Below are positions 1-64,000 of a DNA stretch of 64,000 bases, one piece after another (within the stretch, counting starts at the first letter, position 1; each line of letters starts with the position of its first letter). The notes beneath the pieces were generated by a model. That model was not told where the DNA came from and did no database searches. It saw only the letters and a program-made list of their open reading frames with translations. The DNA is from Yuukianura sp. NJ FZ-2021. Lineage: Eukaryota. A program made the translations under genes and the position numbers. The stretch is taken from contig CM102286.1 in NCBI GenBank assembly GCA_046563655.1, forward strand, positions 6,758,001 to 6,822,000. The letters are read 5' to 3'.

Positions 1-3000
1 GGAAACCCGCCTTGTTTGAAAAGGAAGCAGAAATCGATACGTGCATCCTATCATAACTGATCCAAGCATGTTCCTGGACAGTCACATCAAAATACACGAC
101 CAGTATTTTGTTAGTCTTTCAAAAAATGAACTTTTCAAAAAAAAATCTTAGGCAAAAATTCATTCACGATTGCACAAGCCGGATATCAATGACAAAGAAG
201 TTTTTAAATGACTAATCCTGCGCCTGGGAGCCTGCTTTTCAATTGTCAAAAATTTTAAACGTCTAAACCTTTCTTTTTGGGATTATGGATTAGCGTTGTT
301 TTTATGCCGGCTAGGATAATTTAAGCAAAATTAATTCTGTGTTAAAGCAGCAATTAAGTTGGTTCGGAAAGAGGCGCATTAATTTAAATGTCGACGATGA
401 TGCAAGGTTAGGTTACGGCCATTTGCCTTGTATTTCTTTGTTCACAGGAAGTCGAAGCCTCGTGCATGAGAAAATTGGACATTAAAATCTAGCAGCAGGG
501 AGCCCCCTATTTCTTGGGAATCCTTATATCTAGTCACAGCCAAAACATCTCAATTTTGAATTCTCTGCGTTGAAACTGCTGAAGAGGTCTGCAAATTAAA
601 TCCGCCAAGCCCACAACACCTTTAGTTCGTTTGAAGAAAATGGGGAGCGGCAGGAAACGCACACTTCCAAAGCAAACTAAGAACAAACACAAATTCCTTC
701 CGAATTTTCACGCCTAGCACATGGAATCTCCCGCTTTCACGCCTGGATCCATAAGTATTTCAAATAGTTTCTTTGAACGATGAGTTTCATTTAACCAAGA
801 CTCAAACCAACGTTTAACCTCTGGCATTTCACCTGTTATTCTTGTTAGTGAATTGTGAATTTTCAAGTACTTTAAAATTCTTGATTGTTAAGCTTAACAA
901 TGACTTGCATTTTACTTTTCCAAGGTTAGGGAGTGGAATTAATTGCAATAATTGACAGTGACAAGGACAAATCCATTGAAGAATGTGTTAGGGCAGAGGT
1001 CCATTTGGATTGGCTTTTGTCCTTGTTGGTTTTGGAGAAAGCACATAAAATGCGATTGCCTAAAACCAGCCTGTAAATTGCTTTCCAGAAGCACGTAAAA
1101 ACTGAAAGAAAACAAAGAGCAGGTTTCCATTCTGCTTTGACGCTTTTCTCTCTCGTCATGCCAAACAATAGTTACCATAATTTTATGAAAGCAAAATACC
1201 CTTCCAACGCACGTTGTCCCTCCCAGCCTCGTTACAGTTCCCTCTAAAGTCTTTGCACGCCGAGGTCATCAAAATCAGTAATTTAAGAAAAATACTTACG
1301 CAGTGATGCTGTCATCGCGCTAAAGTGGACGCTTCTCACAAAGTCCTGGACAAAAAGTTTTGAAATGTTGAAAATTCACATTTGCAATCGAAATTCCATT
1401 CTGAAATTCAAAAACTCGCGTCTGTCTGTTTTAGGCGTTTTAGCTCTGAGTTAATTAGTATTTTGAGAATTCGCATTCAAAATGTGAAGCTTTCCGTTGT
1501 ATTATTACACTGTTTGCTCGTCGGTAAAAATTCTGGTGAGCTAATATTTTTTTTGGTTCTTTGTAAAAAAAAAAATTGTAACAAGATTTACAAAGTGCTA
1601 CAAACGTTCGTAAAATCGTGCTGCTTCCTGTTATTACCGTCGTGAAATAGAAGATGATTAGGTAAAGTTTTGTTACATGCGAAGAAAAAAGCTGAATCCT
1701 TCCAAAAACTCGGTTGAATTCAGAAAGAGGTCACTGGAGAAAAAAACTTCCATCGCGGAACAAAGCCCGTTGTTTAATGTAACGATGAAATAAGGTCGAA
1801 ACACAATGCAGATTACTTCAGGATAACAAAGAAGTAGAAGTAGAAGCCGGATAAGTTTTGGTTAAATTTGTAATAACATACTACGTATAAGCAACCACAG
1901 TGAAAACACAAAAGTCTAAAAGTTTCTGCGCTCCCATAATGGCAACAAAAGTTTATGTTCTTCTACTTTTATTGGGTTTCTTCAACCGGTACAAAATTGG
2001 CCTTAGACTCTGCTCACTCAAAATTAGCATACATGTTTTTACACATGAAATTACTTTTTGGGTACTTCCTGGAGAAAGGAACGTATATTTTCTACATCAA
2101 TTGTCTCCCAATTTCCTCCCGAGTTCTTGGAAACTTTTCATTACATACATTTTCATAATACAGCCATTGTACTTTTCTGACACGCGCCGAAGCCCCACGC
2201 AAAGATAAGAAATGAAGTCATTTTCCAACTCCTTTGCCTAGTAACTGTTTGCCAATTTAAATCCGACTCAAAGTTGCATTGGAATAAATGGTATCGGAGA
2301 CTTGTTTGTGAGTGAAGTACTAGTTAGTTGGCATAGTTAGCATTGTCATAATTTTTGTTTTCTGTACTTCATTTTTCACGCCTGGTTGAAGCCTCTCATG
2401 CTGGGCCAAAGATCAGATCGGGTCATGACAAGCATTAAGGACGGGAAACGAGTTGTTCGTGCTGCCATGAGGCCTTGTAATTTCCAGCGAAACAGAATGG
2501 AGAAAATTAAAACAAACGCTAAAACACGAGAAACAACTTTGGTTGTTGAACTGTGGAGGCACGGCGGGAGATCGCTGCAATTCTATCCACTTCCAATTGA
2601 AGGATTTTCAGCTTTCAGCTTTTCATTCTAAACTCCCTCTCATACTAAACTTCAATTTGTTGAAATAGTTTATGCTTCTGGGTAGATGAAAAGATATACT
2701 GACAAGCCGTGGATAGAAACTGCAACTCAATTCAAAATGGAAATGACTAAGGTCAAAAGGTGAATTAAAACAACTCTGGAAAGCAACAAAGTTTTAAAAT
2801 CAAGTGGATCCTTGGAAGCGTCTCTAAGGAATTTTTTGAATTAAAGCGGTTCACTTTGCTCTCATTCTCCATTCCAGTAATGCTCATGACCATCCTTTTG
2901 CAGGAAGTGAAGTTTGTGTGCTTGGGCAAATGGGAGTGGTTCGGTGCTTGTTTCCAGCGTTTTGTTGAATGTATTGGAAAATTGTACGTGAGGGTACCGT

Positions 3001-4393
3001 GGGATGTATGACTATGTACTTGTTCCCTCTGCGTTATTCATGCAAAGCCCTGAACATGCCCAGCATACTTAAGGCCTCCTTGTACAATTACTTACTCACA
3101 CTTGTCCTTCCTCAGCAGTTCCCATAGCAGTAGAGATCCAAGGGAGACTTTTTGACTAAGGAAAGGAGCTCTATACTCCGCAAAAGTACTGGGGTACTGG
3201 AAGTCCTACATCCAAAGTAATGCTTTACATGGTCCAAGTATTTCTCACTTTGACTCTGCAAGATTCCAGCGCAAGATAGGCTACAATATCCTACGAGTCG
3301 TGCTATGGAAACTTCGAGTAGCCATTCTAGCCCATAGATCTCCACTTAAGGACGGCGGAAGGAGGCAGCGGCTGAGATCCAGATTCTTTCTGAGAGTGCA
3401 AAATTGATGCTTGCCTTTGGTGGCGCCGGTGGAACGTGGAATGCCTTTACAATTTCCCTGCCATTACCCACGTATATAATATAAAACCAATTCTGGTAAA
3501 GTGGCCAGTTTACCCGCCTTACGAAACGGAGCATTTCATTCTTCACCATTTTGCAAAGACCTTTTAGACTTTCGGTGAAACCGATATGTTTTTTTTCACC
3601 TTGAGCTTAGGCACTGAAAAGAAGAGTGATGTGGAGTCATTTGGGAATTTGAATATTTGAGTCGTTTCAGCAAATTTGCAAACATATACTGTACTACAGG
3701 TTTCTTTTACGGAGCAGAGCATGTTTGTATAGTGTAGGCGCCCCCTTTAACATGAACTTGTAGCTAATGAAGCAGTTGGCGTGGTCAAATGCAGCGATCT
3801 AGAAACTTGAGCTGCGGCGAGCGGTATAAATGGACTTGAAAGCCTTTTTCTTGAAATAAAAGCTTCATTCCGACGTTTGTTTCCTTTATCTCCGGGATCT
3901 CCGTCCTCCTGACTCTTGAGATGAATGGACTTTCTACGAAACAGAGTACTTTGCAATAAAGTGTGAAAAATGAAAGTTCACCGGACTTTCTCTCCAAGTA
4001 CCATTTGTATACGCGGAATGGCAGTAAGCCTGCTTGTGAAATTCGACTCCAAATCTCTTTTAAAAAGAAATGGCAAAAAAGCGAAGTCCAAATTGGGGAA
4101 ATGGTTTTCATCTTATGTGTATTGACTGATGTGTGAGATGGAAACGCCTTGGGGTTTGAATTCCAAGAAGCAAAAAAATGCTGAAGAAACAGTTTAATCG
4201 AAGGCAATTGAGCGGGGAGAAAGTAAAGTAAATTGAAAGTAAAGAGTAGCCAGTAGGAGTAAATAGCCTTTGACAAATAAAGGTTAATTAGCAGTTGTGA
4301 GAGAAAGTTTAGGGAAAATGAGGGGGTTGAAATTAGGACCTTATCACCTCCAGTAACAAAAGAACTAACATTTTCTATTTGAAATTGTTACAG

Positions 4394-7300
4394 TTTTACC
4401 CCTACAAGCCACGATTCTTGGAAGTAATCAACCCCTGTCGGCGTTACATGAGATTGAGATTGTATGTCAAAGTGTAGGGTCAAGACCGCCTGCAAACATT
4501 ACATGGTTCAAGGATGGACAATACATTGAAGCCAGTCGACAAGAGGTGAGAACAAATCTAATTAACCTTGTCAACTTTTCAACATGCAACGAACAAAAAA
4601 ACTATCCCTTCACAAGGTATACGTTGACTGATCACCTCCTTATCACCTCTGACGTTTTCTCTCTTTTGTAGGAATCCGCCACAGGGAATGTGTCCACGTC
4701 TGTTCTCAAGTTTACGCCGCGAGTAGGTGACCACGGAAAGACATTGACTTGTCGAGCACAAAATCCAAGGTTGGATGCCAGTGCACAAGAAGATTCCTGG
4801 AAGCTGGCCGTTTTCTGTCAGTTTGCATTTGATTGATTTTAATATTCTTAGTTAGTATCTCTATTACATTCCTGGAACTCAAACGTTTCCCCCTTTAGTT
4901 ATAATGTTTACGGAGGTGGAAATAGTACAATAGATTGGCATTAGAGTCCATTTGACGCAAAGTGAAAAAAAGTTTTTATACAAAAGTGTGGAGCCCTATC
5001 CATCATTTTTACGCCGTCACCTTTTAACCATTTTTCTTCCACTGCTCACTTTGCGGCTGACTGGTCTTAGCCTGAACTTCCCGCGCTGCCCAAACACCCA
5101 TCACATCTGCATCGCGTCACTGAGCCCAATGCTTTCTCTCTGCCTTTCTTAACCTACACTTTCACTCTCTCCCTAAACTGAATCTCTCCAATTCGATTTC
5201 CAAATATCAGAGAAAAATGAAATCCTTTGAAGAAAGTTTCTCTTTTCTTCTTTTTTCATAAAAATTTCCTCTCTTCCAACCAGCAGGACCTCTCCCTCCT
5301 CCACATGCTGTTTCTCTTTATGTCCACATCATTTAACTTTATATTATCCAGAAATGGAATTTCAGAAGGAAAACGATGTCCAAAACCATAAGCTACCCCA
5401 CTTTCTTTCAAAATCTCTGCTAATGTAATTACACTCTCCTTGCTTTTTGATAAATGAAAGAAATGGGCATTTGGAGAAAGGTTGTTGAGTCCATTAATCA
5501 GTTAGAAGAGGCGGGAAAGGAGTCAAACCGTTTATGGGCATTATTACCACTCACTTTAACTGATGAAAAATTAAGAGTAACTAATTCCTTTGGCAATTGA
5601 ATTAAAAGGTTGAGAGCAGAAGGTGATAAAAGTTGATTGTTCAAAATTCCTTTTAATTGTACCCATTTGCTCTTACGATGGATTCTCGATAGAGGCAAGA
5701 GGAAGAAATAAAGCGGGAGTTTTAGGAAGAGATTCTCAAAGCACCTGAAAAGGAAAACATAAAAGCTTTTTTCATTTGATTCCTCCATTGTGTCCTCCTT
5801 CCGGCTTTTACTGCTTTCCTTTCTAGCAAAGGCTTTTCCCCGGAAGTTTCTCCCAAATGCAGGCCAAAGAAGTAGGGGAATTTCCCTTTTCCCTAACCAA
5901 TCCCAGGGGATGGTGAGATAGGAATGCAGGCGTGAAATCAACTCAAGTCACTCAACGTGTACAGTGGATCTTAAAAAGGCGCCAGATATTTTTGGAAAGC
6001 AAAAGCACTGGTTTTTCTACGCGTCCCTGTTGGCATTTCCCCGATTTCGGATCATAAGGTTTGAGAAACGGGAGGAGAAAGCTTCTGCCGTTTGCCTAAG
6101 AGTCAATGAGTCCTGTACGGCGGGAGATCGGATCCCTTGTCTCTGCATTCCTTTTGCTTTCCCTCCGAAAAAGACAAATCTAAGATTCACCAGATATTAT
6201 TTTCCACACCATAAATCAGACAGAAGGAAGAAAAGAAAGGCGGAAGTTTATTTCCCCGGGATGCCAAAACGTCTTCATGCTTTTCCTTTACAATTTCCAA
6301 CGCACACGTCTCCCCCATCACTTTCTCCGAAGAGGCATCTGTATTTTTGCATAACATATTAAGTCACACGCCCCCTTTGTATCCGATTTATACGTCTCCA
6401 GTCACTTTCAGATGCATCACAGCACAAGACACATCCCTTTCCTTTTGTCAATTTATCCAAGCCCCCATTGTTTGCCTTATTTATTATGCTCCTTCCAGAT
6501 CTCAGATCAGTCCGCATCACTCCTCAGTCGCCATAATTTATTAGATGCTATTGAAATGGCCTAAAGGGTGCCCAGGATTTTTAATAGAAGCGCATATTTT
6601 CAAATTTAAAACTTCTTTCTCAATGATTCAAAATTACTCAAAGTTCAAAATTTTAGTGTAACTAGTAAGAACTGGCGAAAGACACCATTAGATAAAAGAA
6701 AATAGGTTGGCAGAATTGACATCAGAAGGGAATACGTAAATCAAAATTGGAGATTACATGTACCTAGAATTTAGTAAGATGCATAAGTTTTCCGTGTGTT
6801 GATACTTTCTATTTTTATGAGACGCTAATTATCCAGGTTGTTACTCAAAATTCATGTAACTTCCATCAACCTCCACACTTTTGTGTAATAATCGTAACTG
6901 CAAACTGAACTAAGCACAGAGGATCTGTAGATAAATACGTTATGTGTCAAGGATGTGCTAACAACGAAAGAACTGCTTGTTGCTAAATGGAGTCAAAGTA
7001 AACATTAGTAGGGTTGGGGGATAACAAACTTACTAACTATTAACGATAGCATTCTAATTAAACTGTTTTTGTTTTTTGTCAACAGTTCTGCCCATTTTGA
7101 ACCTTGCTTTTGGTTCAAGCATAGACCCGGACAACATTCGGGAAGAAACTGACGTATACTTGGAGTGCAAGATTCATGCAAATCCGTGGGTGTACAAAGT
7201 GGTTTGGATACATAATGTAAGTAGAGCATTTTGTTGTATTATTCAGTTGAGCCATCACTTTTAGTAAGCTAGCAACCATTGGTCTCGGAACTTAAGTGCA

Positions 7301-10300
7301 AAGTAGTAGAACTCAACGTGGGCAGAGTTTACTAAATGCTAATGTCATCACTGCAAAAACATTTCAGTGGATCGCATAAAGGTCTCAGAAGTGAAAAGTT
7401 TTCAATTTGATCGAAAATACAATTTATAAAATAGGAATTTGAAACTACTGCAGGAAAAATAATTGGAAAAACACAGCTTGGGAACAATATTTAGTGCTTG
7501 CGTATTTTTTTGCATGGTAGAATGTAATGTGAATCTAAAGAGTTGTTCCAACCTTATGTTAGGCTGTATCCAGAACTGCTAAATTTAGAAAGTCGCGCGA
7601 GAACGTTCTTGAAACAAAAAATGCCAACATGGAAGTGCTTTTTCTTGATATTCGCCATTCCTATGCCTGTGGCGACGTCCTGAATTTGGGAGTGTCTTAA
7701 CTGGTTGTCAAAAAGCGTTTGTTATCACTACGTTGGACGTATTGCGAAATCTAAAACAGGAAACCAAATCTAGAACATGCCAAAATCTATGTTTCTTAGA
7801 AAAAGAAAAGAAATCCGGGTGGTTTATGCCCTTATCGTTAAGTGTATTGAGTTATAGGAAAAACTTGTCAGAACCCTGACATTTTTGGCAAAATTTTGTC
7901 ATTCGCCTGACTGAAGAAGGAAAGTAAATGGGAGTGAAGTGTGCTATTGTTTCGAGGTTGGCTTTCTCTCCTTGGTTGAGGAAAGTAGGAAAGTATACCT
8001 CTCTGGAAATTGGTTCAGTTCCATGCTCTACCTTGCGCTGCCACTTTTTGCAAGGATAAGTACCCTATGCGGTGTGCTCCATTGTTCTTAGAGTTTTGCG
8101 TGTTATGACACCTTTCAGTGACTTTGTGCTTCTAGAGCACTAGGCTACAATAATAATAAAATTATAGGATTATGGTATGGTCCCGACGTCAAGGCTTTCA
8201 CACAAATAGTCTTCTTATGCGTTGTGTGACCATGGCCCCACACATTTCGGGATCTGAAGTGCTCCACCTAAAGTGGTTCCAGTATACTTTCACTTCATCC
8301 TGGAAATAATGTGACCTGTTTTCGCTTTTATACACACAACGCATTAAAGCACGTACAATGATACTAATGCCTGTTTTCATTTCGAGTATTTGTTTAAGCG
8401 TTTTTTAGCAATCGGAAGTCAATGAATCGCCAAAAAGTAAAAAATCATTTCCAATAAATTTACTGCGGTAGGTCCGAGTGTAGTTTTTTTTAAGTTAGTT
8501 CAAATTTTAGAAAAACACAAGTCCCATACGAAATGAATTTTTGTTATGTAAAATTCCTGTATTTGGTTTCGAAACTGGCAAGACCAAGTTGCACGTACGA
8601 GTGTTGAAATATTTCAATTTTTGCTTTTTATATTGTGAAACAAGAATGTGGGAAGATGCTCGCATTACTGTTTGCCTCGGCTTAGTGCCAGGCCGAAGAA
8701 TAAAAAACGCATATTTTTTGCAATTTTTTTTATGAAAGCTGTTTTCGCTTTCTTCTTTTATAGTACTTTCAAATGGATTTGGCCGGAAACAAATTTCATT
8801 CTCGCATAAAAGCCGGAACTCTATACGTTATTCCAAGAACTGGATTTTCTTTTTTTCAAGCTCGCTTTGTGGACCTAGACAAAAATCTAAGTTTATCAGA
8901 TTTAAAAGAAAACCGTATAAGCCAAACATTATGAAAACTTGAGGAAGATTAAGTTGGTTACAAAAAATGTTGGAATAAATGGACTTTCTTAAGTTACAGC
9001 AAATAACGTTCTTTGGAAACCATCAAAAGCTGAGTTTAGGTCATGACAAATTTGAGTTTCCGCTGAAAGTCAATTATACGACTCGGGTTTAAAAATTGTC
9101 AATGGTAATGCACTGCGGAAGACAATAGTAGTTTAAATACGTGAAAGCCATAGCGCAATTTGTTATAAAGAAAGCAGTTGACAGTTGTAATTATAACACG
9201 TACACTATTAGAACGTAGTGCTAATGGTGGAAGTCTGATGCCACCAATTAATGGACTCTGATTCCAGTTTTGATAACTTTGTGTTTATACAGGGCGTGGC
9301 TGTGCAGCACAACACCACCGCTGGAATAATTATGACGAATCAGAGCTTAGTACTTCAAAAGCTCAAAAGGTCATCTGCTGGAATCTACATTTGCAAGGCC
9401 AGCAACATCGAGGGTGAAGGAAGCTCCAACGCTGTAGAACTCAATATAATGTGTATGTTACAATATTTGTTTGAACTAAACAAGAATTACATTTGTTTGC
9501 TCTAGGGGTAAAGATTTGTGTTTATTCTGATGGGGTTTACATGTCATACTTTATTTTTCATAATTTCAACCTATTCGCAAAAGATTGAATTCTGAAGATC
9601 AAACACATACTTTCGTATTTCAATGCTAAATACTACGACTGGATTACCGGGCAAAATTATCATTTCTATTTTAATTTGTTTTTAGATAAACCGATATGTA
9701 AAGCTGAACAGAAGCGTGTCTATGGCGTCGCTAAAGGAGAACAGGTTGAGATAGGTAAGTGAACTCCCTAAACCGCTACGACTTTGTGAAGTAACAGTGT
9801 AGCAGTATTTTCAAGCTGCACATCGAATTTCGATGGGTCGAATTTTAGTTCCACGCTGAAGATATTAGATATTTCTCCTTGATTCGTGTTCAATAATTTT
9901 CATTTGTTTGTTCACAGAATGCAAGGTCGATTCAAATCCAAAGGCGGACAACTTCAAATGGGCTTTCAATAACAGTGCCGAGAGTATCGACGTCCCACAG
10001 GTCAATATTTCCTTACTTTGAATAACCACAAACTTCACTTTCTCTCTGTTTCCCGCTTCACTTTTCGTTTCCGCTTGAGTAAACATCTTTTCGATTTCAA
10101 TGCCACTGGAAGTGCATCTCCTCAACCAAAAGAGAAACCCGTATGCAGTCTAGCATGATCGTGACCTGTCTCCATCAACTTGTTACACAAGAACATTGTC
10201 GAAACTAAAGGAACTTTCTGGAGGACGTGGACAAACAGAGACAGGGACGGAGAAAGGTTTGGTTGATGTGACAGGGAAAGGAAAGGCGGGAATTTTCAAT

Positions 10301-13300
10301 AGACAAACTGAGTTGCCTTCTTATTTGCTTCCAATTCCCTAATTCCCAGGGCCCATTCTAGGTCTACTGCGACAAGGGCTCTCTTTTCACAGATTCCAAG
10401 TCATTTCCAAACTCAAAAATGGCTACCCACTTTACCGCCATGTTGAACAGTACTGCACGTAATGCTCAAGGAATTTGGCCAAAAGCGGTGAAAGTATATA
10501 AAAGGAAAGAAACTTTGTCATGTTCTTCGACAGAAGAGGTTAAAACGCCTTCCAAGCGACCCCACTTTCTCTATTCCTCTTCATTTTTTTAAAGCTTGAA
10601 AAATGATTTAAAGTTATTTTGATAGTTACATTTTTTGAACAGAAACTAAGAATTTAAACTCGGCATTTGCATTGCAGGCAAGGTACTCCAACGTAAATTC
10701 CGCCAAGTTAACATCTTCAAGCATTCTGCGTTATACACCGTACAATGAGCTGGATTACGGCTCAGTAATTTGCTACGCCAGCAATGAAGTTGGGCATCAG
10801 TCAGAGCCTTGCGTTTTTCATATTATTGGTGCCGGTAAGTTTAGATATTTCACATGTTTAATATTAATTAAGTATGCTAAAAATCCCTTCTTCGCTAACT
10901 AAATTTTTAATTGAGTTATGAAAAGTAGCGGAGTGTAACTACGAACATAGCCCTAAAGTTAGCGTTAGATACTAAGAGGAATGTTGAAAAGTGGGAACAG
11001 AGAAAGAATGTTTAATAAAGTTCTATTAAAGTTCTCCGTTTAGATGGATTCCTCTTTTTTGGAATTTGGTTTCAAGAATAATGAACTGAAAACATAACAA
11101 ACTCCATAGATATTGTAGCAAAATTGTGATTGAGTTTAGGTTTGGTGCTACTCCACGAAATTTTCTTGTTAAGTAGCGAAGCTACTTTATACATCGACCT
11201 TGTCTGTCTGGCCGGCCGTCCGGCCGTCCGTCTCCGGCAATTATCTCGGAAACGGTTGAACATTTCCGGGATCTGTTTTCACCGGTGGACACCTAGTGAC
11301 CCGGTGATGTTCACTATTGAATATCACCCTAAAGGGTCAACTCCTTCCGGGTCAAAGGTCAAGGTCAACCGGTGCCATCCCCGGTAACATAGAAAATGAC
11401 CTCTACAAAAGTTGTTCGTCTCATCGAGACCAACAACTTTTGTGTATGTCACATGACCCCAAGTGACCTCCTTCCGGGTCAAAGGTCAAGGTAAACCGGT
11501 TTCATCCCGGCAACATGCAAAATGACCTGTACAAAAGTTGTTCGTCTCATCGAGACCAACAACTTTTGTTTACGTGACGTGAACTCAGATGACCTTCTCC
11601 AGGATCAAAGGTCAATTTTTTCGCTTTAACGCCCTAATAGGGGGCAACCCACCTTCACTCCCCCGGGGGAACCCATCTCCGTTCCCCCGGGAGAAACCCA
11701 TCTCCACTTTCCCGGGAGAAACCCATCTCCACACCTCCGGGGGGAACCCATCTCGACTCTACCGGGGGGAACCCATCTCGACTCCCCCGGGGGAACCTAT
11801 GTCCACTCCTCCGGGTGGGGGCAGTAAAGTAAGGGGGCCACCCCCCTCTCCCCCCGGTGGGGGGCGCTATCTTCGCTACTTACGTACACCGGTTTACAAC
11901 CGTTTATTATTACTACAAGATTTCGTAAATTTTGTTTTTAAACAAGAGAATTGTTCAAACTAAAAGTTCAAAGTTTTACAGAATAATTTTGCTTTCGCTG
12001 GTAAAGTGAAACTTTAAGCTAGAGAAACTAGAAGTAGGAAATGGAAAGTGCAGAGGAAAAGTTGAGCAGGGATACATGATTGATGGCGTGTCAGCCCAAT
12101 GCCCAGTGTCAGAGTGCTTTTGAATAAAGTTGACAGCGATGTCTTAATCTAATTTAATCCATTTTTTATTAACTTCAGGTAAACCCGATTCACCAGTCAA
12201 CTGCACCGTTCAAAACATAACGTCCGACTCACTCCAAATTGATTGCTTGGAGGGTTTCGACGGCGGGCTTCCGCAAGTATTCCACGCCGAAGTTATTGAC
12301 GCTGGAGTGCCGCGTCTTCTGCTTAACCTTACAGCACCCATCCCCATGTTTGTAGTCAATGGTCTCCGACCTGGTCAAAGTCTCAAACTGTACGTGTACT
12401 CATCTAACCGCAAAGGCATCTCGGACAAAATACGACTCGAGGAACAAACGATCCAAGAAGCTGAGAAGCGAACTGGTAAGACATGTAATTCATTTCTTCG
12501 GAACTGTTCTACATGTACTGTCTGGTACAAATGTACACGCTACAGTAAACAATTTCCTAACGACGTGCTTTCTTTTGATGTTTTTTCGTAGCTGCTTCGC
12601 AAGCTGAATTCGAGTTGACCCCCGTCCTAGGCGTTTGCGTTGGAATTGTGTGCGGCCTGCTGGTAGTAGCCATTGGGGTTCTGCTGGCGCTAAAATTCAG
12701 AAAAGACAGTAGAAGGAATCCTTCCCTCAAATCTACGAAGACGGAGTACCGTGTTGAAATTACCGATGAAGATAAAAATCCGGATATTATTCCCAGTTCC
12801 AAAGGTAAAACCAGTCAATTCAGTTGTTTCGTAAGCGAAATTTCATGTCGGAGAGGATTTTGTGTCCCGGAGGTAAATAAATTTTTGCGAGTTTCCACTT
12901 TGACGCATTCTGTTCAATCTTCCAGACGCTGACTATAACTACAAAGGAGGACTACAAAATGGGCCAAAGAGAAATGGTAGCTTGACAGACAACTTCCGGA
13001 ACTGTACATACTATAGTGATACGGTAAGCCTAGCGGCGACCACCACGACAAGATTCCTTTCCTCCTATTCAATTGTTTTTTCTATACGAAATAACATATT
13101 GATTTGGTTCCTATGTTTTTTGAGCAGAGCAATGCGGAAATCACATACGCTGAGCTGTGTCTTGACACTACAGGAAACAGTGGTGGTTGGTCGGCGGGTG
13201 GTGGGACGATAGATCGAAAGCGACGTCGAAGTCCAAATAGTAGTGACGACTACCCTCCAGTTCCAGGAAGTTCCGTAGTCTACGCCACAATTGATCAGAG

Positions 13301-13451
13301 TCACCATGGTGGGAGTCGCACTAGAGTGAATGGAGATGCTCCAGCCCATGCCCACCACCATCACCACCACCACCTACTGCCACATCAAAGGGAAATTGTT
13401 TCCGTGAGGACTCCATTACTGGTCAATCCACAGCAGGAGAGTTGCGTCTAG
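4394..13451 (+). CDS. Sidestep-family (nephrin-like) Ig/FN3 single-pass receptor, 5'-incomplete, spliced
   Basis: Phase-compatible GT-AG exons: 4394-4545, 4672-4816, 7086-7216, 9293-9452, 9686-9754, 9918-10000, 10678-10834, 12179-12475, 12592-12804, 12926-13023, 13128-13451. Ig motifs (CQSVGSRPPANITW; LTCRAQN; VYLECKIHANP; YICKASNIEGEG; DYGSVICYASNEVG), FN3 (GKPDSPVNC..CLEGFDGGLPQ), TM segment, DEDKNPDIIP and C-terminal ESCV typical of Sidestep proteins. N-terminal exons were not found in the window. Confidence 0.9.
11341..11615. repeat. Tandem repeat of ~127 bp (2 copies plus a partial), each with a long internal hairpin
   Basis: Units start at 11341 and 11468 (CTCCTTCCGGGTCAAAGGTCAAGG...). 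Each contains ACAAAAGTTGTTCGTCTCATCGAGACCAACAACTTTTGT. Confidence 0.85.
11640..11815. repeat. GC-rich minisatellite of ~21-23 bp (GGGGAACCCATCTC...)
   Basis: About 7 degenerate copies of GGGG(A/G)AACCCATCTC(C/G)AC... visible directly; this explains the spurious Pro/Gly-rich ORF 11589-11963. Confidence 0.8.
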
Positions 13452-14528
13452 CATATATCCCAGCTTCTTCTGGATTCTCTTTAAACTCTATCAAAGAAGA
13501 TCAAAAGGTTAAAACAAACAGCCCATCTTCTGATCAAATACCAAAAGCAAATGGATCTACTAAACTAATTAAGGACAGATAATCTAATTTTGCAAACCTG
13601 ACATTGAGAGTAACCTTAAATTAAATCTATTATTACATACTGTAAGCAAGCTGAACTTTTGTGTATGGCGTTCAGCCAAGAACGAAGCCAAATCTCTGTT
13701 TTTCTACTGTGTACTAATAGAAAGTAAACTGTAAAGGAATCTCCTTACGTCTTGAATGCGGCTGTGGAACAGTTCTAAACTGTCGAAAACTATAATGCAC
13801 CAATGTGAAAAGGCTTTTAAACCCAACAAAATGGCATCAAGTTTTGTCTGTCGCCTATTAGAATACGTGGTTAAAATATACATTAGGTGTTAGGGACTAC
13901 TAAGTTTAAACTAGCTATACGACTCAGTAATAGTTTTCATCGACAGTCGTTTCAACAATGAGTATTACTTTCTTTTCAATCCACAATCGTTCAGTTATGC
14001 GTTTTTTTACGTTAAGAAGCTAGGATGTATTCTACTACAACTGAAAGCCGTTGGGTAATTACTGCAAGGACTTCAGGACTTATTTAAAATTGTGTTAAAT
14101 CTCCTACTGTGATCTCATGTTTCTTAAATTCCTGAATTTAGTACTTACGAATAGTTAAAAACTTTTGTATATCCTTGGACCCAAACATCCACGTTAAATT
14201 GCTGATTAAATAAAAAATAATTTCCACGTGTAGCTAAAAGTTGCCCTTCCTCACTATAGTACGCGAGCTTAATTAGTGCATATAAAATGATGTAATTATT
14301 GACGAATGGCAACAAACAATTCTAGAGGTTGTCTGTAGTTTATCTTCTTCTTTTTACAATGAATTCGTGCAAGCACGACTTTAATTTTTCAATCGATTAA
14401 CGAGAATTTTTGTTTTTATCTATTCCAGGCAATGCCTTTACAATTACTAGAATTTTTATGAACGGTGTTCAACTCACTGTTAATCAGTAACTACTTGAAG
14501 GGCTTCGTATTCATCTTCATGTTCACGT

Positions 14529-15142
14529 TTAGTGCTCGTGATCAAGGTAGTGAGTTTCCAGCAACTCCTTGCGACGAATTTCCTTCCACTTAGCCTTGTT
14601 TTCAGGCGTATTCACTGAAAATAACATTGCGCAATGTAATAATTATCTTCTATATAAATCAAGTGATGTAAGTGTATATAAATCGTTACTGCGTACCTAG
14701 ACCATTGATTTTGTGGAAGAGGAGGCCAGTGACGCCAACTCCAAACAGAATATATCTGAAGATCCAATTATTTTGAAAATAAAACTTGTACGGAAACATT
14801 GCAACCTGAGCACCCATTGTGTATGGGAATTTCATCAGACGAGGGTTTCCTTTCGTCGGCTCGAACACCTTCTTTCTGTGAACAGAATAAACAAAATTTT
14901 TATGATTTTATTGAGATTAATAAGCTGCGGTGTAATTGAAGTACGAAGAACTAAACTCGTCATTCGGACTTTAGGGTAGGAAAGGAAAACATGTTTTCTA
15001 AACATGATATGATAGCAGGTCTACGTCCAGGTTCGATCTGCTAAATGTACCGCTGGGACTGCGAATAACTTAACTCATCGAAGTCGAATTGCGTAATTTA
15101 CGCTTTCAGTGTCGGTTCGACACTGTCGAACAGGATGGTCAT
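14529..15142 (-). CDS. Small single-TM protein resembling Drosophila CG30415/roh
   Basis: Exons 15142-15102 (tentative, MTILFDSVEPTLKA), 14875-14697, 14614-14529. Core MKFPYTMGAQVAMFPYKFYFQNNWIFRY...KINGLVNTPENKAKW resembles the recalled CG30415 family pattern (M.YPYT..AKIAQFP...Y....W.WRYY...NSPEN...W), with a His-rich end. Confidence 0.75.
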
Positions 15143-17426
15143 TTTTTTTTACCAAGCAAGAACAACATAAACTGAACCTGAACTTGGTATATCTTAAACA
15201 AAGCCAATACGCCACCGAATAGTCACTGAAATCGAATTATCCAGCAAGTCAACATGCGCACAGTAACAAGCTGTACTCTGTTACGTACGGCTGCGGTAGC
15301 TACTGATTATTTTATTCATTTTAGGGCGATTATAAAATGAGACATCCTCCGGTCAGCAGGCTATTTCCCAAAACGACTGATGAGCTGAATGGAACCTTTA
15401 CAATATTTCAACGCAAACGAATAAAGTGATTACAAATTACTTACAAAGTGTTAATCGTGTCCATTTCTGCGAATCCAAGTTGACCTCCTGCTTCCGAAAA
15501 CCGTGAAGGGTTCAAACTCCGTAGTTCGAACCGTGCCCCACTCTCCACTACTAGAGCTCACTCAGTATCGAGATGTGTAATAAAATCCAGATTCTGGTGC
15601 ATTACGCTTTATGTGCACTAATTGTATCCCAAGGTCATGGTGTGCTTTCCGCTTTATAAATCAAGTGGAAAAATCAAACACGCTAATCCACACTGTATCT
15701 TACACCAGCAGGTCACCGTAGGTCACCTTCGTAGCCGAATTTAACCTAAATGGTACAATGAAACTGGGATGTTTGGGTTGACACTCCGGAATACGCTACT
15801 GACTAATGGTGGTTGCACTTGTCGCCATAAACCTTACGGCAACCACGGATTCAGAAGGAAACCTGGGTTGACGTCAAGCTGGTCCCCATATATTTTACAA
15901 TCGATGCAAAAAATCGTTTACTAAGTCAGTATATCAAGCGTCTATGTGCCTACTTAACAAACCCTAACCTTGGAGTACAAATTTTGGAATACATATTTGA
16001 ATTTGCAGCCTAGGGTATGCTGGGAATAAGTTGATACCGCTGAATGATACAATAAATGGTTGTACATTTTATGCCAACCATGGCCTGCACTGAGATTGAA
16101 GTAAGGACACTGTACCTCCATGGTCTCATCTCAGTCCCATTGCACCTATTGCAATTGTTGTGATAGGAAACATCAAAACAACCAATTGAAAATTTTAAGG
16201 TCAGATTGGGCTAAAATATGCTTAGTACTTTTAAAAGTCAAAATTTATTTATTACAGTTGCAGTCAAACAATGATGAGTACATTATGTACATCTTGCTCA
16301 ATCTTTAGGATTTGGCTTTTGCGCACTAAAAATGTAGTACATGTAAATGTACTGGCGGAGAACAAGTTGGCTTAATCGCAGCTTCTGCGATGTACGACCA
16401 AATTCCTGTATCCTTTCTTATGGCGAGGATCTACCCAGCAAATTCGATGAGTCTAATAAGCTATGGGAAATGGGATAGTATTTTTCAGTGTTTGGCATTT
16501 CATGAATGCACAATATTCTGCGCGCAAGAAACCGGACAAGGCGAATTTCGGAACACTTGTATGCCATTTACGTGGAATAGTCTCTCCCTGCTTTTTGTTT
16601 ATCCGCAAACAAGAGTCTGACTGAAAGTCGGACTGCAGATTGATTGGCAGCTGTTGGACTCATTGGAATCTGCACAGTCCGACATCTGACTATTAGCCAG
16701 ACCCACTTTTAAAGTTGTGTTTTTACTAAAAGTATTTATCCTAAAATTCTTAACAACATTGAGGTACCATTGGAAGAGGAGTGGGTATGATTGGAACACA
16801 CTGGGATTTCCTTCACGTTTACCTAAACATTTGGACTCAATGCTAAAACATTGGGATTCCATGAGCCTCTGGATTGTCGGAATCTACAAAATTGAAAGCA
16901 TTGGTTGACGTGGTACTAGGAATATCGGTCGGTACCCTGCCCGGGCCGGACAAACAATTTAAAATACATTATGTCTGCAATACTGTTACGAGGCTTCAAT
17001 TTATTATCTCCTAAAGCTAAACTCCCGACATCGTTTGTAGGCAACAGTAAGTTGATTATTTGAGTTGAGTAACATCTCTCTTCTGATCATATGCAAAATA
17101 GTAGGCAATAATAGTAGTTACTGATCTTTTACTCAAGGTTGCTATAGCAACCAATTGTATTGCTACAAGAGGTTGTCCAGTAACTCGGGGTTTGCAAAAA
17201 TCTTCCTGTAAACAAATTTTTCCGCCAAGTTTCCCCCAATTCCTACTAAGTTACATACAAATCATTACCATAGAAAGACACGGCGACGCAAATTTTGGAA
17301 ATTATTTGAGAAAATTAAAACCGTGGAGTTACTGGACAACCTCTTGTAGATTAAACAATTTGTTTGTTTGTTTACCCACCTTGTCTTTTACTGTTTAGCA
17401 ATGAGTGGAAATATTGTGAATTCTAG

Positions 17427-19472
17427 GTGGCAATTCCGTAATACTGCGAGATTTACTTTGCAATAATACGCAACCCTTCAGTCATGCCCGTCTACTTTCT
17501 ACCGATCGGGGTATCAAGTTTTCACAGAACTGTCTGCTCTCAACAAGACTCCCAAGCAAAGGAAATGCTTATGACCATAGTTGGAATCTACTATGTGTCA
17601 ATGGATCGAGCTGCTTTCATGTGCAACGTCGAAACACTAGTTTCTTTAATAAAGGTAATGACTAAAGCGTGTTTAGATGGAGTCTCCAAAAGAATCTAAG
17701 AAAATCTTGAACAACTCTACAAAAGATGCGGATGCCTGTACTCATAGTTTGTAACCTAACGATACTGTAACTGATATTTTTCTTTATAATATTTTAGTAA
17801 CTGCTGCTCAACTCTGGAAAGGTGTGACAAGTGTAAGCAACGCTGGAAGGAAGAGAGGTCGTGGGAAGGGTGTTGGGCGCAAATTTGCCAAAGACTTGAA
17901 TAGAGGCCAAGTAATTGGAGTTGGTAATGAAAAAGAGGATTCTGTTTCTCGACTTTTTACCTGTCGCATTACTAATTCAAACTAAATGCAGCGGTATTCT
18001 CCTTGGGATTTCAGGGAAAATTAATATCGTATGGCCTGGACTGAACGCTCCAGTTTTACAAGGAAAGGAACTAGTACAACAGAAAGAATTGCCCCCAGAT
18101 GTGGATAGAGAAGCAAAAATATTAAAGATGAGAGATACGATGGGGGTATTCAGATCCCTGAAGTTGAGTCCGCTGGAAAGAGGCTGGTCCGGGACAAGAA
18201 TGCATGGGCGCAGTGTAGGGCCGCCCGAACCAATTGGTTTAGATACATTCGACGGTTTTGACACCAAAATTCTTGAGGTATTTCGAAACTCTCAGAACCT
18301 GACCTGTGACGAAGTGGTGAAAATAGTATATTATAGAATAACCTCTTTTATTCTTTTCCTTGTAGATGAAGAACGTTGTAAGGATGGACGGTAACTATGG
18401 AAGAAAGAAGCGGTTCAGTGTTTTAGCGTTCACAGGAAACAAGAATGGTTTAGCTGGGTTTGCTGTAGCGAAAAACCCCGACGGCCGAGCTGCAATCAAA
18501 CGTGCTAAGAACCGAGCAGGACAGAAACTGCTTTTTATTGAACGTTATAATGATCATACAGGTAAGCTCAAAATTGTTTTGTAATTATGACCATGCATTT
18601 ATGGTTCTAACGTGGTCGCTTATGTATTTAGTGCTTCATGACTTCTTTTGTGCCTTTGGTCAAACGAAAATTTATGTCTACCGAAAGCCCGAAGGATTTG
18701 GTCTGGTTTGCCATCGTGCAATTCGTACAATGTGTGAAGTTATTGGCATTAAGGATCTTTACGCCAAAGTTGAAGGGAGTACTAATCTACAACATATAGT
18801 CAAGGCATTCATGCTCGGCCTTTTGCGTCAGGTAATTTTCAGCAAAATTCGTCCCAACTTCAACTAAAAATGAACAGGCAGCGGATTTATGTTGTTTTGA
18901 TCTACGTTATAGAAACCATATGATGTGATGGCCGAAGATAAGAAGCTGTTTGTGGTTGAGCAACGGGAAGAAAATCAGAACATCCCCATACTTTTAGCTA
19001 CGCCTACAGAAATTAGAACTTCTGGAGAAATCCCGACAAACGAAAACCTGGATTTTAGGACCGTAAGTTATAATTTTCAAAAAGTTATTATAATTATAAA
19101 CAAAGTTTATTTAATTTTCGTCACTTTGGATTTAGTACGGCTTTGATGGAAGGATTGTACTGAAACGTAGAAAATTTGTTCCATTTTACACCAAATTTCC
19201 GTCGTGGGAAAATCATTTGATGAAGACAGAGTTCAAAAGAAACCAAGTTCAGGTGACATACCATGAGGGTTATACATTAAGAAAAGTTTGAGCTAACATT
19301 GGTTGAATTTGAGTTTACTTTTTAGGTTAGAATTAAACTAGCCAATGAGTATGGTGGACGAAGGAGTCATCTAACATCAAAGTTTCCTGAGTGCGATGGT
19401 TTATATCAGGGTCAAATATACAGAAAAAGGAAACGCGAAGCTGCCGCCGCTGCAGAAGCAGAAAATGAATAA
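17427..19472 (+). CDS. mRpS5: Mitochondrial small ribosomal subunit protein uS5m; start exon unresolved
   Basis: Exons 17427-17654, 17798-17923, 18015-18277, 18366-18561, 18632-18831, 18913-19062, 19136-19252, 19326-19472. Motifs: SFFNK.TAAQLWKGVTSVSNAGRKRGRG, IVWPGLNAPV, PLERGWSG, GLVCHRAI..CEVIGIKDLYAKVEGS. Confidence 0.93.
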
Positions 19473-19494
19473 ACCTTGGTACATGATCTGTACG

Positions 19495-20118
19495 TCACTT
19501 GTCTTCGCACCATTCATTTTCTTTGCGGACTTGCTCTTCTTCGGCAGGGGTGAAATCGTTTTTAATGTTAAACGTTTTCCGAATCTCCTCCGGACTTTTA
19601 CCCTTAATCATATTGGCAACGGTTTTGCAAGTTACATCAAGCAAGGCCTTTATGTCAAGGTAATTTGCTGCCTGAAGAAGAAACCAGATACAAAGTTGTG
19701 TTACTCAAGTAAAGAAAGTTAACTTTTAGCGAAACAACTTACGAGGATGATTTCGAAGAGCATTCCTTGATCCACCTTGAGAAAGTCTGCATCCCAACTG
19801 CTCACATCATCAGTGCGTTTCTCTTTGATCTCATCCTCTTCAGGCACAGGCAGATCATCCTGCCAATCAAAGATCGTAATTAGTAAAACGCCGGTGAGTT
19901 ATTGAGAAACATATCATATTAGGTACCTTGTGATGTGCTGCCCATTGGAGAACCTTGTTGAGAATTGCAGAATTGACATTTGCCAAGGGGATCACTTCTT
20001 CGCCATCGTCCATTCCTAGGTCCTCCAACATTGTTCGAATTGTAGCTGAACATCGAATCACTTGCGTGTCCACTGTGAACGTTTCACCATCCGAACTTTC
20101 CAATTTTATTAGAACCAT
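19495..20118 (-). CDS. Skp1: S-phase kinase-associated protein 1 (SCF subunit)
   Basis: Exons 20118-19927, 19859-19743, 19671-19495. [86 protein letters not shown]. Confidence 0.96.
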
Positions 20119-20292
20119 TATTTTTCGTACAAGAAACAGAAACGTTTTTATAATCGTTTAAATTTTTTGTTTTCGTCTCCCGAAATTTATTTTTATGCAA
20201 TTTAAAATTTTTGAGATGCAGCCAAATTTTTCAAGAAGTCTATGTGAGTAAATTTTGTCACGTTTAAGGAGATATTAGAATTGTACCGTGTA

Positions 20293-20362
20293 AGCTAGAT
20301 TTAGACGGAAAGGCAGGGTGTACTATTAATAGTACACCCGGCATTTCCGTCTAAAAATAGCT
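20293..20362. repeat. 70-bp near-perfect palindrome
   Basis: Arms 20293-20327 and 20328-20362 match at 31/35 positions with no spacer; the central GGGTGTACTATTAATAGTACACCC (20316-20339) is a perfect palindrome. Confidence 0.85.
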
Positions 20363-21490
20363 ACCGTAAAACTTCTACTAAACGCCCGGACGTTTAATAA
20401 AAATTTCAACTTCTACCCCCGGCCTCTAATGGGGAACTGGCGCTTGTAAGAGACCGATGTTTGTTGTAAGTTTTGCTGTAACGTATAAGAAGTATAACGT
20501 ATAACCTAACTTTAACGTTAGTGGAAACAGTAGTAGTACCTGACATTTTGTGTTATTACATTAAGCATTACTTCATTAACCAGCCTTATTACCGTATGAT
20601 ATACTGGCTTGAATCACCATTTTATGGCTATGTGACAGCCATAAAATACAGGAGACATACCTATGTCTCCTGCCTGCCCGAAATACGCAGGATCCATGAG
20701 ATCGATTTCAATTCGTGTCACTAATTTAAAATTTTTCGTGAATGCTTATTTTGGCCACGTGATTTTTTTTCATTTCTAAAAACTTTGTTTTGCAATATCG
20801 TCTGGGTATTGTTCTAAAGCCAACTTTCGCTACTTTACTTCCGTATGTGTGTAGTCCCTACCGAAAGATAACCCGGATGTAAGAAACTTATTCCTGATTG
20901 TGGCAAATGTTTTTTTTTTCATATGCAAGCGAATTGCAACTTATACTATATTTTGTAGTCCATGAAGACCAATGATTAGACAACGTCTTGTTGTGTGCGT
21001 GCATACAAAGTTTACCAGTGTTAAAGAGGAATCATTAGTTCATTCTGCCATGTTTGCCAGCCTTCGACTAGCAGAGAGTTTCAGTTAATAGATAATGCAA
21101 AAGGAAATTCATATTTGATTACAGAATTTTATTCGCACTTTGCGCTAATTTGAAATGTAGCAGACGAATTCATTCCCGTTGGAAGCGACAGGGCTAGGTT
21201 TTTCTACAGTTTTATACGAAGGAATTTGGTTAAATGTGGTGCACAGAGATCTACATTTTCAGTTTTCTGCAGTTGTGGATTGCTGTAAATTGTTTCAATT
21301 GCATAAAACAAAAAGGAGTCGTTATCGTAAGTTTTTGCTACTATAAATCGTTGTATAAAATGATGTATTGTGTATCAATATTTGTCAAAGTAAAAATGTT
21401 TTCGTAAAATTTTATAACGCGTTCGCTTACAAATACTTCTATTTAACATTCCCTTGCTTTACACTAGGATTACATAGTTTATAAATGTAG

Positions 21491-22597
21491 GAATCCAAAC
21501 TGACGACGCCAATCAACTGGATCAAAGATTCCATCAATTCCCACAACAAATATCGCTTTGAACATGGTAATTTATTTTCTGTTGTTAGGTTATTGTGTAG
21601 CAAGTTACAGCAATTACAACTTTTGTTATTGCAGGCTCCCAACCTTTAGTGTTCAATGAAAGTGTAAGTTAGTCCACCCTACAACATTTCAAATAGTAAT
21701 ACAAAACGATATTGCTACGATTTCATTTTATATTCTCGTTTTGAACCTAAAGTTGTGTCTGAGTGCTCAATGGACAGCTAATACAATTTTGACGAGTGGA
21801 TTTATGCATACCAGTATGATGGCCGGTGGATACAGCATGAGTTGCGGAGAAAATTTATACAAATCCGCCGGTACGGAACATATTCGGCTGGGACATGAAC
21901 CTGTGGATTCTTGGTATTCTGAGGAAGCTGACTACGACTACGAAAAGGGAGCCGCAAAGACGCTAAACAAACCAGTTGGTAATTAAAAAGTCAAATTTGT
22001 TCCATTTTTAGTTTGAATTTTTGTATGTTACGAACATTTACCCTTAGGGCATTTTACTCAACTGATCTGGAAAGCATCGAAACAAGTCTGCGTCGCGTAC
22101 GCTATGGAAGGAACTAAATTCGTCGTTGTAGCTCACTATTTTCCAAGAGGTACTTAGCTATAGTAGAATTACTATAAAATTGAATTGCTGGAGCAAACCG
22201 ATTTCACTTTTAAAGGGAATGTGAAGAAACGTTACGTCGAGAATATTGGTGTGAGAAAAGTTTCTCCTCCGAAACCAACGCTAAACCCTTGGGTAAATTT
22301 CCTTTTTAGTGTAAACATTGTAATTTTGGTTGTGTTTCCTGCAGTTTAATTATTGTAAAATCCGTATTTTCTAATGTTAATGATTCTTTGTTCCAGATGG
22401 AGATATTTTGCGATAAAGTCCAGGCTAAAGGAAGTAAAACGCGCAGGTTTAAGTGTCATTACAGAGGTCTCTTTAGCCAACTTTCTCCAAAGAGCAAGAT
22501 GTCGCTCAGCCGAAAAGAGACCAAGAAGTTAGTTGACAAGGTTATTTCGAATGATAAACTGTCAGCATTTGTCGAGTTGCCGCCGAGAAACGTCTAA
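21491..22597 (+). CDS. CAP/SCP (GLIPR2/PR-1-like) domain protein; 5' micro-exons unresolved
   Basis: Exons 21491-21566, 21635-21663, 21753-21978, 22048-22149, 22216-22292, 22397-22597. Motifs HNKYR, GENLY, VDSWYSE, GHFTQLIWK (CAP1 signature), VVAHYFPRGN; basic C-terminal extension. Confidence 0.85.
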
Positions 22598-22834
22598 AAG
22601 GAAGCCAAGGAAGGCATGTAACGAGCGCGGAGGATTCCAACAATGTCCTCCGTCAGCAAAACGTTTTAAATATGTTTTATATTTTTTTTATTCATACAAT
22701 GTTTTGGCATAATTTAGTATAGGTAGGAGCGATAGTATGTAAAACTGCATGTTTACCTGTATACGAAGCTAAAAAACATAATGAGTATGCGTATAAACTA
22801 AAGGAAGACGGTTTGTACTGCAATTCAAAGCTTC

Positions 22835-23315
22835 TCACTTTGAACTTTTGCAAGTTGTGTATGGTTGTCCAATATATTTCTCCCAAACACGCTTAGTCAT
22901 AAACACCCGCCAAAAAGCAGAGTACCAGTGACTCCCGGACTGTTTAGCACGTTCCAGGAAAATGTCATCGGCTTCCCACAGTTCTTCAAGGGTGTACATA
23001 TGTGGTTCGGAATAAACGAGATCATGCTCTCGACAGGCCCAGTCCACTTCTGTCAAGGGCCCATGGAGTTTGTCCATCGCAGTCACGTTAGTCCCTGGAC
23101 CACAGTATCTGTGTAGAACAAATGCAATAACATGTTCAATTTAAGTTTCAAACCAAGTTCTAACTATTGGCGGGAAAATTTTAAAATCCAAACCTGGTGC
23201 CATAATAAGTAAATACTAATCCGTGAGTCCAGTCGTAATATATGAATTCTACGGCTGCGTACACGCGCAAGACAGATGTAAAAACTAGAGAAGTGATTAC
23301 GAATGCGAGATTCAT
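22835..23315 (-). CDS. Secreted phospholipase A2 of the parvovirus VP1u/adintovirus type, 131 aa, one intron
   Basis: Exon 1 23315-23194 (MNLAFVITSLVFTSVLRVYAAVEFIYYDWTHGLVFTYYGTR, signal-peptide-like), 85-bp GT-AG intron, exon 2 23108-22835 (YCGPGTNVTAMDKLHGPLTEVDWACREHDLVY...EADDIFLERA). Has a Ca-binding loop YCGPG and a catalytic HD motif. Confidence 0.8.
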
Positions 23316-24201
23316 CACAGATTCTGTTCAAATTCAGCTCAGCGAGAGATGTCGATTGCTGATGTGTTTTACTGGGAGATTTCATTTGACTGTTTGCTTT
23401 CCCGCATCAAACTTTACAAATTATCGTTCTCCCATACAGATAGTGGGACTTTGTACTGGTATCATGTGATGTTATTGTCGATTTACAACAAAGTCACGCG
23501 TTATTTGTCACTTTCTTTGCTATTAGCAATGCGGCATTAAAATTAATAAAATATTGAAATTTGAAAAGTGAAAATTAAAATAAAAACATTCTAAGCCGTT
23601 ATTGTGATCTATCACGCTCAATCCACACTTTGACATTTTACATTTCCGAAATAACACATTTTCTACACAATAAATATTTAAGACAAGCAAATCAACAGAT
23701 GAATGAAATGAGAAGCAATTACATTTCAAACTTTGCACATTTAAAACTTTCCAAGTTCGTGCTTAAGACATAATTTTCTTAGCTTTCTTCATATGCTATT
23801 TCAACTTGACACAACGGCCACTCTTGCATCAGTTTCAGATCTGACGATTTCTTACTCATTTCTAGTTATCAAGTCATAAATTATTGTTGTGTACTTTGAG
23901 ACCATTTTGTACAAAGATACTAAAACTGTACCAAGGAAAAAGCTTTTAGCTCGTCTTGTATTTTCTGCTTGTATTCGTTTTATTGCCCTCGTCGATTTGG
24001 AACCGAATGCGCAGGAGGAAGTCAAATTCATGTAAGAAAGAAGGAAAACCAAGTTCCTTCTACATAGTAATGACACTAGCACGGTGTCATAGTTAAGTTC
24101 ATCAAGCCCAAACACTCCCACAGTGTAGCTTTATTTGTCATTTTTAATTTAAGCGATTTTCGTATTTTATTCATATAATTACAAGTAGAACTTAACATTT
24201 A

Positions 24202-26262
24202 ATGGAAATTAAACCAGTAAAAGAAGTAGAAGACATAGAAAGCAAAAATTGCGAAACCGAAGTATTTTTAGAAAAAGAACAAGGGGACAATGACATTGAA
24301 GAGTACAAAATTCCGTGCGTATTGGTTAATAGGAACGAAATGGACAAAAGTAATGGAAAACTTTCTCCCGTCCTGTTCGTGACCCAGGTCAAACCAGATC
24401 CAAAGAAGGTTGAACGAACAGGATGGAGACGCTACATTGGAATCCTGTTGGGTAATACATTTTTGTAATGGAATCATTTTTTCAAAGCAGCAAGTGCTTT
24501 TGTCTAATTATTTAAATTGTGATGTTAATTTTGGCTTCTTTTTGCAGCTCTGTGGTCCTGTCTATTTTTCAGTCTTTGTATTTTGATTGTCAAATACTTG
24601 AGACACAAAATCGGGCCGGCATCATTCGGTGTTTATCGATTTGCGGGTGTTCTGTTCTCTCTTCCTGTCCTCCTCTATTACCGATTCATCATGAAAGCCA
24701 AAGTTTTCCAACCGATTTGGCCGCTTACTTTGGAACATCCAGATAAAATCAAATCGGCCATTGTGCTTTTGGTAAAGTTTAATGCATTTGTCACCTAAAA
24801 TAATTTAAATGCTTTTTGGAATATTTTGAGCAACCTTTGTATGAATAGATACGAGGGATTGCTGGCGCCAGTGCAATTTTGTTACAATATTATGCAGTTG
24901 GTTACATACCTATTGCAAGTGCCACCACAATCACATTCAGTACACCGATTTTTGTTGGACGTGAGTCATTTTTAATAAACGATTTACTCTTGTGAGTATT
25001 TTTTGAATGTAAATTTATTTCTTTATAAAGTGGCCGCATGGATATTTCTTGGAGAAAAGTGCGGTATTGTTCCAACTTTTGCAGGTTTGTTGTACTTTCG
25101 CATTCTATTTACTGTCAATTCTGATTGCTGAAGATTAATCACAGAGAATTGGCATTATGATTCAAGTTTTGTTTTTAAATGGACACAGCTTTAATAACCT
25201 TGGCGGGTGTGATCGTCACTGCGTGTTTTGTACCTGATGAAAATGGGGAAGCCATAACTTTCAATGATCAGCTTGTAAGAAATAGCTCTTCAAAGTATTG
25301 CCCCTAAAAGCATCAAAGTCAGAAGTTTGTTTTCGCATTATGTATAAAAATTTCGTTTTCAGATTGGTGGTGCTATGGCTTTTGCCTCCATGATTTTTTC
25401 AAGTTCCGTATTCATCATGCTGCGTTACCTGCGACGTCTCCATTTCAGTATTGTCACAACGGCATTCGGTATAGTTGGGCTCATACAATCTGCAGTGCTC
25501 TGTGCTGTGATTGGAAAGTTTGACGTTCCAGATTCGTTGTGGGAATGGTCCTTAGTTATCGCCGTAGCGCTCCTAACACTTCTCAGTCAAACGTTTATGA
25601 CGTGCGCCTTGAAATTTGAAGATGCAGGTTAGTCTATGCAGCCCATAAATTATTAGGAAATTAACAGTTTAACTATTGGGAAAGGTGAAACAATAATGAA
25701 AACGTTCCTCCTTATTTATAAACTCGTCTATTTCTTATTTATCGAAGCACCGAATTGTCATATCTTATTGCTGTTGTGTACAAATTTAACGCAGGGATTA
25801 ATTTTGTGGTTGATTAAACTATTTTCCTAGCTTCGATAGCGTCATGAAGTCACATAACACAAAAATATCAAAAGGCGTTATAGTAGTTGTGGAAAAAAAT
25901 ATAGCAGTTCGATACCCTGTTAGTGACTTTTGTGAACAAAGGATTGACTATTTAAATAGTAACATTTTCTGTTTTGATTTAGGTCCAATTGCCCTGGTTC
26001 GGACAGCAGATGTGGTAAATATTATAATCTCGATTAAAATCTTCAATAGATAGAGTCTTTCACTAAAAATTGGATTTGGTTTTTTCAGGTTTTCTCCTTT
26101 CTTTGGCAGTACATGTTCTTGGGAGTTGATCCAGATATTTTGACAAGCTTGGGAGCACTGATCGTTTGTTTTGGAGTGGCAGTGACGGCCTTCAGGAAGT
26201 ACGTCACTACGCTCCCTCATGAAAATCAAACCAGGAAGACGTTCGCTTTCATGTTAAAATAA
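24202..26262 (+). CDS. SLC35G1-like EamA/DMT transporter
   Basis: Exons 24202-24451, 24548-24771, 24849-24960, 25031-25084, 25189-25274, 25363-25627, 25983-26014, 26089-26262. About ten hydrophobic segments; motifs IRGIAG..YYAVGYIPIASATTITFSTPIFV..AWIFLGEKCG and ALKFEDAGPIALVRTADVVFSFLWQ. Confidence 0.88.
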
Positions 26263-26957
26263 GTTTTGAAGTGGAAACTTTATTTCGAGAAAAAAAAACA
26301 GTCCAATTGTAACTGTAGTGATCTGTAACAAAAAGACTCGCTGGAAATTACGTTAATTTGAATAAGACTGCCAACACGTTTGAGTTTGAGGCAGCTTATT
26401 AAAACTTCATTATCTTTAATTTGTAAAAATGTAATTTTAGTTGTTTTAATAAATCATGAGAATCGTATTTCCGGAATTAACGCTTTGATGATCTTCAATC
26501 ACTTTGGTTTTTTAAATCACCTGCCGAACTCCTGTGGCCTAAAATTAAAATCGTCCCGAAAATAGCCCTTTTTGTGAAACTCCCGGTTCCCCACATGTAA
26601 ACTTCCTGCTCTAAAAGGCGTAAATCTCTTTTGTTTTTTCATGTTTGTCTTGTAACGTTGAAAGAATAATTCAAATAGACAAAGCAGAAGGTCATACATT
26701 AGTCTTGTACAAGCGAAACCGGGACCGCGGAAATACTCCCGACGGCTCACAGAAGCTTTTGCTGAGGAACACAGATCGTTCCAAAAATAGACGCTGACAC
26801 AATATTCTTTGGTATTTTACTGCACTCCTCGAATTCTTTTCAACTTCACTTGCTGAATTTTTAAAAAAAACTGGCTACAGATAGAGTTGAACATTTGAAT
26901 TTGTAGAAACGTTTCATTTATTCATAATTTCTACTAAATGGTGCACTAAAGTGAGAG

Positions 26958-28227
26958 ATGGATAGCATTGACCTACAGAAAGTTCCAAAATTCCAGATTC
27001 CAACGGTAATCATTTAGTGTGACAATTTTAATAGTGTTTAGTATGTTTTACTTAACTGAATCTTGATTTTAGATTGACCTTGATTCAGAATTTGATGTCC
27101 TTCAAGTCGTCGGAGAAGGATGGTTTACAAAAGTGTTTCTAGTTGAACACCGTAAAACTCGTAACGAATTTGTTCTCAAAGGAATTCCCAAAGAATCGAC
27201 TACTGCCGAAGAATTTTTGCGCGAATTTCATTGGAGCTATGCTCTGGGTGTACGAGAGGGTGGAAAATCAATAGTTAAAACGTTTGACATTTTATTTGCT
27301 GCAGAGGACTGCTACTTTTTTGCACAAGAATTTGCCCAGTTTGGTGACCTTTCCACTAATATTTCAGACATTGGGATTGGAGAGATTTATTCCAAGAAAG
27401 TGGGAAGGCAACTTGCTGGAGCACTTGACTTTCTACATGACCAAAATCTTGTTCACCGGAATGTTAAACTCGATAACGTCCTCATCTTTAGCAGTGACTT
27501 TTCCAGAATAAAGTTGGGTGACTTTGGATCCTGTTGCAACAAAGGAGCATGCGTGAATCGATTTAACGAATGGGTTCCACAAACTCCGCCAGAGATTTTG
27601 ATCATTCCGCAAGAAACGCCGTATTCCGTCCAGCCCCACCATGATACTTGGCAGTTTGGCATACTGATGTTCCTCTGCCTAACAGGTATGAAATGACATA
27701 TTTGTACCAGAATCATTTTTTGTTACTTAGAATTCAGCTGTATACAAATTTTGGCATGTATTTGAATAGGTTGTATTCCATGGCAAAAGGCAGAGCGTCA
27801 CTCGGACCCTAAATTTGAAAGTTTCGATCTCTGGTGCAAAAGTCGGATTATGAAAACGCCGAAACCTTTCAAAATTCTTTCAAAGAAAGGGAGGCGTCTC
27901 TTCCGGAAACTTCTGGAAATAAACCCGGACAAACGTGTTGGAGAATCCCTAAAACCAGAGATTGAAAAATACTTTGAAGACAAATGGCTTACCAAGTTAC
28001 CGGAACGACCAGCGGAAGAAGAGGATTTAATGACAAACGTGTCCATGCTTAGCTTTCATTCTTCATTGACGGACAAGAATCGACTGCTTGGAGCTCTGAC
28101 GCGGTTTGGAATCGAAACAACAGTTGATCGAGACCTCAAGAAAAATCGAATCAAAGAATGGATCGCCACCAGCACCGTTCTTGAAGAGGAGGAAGAGGAC
28201 GAGGGCATTGCGGATGAAAATTTATAA
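26958..28227 (+). CDS. SBK1/meng-po-family Ser/Thr kinase-like protein (catalytic loop HRN)
   Basis: Exons 26958-27005, 27073-27685, 27770-28227. GEGWF, VLK, EFLREF, FAQEFAQFGDL, HRNVKLDN, FSRIKLGDFG, PPE, DTWQFGI..CLTGCIPWQKA, and the C-terminal FGIETTVDR..K..RIKEWI typical of the family. Confidence 0.88.
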
Positions 28228-28662
28228 ACTAAAATTTGGTAATAACGCACTTCTTATTCAACGCTCTTTGGTATTTAATAAGAGAATAACGCTGAAATGA
28301 GATGTTGGCCAAAAGTTACCCTCTAATCCAACATTATAAAATTAAGTTTTCACAGTTCCCGAAGTCACGTCTAACGCAATTTGAAATTTCGAACTCACAA
28401 TGCTACATAAAAACATTGTTTAACCAAAGCCGCCGTTTTTGGGTCATAATGATTACGTCATCGAAAACTTTGAGTTTTTGAAGAAAATTTTAATCGGAAG
28501 ATCAATTTTGTGTGTATCCTCTCGATTGGTGGCCAACTTGCAAAAATTACTTTAGTACTATTTCAAACAACTGTTGCACGTAATATTTCATTTCAAATTG
28601 GAATTCCTGGGAAATATGTTTATTTTCACCGAAAAAAGTTTATTGTCCAACTTGCGCTTACA

Positions 28663-28917
28663 TTAAATCGCCTTCCAAGGCTGTCTGTTCAAGTTATTTA
28701 ACACAAACGAACTCCGCCAACTTGATTCCTTTCCTCCGACTTCGTTGTACGAATTGAAACTGCGTCCTTTTGTAATGAAAATCGCTGGTGTTCCGTTTAT
28801 TACAAAGAAAACCCAAATACAGAGAAATGCCAAAGACACAGTAATAAGGAAAACGCTCCAAGTGATAATTTTGTACTCCACAGCGTAGGCGCCGAACACG
28901 TCGATCAGGTTTTCCAT
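28663..28917 (-). CDS. Hypothetical 84-aa single-TM protein
   Basis: Good start context (AAACAATGG), one strong hydrophobic segment (IITWSVFLITVSLAFLCIWVFFV), and a candidate splice acceptor about 40 nt upstream. No recognised family. Confidence 0.4.
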   Translation of the reverse strand: MENLIDVFGAYAVEYKIITWSVFLITVSLAFLCIWVFFVINGTPAIFITKGRSFNSYNEVGGKESSWRSSFVLNNLNRQPWKAI

Positions 28918-29030
28918 TGTTTACTGCTCAACGGAATCCAAGACAGAAGAACTTCCTGTTAGTAAAGAACGGTGAGGATATAATTTATGTGATTTTAGGA
29001 GGTCCATATTCATAAGCCGCGTTTAGTTGG

Positions 29031-29404
29031 TCAGTATGTCAGAGAAAGTCCGTAGAGTGGGAGACCATGAGAACTATGGATTCCTCCGAATCCAAAGTTG
29101 GCATAATTGTAAGTCCTGCCATAGAAGCCATGGTAACCAGCATTGTACCGGTGGTACGCCATAGATGGTTTCTGTGGCAGTGGTAGAGTGCCTAGCCCAT
29201 ACCGGTCACGCGACAGAGTCAAACCGTGAACCACCAGCGAATGAACCCCGTTAGCATCAGTGACAATTGCTGCGAATGTTGTTGATACCACAATTGAAAC
29301 GCAGAACTGAAGAAGCCAAAGCTAAAATGACAAATTCTTGATTTTAAATTTGAATGAAGTTGTTAATTATGGTTGCTTTGACTTACAAATGTCAAAATGT
29401 TCAT
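29031..29404 (-). CDS. Small secreted Gly/Tyr/His-rich protein (cuticle-protein-like)
   Basis: Exon 1 29404-29387 (MNILTF, donor GTAAGT), exon 2 29321-29031 (LWLLQFCVSIVVSTTFAA...YHRYNAGYHGFYGRTYNYANFGFGG). Signal peptide split by a first micro-exon, a layout common in arthropod cuticular genes. Confidence 0.65.
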
Positions 29405-30496
29405 TTTAAGAAACACGCCAACAGCCGTAACACTGCAAATTGGTTATTAAAACTGATGGGAGCTTCTGTTGTATAGTTAATTTATATGTTAGCCAAATTG
29501 TCAGTAAATCTTTCGTTCCATGGTTGACTAACAGTCCAAAGCGTCAGACGAACTTGAGCAAGTTGTACTCAACTATAAGTACTAGTCTGAAAATATTATT
29601 TAATACAAATACCAATTCAAAGACGTATTATTTCAAATGTTACTTATTACTACTTAACTTATTCTGTCAATCTGGTTACGACAATTAGAAAATATCACAA
29701 GAAAGTCGTGTATTCAGGCGTAGTCATTGAGATATCTCTGTTGGAGATGTTGTTTTAGAAATAATAACTTCGTTTCATAGAATTTTAAAATTGAAGGTGA
29801 TTTCCTGTTTCCGGCGTTTGATATTTACCCTTGAATCTGGTTCACACCTTGGTTTGAAGCCTTGTGGAGTGTTATTATTGTTTTCCATTTTGTTTCAAAT
29901 TGATTACTTATCATTATCAACTTAACGTCAAACGATTAAAATCTCCAACACGAAGGTTTATTTCTGCCAGCCAATCCATCTTCATCAGAAAGACTCCATA
30001 AAGTGGTGAGGCCATGTTCCTGTCAAAAAAATATTTACTTTCCCACACCTAACGATCTGTTCAACTATTCAATTGTGTAGAGAAAAATATGATTTGACTT
30101 CGACCTTGCGTCACATTTTTGCGCATTTTGAACATGATTCTGTCGTAAGTGCTTTTCCGCGAGCCACGCCCATAAGTTCAATCATTCTGTCACTTGGAAT
30201 TTCTTCATTCGATTTTGTGTCTCCAAAAATATTATTTGATGGTTGCACTTTGTGAGAAAAATTAAAGTAAAAGAAACTAGAAAATACAACGCCTATTCTG
30301 GCCTAGCTACTACTTTACCAAACTAATAAGTTCTTTCAGTGTTATTCACCAGTTCATCGTTTCTTTCACGGTGGAAACACAAACGGCACCGTTTATCGAA
30401 ATGGTGAAAGCAATTCTTTGAAAACGAGAGTTTGGTGAAAACAAGTGGTGAAAGTATTAGACAAAGGAAATTCTACAAAAGTATTCTAATTTCGAT

Positions 30497-32437
30497 ATGA
30501 AGTGTTGTAGATTAATTTTTGCAGTATTAATTACTACTTCCCAAAGTGTCAACACTATAAGTACTTATAATCAGGCAATACAAGAAGTAACTTCACAAAT
30601 AACTGAATCAACGCGATGCTCCGTTGTCCATTTATTGCACAGGAACAAGTTACCGGATTTGTTCCCAAAGGTTGGAGTTCTGCCTCAATTGATTACATTA
30701 GTTGCTGACAAAGAAAGCGCATCTATGCCTTCGTTTTTTGACAAAGTACACACTGTGAATGATATACTTACACCCACCAGCTATGGAACATTACGCCATT
30801 CAGCGAGCTGTGTTGCACATCTATTGTTATTTCAAGCTGAAGACTATCAATTCAACGTAATGTCCGCCGTCGAATCAATCTTATGGCGAAAATTAGCGAG
30901 GCCATTGAACGACATTTTCTTTTTTGTTGGACCTGAACATGAAATAAACTTGTTCGCTCGGAGTCAACATGGCGGCGACATTCGTTTCAAGTACGGTATA
31001 TTTCCAACTACTGGGCATGTACAATACTTCGACTATTGCCGAAACCTACCTAGATTACCGACGAATCTTTTCCGGAGAGATTGCGACAGTGTCCTAAGAG
31101 GACGCAACTTAATTGCGACTTCCGTGAAGCACATAGCAAAGCTCCGTTACGAAAATAATCCGGACGGTAGTTGGAAAACCGGCGGTGGTGTTTACTTTTC
31201 ACTGCTGAAGGAGGCCAGTCTACGATACAATTTTACATTCAGCATTTCTTATGCCAAATATAGCGGCGCTGCTGGGTTTGTGCAGAACGGTACTTGGTAT
31301 GGAGCCGTGGGAGAAGTATTCAAACGTGAAGCTGATTTGGCCTTCGGCACGGGCATAACCCTTGACCGATATTTTGTAGTTGACCCGTCAGTGACACTTT
31401 CATATTTTGCTCGAGCATTCTTTGTGAGTACCCCTCGAGTGTCCAGTAGCTGGAGGTCAGTTTACCGACCTCTGCTACCTCCCATTTGGGGAGCTCTTTT
31501 GTTGACCATGATTGTGGCTGTTCCAGTATATTATGCTGTCGCAAAATCTTACAACGGATGGAGAGCTCTTCATTCTGGAGTTGATATGTTTTTGTTAGCT
31601 GAAGTCCTAGGAACACTTTGGCAGATTTTACTGGAACAGAGTATTTCTTTTTGGACCTGGAAGGGGGTTCGAATCAAAAGTCTCCTCATCCTGTGGGCAT
31701 TCAGTTCCCTTGTTCTAGGAACTGGCTACCGGACCAAATTGGTTTCATTTATGACTTCAAGGGTCAAAGAAGTCTATCCAAGGACACATGAGGAGCTGAG
31801 CTTGTCAAGTTACACGATCTACTTCAGATACTATGGTGGAATTCCGTACCGCCACTTGGTTGATTCACAGGATCCCACCCATAAACGATTACTACAAAAA
31901 ATTATACTGGTGAACTCATCTATCGAATGTGTTATTAACTCAATTCTGACAGACCATGCAGCGTGTATGGATTTCAAATTAACTTCGGAGTATGTTATTG
32001 GAACAAACGCCACGTTATATGCTCATGCGCAGAATGAAATGCTTGTACCATCCGACGATACAGACGTTGTTCTGAATCTTGTCCTGTCTTTCAGGAAGGG
32101 CTCTCCGCTCATTGAGTCATTTAATTCGTATATTCTTGCTTCTCTGGCGGCTGGAATGACTGACCAATGGATGAAAAACGACTTCGTTGAACAGAAAATA
32201 ATCGGGGCGAAATGGCTGAGAAGCCAAAGCCACTCAAACATCCGAAGCAGAATCGAATCACTACGAACAACTAGTACTGCAAAACCTCTCTACTTCTCTG
32301 ACATGATTGGAGCATTTGGTATTTGCTCATGCGGGATTATAATTGGCTTGTCTATATTTATTTTGGAGATGATGTATACAAAGATAAAGAAACAACAATA
32401 CTGGTTTCCACAAATTGAAGCATCGATGAAAATGTAA
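30497..32437 (+). CDS. Divergent ionotropic receptor (IR, iGluR-related chemoreceptor), intronless, 646 aa
   Basis: Signal peptide; S1 (NGTWYGAVGEVFKREADLA..ITLDRY); M1 (YRPLLPPIW); pore LLEQS; M2 (LWAFSSLVLGTGYRTKLVSFMT); S2 ending FRKGSPLIESFN; M3 (PLYFSDMIGAF...FILE). Confidence 0.9.
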   Translation: MKCCRLIFAVLITTSQSVNTISTYNQAIQEVTSQITESTRCSVVHLLHRNKLPDLFPKVGVLPQLITLVADKESASMPSFFDKVHTVNDILTPTSYGTLRHSASCVAHLLLFQAEDYQFNVMSAVESILWRKLARPLNDIFFFVGPEHEINLFARSQHGGDIRFKYGIFPTTGHVQYFDYCRNLPRLPTNLFRRDCDSVLRGRNLIATSVKHIAKLRYENNPDGSWKTGGGVYFSLLKEASLRYNFTFSISYAKYSGAAGFVQNGTWYGAVGEVFKREADLAFGTGITLDRYFVVDPSVTLSYFARAFFVSTPRVSSSWRSVYRPLLPPIWGALLLTMIVAVPVYYAVAKSYNGWRALHSGVDMFLLAEVLGTLWQILLEQSISFWTWKGVRIKSLLILWAFSSLVLGTGYRTKLVSFMTSRVKEVYPRTHEELSLSSYTIYFRYYGGIPYRHLVDSQDPTHKRLLQKIILVNSSIECVINSILTDHAACMDFKLTSEYVIGTNATLYAHAQNEMLVPSDDTDVVLNLVLSFRKGSPLIESFNSYILASLAAGMTDQWMKNDFVEQKIIGAKWLRSQSHSNIRSRIESLRTTSTAKPLYFSDMIGAFGICSCGIIIGLSIFILEMMYTKIKKQQYWFPQIEASMKM

Positions 32438-32531
32438 CTAGTAAAGCTCGTGCGATACAGAGTCAATGGAATTGGCTTAGATTAACTTGATTTGCTTTGT
32501 CTAAGCTCTACAGATCCGTCTGATTTACTGT

Positions 32532-34226
32532 TTACGTTTGGGGTGCGCTTGCAGTATCTGAAGTGGACCGTTCAACTGGGACGCAGAGGGATGTAAACCT
32601 GTTGAACGTATTCATAAGGTCTGGTTCCCGCCATAGCAAGGCATGAGATGTGAATCTGTCCTCGCCTTCGAAACGTTTGAGCAGAACTTTCTCCGAGTTG
32701 CCAGCTCTTGCCATTAAGGCAATGTTGTACAGCTAGAATTTTTTGGTAATTATTTTTTTTTAGCGTTTTAGGGTTTAGTAAAACCTTTGTTCAAAAACAA
32801 TGTAATTTACCTCCTCTCCTAGTTTGAAAGGTACAACCACATCGACCCGCGCATGTAGAATCAAAATTGGTATGTTGATTTTTTGAATATGTCGGTCACT
32901 CTGGAACGCTACGTCGTTGGCTTTTAAATTTTCAGTCAAAAAATTCTTCCCAAACGACGACAGTGGCCGGTAAATCTAGAAAACAAAAAATTTCATGCTG
33001 TTTCTCAAAAAAAAATTATTATTATGGCTTGTTTGTTATTTTAGTATTATTAAACTATTGCAGCTGCAAACTATTTTCGGTGACTGTAAAACCTTGATTT
33101 AAATCAAGTTCAATCGTTATTCATAAATCATTGCTCATTTTCAATTGTTAGTTTCTGAGTGTGACTTATTTACAATAGAATCTATAAAGGATTGGGAGAT
33201 ATGTTTAAACGCAGACAAAAGCTCAAAAGCTGGGAAGTGCATACGCCTCAAACGTCATTACTAATAAAGTAAGCAATGATCTTACAATTGACATAGGCGA
33301 ACTGAGAGCTGCGTCGGTCATATTTGTAAATGGCGCCTCAAGTACTAATCCACTTGGTGCTGGAAGGGACTGCTGTGAACAAAGGTAGGCAACCAAGTGA
33401 GTGGAGACCCTGGGAATAAGATGGAGAAGAGAAACGATATGCATCGTTGAAAGGTCATGTTCTTTAAAGTGGCATTTTGCTAGTGGACTAACGCGCTTCC
33501 CAGGGAATGAGCCCAGAAGTAAACCATACGTCTGTTTGTTACATAATCACCGCCCAGCACATTGTTGAGGACCCACTCATAGACGTATTTTGAGTCCTCC
33601 ACGAGTCCAGTCTCCGTCTGTGACCCTGAGCTGTAAGAGTCTCCGAAACTCCTGTAGTCGAAAGCAATGACATGGAACCCATGAGACTGCAGTAGACGAT
33701 ATAGGTCAACACGATGTCCAGTAGCACGATTTCCCATGTTGCCATGAAAATAAATCACAATTGGGTTTGAACTGTTTCGAATCGTCGTTTCCCATTCAAC
33801 TTCTGTCTTCGGCAGCACTTCATTGGCTGTCGGCATTGGAAGGATTTGCCTATAATTTGTAATATATGCGGTTATACGTTTTTACTAGGTTGCATTATCG
33901 ATATCAGTAACTAACCAAATTCCAATTTTAGCACCAGCATTGGGTATGAGATACAAGTTTCTAGCTCCAGAGAGGCGGTGCTGGTCAGGGTCAAAGTAGC
34001 CCCTGCGATACCTCCATTGAACTGAATCAGTCACATTTCATAAATCATACATTTAAACATCATACTACATACAATTAGTACTAGTACACCTTAAACATCA
34101 CTTACATAAATTCATGAAAATCAACTGCCGCTGTAAAGAGGGAAAGCAGCAAAATAGAACTGGGAGGGCGAGGTACAGCGCAACTCCGGCTGCAACTAGT
34201 TCGGCGATGCAAAATCCGAAATGCAT
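32532..34226 (-). CDS. ABHD12: ABHD12-family lysophospholipase / alpha-beta hydrolase
   Basis: Exons 34226-34106, 34021-33916, 33849-33493, 33409-33286, 32975-32811, 32732-32532. N-terminal TM, IYFHGN, FDYRSFGDS, WAHSLGS nucleophile, LVLEAPF, ILILHARVDVVVP (Asp) and a C-terminal His. A further upstream exon near 34.8 kb is possible. Confidence 0.88.
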
Positions 34227-36213
34227 TTTTCTAAGAGTTAAGAAAATTTAAATAGTTAATGAAATAGGTTAATGATTAATAAATAGTTTAGCCACTAACA
34301 CTAAGGCCAATTCATTCGATTTCCCGCAAAAGAAAAAAGCTTATGTCTATTTTATTATGGGTCTAATTAGTTTAGGATTTCAAAGTTGGATTTAAAGTTT
34401 TTGAAAAATTTGTTTTCTGGTCTTGAACCTGTACCAAAGGTTTTGCGATCCTTACTTCTTTTTTCTTTTTTGTTAAATTCCAAAAATTTGTTTTTCTTCC
34501 TTTTCACTTTTTACGACGTTTCAAGCAATTTCCAACCATAATTTGTTTGGTGGGATTGGGATGGTGGGAAGTGTATGGTGTAACCTTTGCGTGTTGTGCA
34601 TTAAAAAATAATTTTCTTTTCACTCTTTGTCCCGAATCGGCTTGGCTTAACGCTGCTCATTCCCATACTACTATGAAACATGGAGCAGAAAATTTTTTTC
34701 TAGAGTTTCAAACCGGATCAAAATTTTTTCTTTTGCATCGCGTAGAGAAACTGTTTTGAAGGAAGACAGAACAGAACATCAAATTTTTTTTCACTTTGTG
34801 TCACAAAATTTACAAACCTTTGTCTCCACTCCAATGAATGATGAAGATGCTTTTGGAATTAGTTCTCCGAATTGAGTTGCAGCTGGTACCGGCACATTAG
34901 TAACAAAAGAGTGGGTGCGCGGGTGTTGTCGTACGATTCGACGTAATCTAACTTACTAAATAAATTGAATTAACTGGATCAACCAACCTGTGAGAAGGTG
35001 CGGGGGTGGACACTAATACTGAGGACGGTCGTACACGAAACGTACGGGGGCGTTGGGGCCGAGCATGATGCTTTAAATAGTGGACAGACACTTCCTTAAT
35101 TTCCTCATCTCCTTTTTGTCTACCCACCCGCATTGTTGAGTAGTCAGCTGAATTTCCTCATTCGCTAGTCTTCCCAATCCGTTTCATTTTTCACATTTTA
35201 ACGGTACCCAATTCTAAATTAGATTGTATTCTGAACGTCTTTCTACAAATTCTAAATTGAAATTTACAATCACGATTCAAAAATCAGCATCTCACACACT
35301 AGGAACTGATGAACTAATTTTTGCAAAACATCCATTCAAGAAGTGAATACATACTGCAATCAGCTGTCCGTTGACCTTCACTTCTTCAATCCTCTTGCCG
35401 AAGGCTGACCTCTGCAATTCAACTACGAGTAAGTTGTGACACATCGCTAAAACATTAACTTGCTTACGGTGAATGATTTACTCATTGCCTAAAATGTGTT
35501 GCAGAGGTCGCGTTGTGTTTTCTTCTGCGCGGCCTTCAACATCATTTTTTATAATCAACCAAACTAACGAACTAACCAAACCACCTAACGTTAGTTACTA
35601 CTTACTTCATTAAAAAGGTTGCTTCCTGTAATTAAACAAAAGTTTTTGTCACAAAACGTTTGAAGTCCGCAAGAAAGGAACTACTACTCACGTTATCCTC
35701 GTCCAAGTCAAGCGATTCGTTTCCTGCGTTGGTCGCTGTAAGACCTTTTAATGTCACATTATCTGCAGCTTAGGATCTAAAACGGAGTTTGTTTGACCTA
35801 AAGTGTCCAAAGAATATATTGGTTTCATGTCCACTGCTGATAGTCTTTGAAAACGCTAGAACTTCCAGTAGTGTAAGTTTTGTTTACGTAAGATAGTGTA
35901 AAACGTTGATAAGTATTACCTACCTAAACCGTGTTGTTTTTTATTTGTTTGAGATTGAACTTTATTCTAGATGACGCTGCTGTTTAAAAAGTGCGCTTAA
36001 TAACAGTTGTAACGTAGCCTTGTTTTCGTTGATTGTATAAACAACCTTGGTCCCATATAGTCATCGACAACTGCTGGAAGCTAGATCAGATCTGCATGTC
36101 TAAAATTGCCTGGTTTAATTCGCACCTTTCTTTTGTGTTGTAGATCCCATCCAGAGTTCAGTTGTGACGGTGGCTTCGTTCAGCATAACGGTATCTTCTC
36201 TGGAACGATAATT

Positions 36214-37865
<1,652 letters not shown>

Positions 37866-38981
37866 CTATATGATGGAGCTGATGCCAGAGAAGATAACGA
37901 TGGAGCTGATGAAAAAGAAGGTACCACTAAATTTCAAGAGGGCAGATCCGATTTATAACTTTTCAGTAGTAGTTTTGCACTAAATTCGCTAAATGAAGTC
38001 GTTGTAGTACTACCTAACCTAGTATTAATATTTCACCTGTGATTTATTTACCTGTTGCCAGATATTACCAAGAATTCAGCGCTGCAGCTCCTCAACCATC
38101 CTACTACTACTACTGCTTGTCTATGCTTTTTTCTCTTTCGCTTTGTGATTAGTTGAATTACAATTTTCGTCTTACGAAATACACTTTGAACTTCGTGTTC
38201 ACTTCGGTGAGGGTGGTGTCCAGATTTGAGTCGAGATTATTATATTTTCTATTAGCCCAATCTTACTGTTATATCAGTATTAGGAAAAATACGTTATATT
38301 TTTAATTGTTTTAACTCAGATCAAGTACTTCGGCAAACAATATTAGAACCACAGAAAATGCAGTAGCAACCCGTACTAACAATTGGTATCAATTCAGTCT
38401 TTCTTTTTATATTTTGAAATACTATTTTTAAAGTGATCTGTAGCAATATAACTCCCGTGTCAAAATTCTAGTATTTGCCAAAACCAGTGAAAATTGAATA
38501 AAATCAATATATATTTTCATATGCGATCGTATATTACATATTGTATTATAAATGTTCTAATGCTAAACATGTACTTCAAAATAATTTTCTACATTGAGGC
38601 TTGCAGTCGAAAGGAAAATCCGGAACAATATCGGTTTACATGCTCCATCAAATGTTCTTCTAGTATAATGAAAATATGCATAAGCAAATATGTCTGGAAG
38701 TTAAACCTACCGCGCTTTTATTCTACTACCGCATCACTTTTCGTCATTTTATGTTTTCATTGAAATCTCAAATTATTGTTAATTGACAGATTTCGTGAAT
38801 GATTTGAACCAAATATGGATGTCAGTTTTAATATCCAGAGTGACCCGATTGATGAGATATGACATGATGAATCATGATAAGCAGTAGAAGCTATAATATG
38901 AACTGTAATTGCGGGATGGTTCAAGTGGTGGGACATGAACATGCGGATGTCATGGATAGTAGCGGCAGAATCCCGGGAATC

Positions 38982-39010
38982 CCATATAAGGCATTCTCTT
39001 CCTATTTTGG
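38982..39010. promoter_or_regulatory. Pair of consensus CArG boxes (SRF binding sites) upstream of the SRF gene
   Basis: CCATATAAGG (38982-38991) and CCTATTTTGG (39001-39010) both match CC(A/T)6GG. An Ets-like CGGATG lies at 38944-38949, and a one-mismatch CArG CCAAATACGG at 39996-40005. Confidence 0.55.
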
Positions 39011-40163
39011 GAATTCTTGCAGAAGATCTTGGTTGTTGATGCTACTGCTGGCCAAAATGCGCTTCAGAAGCCCATTCGGAATCATGTCGAATAATTCCCC
39101 AGTGCCAGCCAAGGTAGTGGATTCCATACTATGGTAGAAGTAGAGTCAAAGCCTCTTAAGAAGAAACAAACTTTTGTGCTTTTCAAACCGAATCCTAAAA
39201 ATCTTGATCCAGCTCGTAAGAATTCATTTGAGTAACTTTTGCAAGAAGCAACCCGAAACTTCAACTTCTTTTTTTTTCCTTTTTAAAATTTCATCTACTT
39301 TTAGAATATGGAGTAGCATAGAAAAGGAATAATATTCACGTACAGAATTAAGCACGCACTTTTACTTTACTTCCATTCATCCTTTTGTAAACATTGCACA
39401 TTGAATTTGTTCAACTTCCGGCAATTTACCAGCCTCGTAAAGTCCACACTGAAACAAAAATTCTGTCAAGGCTTTTTCATTTTTCTGCGTCACTGAAACA
39501 GTCAAACACAAAAGTCAGACGGCGATAGATGTGAAAATGATGAAAAATTTAGAATTCCAAAATTGATTTTTTTCTTTTTGGAAATTCATCAAGGAACGAG
39601 GTGAAAGTAAGCCGTAGATTGCTTTTCATTCGCTCATCACAAAATTCTTAAGGCACGAAAACGATAAAAACCGTACGGACTTACAATTTAGTAGAATAAC
39701 TTTTTTTTAGTAATTAAAGAAAATTAGAGTTTTGCTAAACTCTGAACTCATCTTCATGTTATGGAAGGAGCAGTGCGTAAGAAGTCCAACTTAAATTTAA
39801 ATTTTGGGAAACATTTTGAAAGACGCATTTCGTTTAACGAACATTACATATGAAAACGACTGCCTGAATAATTAGCATTGACTCATCGCATCTAGAATTT
39901 ACAAAGTGCTAACTCGTGTAAGTAAGTTTGCGTTGGGATTGAATTGAGGCTGGTGAGAATGAGATTGAGAGGGATTGTGAATTTGGGAGGAATGTCCAAA
40001 TACGGCAAAATCACCTCCCTTCTCATATCCCTCAATCCACTCCAGTACCAGCTCAGCTGTTACAAGGGTAACAGCATCAACAATCCACCATCAACCAATT
40101 AAGTCAACCAGTGTCCATGCCAAGTTAGCTCCAGTCATCAACTACTTCGTCACAATCACTACA

Positions 40164-43100
40164 ATGCAAAGTCTAGACGCAACTACCCGTCCACCATCCT
40201 TCTCCGCAATGTTGTCAGCAGGAAGTGATCCTTGCTTCGGAGGAGATCACGGAGGACATCACGACTTCTCAACACTCAACGGATCTTCGGCCGGGTCAAA
40301 TCCAAATGGACAGACCGAATTCGGACATCTTATGAACAGCACCCAGCAACACCATCATCACCATCACCACTCCCATCATCCAGAAACAAATAATAACAAC
40401 ACAAATGCAGCCAATCACAACAGCAATCCGTCCAAACCGAAGAAAGTACCACCGCCTAATGGGAAGAAGACCAAGGGCCGGGTCAAGATCAAGATGGAGT
40501 TTATTGATAACAAGCTGAGGCGCTACACTACATTTTCTAAACGCAAGACTGGCATCATGAAAAAGGTAAGATTAAGCTGATTCTCTATGTAATGAAAAAT
40601 TTACTTTTTAGTTGAGGTTTTTAAATTTCAAGCTTTCCGGGTTGTGAAAAAATTATGGCATGCTTGGTCGGTGAATCACTTTAGCATAGGTTTAGAAATT
40701 GAACATTAACTTGCTTTGTTTCAAAACGTTGTCAGGATCAGTTCATCAGATCAGCATTAAATCAGCATGAAAATCTTTCGATAATTTTGCCATCCCATTT
40801 AAAATATGATTTTTTGAATTGACCCGGGAAATCTCTCTTCAAAATTAGTACTAGAAATATAAAAAATTAGTTCACTGATCAGACTCGAGTTAAGAATAAT
40901 TCCATAACTCCATTATGCAGTTATGTGTGTTTTTATTTAAAAAAAAAGTGATATGCTGTCTGCGGAATGACAGTGTAGCGACATAATATTTGTAGTGAGG
41001 ATTAGAATTAGAAAGCATGCGCTTATTCGAGAGAAATTACGAGGAGTACCGGAGTATTTTAACTAGGGTTGCCCCGATACATCGGTTGGCCGATACATAT
41101 AGGCCTATTCTTGGCCTGTTTTTTAGAATAGGTGGATCGGCCGAAAAATGTTTTGGCCAGTTAAACTGGCCAGTTTTTACCTATTCTTTTTACTCAGAAA
41201 TTTATAAAAAATTTCACGAATTTCATCGAAAAATACTGAACTAACAAATTATAAACAAGATTTAGCTAACCTAGGATGCTGTTTTCGGTATTTTATGTGA
41301 ATAATTAGTCAAAAGAAAGTAGTTAAAACGGTATAAAAGGTTAACTAATTCAAATTACACAAGTGAGCACTTAATTCCCAATTTAAAAAAACATCACAGA
41401 ACGACGCCGAGTCATCTGTGGGTATTGCTGTGTAGGAAAAAAAACCGGCCGATGTATCGGCCGATGTATAGGTTTGCCTGTTCTTGGATTTGGAAAAAAA
41501 TAGGTGTATCGGGTATCGGCCAAACCAAGAATCGGGGCATCCCTAATTTTAACAGTGAATCTCTCTACTGATTCAATGTAAATTCAGTAAGATTTTTAGT
41601 CCTAGTGCTAGTGCTACTGCTACCGACTACGCTGAAACATTCGAGTGCAACACCAGAGGGAGCTTAAAACTGACTGTGAATCTAGAGCTCCATTTTAATT
41701 GCACCCGCTGGAAGTATTTAACAAGTTAGTTATATGACTTGATTTTACAAAATCAAAATTCTATCAATTTCTTTCATCGTTCGGCATTAACCATAACAAC
41801 ATTGTTTAAGCTTGGTCTTTGGAGCGCTGCAGATTTAGACTTGACACCGAAACAACTCACAGCATCATACTTTACTAACTAAAACTACCTGAAGTATCCT
41901 TTTAGTATTTGAATTTGATTGAAAACACACAAAAATGGGAAACCCACCTAGGAATCTTTTTCTTAAAAAATTCCTATTCCACACTTTTCTTAAATTTTAA
42001 ATTAAATGTTGTTGGTACATATTTCCCAAATATTAAATACTAGTGTTTAATTTTGAGTCCTCAAGTTTCACTTTCACCTGTCATCCAGGCAAGAACTATT
42101 TCATTTCCAGTGGATGTAAATGATTTGTGACAAGGATTGAATTCGCGAGTAGTACAGTAGTGGTGAGCGTGACCCAGAAGTTAATCTCTGTTAAGAATCG
42201 GCTCCAGCTAATCTCTTGCGTCTCTGCTGGAGGAATTCAAGTTAAATTGATTTCTGTCTTAGACATTTCCTTCTACTTGTTCTAAAACAAAAAACAACAC
42301 ATAAACCTGTAACAAAATTGTTTGAAAATATTTTTCAACCTGAGAAAAAAAGATTTTTTCTGATATGAGACTACTACAACCGAATGTAGCATTTGGGGAA
42401 AAAAAATCTAAACTTAGTTTTGTCCGAAAAATCAAAGATTCGACGAAGAACCACAAATTTTCTAAAAGCCAAGCCGAACCTTCAATCTCGCAAACAATTC
42501 TCTCCAAATACTCCACACGGAAAAAAAATTGTTTTAGCATAGCACATTTTATAATGCTGCATCGTTTTACTAAAAAAAAATTAAACTTTAACACAAACGC
42601 GTTTGGGTGAAAAATTTCTTTTCTTTTCTTTTTTGACTGGAAGAGGGAAGTCTTTGGATGAAAGAAAAATTTTTATATTTAGTCTATACCCCATTCTTTG
42701 TTTTATTGTAATAAAATGTGGATTGTGGAAGCAGTCGGAATTTAAAAGAAATTCAAGTTACACTGCAAAAGGAGTGTCTAGCTGGACACGCAATTTGGCG
42801 ATTTTAAAACTCGAATGTCTTTTTGGATATTTGAAAAAGTGAGCAGAAAAAAGACGTATATAGATGAAGAATATACATCTCACCTATTTATAACAAATTA
42901 CAATTACACATATTGAAAAATATTTTCTCGGGAAACTTTTTTTATGGATTGATTTACTCGATACTCCGAGATTTCATACATCCTCTTCTCCATTTTTATT
43001 TTTAAGATTTTCGGCTAACATAAAACTTTGGTCACTTTTTCTAATATGCGCCACAAATGAATGAATACTGCCATCGTAGCAAAGCACTAATTTTTGAGTT

Positions 43101-45669
43101 TGGGTGAAAATAAACCATTTCATTTCATTTGCCCAATATCTGACGTTACCGCAGTAGTCGAACTGTTTTAGAAAGATTGTTTCCAATCTCACTTCCGTGT
43201 TCCCGAGATTACGCAATCCTTGGATAAAGTCAACTTTAATTCTGAATTGACGAAGGTTGAGGATTCCCAGCATCACCCCAGCCACCTTCGCAGGAAATAC
43301 AATGATTGTAACATTGTAACAAAGTGTACCGTGGTCGTGTGTATTCCGTGCCAAGAACTCAAGTAAAAGTTGCCTATGTATGTGTAATGTTTTCGCTTTC
43401 AGGCACGCAGTGAGTCCGTCTCTTCTTTTTCCATTGTGATTTGATGTTGGGACATGTAATTGCTTGGTGAGAGGGAGCAGGGGCGCCACGCTCACCATGT
43501 GTTTCTTCCAAGGGCTCTACAGGTCAAAGGTCATTTCCCACATCAATTCTGACACGGTTTTTGCAATCTGCATTGCGGAAATAGGTTATGGTACAGTTTC
43601 CTCAAACTTTGGTTTATGGATTCTACAAGGAAATTGACATTGTTGTACCATACGTGTACATAAATGGAATCAGGACTCATTATTATCTCACCCATGCATC
43701 ATAAGCAATAGCTGAAAAAAACATCTCACACATTTGAGCAAACGGAGATTAAGATCTGTGTTGCAATTCAACAATGCATAAATATCTTAGGATTTCACGT
43801 ATACAATTTATACTAATGCCAACTCAGGATCTTGGAGACCTCAAAATTTCTTCGGTTTGTGTCATACAAGTACCGAAGAAAACTTTATTTCGAAAAAAGT
43901 GCAGAAGAAAGTAGAAAATTTGGTTGAATGGTGTTGCTGACGACGGAATGTCCTTCCGATTTCGTTGACATTGGGCGTGTGTCATGGCATTCTTAGAATT
44001 CGAAAAATACCCACTTTCTCGACGATTGACCACCAATTCTTTCCTGGCGGAAGTAACCTAATCTCAACCACTGCCGTCAACATTCTCATTCCAGCAGTAA
44101 CATAAAAAATCAGTTTTATGTGGGCAGAGTCAATAGTCATATCGCATGACAACCATAGAAAGTGGAGGGAGAAATGAATACCTGTCGTGTATGTCACTTT
44201 CACTTCTCCATCTTTCTTCCGCCTCACTTCAATCATACAGGTGACGATAACAGCTTATTACATTCCATGAGATGACAGTACCGGAAATTAAACATCCACA
44301 ACACACAGCAATTGCAGCAACATTGACGACATTGTGTCGACTTCTGTAAACTGGGATTTTAAATGTCATCCCGCCGGATTGTTCCCGCCTTGCAAACCTT
44401 TTGTTGTTTTTTGTGCACTGTTTATGCTTAAGTGGGTCCGTTTACAAGTTTACACCGCATACCGTAACGCTTTTGTTTGGAATTCGTTTATGGAGTTTTT
44501 TAGCCTTCCTTTATCTATATTTGGATTGATACCTAATACGTCCTTAGTTTATGGAGGGATTTGACCATATTTCTATTCTATGCCATGACCTTTCCGAATA
44601 ATTCTGTCATCTTCACAACAGCGATCAACGGGACTTTGATCTTTATGGTTTAAAGAGATTGAGATTACTTAATCTCGGATAGTAAATCAAAACAAACCTA
44701 CAAAAAACTAATTTGTCTGTGTAGTAGCTACTGTTTTGTTATTATGGTTCCTGTTTTAGAAGAAAATTTATTTTTGAGTACTTCAGAGTAACATGAAACA
44801 CACGAAAACACAAGGCAAATTGTATTGGAATTTTGAATTTTTTTGTGATCCGACAATGGGTGTTGAAATTTAGTTTTGAAGAAATCTTACATTTCAAGGG
44901 AGGTTGGACTATGAAATCTCTCAAGGAGGAGTTTTATTGTAAGATCAAAGAATTTAGTACATCAGTTAACGCCTACACAAACTGCACGCTAGTTAATACG
45001 ACCATCCCATTTTTTTTCTTGCTATGAATTTAATGTTTAGTAAACTACAGGTGAGGATAGCGTGTGTGGGTGAAAGTGGAAATTTTAATTCTGAGCATTG
45101 TTCTTCTTTGATTACCTTGACGTTTTACTTTGCAGGCCTATGAATTGTCCACTTTGACGGGAACTCAAGTGATGCTGCTCGTGGCATCTGAAACTGGGCA
45201 TGTCTACACGTTTGCCACGCGCAAACTCCAGCCGATGATTACTTCCGAGGCCGGGAAAGCCCTCATTCAAACATGCCTCAACTCACCGGATCCTCCGAAT
45301 TCAGGAGATGCTCAACGGATGTCAGCCACTGGTTACGAAGAGACGGAACTGACCTATGCTGCTGACCCCAATGGCTCTGATCATGGTGACACAAAAGTAA
45401 GACTTACCTCTTCCCCATATTCCAATGCACAATCACAGTCCCTTGCCCCACTTCATCATTCCCACTCAGCATCCATGTACGGATCACCGTTAAATAATAG
45501 TTATCACTCGAGTCCTGGTGTCATAAGTTCAGGCGGCATGATATTCCCGCACAGCCCGTCACCCAATGGAATGCTCTACCACTACGCCTCGGATCCGCAA
45601 CCTCCGCAATGCTATCCCAGTGGACTTCATTCCCCCACACCCCCGCATTTGACACACCTCACCCGGTGA
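40164..45669 (+). CDS. SRF: Serum response factor (blistered), short isoform
   Basis: Exons 40164-40565 and 45136-45669. SRF-type MADS box GKKTKGRVKIKMEFIDNKLRRYTTFSKRKTGIMKK|AYELSTLTGTQVMLLVASETGHVYTFATRKLQPMITSEAGKALIQTCLNSPD. Confidence 0.96.
41064..41545. mobile_element. hAT-type MITE (482 bp) in SRF intron 1
   Basis: 15-bp TIRs TAGGGTTGCCCCGAT / ATCGGGGCATCCCTA (1 mismatch); perfect 8-bp TSD ATTTTAAC at 41056-41063 and 41546-41553; subterminal CCGATACA/TGTATCGG motifs. Confidence 0.9.
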
Positions 45670-47160
45670 AATATCGGTGATTTGGGCGGGTCAAGCATGA
45701 GGAGTCCAATTTCGAATATCAAATGACTAATATTTAATGGACTCCCTTGAACAGCTTTAATTTACGTAATTATTTTAATGTTACGACTTTTCATTCCCAG
45801 CTCCGTCCAGAATTGCGCTTCGCAATTTTCGAAGTACCCGAACGAACAGCCTTAAGAATTGTCCAATAGAGATAGAGAACTGATAAATGTTGATCTTTTT
45901 TAATGGCATCACTGCATTGGTTGCAGTATTTTTGCAGCACATATTTTGATCGCAGCATTTTAATATTTTTCATTCCTGAAAAACTTTCTCTTGGAGAAAG
46001 TTAAGAATAGCAGGATGAATAGGAAACACAAAAAAAAAAGTAATTTTACGGCCCGAACAGTATTTTAAAATTTGGGCCAATGGCTAGCTTAGATTGAATT
46101 ACTTTTTTGAATATAGTTACGTTGACATACGAAAGTAGAAGAGCTTAAAATTAATCCTATTATTTCTAATTTGAGTTTTCAAGAACACAAAACATTGCGC
46201 AATGGGTTTGGTTGAATTCTAATAAGCTGAATGAAGTAGTCCCATCATTCAACAAGATTATAAAAAGTAGAAGATCTCGTTCTGCGCCCACACAAGTCCA
46301 GTAGGTTTTTAGCATTATTTGCTGTCCCACCTTTGAGTAACTCTTTTTTATATGTGGTAAAATGCAATAATTCCCACCTATTCCCGCATTTAACTAACCC
46401 TCTTACTTTTTTCGGGTAACTGCATCCGATTTGCTGGAGAAGTTTCGTTTTTGCTTTATTCTAACGCCTTTGGTTTTCGAATTTAGCTGATTTTTACGTA
46501 TAATATACCTAATGTCTGTCTGAATTGTTTCGAAATTTAATACAAAACTAGCTACGCCTAAACGCCTTCTGGGCAACATTTTTTTTTCAAGATTTGGTTT
46601 TTAGTCATATCGACGAGAGTGTGGGTTGACGTGACAAGTGATGTTTTCTGTTTTTGAAGCAACACCTTTGTTTTTTAGTATTCTCGGCCTTAATTCATAA
46701 TTAATGATGTTGTATAGTACTGCTGGTCCTTGTTTCATTAACTTCTTCCAAATTTTGCTGGCTTTAAGTACACTAACTAGAAATGACGTCTTTTCCGCGA
46801 GTTATCGTTGCATTATCTTTAAAAGTGGGGCTGGTAGGCGTCAGAGTTAGAATTTCCTGAAGATTCATAAAATGCCAAAATAATTTCTGCTCAGAGTCGT
46901 AATATCGACTCAACATTCATGTTCTACCTTGTGTGCTAAAAGAACTTGGTCTTCAAATTTAGGTAGTAAATTTAAACTTTTGTGTAAGTTTATACATTTT
47001 TGATGATTTTAGTGAAGTTAGTTGTTGTATTCTTCCGGGATACGGTTAACAATGAAAGCTTTAATATGCTAGTTGGAGTCTTGTTACTGTTTGATTCCTT
47101 GATTCTGCCTCGCAATTCACAGATAAGTTTCATCATGTAGGATGAAAGTAATCTTGGTAA

Positions 47161-47193
47161 TTAATAATAATAATAATAATAATAATAACAATA
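47161..47193. repeat. (TAA)n microsatellite
   Basis: ttaataataataataataataataataacaata. Confidence 0.9.
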
Positions 47194-50100
47194 AGTATTT
47201 ACTTCATGTTTTTAAGCTAACTTGTAAGTTTTCTGTGTCCAAATGCTGAACTTACTGTACTTCTACATTTGTTCATTAAGGTACTAAAACCTCGCCTAGA
47301 CTGTGATATACTTTGTATCCGTTAATACTGTTTAAAATCACTACTAAACCAAACCAACATTTAATCCACCGATGTTCTTTTGAAAGAATACGTAAAATTT
47401 GTATTATACTAAATTTAAAATTATCATTAGTTAGGAAGTTGTAAGTTTAAGTTTTTTCTTTTAATTAGTCACTTTCACCTGGGTTTCTGGTGTGTGTTGC
47501 TGTTTAGTAAAAAATGTTTGATATGCCAGGAGTTGTAAAAGATGTGCTTGTACATGAATCGAGAGAAATTCGAGATGTAGAAAAGCAATTGCAAGTTTTC
47601 CACTCAGGAAAAACGGAGTGACGAAAGCAGAGCCATGGATCAGAATGTAGACAGGAGAAAGGGATTTCACTTTCTTCTGTTCATTTTGTTTTGGATTATT
47701 AACTTAACTGAGCAATTTCAAGATAGGAACATCTCCAGCTTAATGAAAAAATTAAAATAAATGGATTTTGTTATGGTAGCTAATCTATGCATACATTGGA
47801 CGACGAACGTCAAACGACTTAAGTTAAAGAAATTGCTAGAATTTTGAATAATTTTGTTGTATCAGTACTAGTGAAAGGCGTTTTTTTTTGCTGTCTTACT
47901 TACGTTTGAGAAAGAAAGTTCTTTTGTGACTTTGCATTTCCAAACAGCAGCCTCTGTTCCTTGGAGATACTTGCAACGTTTAAGTGATTGATGACATAAA
48001 CTAGTGCAAAACCCCATCATTTGTTACTCAATCCTGTCCCGCATTAGAGTAGTTTTTTTTAGAAACTAGAAACTTTCTTCGTTGATTTACATAATAAAAT
48101 TGACATCCGCTTTTTAATTTAATTTTTAAGCTGGACGTATCGAAAATTCCTTACACGCTGCAAAATTATCGTACATTTACCGTAATGTAACATGTATATT
48201 TTTCTTTTGTTTTTTCTTATGGAGAAGCATACGATATGGCTTGTAGTGCTGGCTTGTAGTTGCGGTATATTTAAAGAGCGATGTTTGAAACGACAATATT
48301 TTTGTCCTTGTTAATATCTTTTTGATATTTTTTCAGATTTTTAGTTTCAGTATATAACCCTTGTATTTTTTTTGTGTTGGTACTTATTGTTAGTCTCGGA
48401 GTTAGTGTTGGTTTATTAGTTTAATTTTTTTTCTTTTATTCAAAATTGTTACTAAAGCGGGACTAACTAGAACTAGCCGTGAATTATTACAAAAAACCGT
48501 TTGAAACATTTATGTACTACGAAGTTTTAACGGAGGATAATACTTCCCGTGTAATGTTGTTACCTGTATCGCCTAATCACGGCGTATGGCAGCTAAGCCG
48601 ATTAATTTGGCTTGTCTCAAAATTTGCAGGTAACATTGTTTCAAGCTTTGGGTGTGGGATTGGGCTTTTGTCTACTGATTCATTAAATCTTTGTTTAGTC
48701 ATTTAGCGTAGCTTAAAGGCTGGAAAACATCGGATTTAGGTTACATTGAATGTTACTTTATAGGATTTAAATATAACTTGTAATATTTCGATGCTGTGGA
48801 TTTTCTGGCAAGTGGTGATAACATTAGTTCTACTTTACATTTTTCGGAGTGGAACCTTCTCGCAATTTCGCCACTTTTTTTTAGAAATGGAAATACTATG
48901 TAACAATGGAAAGCAAATTGAATATTTATGAAGAGACGAAGGGGATGTGACGCTGGTCTTATGGCGTTTGAGTGTTAATTGAGATTGATGTAGACAGGAA
49001 CATCCCCTTGTCCATTGACTTTGCGTTCCCAGAGCCCGTTCATCTCACTGGCAGATTTATGTGGGATGCAACGGAGAGTTCTCATGCCCGGCTTTTGTTT
49101 TCCTTCCGCTTCTTGGCACAAGCACTCCGCTTTCGGCCCGCTTTCAGTTCCATGTCCAACGCTCATAAGTACGGACATGACCAATAAAAGCCTTTAATGA
49201 TTTTCCGTTCCAGTTTGTACAGTTCCAGCCCACTCCCGGCTCTCTGACCTGTAAAGTGAAAGCGGGCGTGAGCGGCAGATTGTCACTTTTCACATAAATA
49301 TATTGCGTCTCTTATCTAATTTCCGGTGGTTTCTACTTACGACATTCCTATGCCACTCCTCATGCTTGTGTCATACTTGTCCTAGGCAGGCTTTTGCAGG
49401 GCTTACGCAGACTTCTTCTTTTCTTCTTCCCACCGACTTTTATTTCGTCAACGTCGCGACATTTTCAGATCTAATCCATTTTCTTTACCGTACGCTCGCT
49501 TCACACGAGTTTTCCCAATCTCCAGGGATTTTCTCTTGACAGTCATTCCAACTAAAGTAACAAAAGAATTCCAATATGAATTTCTCTATTTTGCTTTTTA
49601 TATATATTTTTATAGTATGTAACCGTGTACACTGTACACGGTGCCTTTGTTTTAGTTTTTTTTTGGTAACTTGTCTGTTTGTTACCGTACTTCTAACTGT
49701 GTGTAATTTTTTCCATTGCCAGTAATACTTAAGTACACCTAATTCTATTGTAATGTCTAACCTAATGCTTCGTATATTGGATTTTAGGTGGAATTGTTAC
49801 TTATAGTTAAGCTAAAAATTAATTTGTAATTTTTGAGTCACTCATTGTGATTAGAATAGTTTAGAAAAAAATAGTTTCAGAGGCTAAAAGAATTATCGTA
49901 AAAATGTCAATGTCTGTATAAATTTTATATGTAGGCAGATTGTTAGAAATAATTTGTACGTCCACAGATATTCAAACTGTAAAGTTTAGAACAAACTTTT
50001 TTAAAAGGATTTTTGTATTTGTTTCTTCAAGAGTGCTTACTGTTAGTTTTAATCCAATTAGCGTAGAGTAAAAGCATGCAATGCAACATTAATTAGGAGC

Positions 50101-51451
50101 ATAAGAACGTACTTGAACAGGGCCTGGGTACTTACATACGGCAGTAATTAGAATATTGGTTTGTTTACCGTAAAAATGTGTGATTGAGAGAGAGGCCCTT
50201 GACGTCATTGTGTGGTAGAAGCTAAGAGGTTCTGGATCCAGATGAGTGAATTCGAAAGTGGGAAGAGGTTTGGAGGAGAAAGCGGTGTCCTTTCTCCTGT
50301 AGTCACCGTATGTCAGGGTCCTCCAGAGACACAGTTCAGTTGAAACGCTGAGAAAGGAATGACTTCAAAGCACTCGTCGTCTCTTAGAGACTCCCTTTGA
50401 TTTCCCTTGGCAATTGAAGCAGTCTAAGGTTAGATCTAACCAAGCCACCTTACCTCACCAGCACATCATCTTCTTAAGCACCTAACATTTGTCTGTGAAC
50501 TAGGATTCATCACTTCAACAAAGGTTTCCTTTGGGGGCCAGGAGCCATTCTTACTCTGTCCTCAGATGCTCATTCATGGGGAAACTCTCCGATATACAAC
50601 CTCCTCCGGTCTGTCACAATCATAACAAGTCCACACATGTCACAAAAACCGACTCCTGTGACCTCAGCGGTCACATTTTAAGGGCCCATTTATGCTTAAG
50701 TTGTGCCTTTAGCAGATTAGAATTCGGATTCACCGAAAAATTTAAGCGGGAAACATTCCTGGTTGCGTATCTTAGGCGGGAAAGGCACAGATGGACGAAG
50801 AAGGCGGGGGAGGTCAAGGAACGACTAATAGGAAGGGATTTTAAACGTGTGGGGAGGGGGATAAATACATGCAAATACAACGCAATCGCAATAGAATTGA
50901 TGACTGTGTTCAGCATCATCGCGCCGTCGCCACAGTCCCACTCACTTAGCGTTTAAACTTAACGCCTTGGTCAGCGTTATGTGACAGTGCTAATTACAGT
51001 TTTTGTTTTTGCAATAATAAATGATGATTTCCTCACTAATTCATCACGCCTCACTAATTTCACATTAGCCCAAATAATGAAGTATTGTGTGATTTTAGAA
51101 TAATTTAATTTAAGGTGAAATTCACACATCCAAAATACTTGGATGCAAAAACCAATAACTTTACATGTAATTGTACACTAGATTTGTTTACGCCGTTCAA
51201 AAACTGTATTCGACCTACTTAAACGATTTATTAGTTGTGACTTGCACCAAACTTGTCGAAGATGAAGCTACTAATTTAAACTAAACAGTTGAATGCTGCT
51301 GATTGACATAAGTTAGGGCATATGTAAACCTAATAGTACTTATAGTATAGTAAGTTTGTATTTTTATTTTGAAGTTACTTTTGGAAAACTAATGAACACA
51401 AATTTTTCGAGGGCATATTAGATTGATTGATAAATCTCAGTACACATTATA

Positions 51452-51568
51452 CAGGGTGGCCCGGTAAAGTCCTTACCCTCTTTCTTTTCCTCTCAGTCTT
51501 CTCATAAGAAACTCATGTGAGAGTTTCTCTTTCTTTCACTTGGGTAAGGACTTTACGGGGCCACCCTG
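51452..51568. mobile_element. Tc1/mariner-type MITE (117 bp)
   Basis: 27-bp TIRs CAGGGTGGCCCGGTAAAGTCCTTACCC (1 mismatch), flanked by a TA duplication at 51450-51451 and 51569-51570. Confidence 0.88.
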
Positions 51569-51838
51569 TATAAAATTCCCGAATGTACACAATCCATTTG
51601 ACATGGTGAACTTTTGTTGAAATTTTGCTGGATCAAGGATAAACACAGAATGCATCCGTACAAAATTCTTTTGTTCACAAATCAGAATACATGTTTTTTT
51701 AAAAGCTACGCTGCCATTTATTGTTCCAGGAATCCAGAATGTTTTAGACGTAGATTTCTCATTCCCCGATAATTGAAGTAAATTATGTCAATGATTTCCC
51801 GGGATTTTCATTCATTTCATTCTTTTTTTATTTGAAAG

Positions 51839-53480
51839 GACTGCGAAAGTGAAAGTGGGAGTTCAGATGGAGATGAACCGAGAGATGCCCCACCACCGTT
51901 GTTACCACTTACGGCAAATGGACTCATCCCACCTAGTTTTGCCGCCCTCTTCGCCTCAGCCTCAAGTAACTTAATTGATTTTCAGCCTCTCTCACTATAT
52001 TTCAATTCCTATCGTATTTAGTTTCTCCTAATATTCTGGAACTGCTGAATCCGCTAGTAAACTCCAGGCGCCGTTGGTCCACTTTTCGCCTTTTGCTGTT
52101 TATTAACTTTTGCGATTTAAGGATTCGGGAAAGCTCTCCCGGCTTTCCTCTTCTCTCTTCCGCAATTAAGTTTGTTTACTCTCTCAAAAAACGCTTTGAA
52201 GGCGGCAAGAGAACTGGCATCCAGGTTTATTAGAAGAGAAAGTTCGTAGCAGGTCATAGCCGCCAAACCAAAAGCGGCCAATCCCATAGCAGCCAATCAA
52301 TTGCGGCCAAATTCTAAAGCCGCCAATTCCTTAGCGGCCAATCCTAAAGGGGCCAATTTCTAAAGCGGCCAATTCCTAAAGCCGCCAATTCCATAGCGGC
52401 CAATCCTAAAGCAGCCAACGTCAATAGCCGCCAATGATTAAAGCCGACAAAACTAAAAACTAGTTTTAATTTAATCAGGCTAGGTTATTTAGGTTGTATT
52501 ATGCTTGATTAACCAAGGTTAGGTTTGGTTAGGTCACGTTAACGTGAATTACACGTAGGATGATTACCTTAAGTTATAATCACCAGTTTCTAATGTTGTC
52601 GGCTTTAATCATTGGCGGCTATTGACGTTGGCCGCTTTAGGATTGGCCGCTATGTAATTGGCGGCTTTAGGAATTGGCCGCTTTAGAAATTGGCCGCTTT
52701 AGGATTGGCCGCTATGGAATTGACGGCTTTAGAATTTGGCCGCTATTGATTGGCTGCTATGGGATTGGCCGCTTTTGGATTGGCGGCTATGACCTGGAAC
52801 CGAGAAAGTTAGCTCATGAATCATGTAATTCATCTCGCAGCTTCTTCACAGCACCCGGCAAAAACATCCCTATCATTTTTCATGCAAAAATTTAGTTCAA
52901 ACTAGAAAACTTTTTTTCTTGTTCGAGAAAAAGCTGTTCGCTTTCTTTTCATTTTTGCTCCATATTAATCCGGAACATTTGAGTTATGAGCCGTATTTGC
53001 AACGCAACTTTGAAAAGTTTTAGCCAACTTTTTTTCCCTCCGTATTTCTTAATGCTGGAGCCACAATTGACATGTAAATTGTCCACTTGACAATCACAAT
53101 AGCTCTTTTCTGCCTTACGCCGTACCGTGAAACATAGACAGCGCTCGGAGCGGTTTAAACTTTTGAAAAAAGGAATGAGAGCGAAGCGGAGTTTAAGTAA
53201 AAAGTTAAAATTGAACTTTGTGGGTCTTTTGTTTTTCACAGCAGCAGGATTTTCTGGAGCGAAAAGCGGAGCCAGCATTGGTTTAGTTCCTTCCTCACAA
53301 GATGGTTCAACTTTAGTATCCGGACTCCAAAGTAATCGATCCGCCGGAACCCACCATCAGCACAGCAGCAGCAGCCGTGAACCCAACAACGCTTCTTCGT
53401 CTACGTCTTCCTCGTCAACCACTGTCGAGTATTACTACATCCTCAGCATCCACCGCACAACTCACCACAGTCTCACCTAA
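51839..53480 (+). CDS. SRF: Alternative 3' exons of SRF (long isoform)
   Basis: A phase-0 donor AAA|GTAAGA at 45396 joins exon 51839-51965 (DCESESGSSDGDEPRDAPPP...), then phase 1 into exon 53242-53480 (TAGFSGAKSG...HHSLT*). All junctions are in frame with polypyrimidine acceptors. Confidence 0.65.
52245..52801. mobile_element. Mutator/foldback-like non-autonomous element (557 bp) with ~200-bp modular TIRs
   Basis: Perfect 9-bp TSD GAGAAAGTT (52236-52244, 52802-52810). Inverted arms (~52250-52450 and ~52595-52796) are built of 15-16-bp units AGC(G/C)GCCAAT...; the AT-rich centre contains TTAGG-like repeats. Confidence 0.88.
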
Positions 53481-56236
53481 GTCAATTAGAATTAAGAAAG
53501 AAGTGCCAAATTAATGCTAGTGATGACAATAAACATTTGCAACAGTTGTCAAGTACAAAACATTTATTTGACGTTTTAGGAGCTATTGGAAGCAGGTCCT
53601 GCTGCTTGTACAAGTCGCTTTTTAGACTGGCAGACGCCTCGATTTAAACTTATCCTCATTAGCCAAAAGGATTTGAGCATTGTTGACATCTTCTAATTAC
53701 AACTAACTAATTACAGCCAAAAATTTAACATTATCCTGTTTGCTTTGGCTCCAAGTTAATTATTGGTGGACATTTGGGTAGTTAGCCTAGTTTAGTACGT
53801 ATAAACGAATCTTCACAATTAGGAATTGTGACAGACAAAGCTGCCAGGGTTATGTCACTGGTTGCTTAAGCTAAGCTTGGGTCCACTACGGAGGACTGTG
53901 ACTACGTTTTCACAATGGGTACAAAACTAACTGCGTACGTTAAAAATGAAGTGTGTTTTTTACAATCTGAAGTTTAGACAATTAGCAGGGCTGTGATTAT
54001 TTATTCTCTTTGCCATTGTGACAAAACTCTTACCTTCTTGGCCAAAATTTATCAAAAACAGGATTTGGGTTGGACACTGAAAACATAAATTTGGTATTAG
54101 TGTCAAAATGTGTCTGCACCCTCTGATAAAACCTAACACCTTTTACTCCAAACTCGGTTAAACTCCTTGACATTGAAACTTTCTCAACTTCAACTTCAAG
54201 GATATAGAAGAGTTTTAGCAAATGACAACTAACTTAACTTACTTGTGCTTTATAGCCACTTAAGCCTAAACATCTCGAGCATGGACGAGTGGACTTTGAA
54301 AATGGGCATCTTCAAATAAATGCGCCAATTCAAAAGTAACATCTCACATTCTCATGGTATGAAAACAGGGGTTTTCTAATCTACAAATGTCATCTACTTC
54401 GTAGTATTCATTGGAAGCATTTTAGTACTGCATAAACGGAGTTGCAAATATAATATTACGATGTTGGGATGTGAAACATAAATTTGAATCACCCTTGCAG
54501 CGTTTTTAGTATGCTTTGAAGTCTTTCACAATTTGTTTTGTTGCGTTTCCTCAACTAAAAATACATTTGAGGTGTACAGTGTACAGTACATTACAGTGTG
54601 TATGTAATTTTACACAATGTCCAGAATCTGGATGATGTTTGCTTTACTTAATGAACTCATTCCAGATATATCTGTAATTGTTTCCTTTTGTTTCAATTTT
54701 GTCGTGTTGAGGTCGACATAAAATAATAGTACAGGCAAATACAAAAGAAAAATTGGTAAACTCTGTATATTTTTCGTTGTACATGAGAAATCGGGAAGAA
54801 CTAAAATGTTCATTATCTAACTCTGGCTTAATACTGCCAACCGTCCTCAACTACCACTTGCTTTACTGATTTTTTCCCACAGTGAAAGTACGTGCCCACT
54901 GAGCTTTTGAAATTGATACGGCCGACAGACACCATACACCAAGTCACTGATGCGTGGAAAAGAAATCGGAGAAAGTGTCATTTCACTCTGCGCTTTTCCT
55001 TCCTCTCCCGGGCATTATCAGACCAAAACACAAAAGTCCCCGAGCACACTCTCCAGGGAATTCCAACGGAGCAGATGGAAGCCTACAGATAAAACTATGA
55101 GGATTCGATTTCGCCTATAATACATAATAGGATAACAGAGCATTTGTTAGCTTCAAATAAGACTCTTTTCATTAACTCTCTGTGCTGTTTACCAAATCCT
55201 GTGAGGATCTTTTTTCAGATGACGCCGTGAGAATTCGGATTTTAATTCAAATTTGAACGCGAGCTGCGTCCTTAATTTAAGTACACAATTCCAGCCAAAA
55301 ACGTTACACTTCATCAATTCAACTGCTCGTAATAGATGAAACAATACAATTTTAATTTTGTTAGCTTTTAGTTTCGTATTTTGTCGCGATATCGAGCTCA
55401 GCTACAATAGTAAAACCGAAAAAAATGAAACTGCTTCGCACATGATTTGTAAGGTTTCTTCGTTATTGGATAACGCTTTTAACTTTAGAATACATATTTC
55501 GATTTTTTTGAAAGAAGGTCTTGTGCTTGTAATCTTGTGCTCGCTTTTTAGTGTTGCTAGCAAAAGAAATGCAAATTACGACTTTACGGATACCAAGATG
55601 GCCGATATTCCTTGGAAGTCAATCACTTCCCAGAAACATTGGCCATGCATGCTTGTAGGATTCATGTGATTTGAATAGCCCAGGAAGGAAGAAGCGATAC
55701 ACTGGAGGAAGCGGTTGTTTATCCTAACGAGTTTCCTAGAATAACCCATCTCAGCCTCGCTCAATCATAAATATCCGTAGCTTTACAGCCGTTTTATACC
55801 GTAGGTGCTCTGAAAGTAGTCGGTCAATTCTCTGGTCAACTTAGGGTTCACTGCATCTCTTAAAAGATAGAAAAGCAAAATATTGATTCTTTGGCAAGTT
55901 GAGCTCGCTTTGAAAAATAATTGCTCAACAATTAGTACTCAAGGATTTGACAAATGGGTGCACCTCTGCAGAGGACACGGTTGGCAGCATGCTGGAATTC
56001 TGGCCTTACCAAGGTAAAATTTGCTCCTAAAAGGAATCAGTATTGCATTAGTCTAATAGTTGACTTTTGTTAGTGAACAGATTCAGTCGAAATCTAGGAC
56101 ACCAGAATCAATTTAGGTGAGGACCAGAGGGTGCGATGCTGGATTTTGGACGTCTGGAGACGAACAGCGCATGTGTAAGCTCAGTATAGACTCGTAAGTG
56201 GCAGTAGAGGCTTAATGCCTCGGCCCAACTGCCACA

Positions 56237-59200
56237 TTAATTGTAGTAACCTCGGTTGACAGCCTGTCGCTTCGAGTTATCCCATTTACAGGTAAGGATC
56301 CGTACATATGTCCTTCGGAACGAAGCGTTGCAGAGGGCGTAGCACATGGGGTTTATGGTGGAGTTGATGTAACACAAGTAGTAGGACAAGTCCCACAGGG
56401 CTTTTGGAATCGCATTTTGATCCTGCAGAACAGTTCGGAGGAGGACGAGGATATTGTACGGAGTCCATGTCACAATGAACGCCAGCAAAATGGCTGAAAG
56501 CGTCTTGGCTGCCTTCTTTTCTTGCTTCTTCTCCTGGTTCTTCTTTTTCTTCCGCTTGGGCTGAAGCGGTACGACTGCTGTAGTTGTTCCGATGTTGCCC
56601 ATTGACCCGCCTTTTCCCACAACAGTTTTTGAAACTCCTTTAAGAGGTGGATTGGGGGCGGAAGGTCTTCTGCCACCGCCAGGGGAGCTGGACTGTCTGT
56701 ACGCGAAATCGCTGGGGGTGGAAGAAACAAGTTTGGCTTTAGGGTGAACAGGAAGAGGTGGAAGTGGACCTGGCTCTTGGATCATTCGGATTGAAGCGTG
56801 CTTCCCATCCGTTTCTCCCGGAATTCGAATTAAAATGGTATAAACGGAATCATTTCCTGGAAGTTTTCCATTTGAACCTAAAGAAAGAGAGAGAGTCAAT
56901 AAAAGCAAGAAATCAAATAAATGTAACACAAAATAGATCTCTGCGTCTTGGGGAGACACTTTACTACTAGAGGTAGGTAAATTCCTAAAGATCCTACTTG
57001 AATTCAAATTCACACAAACTCGCTCTAGGAATATGGAGAATTGAAGTTTACTTTTAGGCCTCTAAAGGCCTTCCAAATCCTAGCTTTCTCCAATTTCCGA
57101 CATTCCTTGAAGTCGAGAAGAAAAATGATTTCCAAAATCAAAACTACAAAACTGCCAAGGCCTTACGTGATGTCAGTCATAACTTTTCGTTTCTTTTCTT
57201 TACTATACTAAAGGAAAGGAAAAAAAGTACAATAAATTCGCTTGTTTTTTCTTGCGTCTTTTGTCTACCTAACTTTGGATTTTTCTTCGAGGGACTTTTA
57301 GTGACTCGTAAGTCTCCAGATTTGGACGAAATATCTTTTTTCTATGGAAGAGGAAAAGTCTGAGAGACTAAACTTCGTCTTTATCTTCCGGAAAAACATG
57401 AGTCAAATTGGAACAATCATACGCCACTTTGAACAGATTCGATTAATTCTTAGTTAGTAGCTTCCCCTTTGATTTGCCCTTGTTATCTCCTAAGTACTTA
57501 TCGTTAAGTTCAGAGTAAAGTCGACCAAGGACACTCAGACGGGAGAAGATTGGGATTTTAGACTGTTTTTCTTGCAGGAACTTTCTCCATTCAATCTAAC
57601 TGCAAAATATTTTTGTTTACGACAAAAGAAGCGGGGAATTGAAAGAGGAGGCGTAGAAAAAAGTGTTTTGACAATTCTAATGAGAAAACAAATTAGGTCA
57701 ACCGAATCCGACGCAAACCCTTTAGTAGTTCTATGAAAATTGAAGTGTCTAACGTAACCTAGAGTAACCGGGAAGCGTGATTCTTTTGAAACCTGACAAA
57801 GATGCTTACCCTCCGTTTGTAGAACTTGAGTTTGGATTGTTTGGGAAGGAGAGACAATCATATTATCAGATTTTCTAGTCGGCGTTTGAGCGAGTGGATC
57901 TCGAATCACATTGAGTGAAGTGCATCTTGAGACGGATGACTGGAGAGGCGTTTCGATGGATGCTGGTGTTCCACAACCAGGTGAGGCATGCTCGTCCTCG
58001 GCTTCTTCTGTGTAGTCCTCTGCGTCACGGTCTACGCGACAAAATCCTATACAGATCATCCATAACGTCCATACACACTGCCAACGCCTCCGACACCACT
58101 TTGGAAAGCTCTGCAACAACAACAAAAAACGCTTAATTCCTTCATAGTTTTTAATTCGCGACAACCTTGAGGACCAATTTGAGTTTGAGTTTAATAACTA
58201 AAGAATATCTCAACCGCGGCGAAATTGGGGATTTTGTCGACGAGTTAAATGGTATAGTATAAATCAAATCGCTGTTTTATAGTCCTACATTGTATGTTGC
58301 CTCGAGGATAAAATGAAGTTTCATCCATGTCATACATAAAATGACACAAAACAAGGCAATAAAATCAAGAAGAACATATTTAACTTCCAAATAAAATTTA
58401 GTAACAAGGCCAGATTCTTCATTTTTACGCTAAATCTAGTTTAAGCTAGATAACCAATCTAACCAAAAATATCCGTCCATTAAATGCTGCTTGTTGATTT
58501 TTATACTAATGTCGGCGTAACGCATGCCGTTCTGCATGGTTTCGTAAGTCGATGTACCTGTTTTCCTAATATTTCATTTTTGCAAAAAGAATTTTCAAAG
58601 CTGAAATTTTAAAATTATAAGTTTACTATGATTTTAAAGCGTCCATTCTAATGCATCCGAGTTAACAAAATACAGCAATTTTGTTAGAAATTTCAGACCA
58701 ATCTAGTTTCGGCTGCTCTCACCGTTATCCTCAGGTTTATATAAATTACTTATTTAAAATTAACCATCATTTGATATTGTATTCTTCGGCTTGTTGTTTT
58801 ACAATTGCGCATATGCTGTTCAAGAGGAAAATGAGACAACTGAAATAAGATGCCACATACAGTTAATGTGCCACCAGCAACTTAAATGAAAATGACATGA
58901 CACCCTCTTCCTTTAAATAGGCTTTCACTTTCTCCAAAGCTCCTTACTTTTAACTGTGTAAATGAAACTTACTAATGTGTCTTGTCTAAAACTTTGAGTA
59001 TTGTTAATTAAATTGTACTATGTAGTGTATAGTTAATGTAAAACTAAACCTATGGAAGGTTGTGAAATAGGAGAGGTCTAAGTTATAATTGAAAAGGACA
59101 TGAGAGCCTCCTTTGTAACTCTTTGAAAAACTTGAGCGAAAGTTTGTAATAAGTTATGGAAATTTAGGCGTTGCCTCTCAGTGTTTGTTTCTCTTTTAAG

Positions 59201-62200
59201 TTGAACTGGAGCTTATGTCTTTTATTTTGAACACGATGTAGATGCTAAGGCTGCAGAGTTAAGTTTCAAGACAGATGAAGTCGCTTTTGCCCGTTCCTCC
59301 CAGGCATCAATCTCAATCCTTTCTCTTGCTTTCTATTTACAAACCAGAGGAAAAGTTGAAATGAAAAAGCAACCTAACCAAGTAACTTAAGGCCACCCTA
59401 GTCTCCATAAGATGTTCTCTTATGGCCCGCGAAGACGTGTCTGTGGTTGGACTTGGAACTTTAGACGAAACCTCTTAACCTCTTTTCTGCTTCTTCCGCA
59501 AACATGCTTCCTTCGTTTCTCCTTTCCCATGACTCCTCAAGCGCCTGACTTTGAGATCAGCCACTAAATTAATTTCAAGCCTTAAGTAAACACCGGCTTT
59601 TTCATTCCGAATTTCCATTTCTCTGCAGTCTATTCTATACCTTCCATTTTCCACTTCAAAATCTTAAGGTTCGACATATGCCTTTTGTCATGCGTCCAAC
59701 CATTGTCGTTCCACTTTACAATATTTATGGAGAAATCAATTTACTAAAGCCTCAAGTGAGCGGAAAAGTAAGGTCGTGAAAGCAGCACTTTTGCGAGGTA
59801 TTTACAATGTTTAATGGAGGCTTTTATGATACCTGCTGGATAGTTATCAACACGTCGTTGGAATATTTTAGTGACAAATAGGGGAATACTTTCACTTTTA
59901 TCGAAAGTATCTCAACTATGTGCTATCGATCCCTCGGCTCCTTTCTGCACAATTTTTTGAAGAAAGGCGCACAAAGACGGCAGAGTGACAGAGTTAGAGA
60001 ATTTTGTAATTGCATTGAATCGAAAGCAAGAAGAAAAAAGACGTTGGACTGAAGAACGTAAAAACTTTCCTACTTGTTTTCTACTATGAGAAACATAAGG
60101 AGAAAGTAGCAGGAAGGATGTGGGTGGAGATTAAATAAAAGGAGGAAGATCGGCCTAAGGTATGGATAAGCAAAATACAAATTGAATTTGCTGTTCCAAA
60201 TCCAATTTCATGCCGAGGAAAGCGGGATCTACGGGTGAGCACAAAGTGTAAGAACAAAGACGACTCAAGTGGAAACTCAAATATAGAAACTCCACAGCAT
60301 CTCAGCACAGAACTTTCTTCGGTAACATTTGTCTCCAGAAATTAGTCCGTATACCTCCGAGACCAATTTGCAACTTAAGGACTAACTAATAGCGGATCCT
60401 CATAAGCGAACATTTGGTTTTCCACTCCACGTATTGCTATTTCAGCAGCATCTTTGCTTTGGCTCGAATCCATAATTTCTGCTTTTCAATTTTTAAGCCA
60501 ATCGGAATCGTCATAGCAAATAAGCGTTTTACGGCACATAAACTTCAGCAAATTCAACAAACGCCTAAAAATGAAAAAAAAGCGAAGTAATTTAAAATTC
60601 CGGGAAATTTGAGCTGCCGAGTTCTGAATTCATTTCAACGTTCTCAGTTTTCACCAAAAAGACGTTTTCCGCTTGATTATCCTAACAACAGAAAAGTCTG
60701 TGCGAAATAGGACGCTAACCTTGGACAAATTGTTCCTCCCCATGAATGACGAAGCCTAAATCATCTTCCGTGAGTCCAACCATACGTTTGCAAATGGAAA
60801 AACGATTGGATTTCGCATACGTTTTTCCACAATTTCCATTGGAATGTGAATATTGAATTTCACATTTCGCATGATTTACAGCCACAATGGGGTCATCCCA
60901 TACTAATTACGCTTTTGTTCAGGAGGAGGAAGTTGCAGCAGAACCTAGCCATTCTTCCAGAATTTGCATCTGGGACAGTTTAACCTTCACTTTGGACACA
61001 TTTATCATACTCCCATTTTCCTGTCAAGTGGATCAAGTGGGCTAGGAGAGCCGGTCTGCAGAATCGATTCCCTCTCTCAGTTTGCATCCTACTCCTGACA
61101 GCGTTGGAACTTTGGTGGCGGCTTCACATTCTCCAAACACTTTACGAAAACTTTCCAGTTTCCAAACATCATCGAAGATCATGTCTGCTGAAGGAGATGT
61201 GGAACTTCAAGCCTGGAGTGAAAAATTGATTGGCAAGAAAGTGGTACAGACGGAGGAATTTGATGCTGAGAAGGAAGTAAGTATAAAGAACTTTTCTTAG
61301 GCGTTTTTTAATTAAGTTTCGTTTCTCATGCGATGTGAATTTGCTTCTCCGTAGTTTCGAGAAGCAGATATAACAGTGAAACATCGGATTCTGCCACCAG
61401 GAGCAATAACCACTATGGACTATGATGAACATCGCTTCAACGTTCACACAGACGAACATGGAGTAGTGACTAGCGTTGCACGAGGATAGACTACCCGGCA
61501 ATGTCAAAAGTTGATCCATATTCACTTAAAATTAAATATAATTCAAAAGTGAAAAACGGAGTTTCCAAAGAATAAACAGCTTGATTTGGAAAAATGCTAA
61601 TATTCTAACGTTGTTTACCCAGAAATGCAGAAAAGTAACTCAAATTTGTCATTGTATGACGCATTTAGTCGAGGAATTGAGTGATTCATATTCAAGTGGC
61701 AAACAAGTGTAAGTTGACTTAACAAGGGGGCGTCAAAAGAGTGGCGGATATAGTTCGAAAGCATTCTTTTCATACGACTCTCCTAAACGATTTTTGGTTT
61801 CTTCTGCTTATTTCCAACTTTTACTTTTGGGAAAGAGATTTTTCTGGCTTATGGGAGTCCATTTGAGAGTTAGATTTGCATTTAATGGACAAACTTGTTC
61901 TAAATGTCCTTCATTCCGAGAAATGAAAAGTTGGTTATGGTTTTTGACAGATGGCTAATGAAACTCCGTCTGGAAGTCCACATTTGATAAGTTGAATGAG
62001 CGGAAAGCCGTCATCACCACACGGCTCCTTTTTGGACAAAAGTGCTTACGCTCAATTTTAAAAGTAATATTAGATTTGAGTTGGACGGAATATTGTGAGT
62101 GACGTTGATATTATTAAAAATCAACTGCCTCCAAGATCCTAGCAGTGGAGTAACAGTTTTTAGACAAGGGGAGTATGAAATGGGATGTGAAAGTAGAAAG

Positions 62201-62318
62201 TCTTACGGCTTGAGAGCGATGAGCAGGACACGTAGAGAGTCGCTCCAGATGGTCTTGACAAATACAAGCGGATTCGGAACGCATCCGCTTCCATTCTTCC
62301 ACATCCACGGCTTCGTCA
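56237..62318 (-). CDS. mAChR-A: Muscarinic acetylcholine receptor A-type, 3' part (i3 loop, TM6-7); 5' exons not found in the window
   Basis: Exons 62318-62207 ([17 protein letters not shown]...), 58110-57810 ([21 protein letters not shown]), 56877-56237 ([61 protein letters not shown]). Phases are compatible. Confidence 0.93.
61181..61489 (+). CDS. Peptidase inhibitor I78-like protein (76 aa), nested antisense in a mAChR-A intron
   Basis: Exon 1 61181-61276 (donor GTAAGT), exon 2 61355-61489. Protein: [76 protein letters not shown], matching the R.I.PG...TMDY...R.NV..D..G.V..V..G pattern. Confidence 0.85.
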
Positions 62319-64000
62319 CTGAAACAGAACCAACGCAACAGTATTTATTAAAGTTCATATTAACACTCGTACATGGCAATATCACAGACACTTTGGATTT
62401 GATAACGGCGTTTCCTGCATCACAATTTTCAAACAGGAATTGGTTGACAGAGGTTCTCAATTTTTTTAAAACCATGTTGCTCCTGATTTTCAGCTACTTC
62501 AAGCTGCTAACCTAACCTCGCCTAACCTAACTTTAATACAACTAGGCTCTATGGCTCTATCGATTCTGACAGCACTGGAACTCATCTTAAGCAGGACTTA
62601 AGGGCCGAAAAGACACAATTACTTCGTAGAGCGTCCACAAGTAAGTGTTGGACATAAAGTTGAAATTGTTCGTTAGAGAAAGTTCCAAGTCAGCTTTTCT
62701 AAAGACCTAATCAATACAGGAAATCTCGAGACGTAACATCCATTTGGGGGGTGTTTTGAGTTCTAAATGTGAGTTGTGATGTTGTGATGAAGGTTTGAAG
62801 TGAAACCAGGGCGTAAATTAGGTGTGAGATGGGCTGGAGGAGGCGGTGGTTATTGAGAAAATTGGAAGGCAGCAGAGAGTCCTCGGAGAAAATGAAAGGA
62901 CTTTCTCTACTCAACTCTTATTTTCAGTACCTTCAAAGCGGGAAAGACGAGAGGCTGACACAGTCGCTTTGTTCACAGTCATTATCCGCACAGTTTGCGT
63001 TCCCTCAATGGTACACTACTTGCGACGACCGCACTGCCTTAACGCGTTTCCTCTGCAATTTGTCGCTTCCACAGAAAGAAAGAGGAAAATAACAATTATC
63101 TCGGAGAAAAGCAAACAGAAGTCTCTGATTAAAAATCCTACTTTGAAAAGCCGTCATTCTATAAATAGATTTTCTTAAGATTGGTTAAACAACAGCCACC
63201 TTCAATTTGTAAACATTCTCCAGTGTTGGCAATTTAAGCAAAATATTTGAAATCATTGTGCTATTCTTAGACGCAAGTTCTCTAAAAAAAAATTCCGAAA
63301 TATTTTGAATTCTCAAAATTGTATTTTTTGGATTGACGCTGTTCACAACTGATATTTCCAAAAATTTTGAACCTTCTCGCGTCAAAAAAGTAATTAATTT
63401 TTACTTTTTGGAAACTGATTATCCCTCTTGTCAAAACAGTTTTTTAGCTAAGCGTCACCAAAATACTATTAAGGTTTTTAAGGTTTTTTTTTTTTTGTAA
63501 ATCTGACTAACATACTTATTTAACATTGAACACAGCACAAAATAAATAAATTCTTATCTTTAGTTAAAAAAATGAAAATGTTCTAATTTTAACAACACGG
63601 ATATGAACCCGATTTATCTTTGACAACCCTGGACCAATCTGCGGAGCTTTCTAATAAAAAAGAAGATCAAGTTAATGTTAGAGGCGCTTTGAATTCTTCT
63701 GCATGTTTAGTCATGCTATGCTGGATTATAAAGACAATTCGAATTCGTTGTAGAATTAACCAGACGCAAAATTGACGTGACCGAAAGCTGTTTTTCCAAG
63801 TCTTCCTAAATTCTCTTTGAATTGAAGAAATGAATGCTTTTAGGAATTGTTTAGACTGCGTTGTTTCAACAATAAAAGAGTAGGAAAGGGAGGATTAGAG
63901 GCGGATTTAAGGAGTAAAGTGTCTTTTAATGCCGTCATACAATGTGGAACACGAGCCCAAAATGTGTCTCCTGCTCAATTAATTTTCCAGCTAAAGTTCC

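Follow-up and report, generated by a model that had tools for sequence, protein, structure and literature searches.

Taken as a whole, the evidence indicates that a small gene within the 64-kb window (the whole stretch of DNA analysed) is probably a maintained springtail gene encoding a signal-like N-terminus joined to a minimal, virion-type helical phospholipase A2 (PLA2). Virion PLA2 domains serve parvoviruses as entry tools and are carried as accessory genes by adintoviruses and Polintons; when copies turn up in animal genomes, they tend to be taken for dead viral fossils and are automatically annotated as "capsid protein VP1." The copy described here is intact in at least two species, and for that reason it resembles a functioning gene of the host more than the relic of a virus. 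The open-access literature that we searched contained no description of such a gene.

The PLA2 gene is on the minus strand, with its start ATG at 23315 and its stop at 22835, and consists of two exons. The spliced coding sequence of 396 nt specifies a 131-aa protein and has no internal stops; read without splicing, the frame from the same ATG meets a stop at codon 45, and an in-frame stop lies four codons 5′ of the ATG. ORF finders caught the gene only in part. Its features, together with a neighbouring gene that is useful for comparison, are as follows:

23194..23315, minus strand: exon 1, ending ...GGC ACC AG and comprising 40 codons plus AG, the first two bases of Arg41
23253..23315, minus strand: codons 1–21, a signal-like hydrophobic segment, judged by eye to be a candidate signal peptide or signal anchor
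23109..23193, minus strand: intron of spliceosomal type, 85 nt, GT..AG, phase 2, GC 0.31, splitting an AGA Arg codon
22838..23108, minus strand: coding part of exon 2, made up of the last base of Arg41 and P0001 (90 aa), with the entire PLA2 domain
23093..23107, minus strand: YCGPG, residues 42–46, putative Ca2+-binding loop motif YxGxG, common to five of the five sequences of one alignment
23012..23026, minus strand: HDLVY, residues 69–73, a sequence motif with the putative catalytic His, Ca-binding Asp and Tyr
22967..22969, minus strand: Asp88 (residue D47 in P0001), the conserved Asp further downstream, present in 14 of 14 sequences
22835..22837, minus strand: stop codon TGA, from the sequence
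22687..22692, minus strand: AATAAA, candidate polyadenylation signal by sequence, about 145 nt past the stop
24379..26253, plus strand: neighbouring multi-exon membrane-protein gene, EamA-like (sub-threshold), divergent from and separate from the PLA2 gene

An earlier, sequence-only reading had proposed this two-exon model, and its coordinates, frame, motif strings and count of three cysteines all agreed with ours; YYGTR/YCGPGT, PLTEVDWACREHDLVY and EADDIFLERA were each found in the translation. The intron that it placed at 23193/23109 is corroborated in a comparative sense, as an intron occurs at the same position and in the same phase in a second species. That species, the only other one in our orthologue comparison, is represented by metagenome contig L001, on which the orthologous protein is identical at 81 of 125 residues and the intron is 80 nt long, GT..AG, and interrupts the same codon position. 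The intron sequences themselves are poorly conserved (52 identical positions in 94 aligned columns) and the exons are conserved. Within the N-terminus, residues 1–21 share only 8 of 21 identities with the orthologue and retain their hydrophobicity, and residues 22–41 (AVEFIY..GLVFTY.GTR) are conserved. P0003, which was called as an ORF from an internal Met onwards, is 69% identical to the window protein; a word-index search with a single sequence gave no match in the collection that contains P0003, so we attach no weight to its blank result.

Comparison of the window gene with L001 gave a dN of 0.265, a dS of about 2 and a dN/dS of about 0.13 (0.106 for the mature part), values of dN/dS that are only approximate because dS is saturated. 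In a search of sequencing runs, the locus was represented by five DNA rows from two studies and by no RNA run; among the coding variants in DNA contigs from two runs (X1 and X4), six of seven were synonymous and the seventh altered the last residue. The conservation of sequence, intron position and neighbourhood despite saturated synonymous sites is the hallmark of a gene that functions in its host. On these comparative grounds, the two-exon springtail gene is real and selectively maintained, and the dN/dS and the conserved neighbouring gene support the earlier suggestion of a gene kept by its host.

The neighbourhood is that of a host chromosome. The EamA-like gene is colinear with positions 754–2298 of L001 over at least seven tblastx blocks (tblastx/blastn) and provides the synteny anchor. 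The genes flanking the PLA2 gene encode Skp1, the EamA-like protein, an SBK1-like kinase, uS5m, an iGluR-like protein, glutaminyl cyclase, SRF and a GPCR, all of which are, from their sequences, ordinary animal genes. An exon of the neighbouring kinase gene is 66% identical to that of Allacma fusca, 62% to that of Orchesella cincta and about 53% to those of insects; by this best match to springtails, the host is a springtail (Collembola). The PLA2 gene has a GC content of 0.45 and a GC3 of 0.455, inside the range of neighbouring genes. The earlier reading had noted that no NS1, capsid, polymerase or integrase gene lies nearby, and this held for the 50 flanking ORFs and the larger window ORFs scanned: a Pfam search of the 50 ORFs of at least 55 aa between 19 and 27 kb found only Skp1 and the sub-threshold EamA match, with no capsid or NS1 domains, and rve, A32, PolB, double jelly-roll, capsid and NS1 domains were absent from the window ORFs scanned, including 13 large ones. 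No second PLA2 copy was detected in the 64-kb window by tblastn, no terminal or inverted repeats were found around the gene, and Rfam gave no match in the window.

The defining catalytic residues of secreted PLA2s (sPLA2s) are all intact in the predicted protein, namely the YCGPG loop, His69-Asp70 with Tyr73, and Asp88; we presume that YxGxG, HDxxY and the downstream Asp have the roles established for sPLA2s. In an alignment of 14 relatives, the catalytic His is invariant (14 of 14) and the adjacent Asp nearly so. Exon 2 matches the virion-type Pfam family PF08398 (Phospholip_A2_4) at 30.4 bits (E = 4.7e-7), above the curated gathering cut-off of 23.9 bits and beyond what chance would give, and the L001 orthologue also passes, at 25.1 bits. 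A search of 1.84 billion proteins yielded 10 matches, seven of them above the PF08398 cut-off and none of them an ordinary animal sPLA2. Exon 2 had no match in a sequence search of the PDB, P0001, P0003, P0013 and P0011 had none in PHROGs, and tblastn against phage records found none.

Structural comparisons gave matches of low significance. The AF2 model (pLDDT 81, pTM 0.71) contains helices at 8–13, 20–33, 40–56, and 62–79. Among the matches listed in a BFVD fold search, structural proteins of parvoviruses or densoviruses made up 40 of 50; the top one had a probability of 0.99, a TMq of 0.59 and an E-value of only 0.053, and every BFVD match had E > 0.05. Foldseek against the PDB returned 38 rows, none with E ≤ 0.001, in which the microbial and fungal PLA2s 8k1w, 7ygk and 4aup appear only at E-values of 7–10. 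In a wide VIA-align search the best match was a designed helical protein (Z 7.0), and rice PLA2 2wg7 ranked 18th (Z 5.1, rmsd 3.5, 76 aligned), tied with unrelated helical bundles, a ranking that carries no information on kinship. The feature neighbours in the ESM Atlas (score 0.91) were phage PLA2 clusters, not eukaryotic-virus ones.

Viral counterparts of the domain were sought in IMG/VR, where 20 loci encode relatives. In 8 of the 20 (L002–L005, L008, L011–L013), Polinton/adintovirus hallmark genes adjoin the PLA2 gene, including rve, the Pox_A32 ATPase, PolB and the double jelly-roll capsid, and the relatives on these contigs are 34–40% identical to the window protein over 55–75 residues. 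The loci were picked by the patterns YCGPGT and CR.HD, a choice biased towards sequences of Polinton type and blind to parvoviruses of YLGPG type. Pattern scans of IMG/VR for relatives of the window gene and its orthologue and of the G1 long forms described below found none, a result of little weight since such scans detect fairly close relatives only. The adintovirus gene PLA2X has been described, and exchange between virus and venom PLA2s speculated upon, by Starrett et al. (2021; PMC8502044).

The nearest relatives of the window protein fall into a small clade with few sampled members, which we call G1 and to which a Folsomia candida protein belongs; next come spider-genome PLA2s and those of Polintons/adintoviruses and small ssDNA viruses. 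A profile built from G1 found seven matches in the protein library. It gives G1 members 109–144 bits along the entire profile and every other PLA2 no more than 54 bits, mostly over the first 55–73 positions; Polinton/adintovirus sequences reach only 36–40 bits, and against the PDB the profile gave non-significant rows only, the best being AAV VP1 residues 49–82 (E = 0.58). The members of G1, the window gene among them, have a further helix at the C-terminus (K..[FWY]E...G..YT) that the viral forms do not have. In the tree, the window gene and its orthologue group together with support of 99/94, G1 including both has 90/77, and the Polinton group is a separate clade with 88/70; at the backbone, G1 meets the Polinton, spider-genome and small ssDNA-virus groups in a polytomy. 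The tree was built with neither a cellular sPLA2 outgroup nor group III sequences; because of the polytomy and the lack of that outgroup, we infer a viral origin and its direction rather than read them from the tree.

Some G1 members are much longer than the window protein. Their extension consists of a helix with the pattern W..W.G.C, a linker that is acidic/Pro-rich, and a beta-rich domain that opens with CR[IV][IV]INE. For this C-terminal domain, Pfam gave no match at E-values up to 10, the ESM Atlas gave no usable match, and the AF2 model has a pLDDT of 48; a lamin-tail-like identity was considered and dropped as a mere impression. One long form, P0004, has HE where the others have HD, and the read-through at its N-terminus hints that its DNA may have a splice acceptor at the Arg codon that the window gene's intron splits.

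With regard to history, we lean towards the view that an arthropod or springtail ancestor long ago captured a PLA2 module from a virus, which then gained an intron and an export signal and was inherited vertically. The gene combines homology to a virus family, a site between host genes and a syntenic orthologue under purifying selection, which are among the features by which co-opted viral genes are recognised. It is unlikely, although this is the strongest of the alternatives, that G1 is instead an old cellular (arthropod) PLA2 lineage, from which the viral modules derive by the opposite capture or with which they share a common ancient pool, the springtail gene never having been viral. The host-type structure, composition and synteny of the gene would suit such a lineage, as would the position of G1 apart from every viral group in the tree, its extra C-terminal helix and the fact that G1-type sequences were not found in the IMG/VR scans; the virus-venom exchange speculated upon by Starrett et al. 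(PMC8502044) would also be compatible with it. However, an arthropod family that was old and broadly inherited should have left far more than 10 matches in 1.84 billion proteins, or seven with the G1 profile. The non-G1 relatives found are, moreover, all viral or from a spider genome, the spider-genome protein grouping with a longer protein of 528 aa, and PF08398 is overwhelmingly viral in BFVD. A more specific form of the capture reading, which we offer tentatively and at somewhat less than an even chance, is that springtails turned a virion membrane-penetration PLA2 of Polinton/adintovirus or parvovirus type into an exported host enzyme, adding an intron and a signal sequence and maintaining it by purifying selection in species that diverged deeply, with the G1 long forms as a sister host family from the same capture.

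The 131-aa protein is most likely an exported Ca2+-dependent PLA2, judging from its motifs and N-terminus. Such an enzyme would cleave the sn-2 ester of glycerophospholipids, and might act in digestion, in defence, or in membrane or lipid remodelling at a surface. Secretion is predicted from the hydrophobic residues 1–21 (Kyte-Doolittle maximum of 2.6 over residues 3–11) and from a possible cleavage site, by eye, after VYA. An alternative to which we give a small probability is that the same enzyme is not secreted, and that an uncleaved signal anchor or other targeting signal keeps the PLA2 attached to a membrane. The N-terminus lacks a basic n-region and carries Arg17 inside the hydrophobic stretch, and the orthologue's N-terminus (...RVFMAVEF) is a poor signal-peptidase site by the −1/−3 pattern, which is why an anchor is possible. 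Against this, the hydrophobic core before Arg17 is short, at about 15 residues, and more like a signal peptide than a membrane span, and VYA/A is an acceptable cleavage site in the window protein.

Descent from a divergent group III sPLA2 that lost most of its disulfides is very improbable. Exon 2 does have a weak match to the group III family PF05826, covering the Ca loop and HD helix (exon 2 residues 1–33; 16.6 bits, E = 0.009), and the cysteines of YCG.G and C..HD are retained. The match nevertheless falls under the 22-bit cut-off, as does that of the orthologue (16.4 bits), and it stops short of the helices after the HD motif, which the PF08398 alignment (profile positions 10–67 of 80) takes in. 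No group III protein appeared among the 10 matches from 1.84 billion proteins or among those of the G1 profile. The core of group III enzymes is disulfide-rich, with many conserved Cys; the window protein has only three Cys (residues 43, 66, and 127), two of them conserved in the orthologue; a single loop-to-helix disulfide could link this pair, Cys43 of the loop and Cys66 ahead of the His. The family searches thus confirm the earlier call of a Cys-poor, virion-type PLA2, since PF08398 was passed, PF05826 was failed, and no ordinary animal sPLA2 was among the 10 matches. Equally improbable is the reading as a pseudogene or a silent fragment of an endogenous virus whose gene structure is accidental. 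It might be suspected from the blank search for RNA runs and from the small size of the gene, only part of which ORF finders called (P0003 starts at an internal Met), but the frame is intact only if spliced, and this in two species with saturated synonymous sites, the dN/dS is 0.13, six of seven coding variants are synonymous, the catalytic residues are all kept, and the intron position is conserved although the intron sequence has diverged.

The sequence-only reading had interpreted the gene as a virus-type or microbial PLA2 module that acquired a signal peptide and an intron and became a secreted host enzyme. The virion-type domain, the lack of viral neighbours, the conserved intron and the maintenance by the host all stood; the enzyme activity, the export, and the viral origin and its direction are what we infer. 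If the domestication reading is true, this would be the first described host-domesticated phospholipase of VP1u/PLA2X type, as far as our searches show, and a natural test of the published speculation on exchange between venom and viral PLA2s. The virion module is here stand-alone, intron-bearing and, by prediction, export-tagged. A viral origin would make it a clean case, small and easy to assay, of a membrane-active enzyme co-opted from a virus, and would bear on the question, raised in PMC8502044, of whether PLA2s pass between viruses and the venom or secreted repertoire. Were G1 an old cellular lineage, it would constitute a new group of secreted animal PLA2s, minimal in size and almost free of disulfides.

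Among known systems, group III sPLA2s (bee-venom type, PF05826) resemble the window protein in the Ca loop, in His-Asp chemistry and in export, which here is predicted. They differ in having many disulfides, where the window protein has two conserved Cys, and the proteins of both species miss the PF05826 cut-off. The PLA2 of the parvovirus and densovirus VP1u is closer: it has the same YxGxG, HDxxY and downstream Asp in a Cys-poor, small helical domain, and the best BFVD fold neighbours of the window protein are densovirus and parvovirus VP1. However, VP1u is the N-terminus of a capsid protein, whereas the window gene has an intron and encodes a 131-aa protein that stands alone and begins with an export-type segment; its ORF stops five residues past the PYT motif of the PLA2 domain, with no capsid fusion. 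The window protein also has the cysteines of YCGPG and ACR.HD where AAV VP1 has YLGPG and AREHD, its gene sits among host genes, and it has the extra C-terminal helix common to G1 only.

The PLA2X of adintoviruses and Polintons carries the same YCGPGT...D.ACR.HD..Y signature as the window protein. PLA2X differs in having a pX-like domain after the PLA2 and in being a virion module that accompanies a packaging ATPase, capsid and integrase, none of which was found in the window ORFs scanned; the window protein has no C-terminal extension. Closest of all, apart from the orthologue, are the G1 long forms, such as Folsomia candida XP_035715957.1/OXA41305.1, which is automatically named "Capsid protein VP1, partial." A signal-like N-terminus is seen in none of them, and they carry 150–400 further residues of which the window and L001 have no trace, tblastn with the longer relatives matching both over the PLA2 part only. 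They are nonetheless 31–41% identical to the window protein along the entire PLA2 domain and its C-terminal helix, and one of them comes, like the window gene, from a springtail genome.

The PLA2 gene lies on the minus strand of the window and is read in the sequence as follows:

23315 (ATG) to 23194, minus strand: exon 1
23193-23109, minus strand: intron, 85 nt, GT..AG
23108 down to the stop, minus strand: exon 2
22837-22835, minus strand: TGA stop codon

The intron divides an Arg codon (AG/A), and the spliced CDS of 396 nt encodes 131 aa without internal stops; unspliced, the frame opened by the ATG meets a stop at codon 45. An in-frame stop lies 4 codons upstream of the ATG, and an AATAAA occurs ~145 nt 3′ of the stop codon. 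The product has a hydrophobic N-terminus (Kyte-Doolittle 9-residue maximum 2.6), followed by ...YYGTR/YCGPGT...DWACREHDLVY...EADDIFLERA..., and the predicted mature protein is ~13 kDa with a computed pI of 5.7. The two-exon gene proposed by the sequence-only reading is thus borne out, at the coordinates given, by the minus-strand reading, the splice sites and the open CDS; the protein strings that it quoted match the product exactly, and the Cys are indeed only three (residues 43, 66, and 127).

The gene clearly belongs to the virus-type PLA2 module. With hmmscan, the exon 2 product scored 30.4 bits (E 4.7e-7, profile positions 10-67 of 80) against PF08398 (Phospholip_A2_4; curated cut-off 23.9 bits), the parvovirus VP1 N-terminal type, and 16.6 bits against the group III family PF05826, under the latter's cut-off of 22 and over only the first 33 residues of exon 2; the contest between these families suggested by the earlier reading therefore fell to the virus type. 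The orthologue on the metagenome contig L001 gave 25.1 and 16.4 bits with the same models. An exhaustive phmmer search of 1.84 billion representative proteins (E <= 0.001) returned only 10 matches: a fragment 69 % identical (P0003), five proteins, longer or fragmentary, with 33-43 % identity (P0004-P0007, P0012), two from spider genomes (Uloborus, Oedothorax), an unnamed protein of 528 aa (P0011), and P0008, a false, low-complexity match. No ordinary animal secreted PLA2 was among the 10. Seven reached the PF08398 cut-off, and P0011 alone also reached that of PF05826. A profile of the nearest relatives picked out 7 proteins from 3,686 candidates (5.8-billion collection). The AlphaFold model of exon 2 (14-row alignment; pLDDT 81, pTM 0.71) is helical at 8-13, 20-33 (bearing the HD motif), 40-56 (bearing the conserved Asp), and 62-79. 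In a BFVD fold search with this model, parvovirus or densovirus structural proteins made up 40 of the 50 matches listed, and three further rows were PLA2-like proteins of a baculovirus and an entomopoxvirus and the coat protein of a circular virus; none of the 50 listed reached E <= 0.001 (best E 0.053, probability 0.99, TMq 0.59). PDB searches gave no significant match. The fold search agrees but is weak, and it is chiefly the Pfam score and the motifs that carry the family call.

Related PLA2 genes were also sought in IMG/VR, with patterns taken from a mixed alignment (YCGPGT.. and D..CR.H.), so that the sample is biased against YLGPG-type parvoviruses. Ninety-two stretches matched, tblastn confirmed 20 loci, and a Pfam scan covered 71 of their 125 listed ORFs.

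Genes adjoining PLA2 at the 20 IMG/VR loci
L002-L005, L008, L011-L013 (8 loci): rve integrase, Pox_A32 ATPase, PolB, double jelly-roll capsid, the hallmarks of Polintons/adintoviruses
L006 (1): the same ORF layout as the Polinton/adintovirus loci (layout only)
L014, L018 (2): Rep_1
L016 (1): CRESS-type Rep and helicase
L020 (1): RdRP and trypsin-like protease
L021 (1): S-domain coat protein
L007, L009, L010, L015, L017, L019 (6): no recognisable neighbour

The PLA2 ORFs of 19 of these 20 loci reached the PF08398 cut-off. Outside this set, P0019 (a Logan contig) has a 388-aa ORF with 49.8 bits for PF08398 and weak matches to Adeno_PX (E 0.16) and an adenovirus/Ulp1-type protease (E 0.02-0.1); from its sequence, it looks like an adintovirus PLA2X that is either fused to an adenain-like protease or read as one ORF with it. 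Both L020 and L021 are apparent RNA-virus contigs: in the former, the trypsin-like protease and RdRP_1 lie upstream of ORF 4941-6098 (sub-threshold PF08398, 20.3 bits), and in the latter, the PF08398 ORF 137-958 (27.7 bits) stands directly 5′ of the coat protein. The PLA2 module of virions thus seems to be passed among widely different virus realms.

The nearest non-orthologous relatives form a small clade, G1 (P0004, P0005, P0006, P0016, P0007, and P0012/P0013), which includes a protein of Folsomia candida (XP_035715957.1 / OXA41305.1; automatic annotation names the second record 'Capsid protein VP1, partial'); the other members come from short contigs. G1 and the window gene have the entire PLA2 domain in common, including a C-terminal helix, K..[FWY]E...G..YT, that viral PLA2 sequences lack. 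A G1 profile scored the clade's members at 109-144 bits over the full length of the profile and all others at <=54 bits (spider-genome and P0011 group 51-54, Polinton group 36-40). Long forms of G1 continue with a W..W.G.C helix, a linker rich in acidic residues and Pro, and a beta-rich domain; none of these parts is present in the window or in L001. This C-terminal region, fused to a virus-type PLA2 in at least one case in a springtail genome, found no match in Pfam, PDB sequences, or the ESM Atlas (AF2 model pLDDT 48). It is conserved among P0005, P0007, and P0013, where the beta-rich domain begins CR[IV][IV]INE...F.E...CP. P0004, from an ENA contig, has HE in place of the catalytic HD; its residues before YCGPG (...LFVICR) resemble the translation of a polypyrimidine tract with a CAG acceptor and stand where the window gene has its intron, which suggests that the two genes may share it.

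In an IQ-TREE phylogeny of 34 rows and 91 columns, the window gene groups with its L001 orthologue (support 99/94) and both fall within G1 (90/77), separate from a Polinton clade (88/70) and a spider-genome/P0011 clade (97/89). The backbone among these groups is a polytomy in this tree, which leaves out a cellular sPLA2 outgroup. Since G1 is extremely sparse and viral members are abundant, the simplest interpretation is that the springtail gene has a viral ancestor, and we lean towards it cautiously; transfer in the reverse direction, or G1 as an old cellular lineage, we consider unlikely.

In sPLA2s, the YxGxG loop (through its backbone) and the Asp following the catalytic His bind Ca2+, and the His activates water with the aid of a downstream Asp and of Tyr residues. 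These positions are present and conserved in the window protein (YCGPG 42-46, His69, Asp70, Tyr73, Asp88), and all 14 relatives compared have the same His and downstream Asp. Only Cys43 and Cys66 are conserved in the L001 protein. In other sPLA2s, Cys at equivalent places hold the Ca loop and the catalytic helix together, and because both residues sit at this tie, they would form a single disulfide. The hydrophobic N-terminal stretch is predicted to direct the protein into the secretory pathway, with plausible cleavage after VYA. The site is less clear in the orthologue (...RVFMAVEF), which keeps a signal anchor alive as an alternative, albeit a quite improbable one. For the putatively secreted enzyme, a role in digestion, defence, or surface lipids is a guess.

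L001, found in a metagenome scan, is a 4,160-bp contig whose PLA2 gene (ATG 3085; exon 1 122 nt; intron 80 nt, GT..AG; exon 2 end 3557) has its intron at the identical codon position and phase. Upstream of the PLA2 gene in both, window 24379-26253 is colinear with L001 754-2298; this region is an oppositely oriented membrane-protein gene of several exons, which matches EamA below threshold. The two PLA2 loci are therefore orthologous. Their proteins (131 and 130 aa) are identical at 81 of 125 aligned residues, with the segment AVEFIY.D...GLVFTY.GTRYCGPGT almost unaltered; in the N-terminus only 8 of 21 residues are identical but its hydrophobic character persists, and the introns are weakly conserved (52 of 94 aligned columns identical). 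The Nei-Gojobori method gave dN 0.265 and a saturated dS of ~2.0, hence an approximate dN/dS of 0.13 for the whole protein, 0.106 over residues 22-125, and 0.33 in the signal part. In DNA contigs of two coded runs, 7 of the 9 variant sites listed fall in the CDS, 6 of them synonymous and the remaining one altering the last residue; the sequencing runs listed for the locus were all DNA. Composition is host-like (GC 0.45; GC3 0.455 vs. 0.36-0.47 in eight neighbouring exons). A decaying viral fragment is inconsistent with the conserved intron position, low dN/dS, synteny, mostly synonymous variants, and this composition.

The surroundings are host-like. The nearby kinase exon 27073-27696 is closest to two springtails, Allacma fusca (66 % identity) and Orchesella cincta (62 %), with insects next at ~53 %, so that this one gene points to a springtail, or something very closely related, as the source of the window. 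Other recognisable genes of the window encode mitochondrial ribosomal uS5m, Skp1, an SBK1-like kinase, an iGluR/IR-like protein, an alpha/beta hydrolase, a glutaminyl cyclase (M28), SRF, and a rhodopsin-type GPCR. None of the 50 ORFs of >=55 aa at 19-27 kb matched viral replication, capsid, polymerase, or integrase families, as the sequence-only reading had held for NS1, capsid, polymerase, and integrase; no terminal or inverted repeats were found around the PLA2 gene, and no second copy within the 64-kb window. Of that reading's interpretation, the virus-type family (PF08398) and the host context (ordinary neighbours, no viral genes) stand, and viral capture, secretion, and activity are parts that we infer. 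The PLA2 gene is followed ~2.7 kb downstream by the two-exon Skp1 gene (19498-20157, likewise minus strand; Skp1_POZ 85.5 bits, Skp1 104.7 bits), and the interval holds neither a recognisable ORF nor similarity to L001 sequence 3′ of its PLA2 gene. Just upstream of Skp1 is a near-perfect 70-nt palindrome (20293-20362; 35-nt arms, 89 % complementary, no spacer). The uninterrupted 658-aa ORF 30461-32437 (plus strand) matches the two halves of ionotropic glutamate receptors below threshold (Lig_chan-Glu_bd 24.4 bits, Lig_chan 23.9 bits); it probably encodes, without introns, a divergent ionotropic receptor of chemosensory type. Two plus-strand exons ~4.5 kb apart (39981-40580, with long His and Asn runs, and 45121-45669) each encode part of an SRF-type MADS box, profile positions 1-23 and 23-48 respectively.

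A PLA2 module of this type is known from dsDNA viruses of animals as the adintovirus gene PLA2X, as one study describes (PMC8502044). Databases already contain PF08398 domains from arthropod genomes, mostly unannotated or named 'VP1-like', and we found no description of a stand-alone, intron-bearing, putatively exported virus-type PLA2 gene in the open-access literature searched. What is new is a stand-alone, intron-bearing, putatively export-tagged PF08398 member with signs of long-term purifying selection and synteny, together with the extra helix that its small clade has as its own.

What the first reader, a model, noticed from the sequence alone, without database searches (positions are those of the whole stretch)
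37863..37958. Probable stop-codon readthrough adding a KDEL-like ER-retention tail (RSDL) to glutaminyl cyclase
Seen: the QPCT stop is TGA followed by CTA. The same frame stays open for 30 codons (LYDGADAREDNDGADEKEGTTKFQEGRSDL) to a TAA at 37956-37958, and it contains a frame-preserving 27-nt duplication (DGADAREDN/DGADEKEGT). Established: UGA-CUA is among the leakiest stop contexts in animals, and KDEL receptors accept variants (MANF proteins end in RTDL/RSEL). Inference: readthrough may split one signal-peptide enzyme into a secreted pool and an ER-retained pool, a secretory-pathway counterpart of readthrough-encoded peroxisomal signals.
Basis: partly seen in the sequence, partly recalled or inferred. 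Interest (0 to 1): 0.85.

Follow-up and report, generated by a model that had tools for sequence, protein, structure and literature searches.

The report
Leaky stop adds ER tail to glutaminyl cyclase
A springtail-like glutaminyl cyclase gene ends at a leaky stop codon followed by a short in-frame tail ending in an ER-retrieval-type motif, and the same arrangement recurs in water fleas and a copepod, so a small share of this secreted enzyme is probably kept in the ER by reading through the stop.

Summary
A five-exon glutaminyl cyclase (QPCT) gene ends at TGA 37863-37865, followed by CTA-T. Thirty open codons then end in RSDL before TAA 37956-37958, and they contain an in-frame 27-nt tandem duplication.

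The window alone proves little: 30 open codons have a chance probability of about 0.17.

- **Recurrence:** of 16 evaluable animal-type QPCT loci, 6 carry a hydrophilic post-stop tail ending in [D/E][L/F]. These are RSDL, KTEL, HSEF, NSEL, KTEF and DGEL. The base rate is about 1%, and 0 of 32 control frames match.
- **Lineages:** the positives fall in Collembola, Cladocera, Copepoda and one unplaced lineage.
- **Paired comparisons:** the stop is kept or swapped (TAG/TGA), the flanking codons change synonymously, an indel is in frame, and alignability ends at the second stop.
- **Sense-codon relatives:** three copepod proteins have a sense codon at that site and a constitutive tail ending VEF, VEL or TEL.
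- **Fungal type:** these cyclases end directly in KDEL-like motifs.

No RNA, ribosome or peptide evidence could be obtained.

Verdict: probably functional readthrough that adds an ER-retrieval signal. I found no such case in print.

The parts
36214..36309 (+). QPCT exon 1 (coding part): ATG and a hydrophobic N-terminus [19 protein letters not shown]..., a likely signal peptide
   Evidence: The donor is AAG|gtaatg. The N-terminus lines up with the signal-peptide regions of relatives. No signal-peptide predictor was run.
36392..36541 (+). QPCT exon 2
   Evidence: Acceptor cag|TAC, donor GAG|gtattt. The translation matches springtail relatives.
36877..37004 (+). QPCT exon 3
   Evidence: Acceptor tag|TAT. 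I read the donor as CG|gtaact, which splits an Arg codon.
37090..37411 (+). QPCT exon 4 (Peptidase_M28 core: [14 protein letters not shown])
   Evidence: Pfam PF04389, E = 1.6e-15. Coordinates.
37497..37862 (+). QPCT exon 5, sense codons up to ...YLHLDPS
   Evidence: Pfam PF04389, E = 1e-12. 69% identical to the best relative. Translation.
37863..37865 (+). First stop, TGA, proposed to be leaky
   Evidence: The stop is kept as TGA in the springtail relative L001.
37866..37869 (+). CTA-T directly after the stop (readthrough context UGA CUA)
   Evidence: L001 has CTA-G. UGA CUA is the human high-readthrough consensus (PMC4359377 passages).
37866..37955 (+). 30-codon in-frame extension: an acidic, hydrophilic linker plus the terminal motif
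   Evidence: GC is 0.411 against 0.332 in the 3'UTR. The hydrophobic fraction is 0.23.
37872..37923 (+). In-frame tandem duplication, two copies with 27-nt spacing (DGADAREDN / DGADEKEGT)
   Evidence: 37872-37896 and 37899-37923, 84% identical. L001 has a single copy.
37944..37955 (+). Codons AGA TCC GAT TTA = RSDL, a KDEL-like C-terminal tetrapeptide
   Evidence: L001 ends in AAA ACT GAA TTA = KTEL, so three of the four positions differ by conservative changes and the TTA is identical.
37956..37958 (+). Second stop, TAA
38497..38502 (+). First AATAAA on the + strand after the gene, a candidate poly(A) signal
   Evidence: There is no AWTAAA on the + strand between 37866 and 38497, so no canonical signal lies before the second stop.

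Best explanation
The glutaminyl cyclase mRNA ends in a leaky UGA (UGA-CUA-U). Most ribosomes terminate there and make the ordinary 354-residue enzyme, which has a signal peptide and leaves the ER with its cargo.

A minority decode the UGA with a near-cognate tRNA and add 31 residues. These form an acidic, probably unstructured linker that ends in RSDL. That end belongs to the KDEL class, close to RTDL of MANF and RSEL of fly Manf.

KDEL receptors in the early Golgi would then bring the long form back to the ER. One gene would give a travelling pool and an ER-resident pool of the enzyme that cyclises N-terminal Gln/Glu.

**Shown here:** the sequence anatomy; the recurrence of stop plus KDEL-like tail in several arthropod lineages; conservation of the stop and of the tail's ends.

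**Inferred:** that the tail is translated, how often, and that it causes ER retrieval.
For: 1. **Recurrence.** Six of 16 evaluable animal-type QPCT loci have a post-stop tail ending in [not P][D/E][L/F]. They are the window (RSDL), L001 (KTEL), L002 (HSEF), L006 (NSEL), L007 (KTEF) and L033 (DGEL). The base rate is 107 of 11617 and 46 of 3756 random ORF ends. The binomial P is 2.4e-8, or 7.3e-7 for 5 of 15 without the window. Zero of 32 control frames match.
2. **All fetched loci.** Across all 80 metagenome loci, 77 were evaluable. The only 5 post-stop matches are these arthropod-type genes, and 15 fungal-type genes carry the motif constitutively.
3. **Lineages.** The window and L001 sit in the springtail clade (98* and 95* support). 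The last 119 residues of L006 are identical to the protein named Daphnia pulex QPCT-like. L002 is another cladoceran. L007 is a copepod, 63% identical to Eurytemora carolleeae.
4. **Coding-type conservation, cladocerans.** L002 and L006 are 67% identical as proteins. The stop differs (TAG against TGA). The next codons are CAA/CAG, TTT, GGG, GGA/GAA, GAC/GAT. The indel is 9 nt. The ends are AGT GAG TTT / TTG. Nothing aligns after the second stop.
5. **Coding-type conservation, springtails.** The window and L001 share TCC TGA CTA nAT GAT GG, and their ends are RSDL and KTEL.
6. **Stop-to-sense exchange.** Copepod proteins P0185, P0236 and P0243 have K, E or L where L007 and most relatives stop, and they end RVEF, TVEL and TTEL.
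7. **Known leaky contexts.** UGA-CUA occurs twice and stop-CAR-UUU twice. Both motifs are named in PMC4359377. The base at +4 is C in 5 of 6 positives against 2 of 10 negatives (Fisher one-sided 0.024). None of the 6 positives uses TAA, against 4 of 10 negatives.
8. **Tail composition.** The hydrophobic fraction is 0.15-0.38 in positives. In negatives of 10 residues or more it is 0.40-0.67. The window's extension has GC like the exons.
9. **Motif space.** At -3 any residue but Pro works. At -2, E is much better than D, but D still works. At -1, L and F are equal. RTDL, KTEL and KDEF proteins are in the ER (PMC2140024 passages). RSEL works in flies.
10. **ER-resident cyclases exist.** Neurospora QC-2 has KDEL and is in the ER (PMC5241404). 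The oyster protein ends in KEEL and Lycorma isoform X2 ends in NDEL.
Against: - **No direct evidence of translation.** No RNA run was listed, so there are no reads, footprints or peptides.
- **The window alone is weak.**
- **RSDL is a weaker signal.** It fails the strict PROSITE pattern. Asp at -2 gave only partial ER localisation in a human reporter, and RTDL is called a relatively weak signal.
- **Thin sampling.** Only one other springtail locus with DNA was available. The middle of the tail is not alignable between the two.
- **Ten of 16 evaluable loci lack the tail.** These include L005 and L014, the sister of L033.
- **Weak members.** DGEL (L033) has an unfavourable -4 residue, and L007's UAG-GAU is not a known leaky context.
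- **Locus identities.** The loci are metagenome contigs, and I inferred their taxa from protein similarity only.
- **No structure.** No stimulatory RNA structure follows the stop (z = +1.27 and +1.81).
Confidence: 0.62

Rival explanations
1. The tail is translated by readthrough and kept by selection, but its role is not KDEL-receptor retrieval. It could instead change stability, sorting to granules, or enzyme properties.
For: The terminal motifs are non-canonical (RSDL, NSEL, DGEL, HSEF). None fits the strict PROSITE pattern quoted. Many KDEL-variant human proteins stayed in the ER even without their motif (PMC2140024 passages).
Against: The most conserved part of the tails is the last two or three residues, [D/E][L/F]. 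That is exactly what the receptor reads. Fungal-type cyclases carry canonical versions at the same place.
Confidence: 0.12
2. In this window the open frame and RSDL are neutral features of a 3'UTR, with at most background readthrough. The relatives' tails are real but this one is not under selection.
For: The chance of 30 open codons is 0.17. Asp at -2 is suboptimal. The middle of the tail does not align with L001. The case was picked by eye.
Against: TCC-TGA-CTA-nAT-GAT-GG is shared with L001 although the enzymes' last exons are only 55% identical. RSDL and KTEL differ only by conservative changes. The GC content is like the exons. The duplication preserves the frame.
Confidence: 0.13
3. The tails are decaying remnants of an ancestral, constitutively encoded ER-retrieval tail, cut off by independent nonsense mutations. 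The enzyme would now simply be secreted.
For: Constitutive tails exist in fungi, oyster, some Hemiptera and three copepods.
Against: The stop sits at the same place in two deeply diverged pairs: 67% protein identity between the cladocerans, and 55% in the last exon between the springtails. The tails nevertheless remain open, keep their ends, and differ by an in-frame indel. Relics would accumulate stops and frameshifts.
Confidence: 0.07
4. The stop is bypassed by another route. This could be A-to-I editing of UGA/UAG to UGG, selenocysteine insertion at UGA, or a splice variant that skips the stop.
For: All six first stops are TGA or TAG, never TAA, which editing would also predict.
Against: - **Editing:** there is no stable RNA duplex around the stop (z = +1.27 and +1.81).
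- **Selenocysteine:** the TAG/TGA swap between the cladocerans argues against it.
- **Splicing:** the tail directly abuts the stop, leaving no room for an intron. L002 and L007 are contiguous, cDNA-like ORFs that still carry the stop.
- **Context:** the contexts match known readthrough motifs.
Confidence: 0.04

Closest known systems
Readthrough-encoded peroxisomal targeting signals (human LDHB and MDH1; fungal PGK and GAPDH)
   Same: A leaky stop, with UGA-CUA in LDHB, is followed by a short extension whose last residues form a C-terminal sorting signal. One gene therefore serves two compartments. The distribution across species is a mosaic with alternative splicing and constitutive forms (PMC4359377 passages; PMC4973966 passages).
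   Different: The signal here is of the KDEL type and would act inside the secretory pathway on a protein with a signal peptide, not on a cytosolic enzyme. It has not been tested experimentally.
MANF/ARMET (RTDL), Drosophila Manf (RSEL), CDNF and AGR2 (KTEL)
   Same: These are soluble secretory-pathway proteins with weak, non-canonical KDEL-like ends that give partial ER residence and partial secretion. RSDL is a hybrid of RTDL and RSEL. L001 ends in KTEL.
   Different: In those proteins the motif is encoded before the stop, so every molecule carries it. Here only readthrough products would carry it.
Fungal ER-resident glutaminyl cyclases (Neurospora crassa QC-2, KDEL)
   Same: The enzyme family is the same, with a KDEL-type C-terminus after a hydrophilic linker. 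Pyroglutamate formation occurs in the ER (PMC5241404 passages). Fifteen fungal-type loci end in xDEL, xTEL, xSEL or xSDL.
   Different: The fungal motif is constitutive, with no stop in between.
Mammalian QPCT (secreted) plus QPCTL/isoQC (Golgi-resident, N-terminal anchor)
   Same: There are two pools of the same activity, one travelling with regulated cargo and one resident in the early secretory pathway (as described in PMC5241404).
   Different: Mammals use two genes and a membrane anchor. Here one gene and a recoded stop would achieve the same result.
Drosophila and Anopheles conserved readthrough genes (PhyloCSF and ribosome-profiling sets)
   Same: They are arthropod genes with a conserved stop and a protein-like extension.
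   Different: Dunn et al. searched their fly extensions for [KH]DEL and found none (PMC3840789 passages). The words glutaminyl, isoQC, CG5976 and CG32412 do not occur in the text or in the 2 searchable supplements of PMC5100048. One supplement file could not be searched.

Membership tests
Glutaminyl-peptide cyclotransferase (animal type II QC, Peptidase_M28 fold) | Match to Pfam PF04389 above the curated cut-off | tested here: met
   Exon 4 scores 57.8 bits and exon 5 scores 48.6 bits. The cut-off is 21.3.
Glutaminyl-peptide cyclotransferase (animal type II QC, Peptidase_M28 fold) | Orthology to named animal QCs over the whole length | tested here: met
   The best named hits are springtail QCs at 62-68%. 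All five exons translate in line with relatives. The window lies in the springtail clade with 98* support.
Glutaminyl-peptide cyclotransferase (animal type II QC, Peptidase_M28 fold) | Metal-binding and catalytic motifs (DSAVPC, DGEEA, the His of VWH; residue roles recalled, not tested) | tested here: met
   The motifs are present in the translation and lie in invariant or nearly invariant alignment columns.
Glutaminyl-peptide cyclotransferase (animal type II QC, Peptidase_M28 fold) | N-terminal signal peptide, i.e. a soluble luminal protein | tested here: inconclusive
   The N-terminus is hydrophobic, [19 protein letters not shown]...VAA. No predictor was available.
Functional (programmed) stop-codon readthrough genes | Stop codon in a context known to be leaky | tested here: met
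   The context is TGA CTA T. UGA CUA is the human consensus, and UGA CUA T was tested in CACNA2D4. Leakiness in springtails was not tested.
Functional (programmed) stop-codon readthrough genes | Conserved stop, with protein-like evolution of the extension up to the next stop | tested here: met
   Only two-species comparisons were possible per clade, and no PhyloCSF-type score was computed.
Functional (programmed) stop-codon readthrough genes | Ribosome footprints, peptides or reporter activity beyond the stop | not testable with these tools
   No RNA run was listed and no genome is held.
KDEL-type ER retrieval signal, strict PROSITE pattern [KRHQSA]-[DENQ]-E-L | The last four residues fit the pattern | tested here: not met
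   RSDL has S at -3 and D at -2. The pattern is quoted in PMC2140024. The tail is therefore not filed as a canonical KDEL signal.
KDEL-like variants shown by experiment (Raykhel et al. 2007 motif space) | -4 K/R/H/N or aromatic; -3 anything but Pro; -2 E (D weaker); -1 L or F | tested here: met
   RSDL fits, with the weaker D at -2. Natural xxDL examples in the ER are RTDL, KEDL, REDL and QEDL.
KDEL-like variants shown by experiment (Raykhel et al. 2007 motif space) | The motif causes ER localisation of its carrier | not testable with these tools
   This needs a localisation experiment.

The most novel reading that the evidence does not exclude
Stop-codon readthrough that appends a KDEL-type ER-retrieval signal is an old and recurrent way for pancrustacean arthropods to split one glutaminyl cyclase gene into a travelling pool and an ER-resident pool. 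It occurs in springtails, water fleas and copepods, and over evolution it interchanges with constitutive and alternatively spliced tails. This would be the first natural case of a readthrough-encoded sorting signal acting inside the secretory pathway. It would also imply that searches using only [KH]DEL have missed a class of such extensions.
Probability: 0.55. Interest if true: 0.85.

Novelty: new variant of a known kind. Interest (0 to 1): 0.8.

Why it matters
Functional readthrough is known to add peroxisomal and nuclear signals. Surveys that looked for ER-retention signals in extensions reported none, both in flies with [KH]DEL and in Arabidopsis. My four literature searches found no paper describing such a case.

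If this case is real, it extends dual targeting by recoding to the lumen of the secretory pathway. It also explains how animals could supply pyroglutamate-forming activity both early (ER) and late (granules or secreted) from one gene.

It is directly testable in Daphnia pulex, a laboratory species. A ratio set by stop leakiness would also be a simple, tunable way of dosing a resident enzyme.

Tried and rejected
- **Own genome:** none is held for this window.
- **Earlier notes of this scan:** nothing was found by place or by words.
- **RNA runs:** none was listed for 37000-38600. As a result, read laying could not be used, and neither the TGA nor the poly(A) site could be checked against reads.
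- **More animal loci:** scans of genome contigs (80 loci kept of 480 relatives) and viral contigs (1 locus) returned only bacterial, archaeal or giant-virus-bin relatives and no animal QPCT. The DNA behind the closer springtail proteins P0001, P0003, P0005, P0128, P0141 and P0171 could not be fetched.
- **RNA structure after or around the stop:** none was found beyond shuffles.
- **Poly(A) signal inside the extension:** there is none.
- **L014 against L033:** these are sister loci, and L014 does not share L033's tail.
- **Readthrough gene lists:** no QC gene name was found in the text or the 2 searchable supplement files of PMC5100048, and one file could not be searched. The supplements of the 2026 Drosophila preprint (PMC13278127) are closed and might list QC genes.
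- **Selenocysteine, editing and splicing:** I considered these readings and judged them unlikely (see the rival explanations).
Full report
**1. The observation**

The window carries a five-exon gene on the + strand. Its coding parts are 36214-36309, 36392-36541, 36877-37004, 37090-37411 and 37497-37865. The product is a glutaminyl-peptide cyclotransferase. Pfam Peptidase_M28 matches exons 4 and 5. In a search of the last exon against longer proteins, 290 proteins passed E <= 0.001 among 402 candidates, and the best 120 were listed. The closest named ones are springtail enzymes, Orchesella cincta at 68% and Folsomia candida at 62%.

The last exon ends ...YLHLDPS, then TGA at 37863-37865, then CTA-T. 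The frame stays open for 30 codons, LYDGADAREDNDGADEKEGTTKFQEGRSDL, to TAA at 37956-37958. The in-frame duplication is real: 37872-37896 and 37899-37923 are 84% identical with 27-nt spacing.

**2. How much the window alone says**

It says little.
- At the stop density of the downstream 3'UTR, 30 open codons have a probability of about 0.17.
- A random ORF end matches [D/E][L/F] in about 1% of cases, 46 of 3756 in the window and 107 of 11617 in the fetched loci.
- Two small points favour coding. The extension has GC 0.411, like the exons (0.434, 0.445) and unlike the 3'UTR beyond the TAA (0.332) or the introns (about 0.354). No AWTAAA lies on the + strand before 38497.
- No RNA structure stands out after or around the stop (z = +1.27 and +1.81).

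**3. Relatives**

No genome is held for this window and no RNA run was listed, so I used metagenome contigs. A pattern scan with an alignment of springtail-like cyclases found 422 stretches encoding relatives, and the best 80 were kept.

I read each locus past its first in-frame stop. Of the 80 loci, 77 could be read and 3 run off their contig.
- **Constitutive motif:** 15 loci, all of the fungal type, end directly in a KDEL-like motif such as DKDEL, DRSEL, NKTEL, EKDEL or LPSDL.
- **Post-stop motif:** 5 loci have a post-stop tail ending in [not P][D/E][L/F].
- **No motif:** none of the remaining loci does. Those are bacterial-type genes, or loci where the match ended at an intron (L026, L028, L029, L032, L035, L036, L038, L040, L058), so their true ends were not seen.

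The five post-stop cases are all arthropod-type genes.

| Locus | Sequence around the stop |
|---|---|
| L001 | ...YLHLSS TGA CTA G, tail of 26 residues ...NDKTEL |
| L002 | ...YLGLQF TAG CAA T, tail of 16 residues ...VAHSEF |
| L006 | ...YLQVNV TGA CAG T, tail of 13 residues ...ANNSEL |
| L007 | ...YLNMAP TAG GAT G, tail of 13 residues ...QQKTEF |
| L033 | ...YMQIEQQ TGA CGG G, tail of 18 residues ...HRDGEL |

**4. Statistics**

I chose 17 animal-type loci by hand, counting the window. I dropped the duplicates L044, L050 and L052, and I left out the fungal and bacterial types. L009 runs off its contig, which leaves 16 evaluable.
- Six of the 16 are positive. The binomial P is 2.4e-8 at a base rate of 1.22%.
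- Without the window, which was picked for this feature, 5 of 15 are positive (P = 7.3e-7).
- The two other frames after the same stops give 0 of 32.
- The base at +4 is C in 5 of 6 positives against 2 of 10 negatives (Fisher one-sided 0.024).
- No positive uses TAA, against 4 of 10 negatives.
- Positive tails are hydrophilic, with a hydrophobic fraction of 0.15-0.38. Negatives of at least 10 residues have 0.40-0.67.

The positives are not all independent, because they form two pairs and two singles.

**5. Who the loci are**

A quick maximum-likelihood tree of the C-terminal region (81 rows, 137 columns, SH-aLRT support only) gave these placements.
- The window falls in a springtail set of 12 rows (98*), together with Folsomia, Orchesella and Allacma.
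- L001 sits in that set, next to Folsomia and Orchesella (95*).
- The last 119 residues of L006 are identical to the protein that NCBI names Daphnia pulex QPCT-like isoform X2.
- L002 is 67% identical to that Daphnia protein and lies in the same clade.
- L007 is 63% identical to Eurytemora carolleeae and lies among many unnamed copepod-like proteins.
- L033 is unplaced. Its sister L014 has no such tail.

**6. Signs of coding constraint**

*Cladocerans.* The stop itself differs (TAG against TGA). The next five codons are CAA/CAG (Gln, synonymous), TTT, GGG, GGA/GAA, and GAC/GAT (Asp, synonymous). A 9-nt indel follows. The tails end in AGT GAG TTT and AGT GAG TTG. After the second stop the sequences no longer align.

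*Springtails.* TCC TGA CTA nAT GAT GG is shared, including one synonymous GGA/GGC change. The ends are AGA TCC GAT TTA and AAA ACT GAA TTA, so R/K, S/T and D/E are conservative changes and the Leu codon is the same. The middle does not align.

*Copepods.* Of 108 further proteins listed, most stop two residues after YLH[LM], as L007 does. Three continue with a sense residue at that site and end in a KDEL-like motif:
- P0185 (named Eurytemora carolleeae isoform X3): ...HLSA-K-EEENQRVEF
- P0236: ...HIA-E-NDGSKNRVHTVEL
- P0243: ...HLIS-L-NDKKSRNQVHTTEL

Exchange of a stop for a sense codon over a tail that stays protein-like is what conserved readthrough predicts. L002 and L007 are contiguous full-length ORFs without introns, so they look like cDNA, and they still carry the stop. 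That excludes a splice that removes it.

**7. What is known (papers read as found passages, not in full)**

- UGA CUA is the human consensus for high basal readthrough. UGA CUA T (CACNA2D4) was tested, with G at +7 giving the highest values. A stop-CAR-YYA motif is known from viruses and yeast (PMC4359377). The two cladoceran contexts, CAA TTT and CAG TTT, fit CAR-YY.
- That UGA-CGG is a viral leaky context is my recollection, not a call.
- KDEL-receptor motif space (PMC2140024):

| Position | Requirement |
|---|---|
| -4 | K, R, H, N or an aromatic residue |
| -3 | Any residue but Pro |
| -2 | E strongly preferred, D partly active |
| -1 | L and F equal |

- RTDL (ARMET), KTEL (AGR2 and others), KDEF and PGEL proteins are in the ER (PMC2140024).
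- Fly Manf ends in RSEL. Deleting it lowers ER localisation and raises the secreted share. RTDL is called relatively weak (PMC3760817).
- Neurospora QC-2 has a signal peptide and KDEL, and it acts in the ER. Mammals have one secreted and one Golgi-anchored cyclase (PMC5241404).

**8. Mechanism proposed**

Most ribosomes stop at UGA and make the ordinary enzyme, which leaves the ER. A few percent insert an amino acid. From recall, this is usually Arg, Trp or Cys at UGA. They then add an acidic linker ending in RSDL. KDEL receptors return this form from the early Golgi to the ER. The leakiness of the stop would set the ratio between the two pools.

The anatomy and the conservation are shown here. 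Translation of the tail, its rate and its localisation are inferred.

**9. Rivals**

- **Translated, but for another purpose:** possible. Against it, the conserved part of the tails is precisely the receptor-read end.
- **Neutral in this window only:** possible, because D at -2 is weak and the middle is unalignable. The shared TGA-CTA-nAT-GAT-GG and the RSDL/KTEL match argue against it.
- **Relic of a lost constitutive tail:** unlikely, because the stop is old in two clades while the tails stay open.
- **Editing, selenocysteine or splicing:** unlikely, for the reasons in sections 2 and 6.

**10. Novelty**

- Searches for 'glutaminyl cyclase' with 'readthrough' found 0 papers.
- 'Stop codon readthrough' with 'ER retention' and 'KDEL' found 2 papers, and 'readthrough' with 'KDEL' and 'C-terminal extension' found 3. 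Of the four distinct papers, I opened two as passages and judged a third unrelated from its title and abstract. The fourth, the preprint version of the Arabidopsis paper, I saw only as a listing. None reports such a case.
- In the 20 papers listed of 257, none held 'translational readthrough' together with 'ER retrieval' or 'HDEL'.
- Two surveys looked for ER-retention signals in extensions and reported none. One covered flies with [KH]DEL (PMC3840789) and one covered Arabidopsis (PMC9293766).
- The library lacks most subscription journals, and the supplements of the 2026 fly preprint are closed, so a prior report cannot be excluded.

I rate this a new variant of a known kind: readthrough-encoded sorting signals are known, but this signal class, compartment and enzyme are new.

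**11. Verdict**

My confidence in functional readthrough giving ER retrieval for this gene is 0.62. Interest is 0.8.

Noticed in passing
window 39981-40580 (+): An open frame downstream of QPCT ends in ...GRVKIKMEFIDNKLRRYTTFSKRKTGIMKK and matches the Pfam SRF-TF (MADS box) domain (E = 1.2e-6). It is preceded by a His/Asn-rich low-complexity stretch. It is likely the first coding exon of a serum-response-factor homologue.
   Followed up: partly
proteins P0143 (Cryptotermes secundus) and P0127 (Blattella germanica), against P0142: Termite and cockroach cyclases have a second annotated form. After YLHLQ it continues into a hydrophobic tail...IPIVTMGASSSPLLFLLPLLTPSRVLL..., which looks like a membrane anchor or a GPI-type signal. 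This would be another route to a non-secreted pool.
   Followed up: no
proteins P0087, P0178, P0234, P0237-P0242, P0246, P0249, P0271 (copepod-like, unnamed): A subgroup ends in a conserved Cys-containing tail...GC(N/T)x(E/Q)(F/L)C(F/V/E)L(S/T/N/F). The xE[F/L] lies three to four residues before the end rather than at it. Its meaning is unknown.
   Followed up: no
proteins P0084 (Lycorma delicatula isoform X2), P0095, P0101, P0096 (Crassostrea virginica): These are animal cyclases with constitutive tails ending in NDEL, YIEL, YPEL and KEEL. The Lycorma form is labelled an isoform, which suggests alternative splicing supplies the tail there.
   Followed up: no
proteins P0002 (Orchesella cincta) and P0179 (Allacma fusca): The annotated springtail proteins leave the family consensus about ten residues before the usual end (...ARYLEGFNGG......FVATLTCPRS...). 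The last exon is probably mis-modelled in those annotations.
   Followed up: no
L161 (viral contigs): A giant-virus metagenome bin carries a distant M28/QC-like stretch, 41% identical over 49 residues.
   Followed up: no
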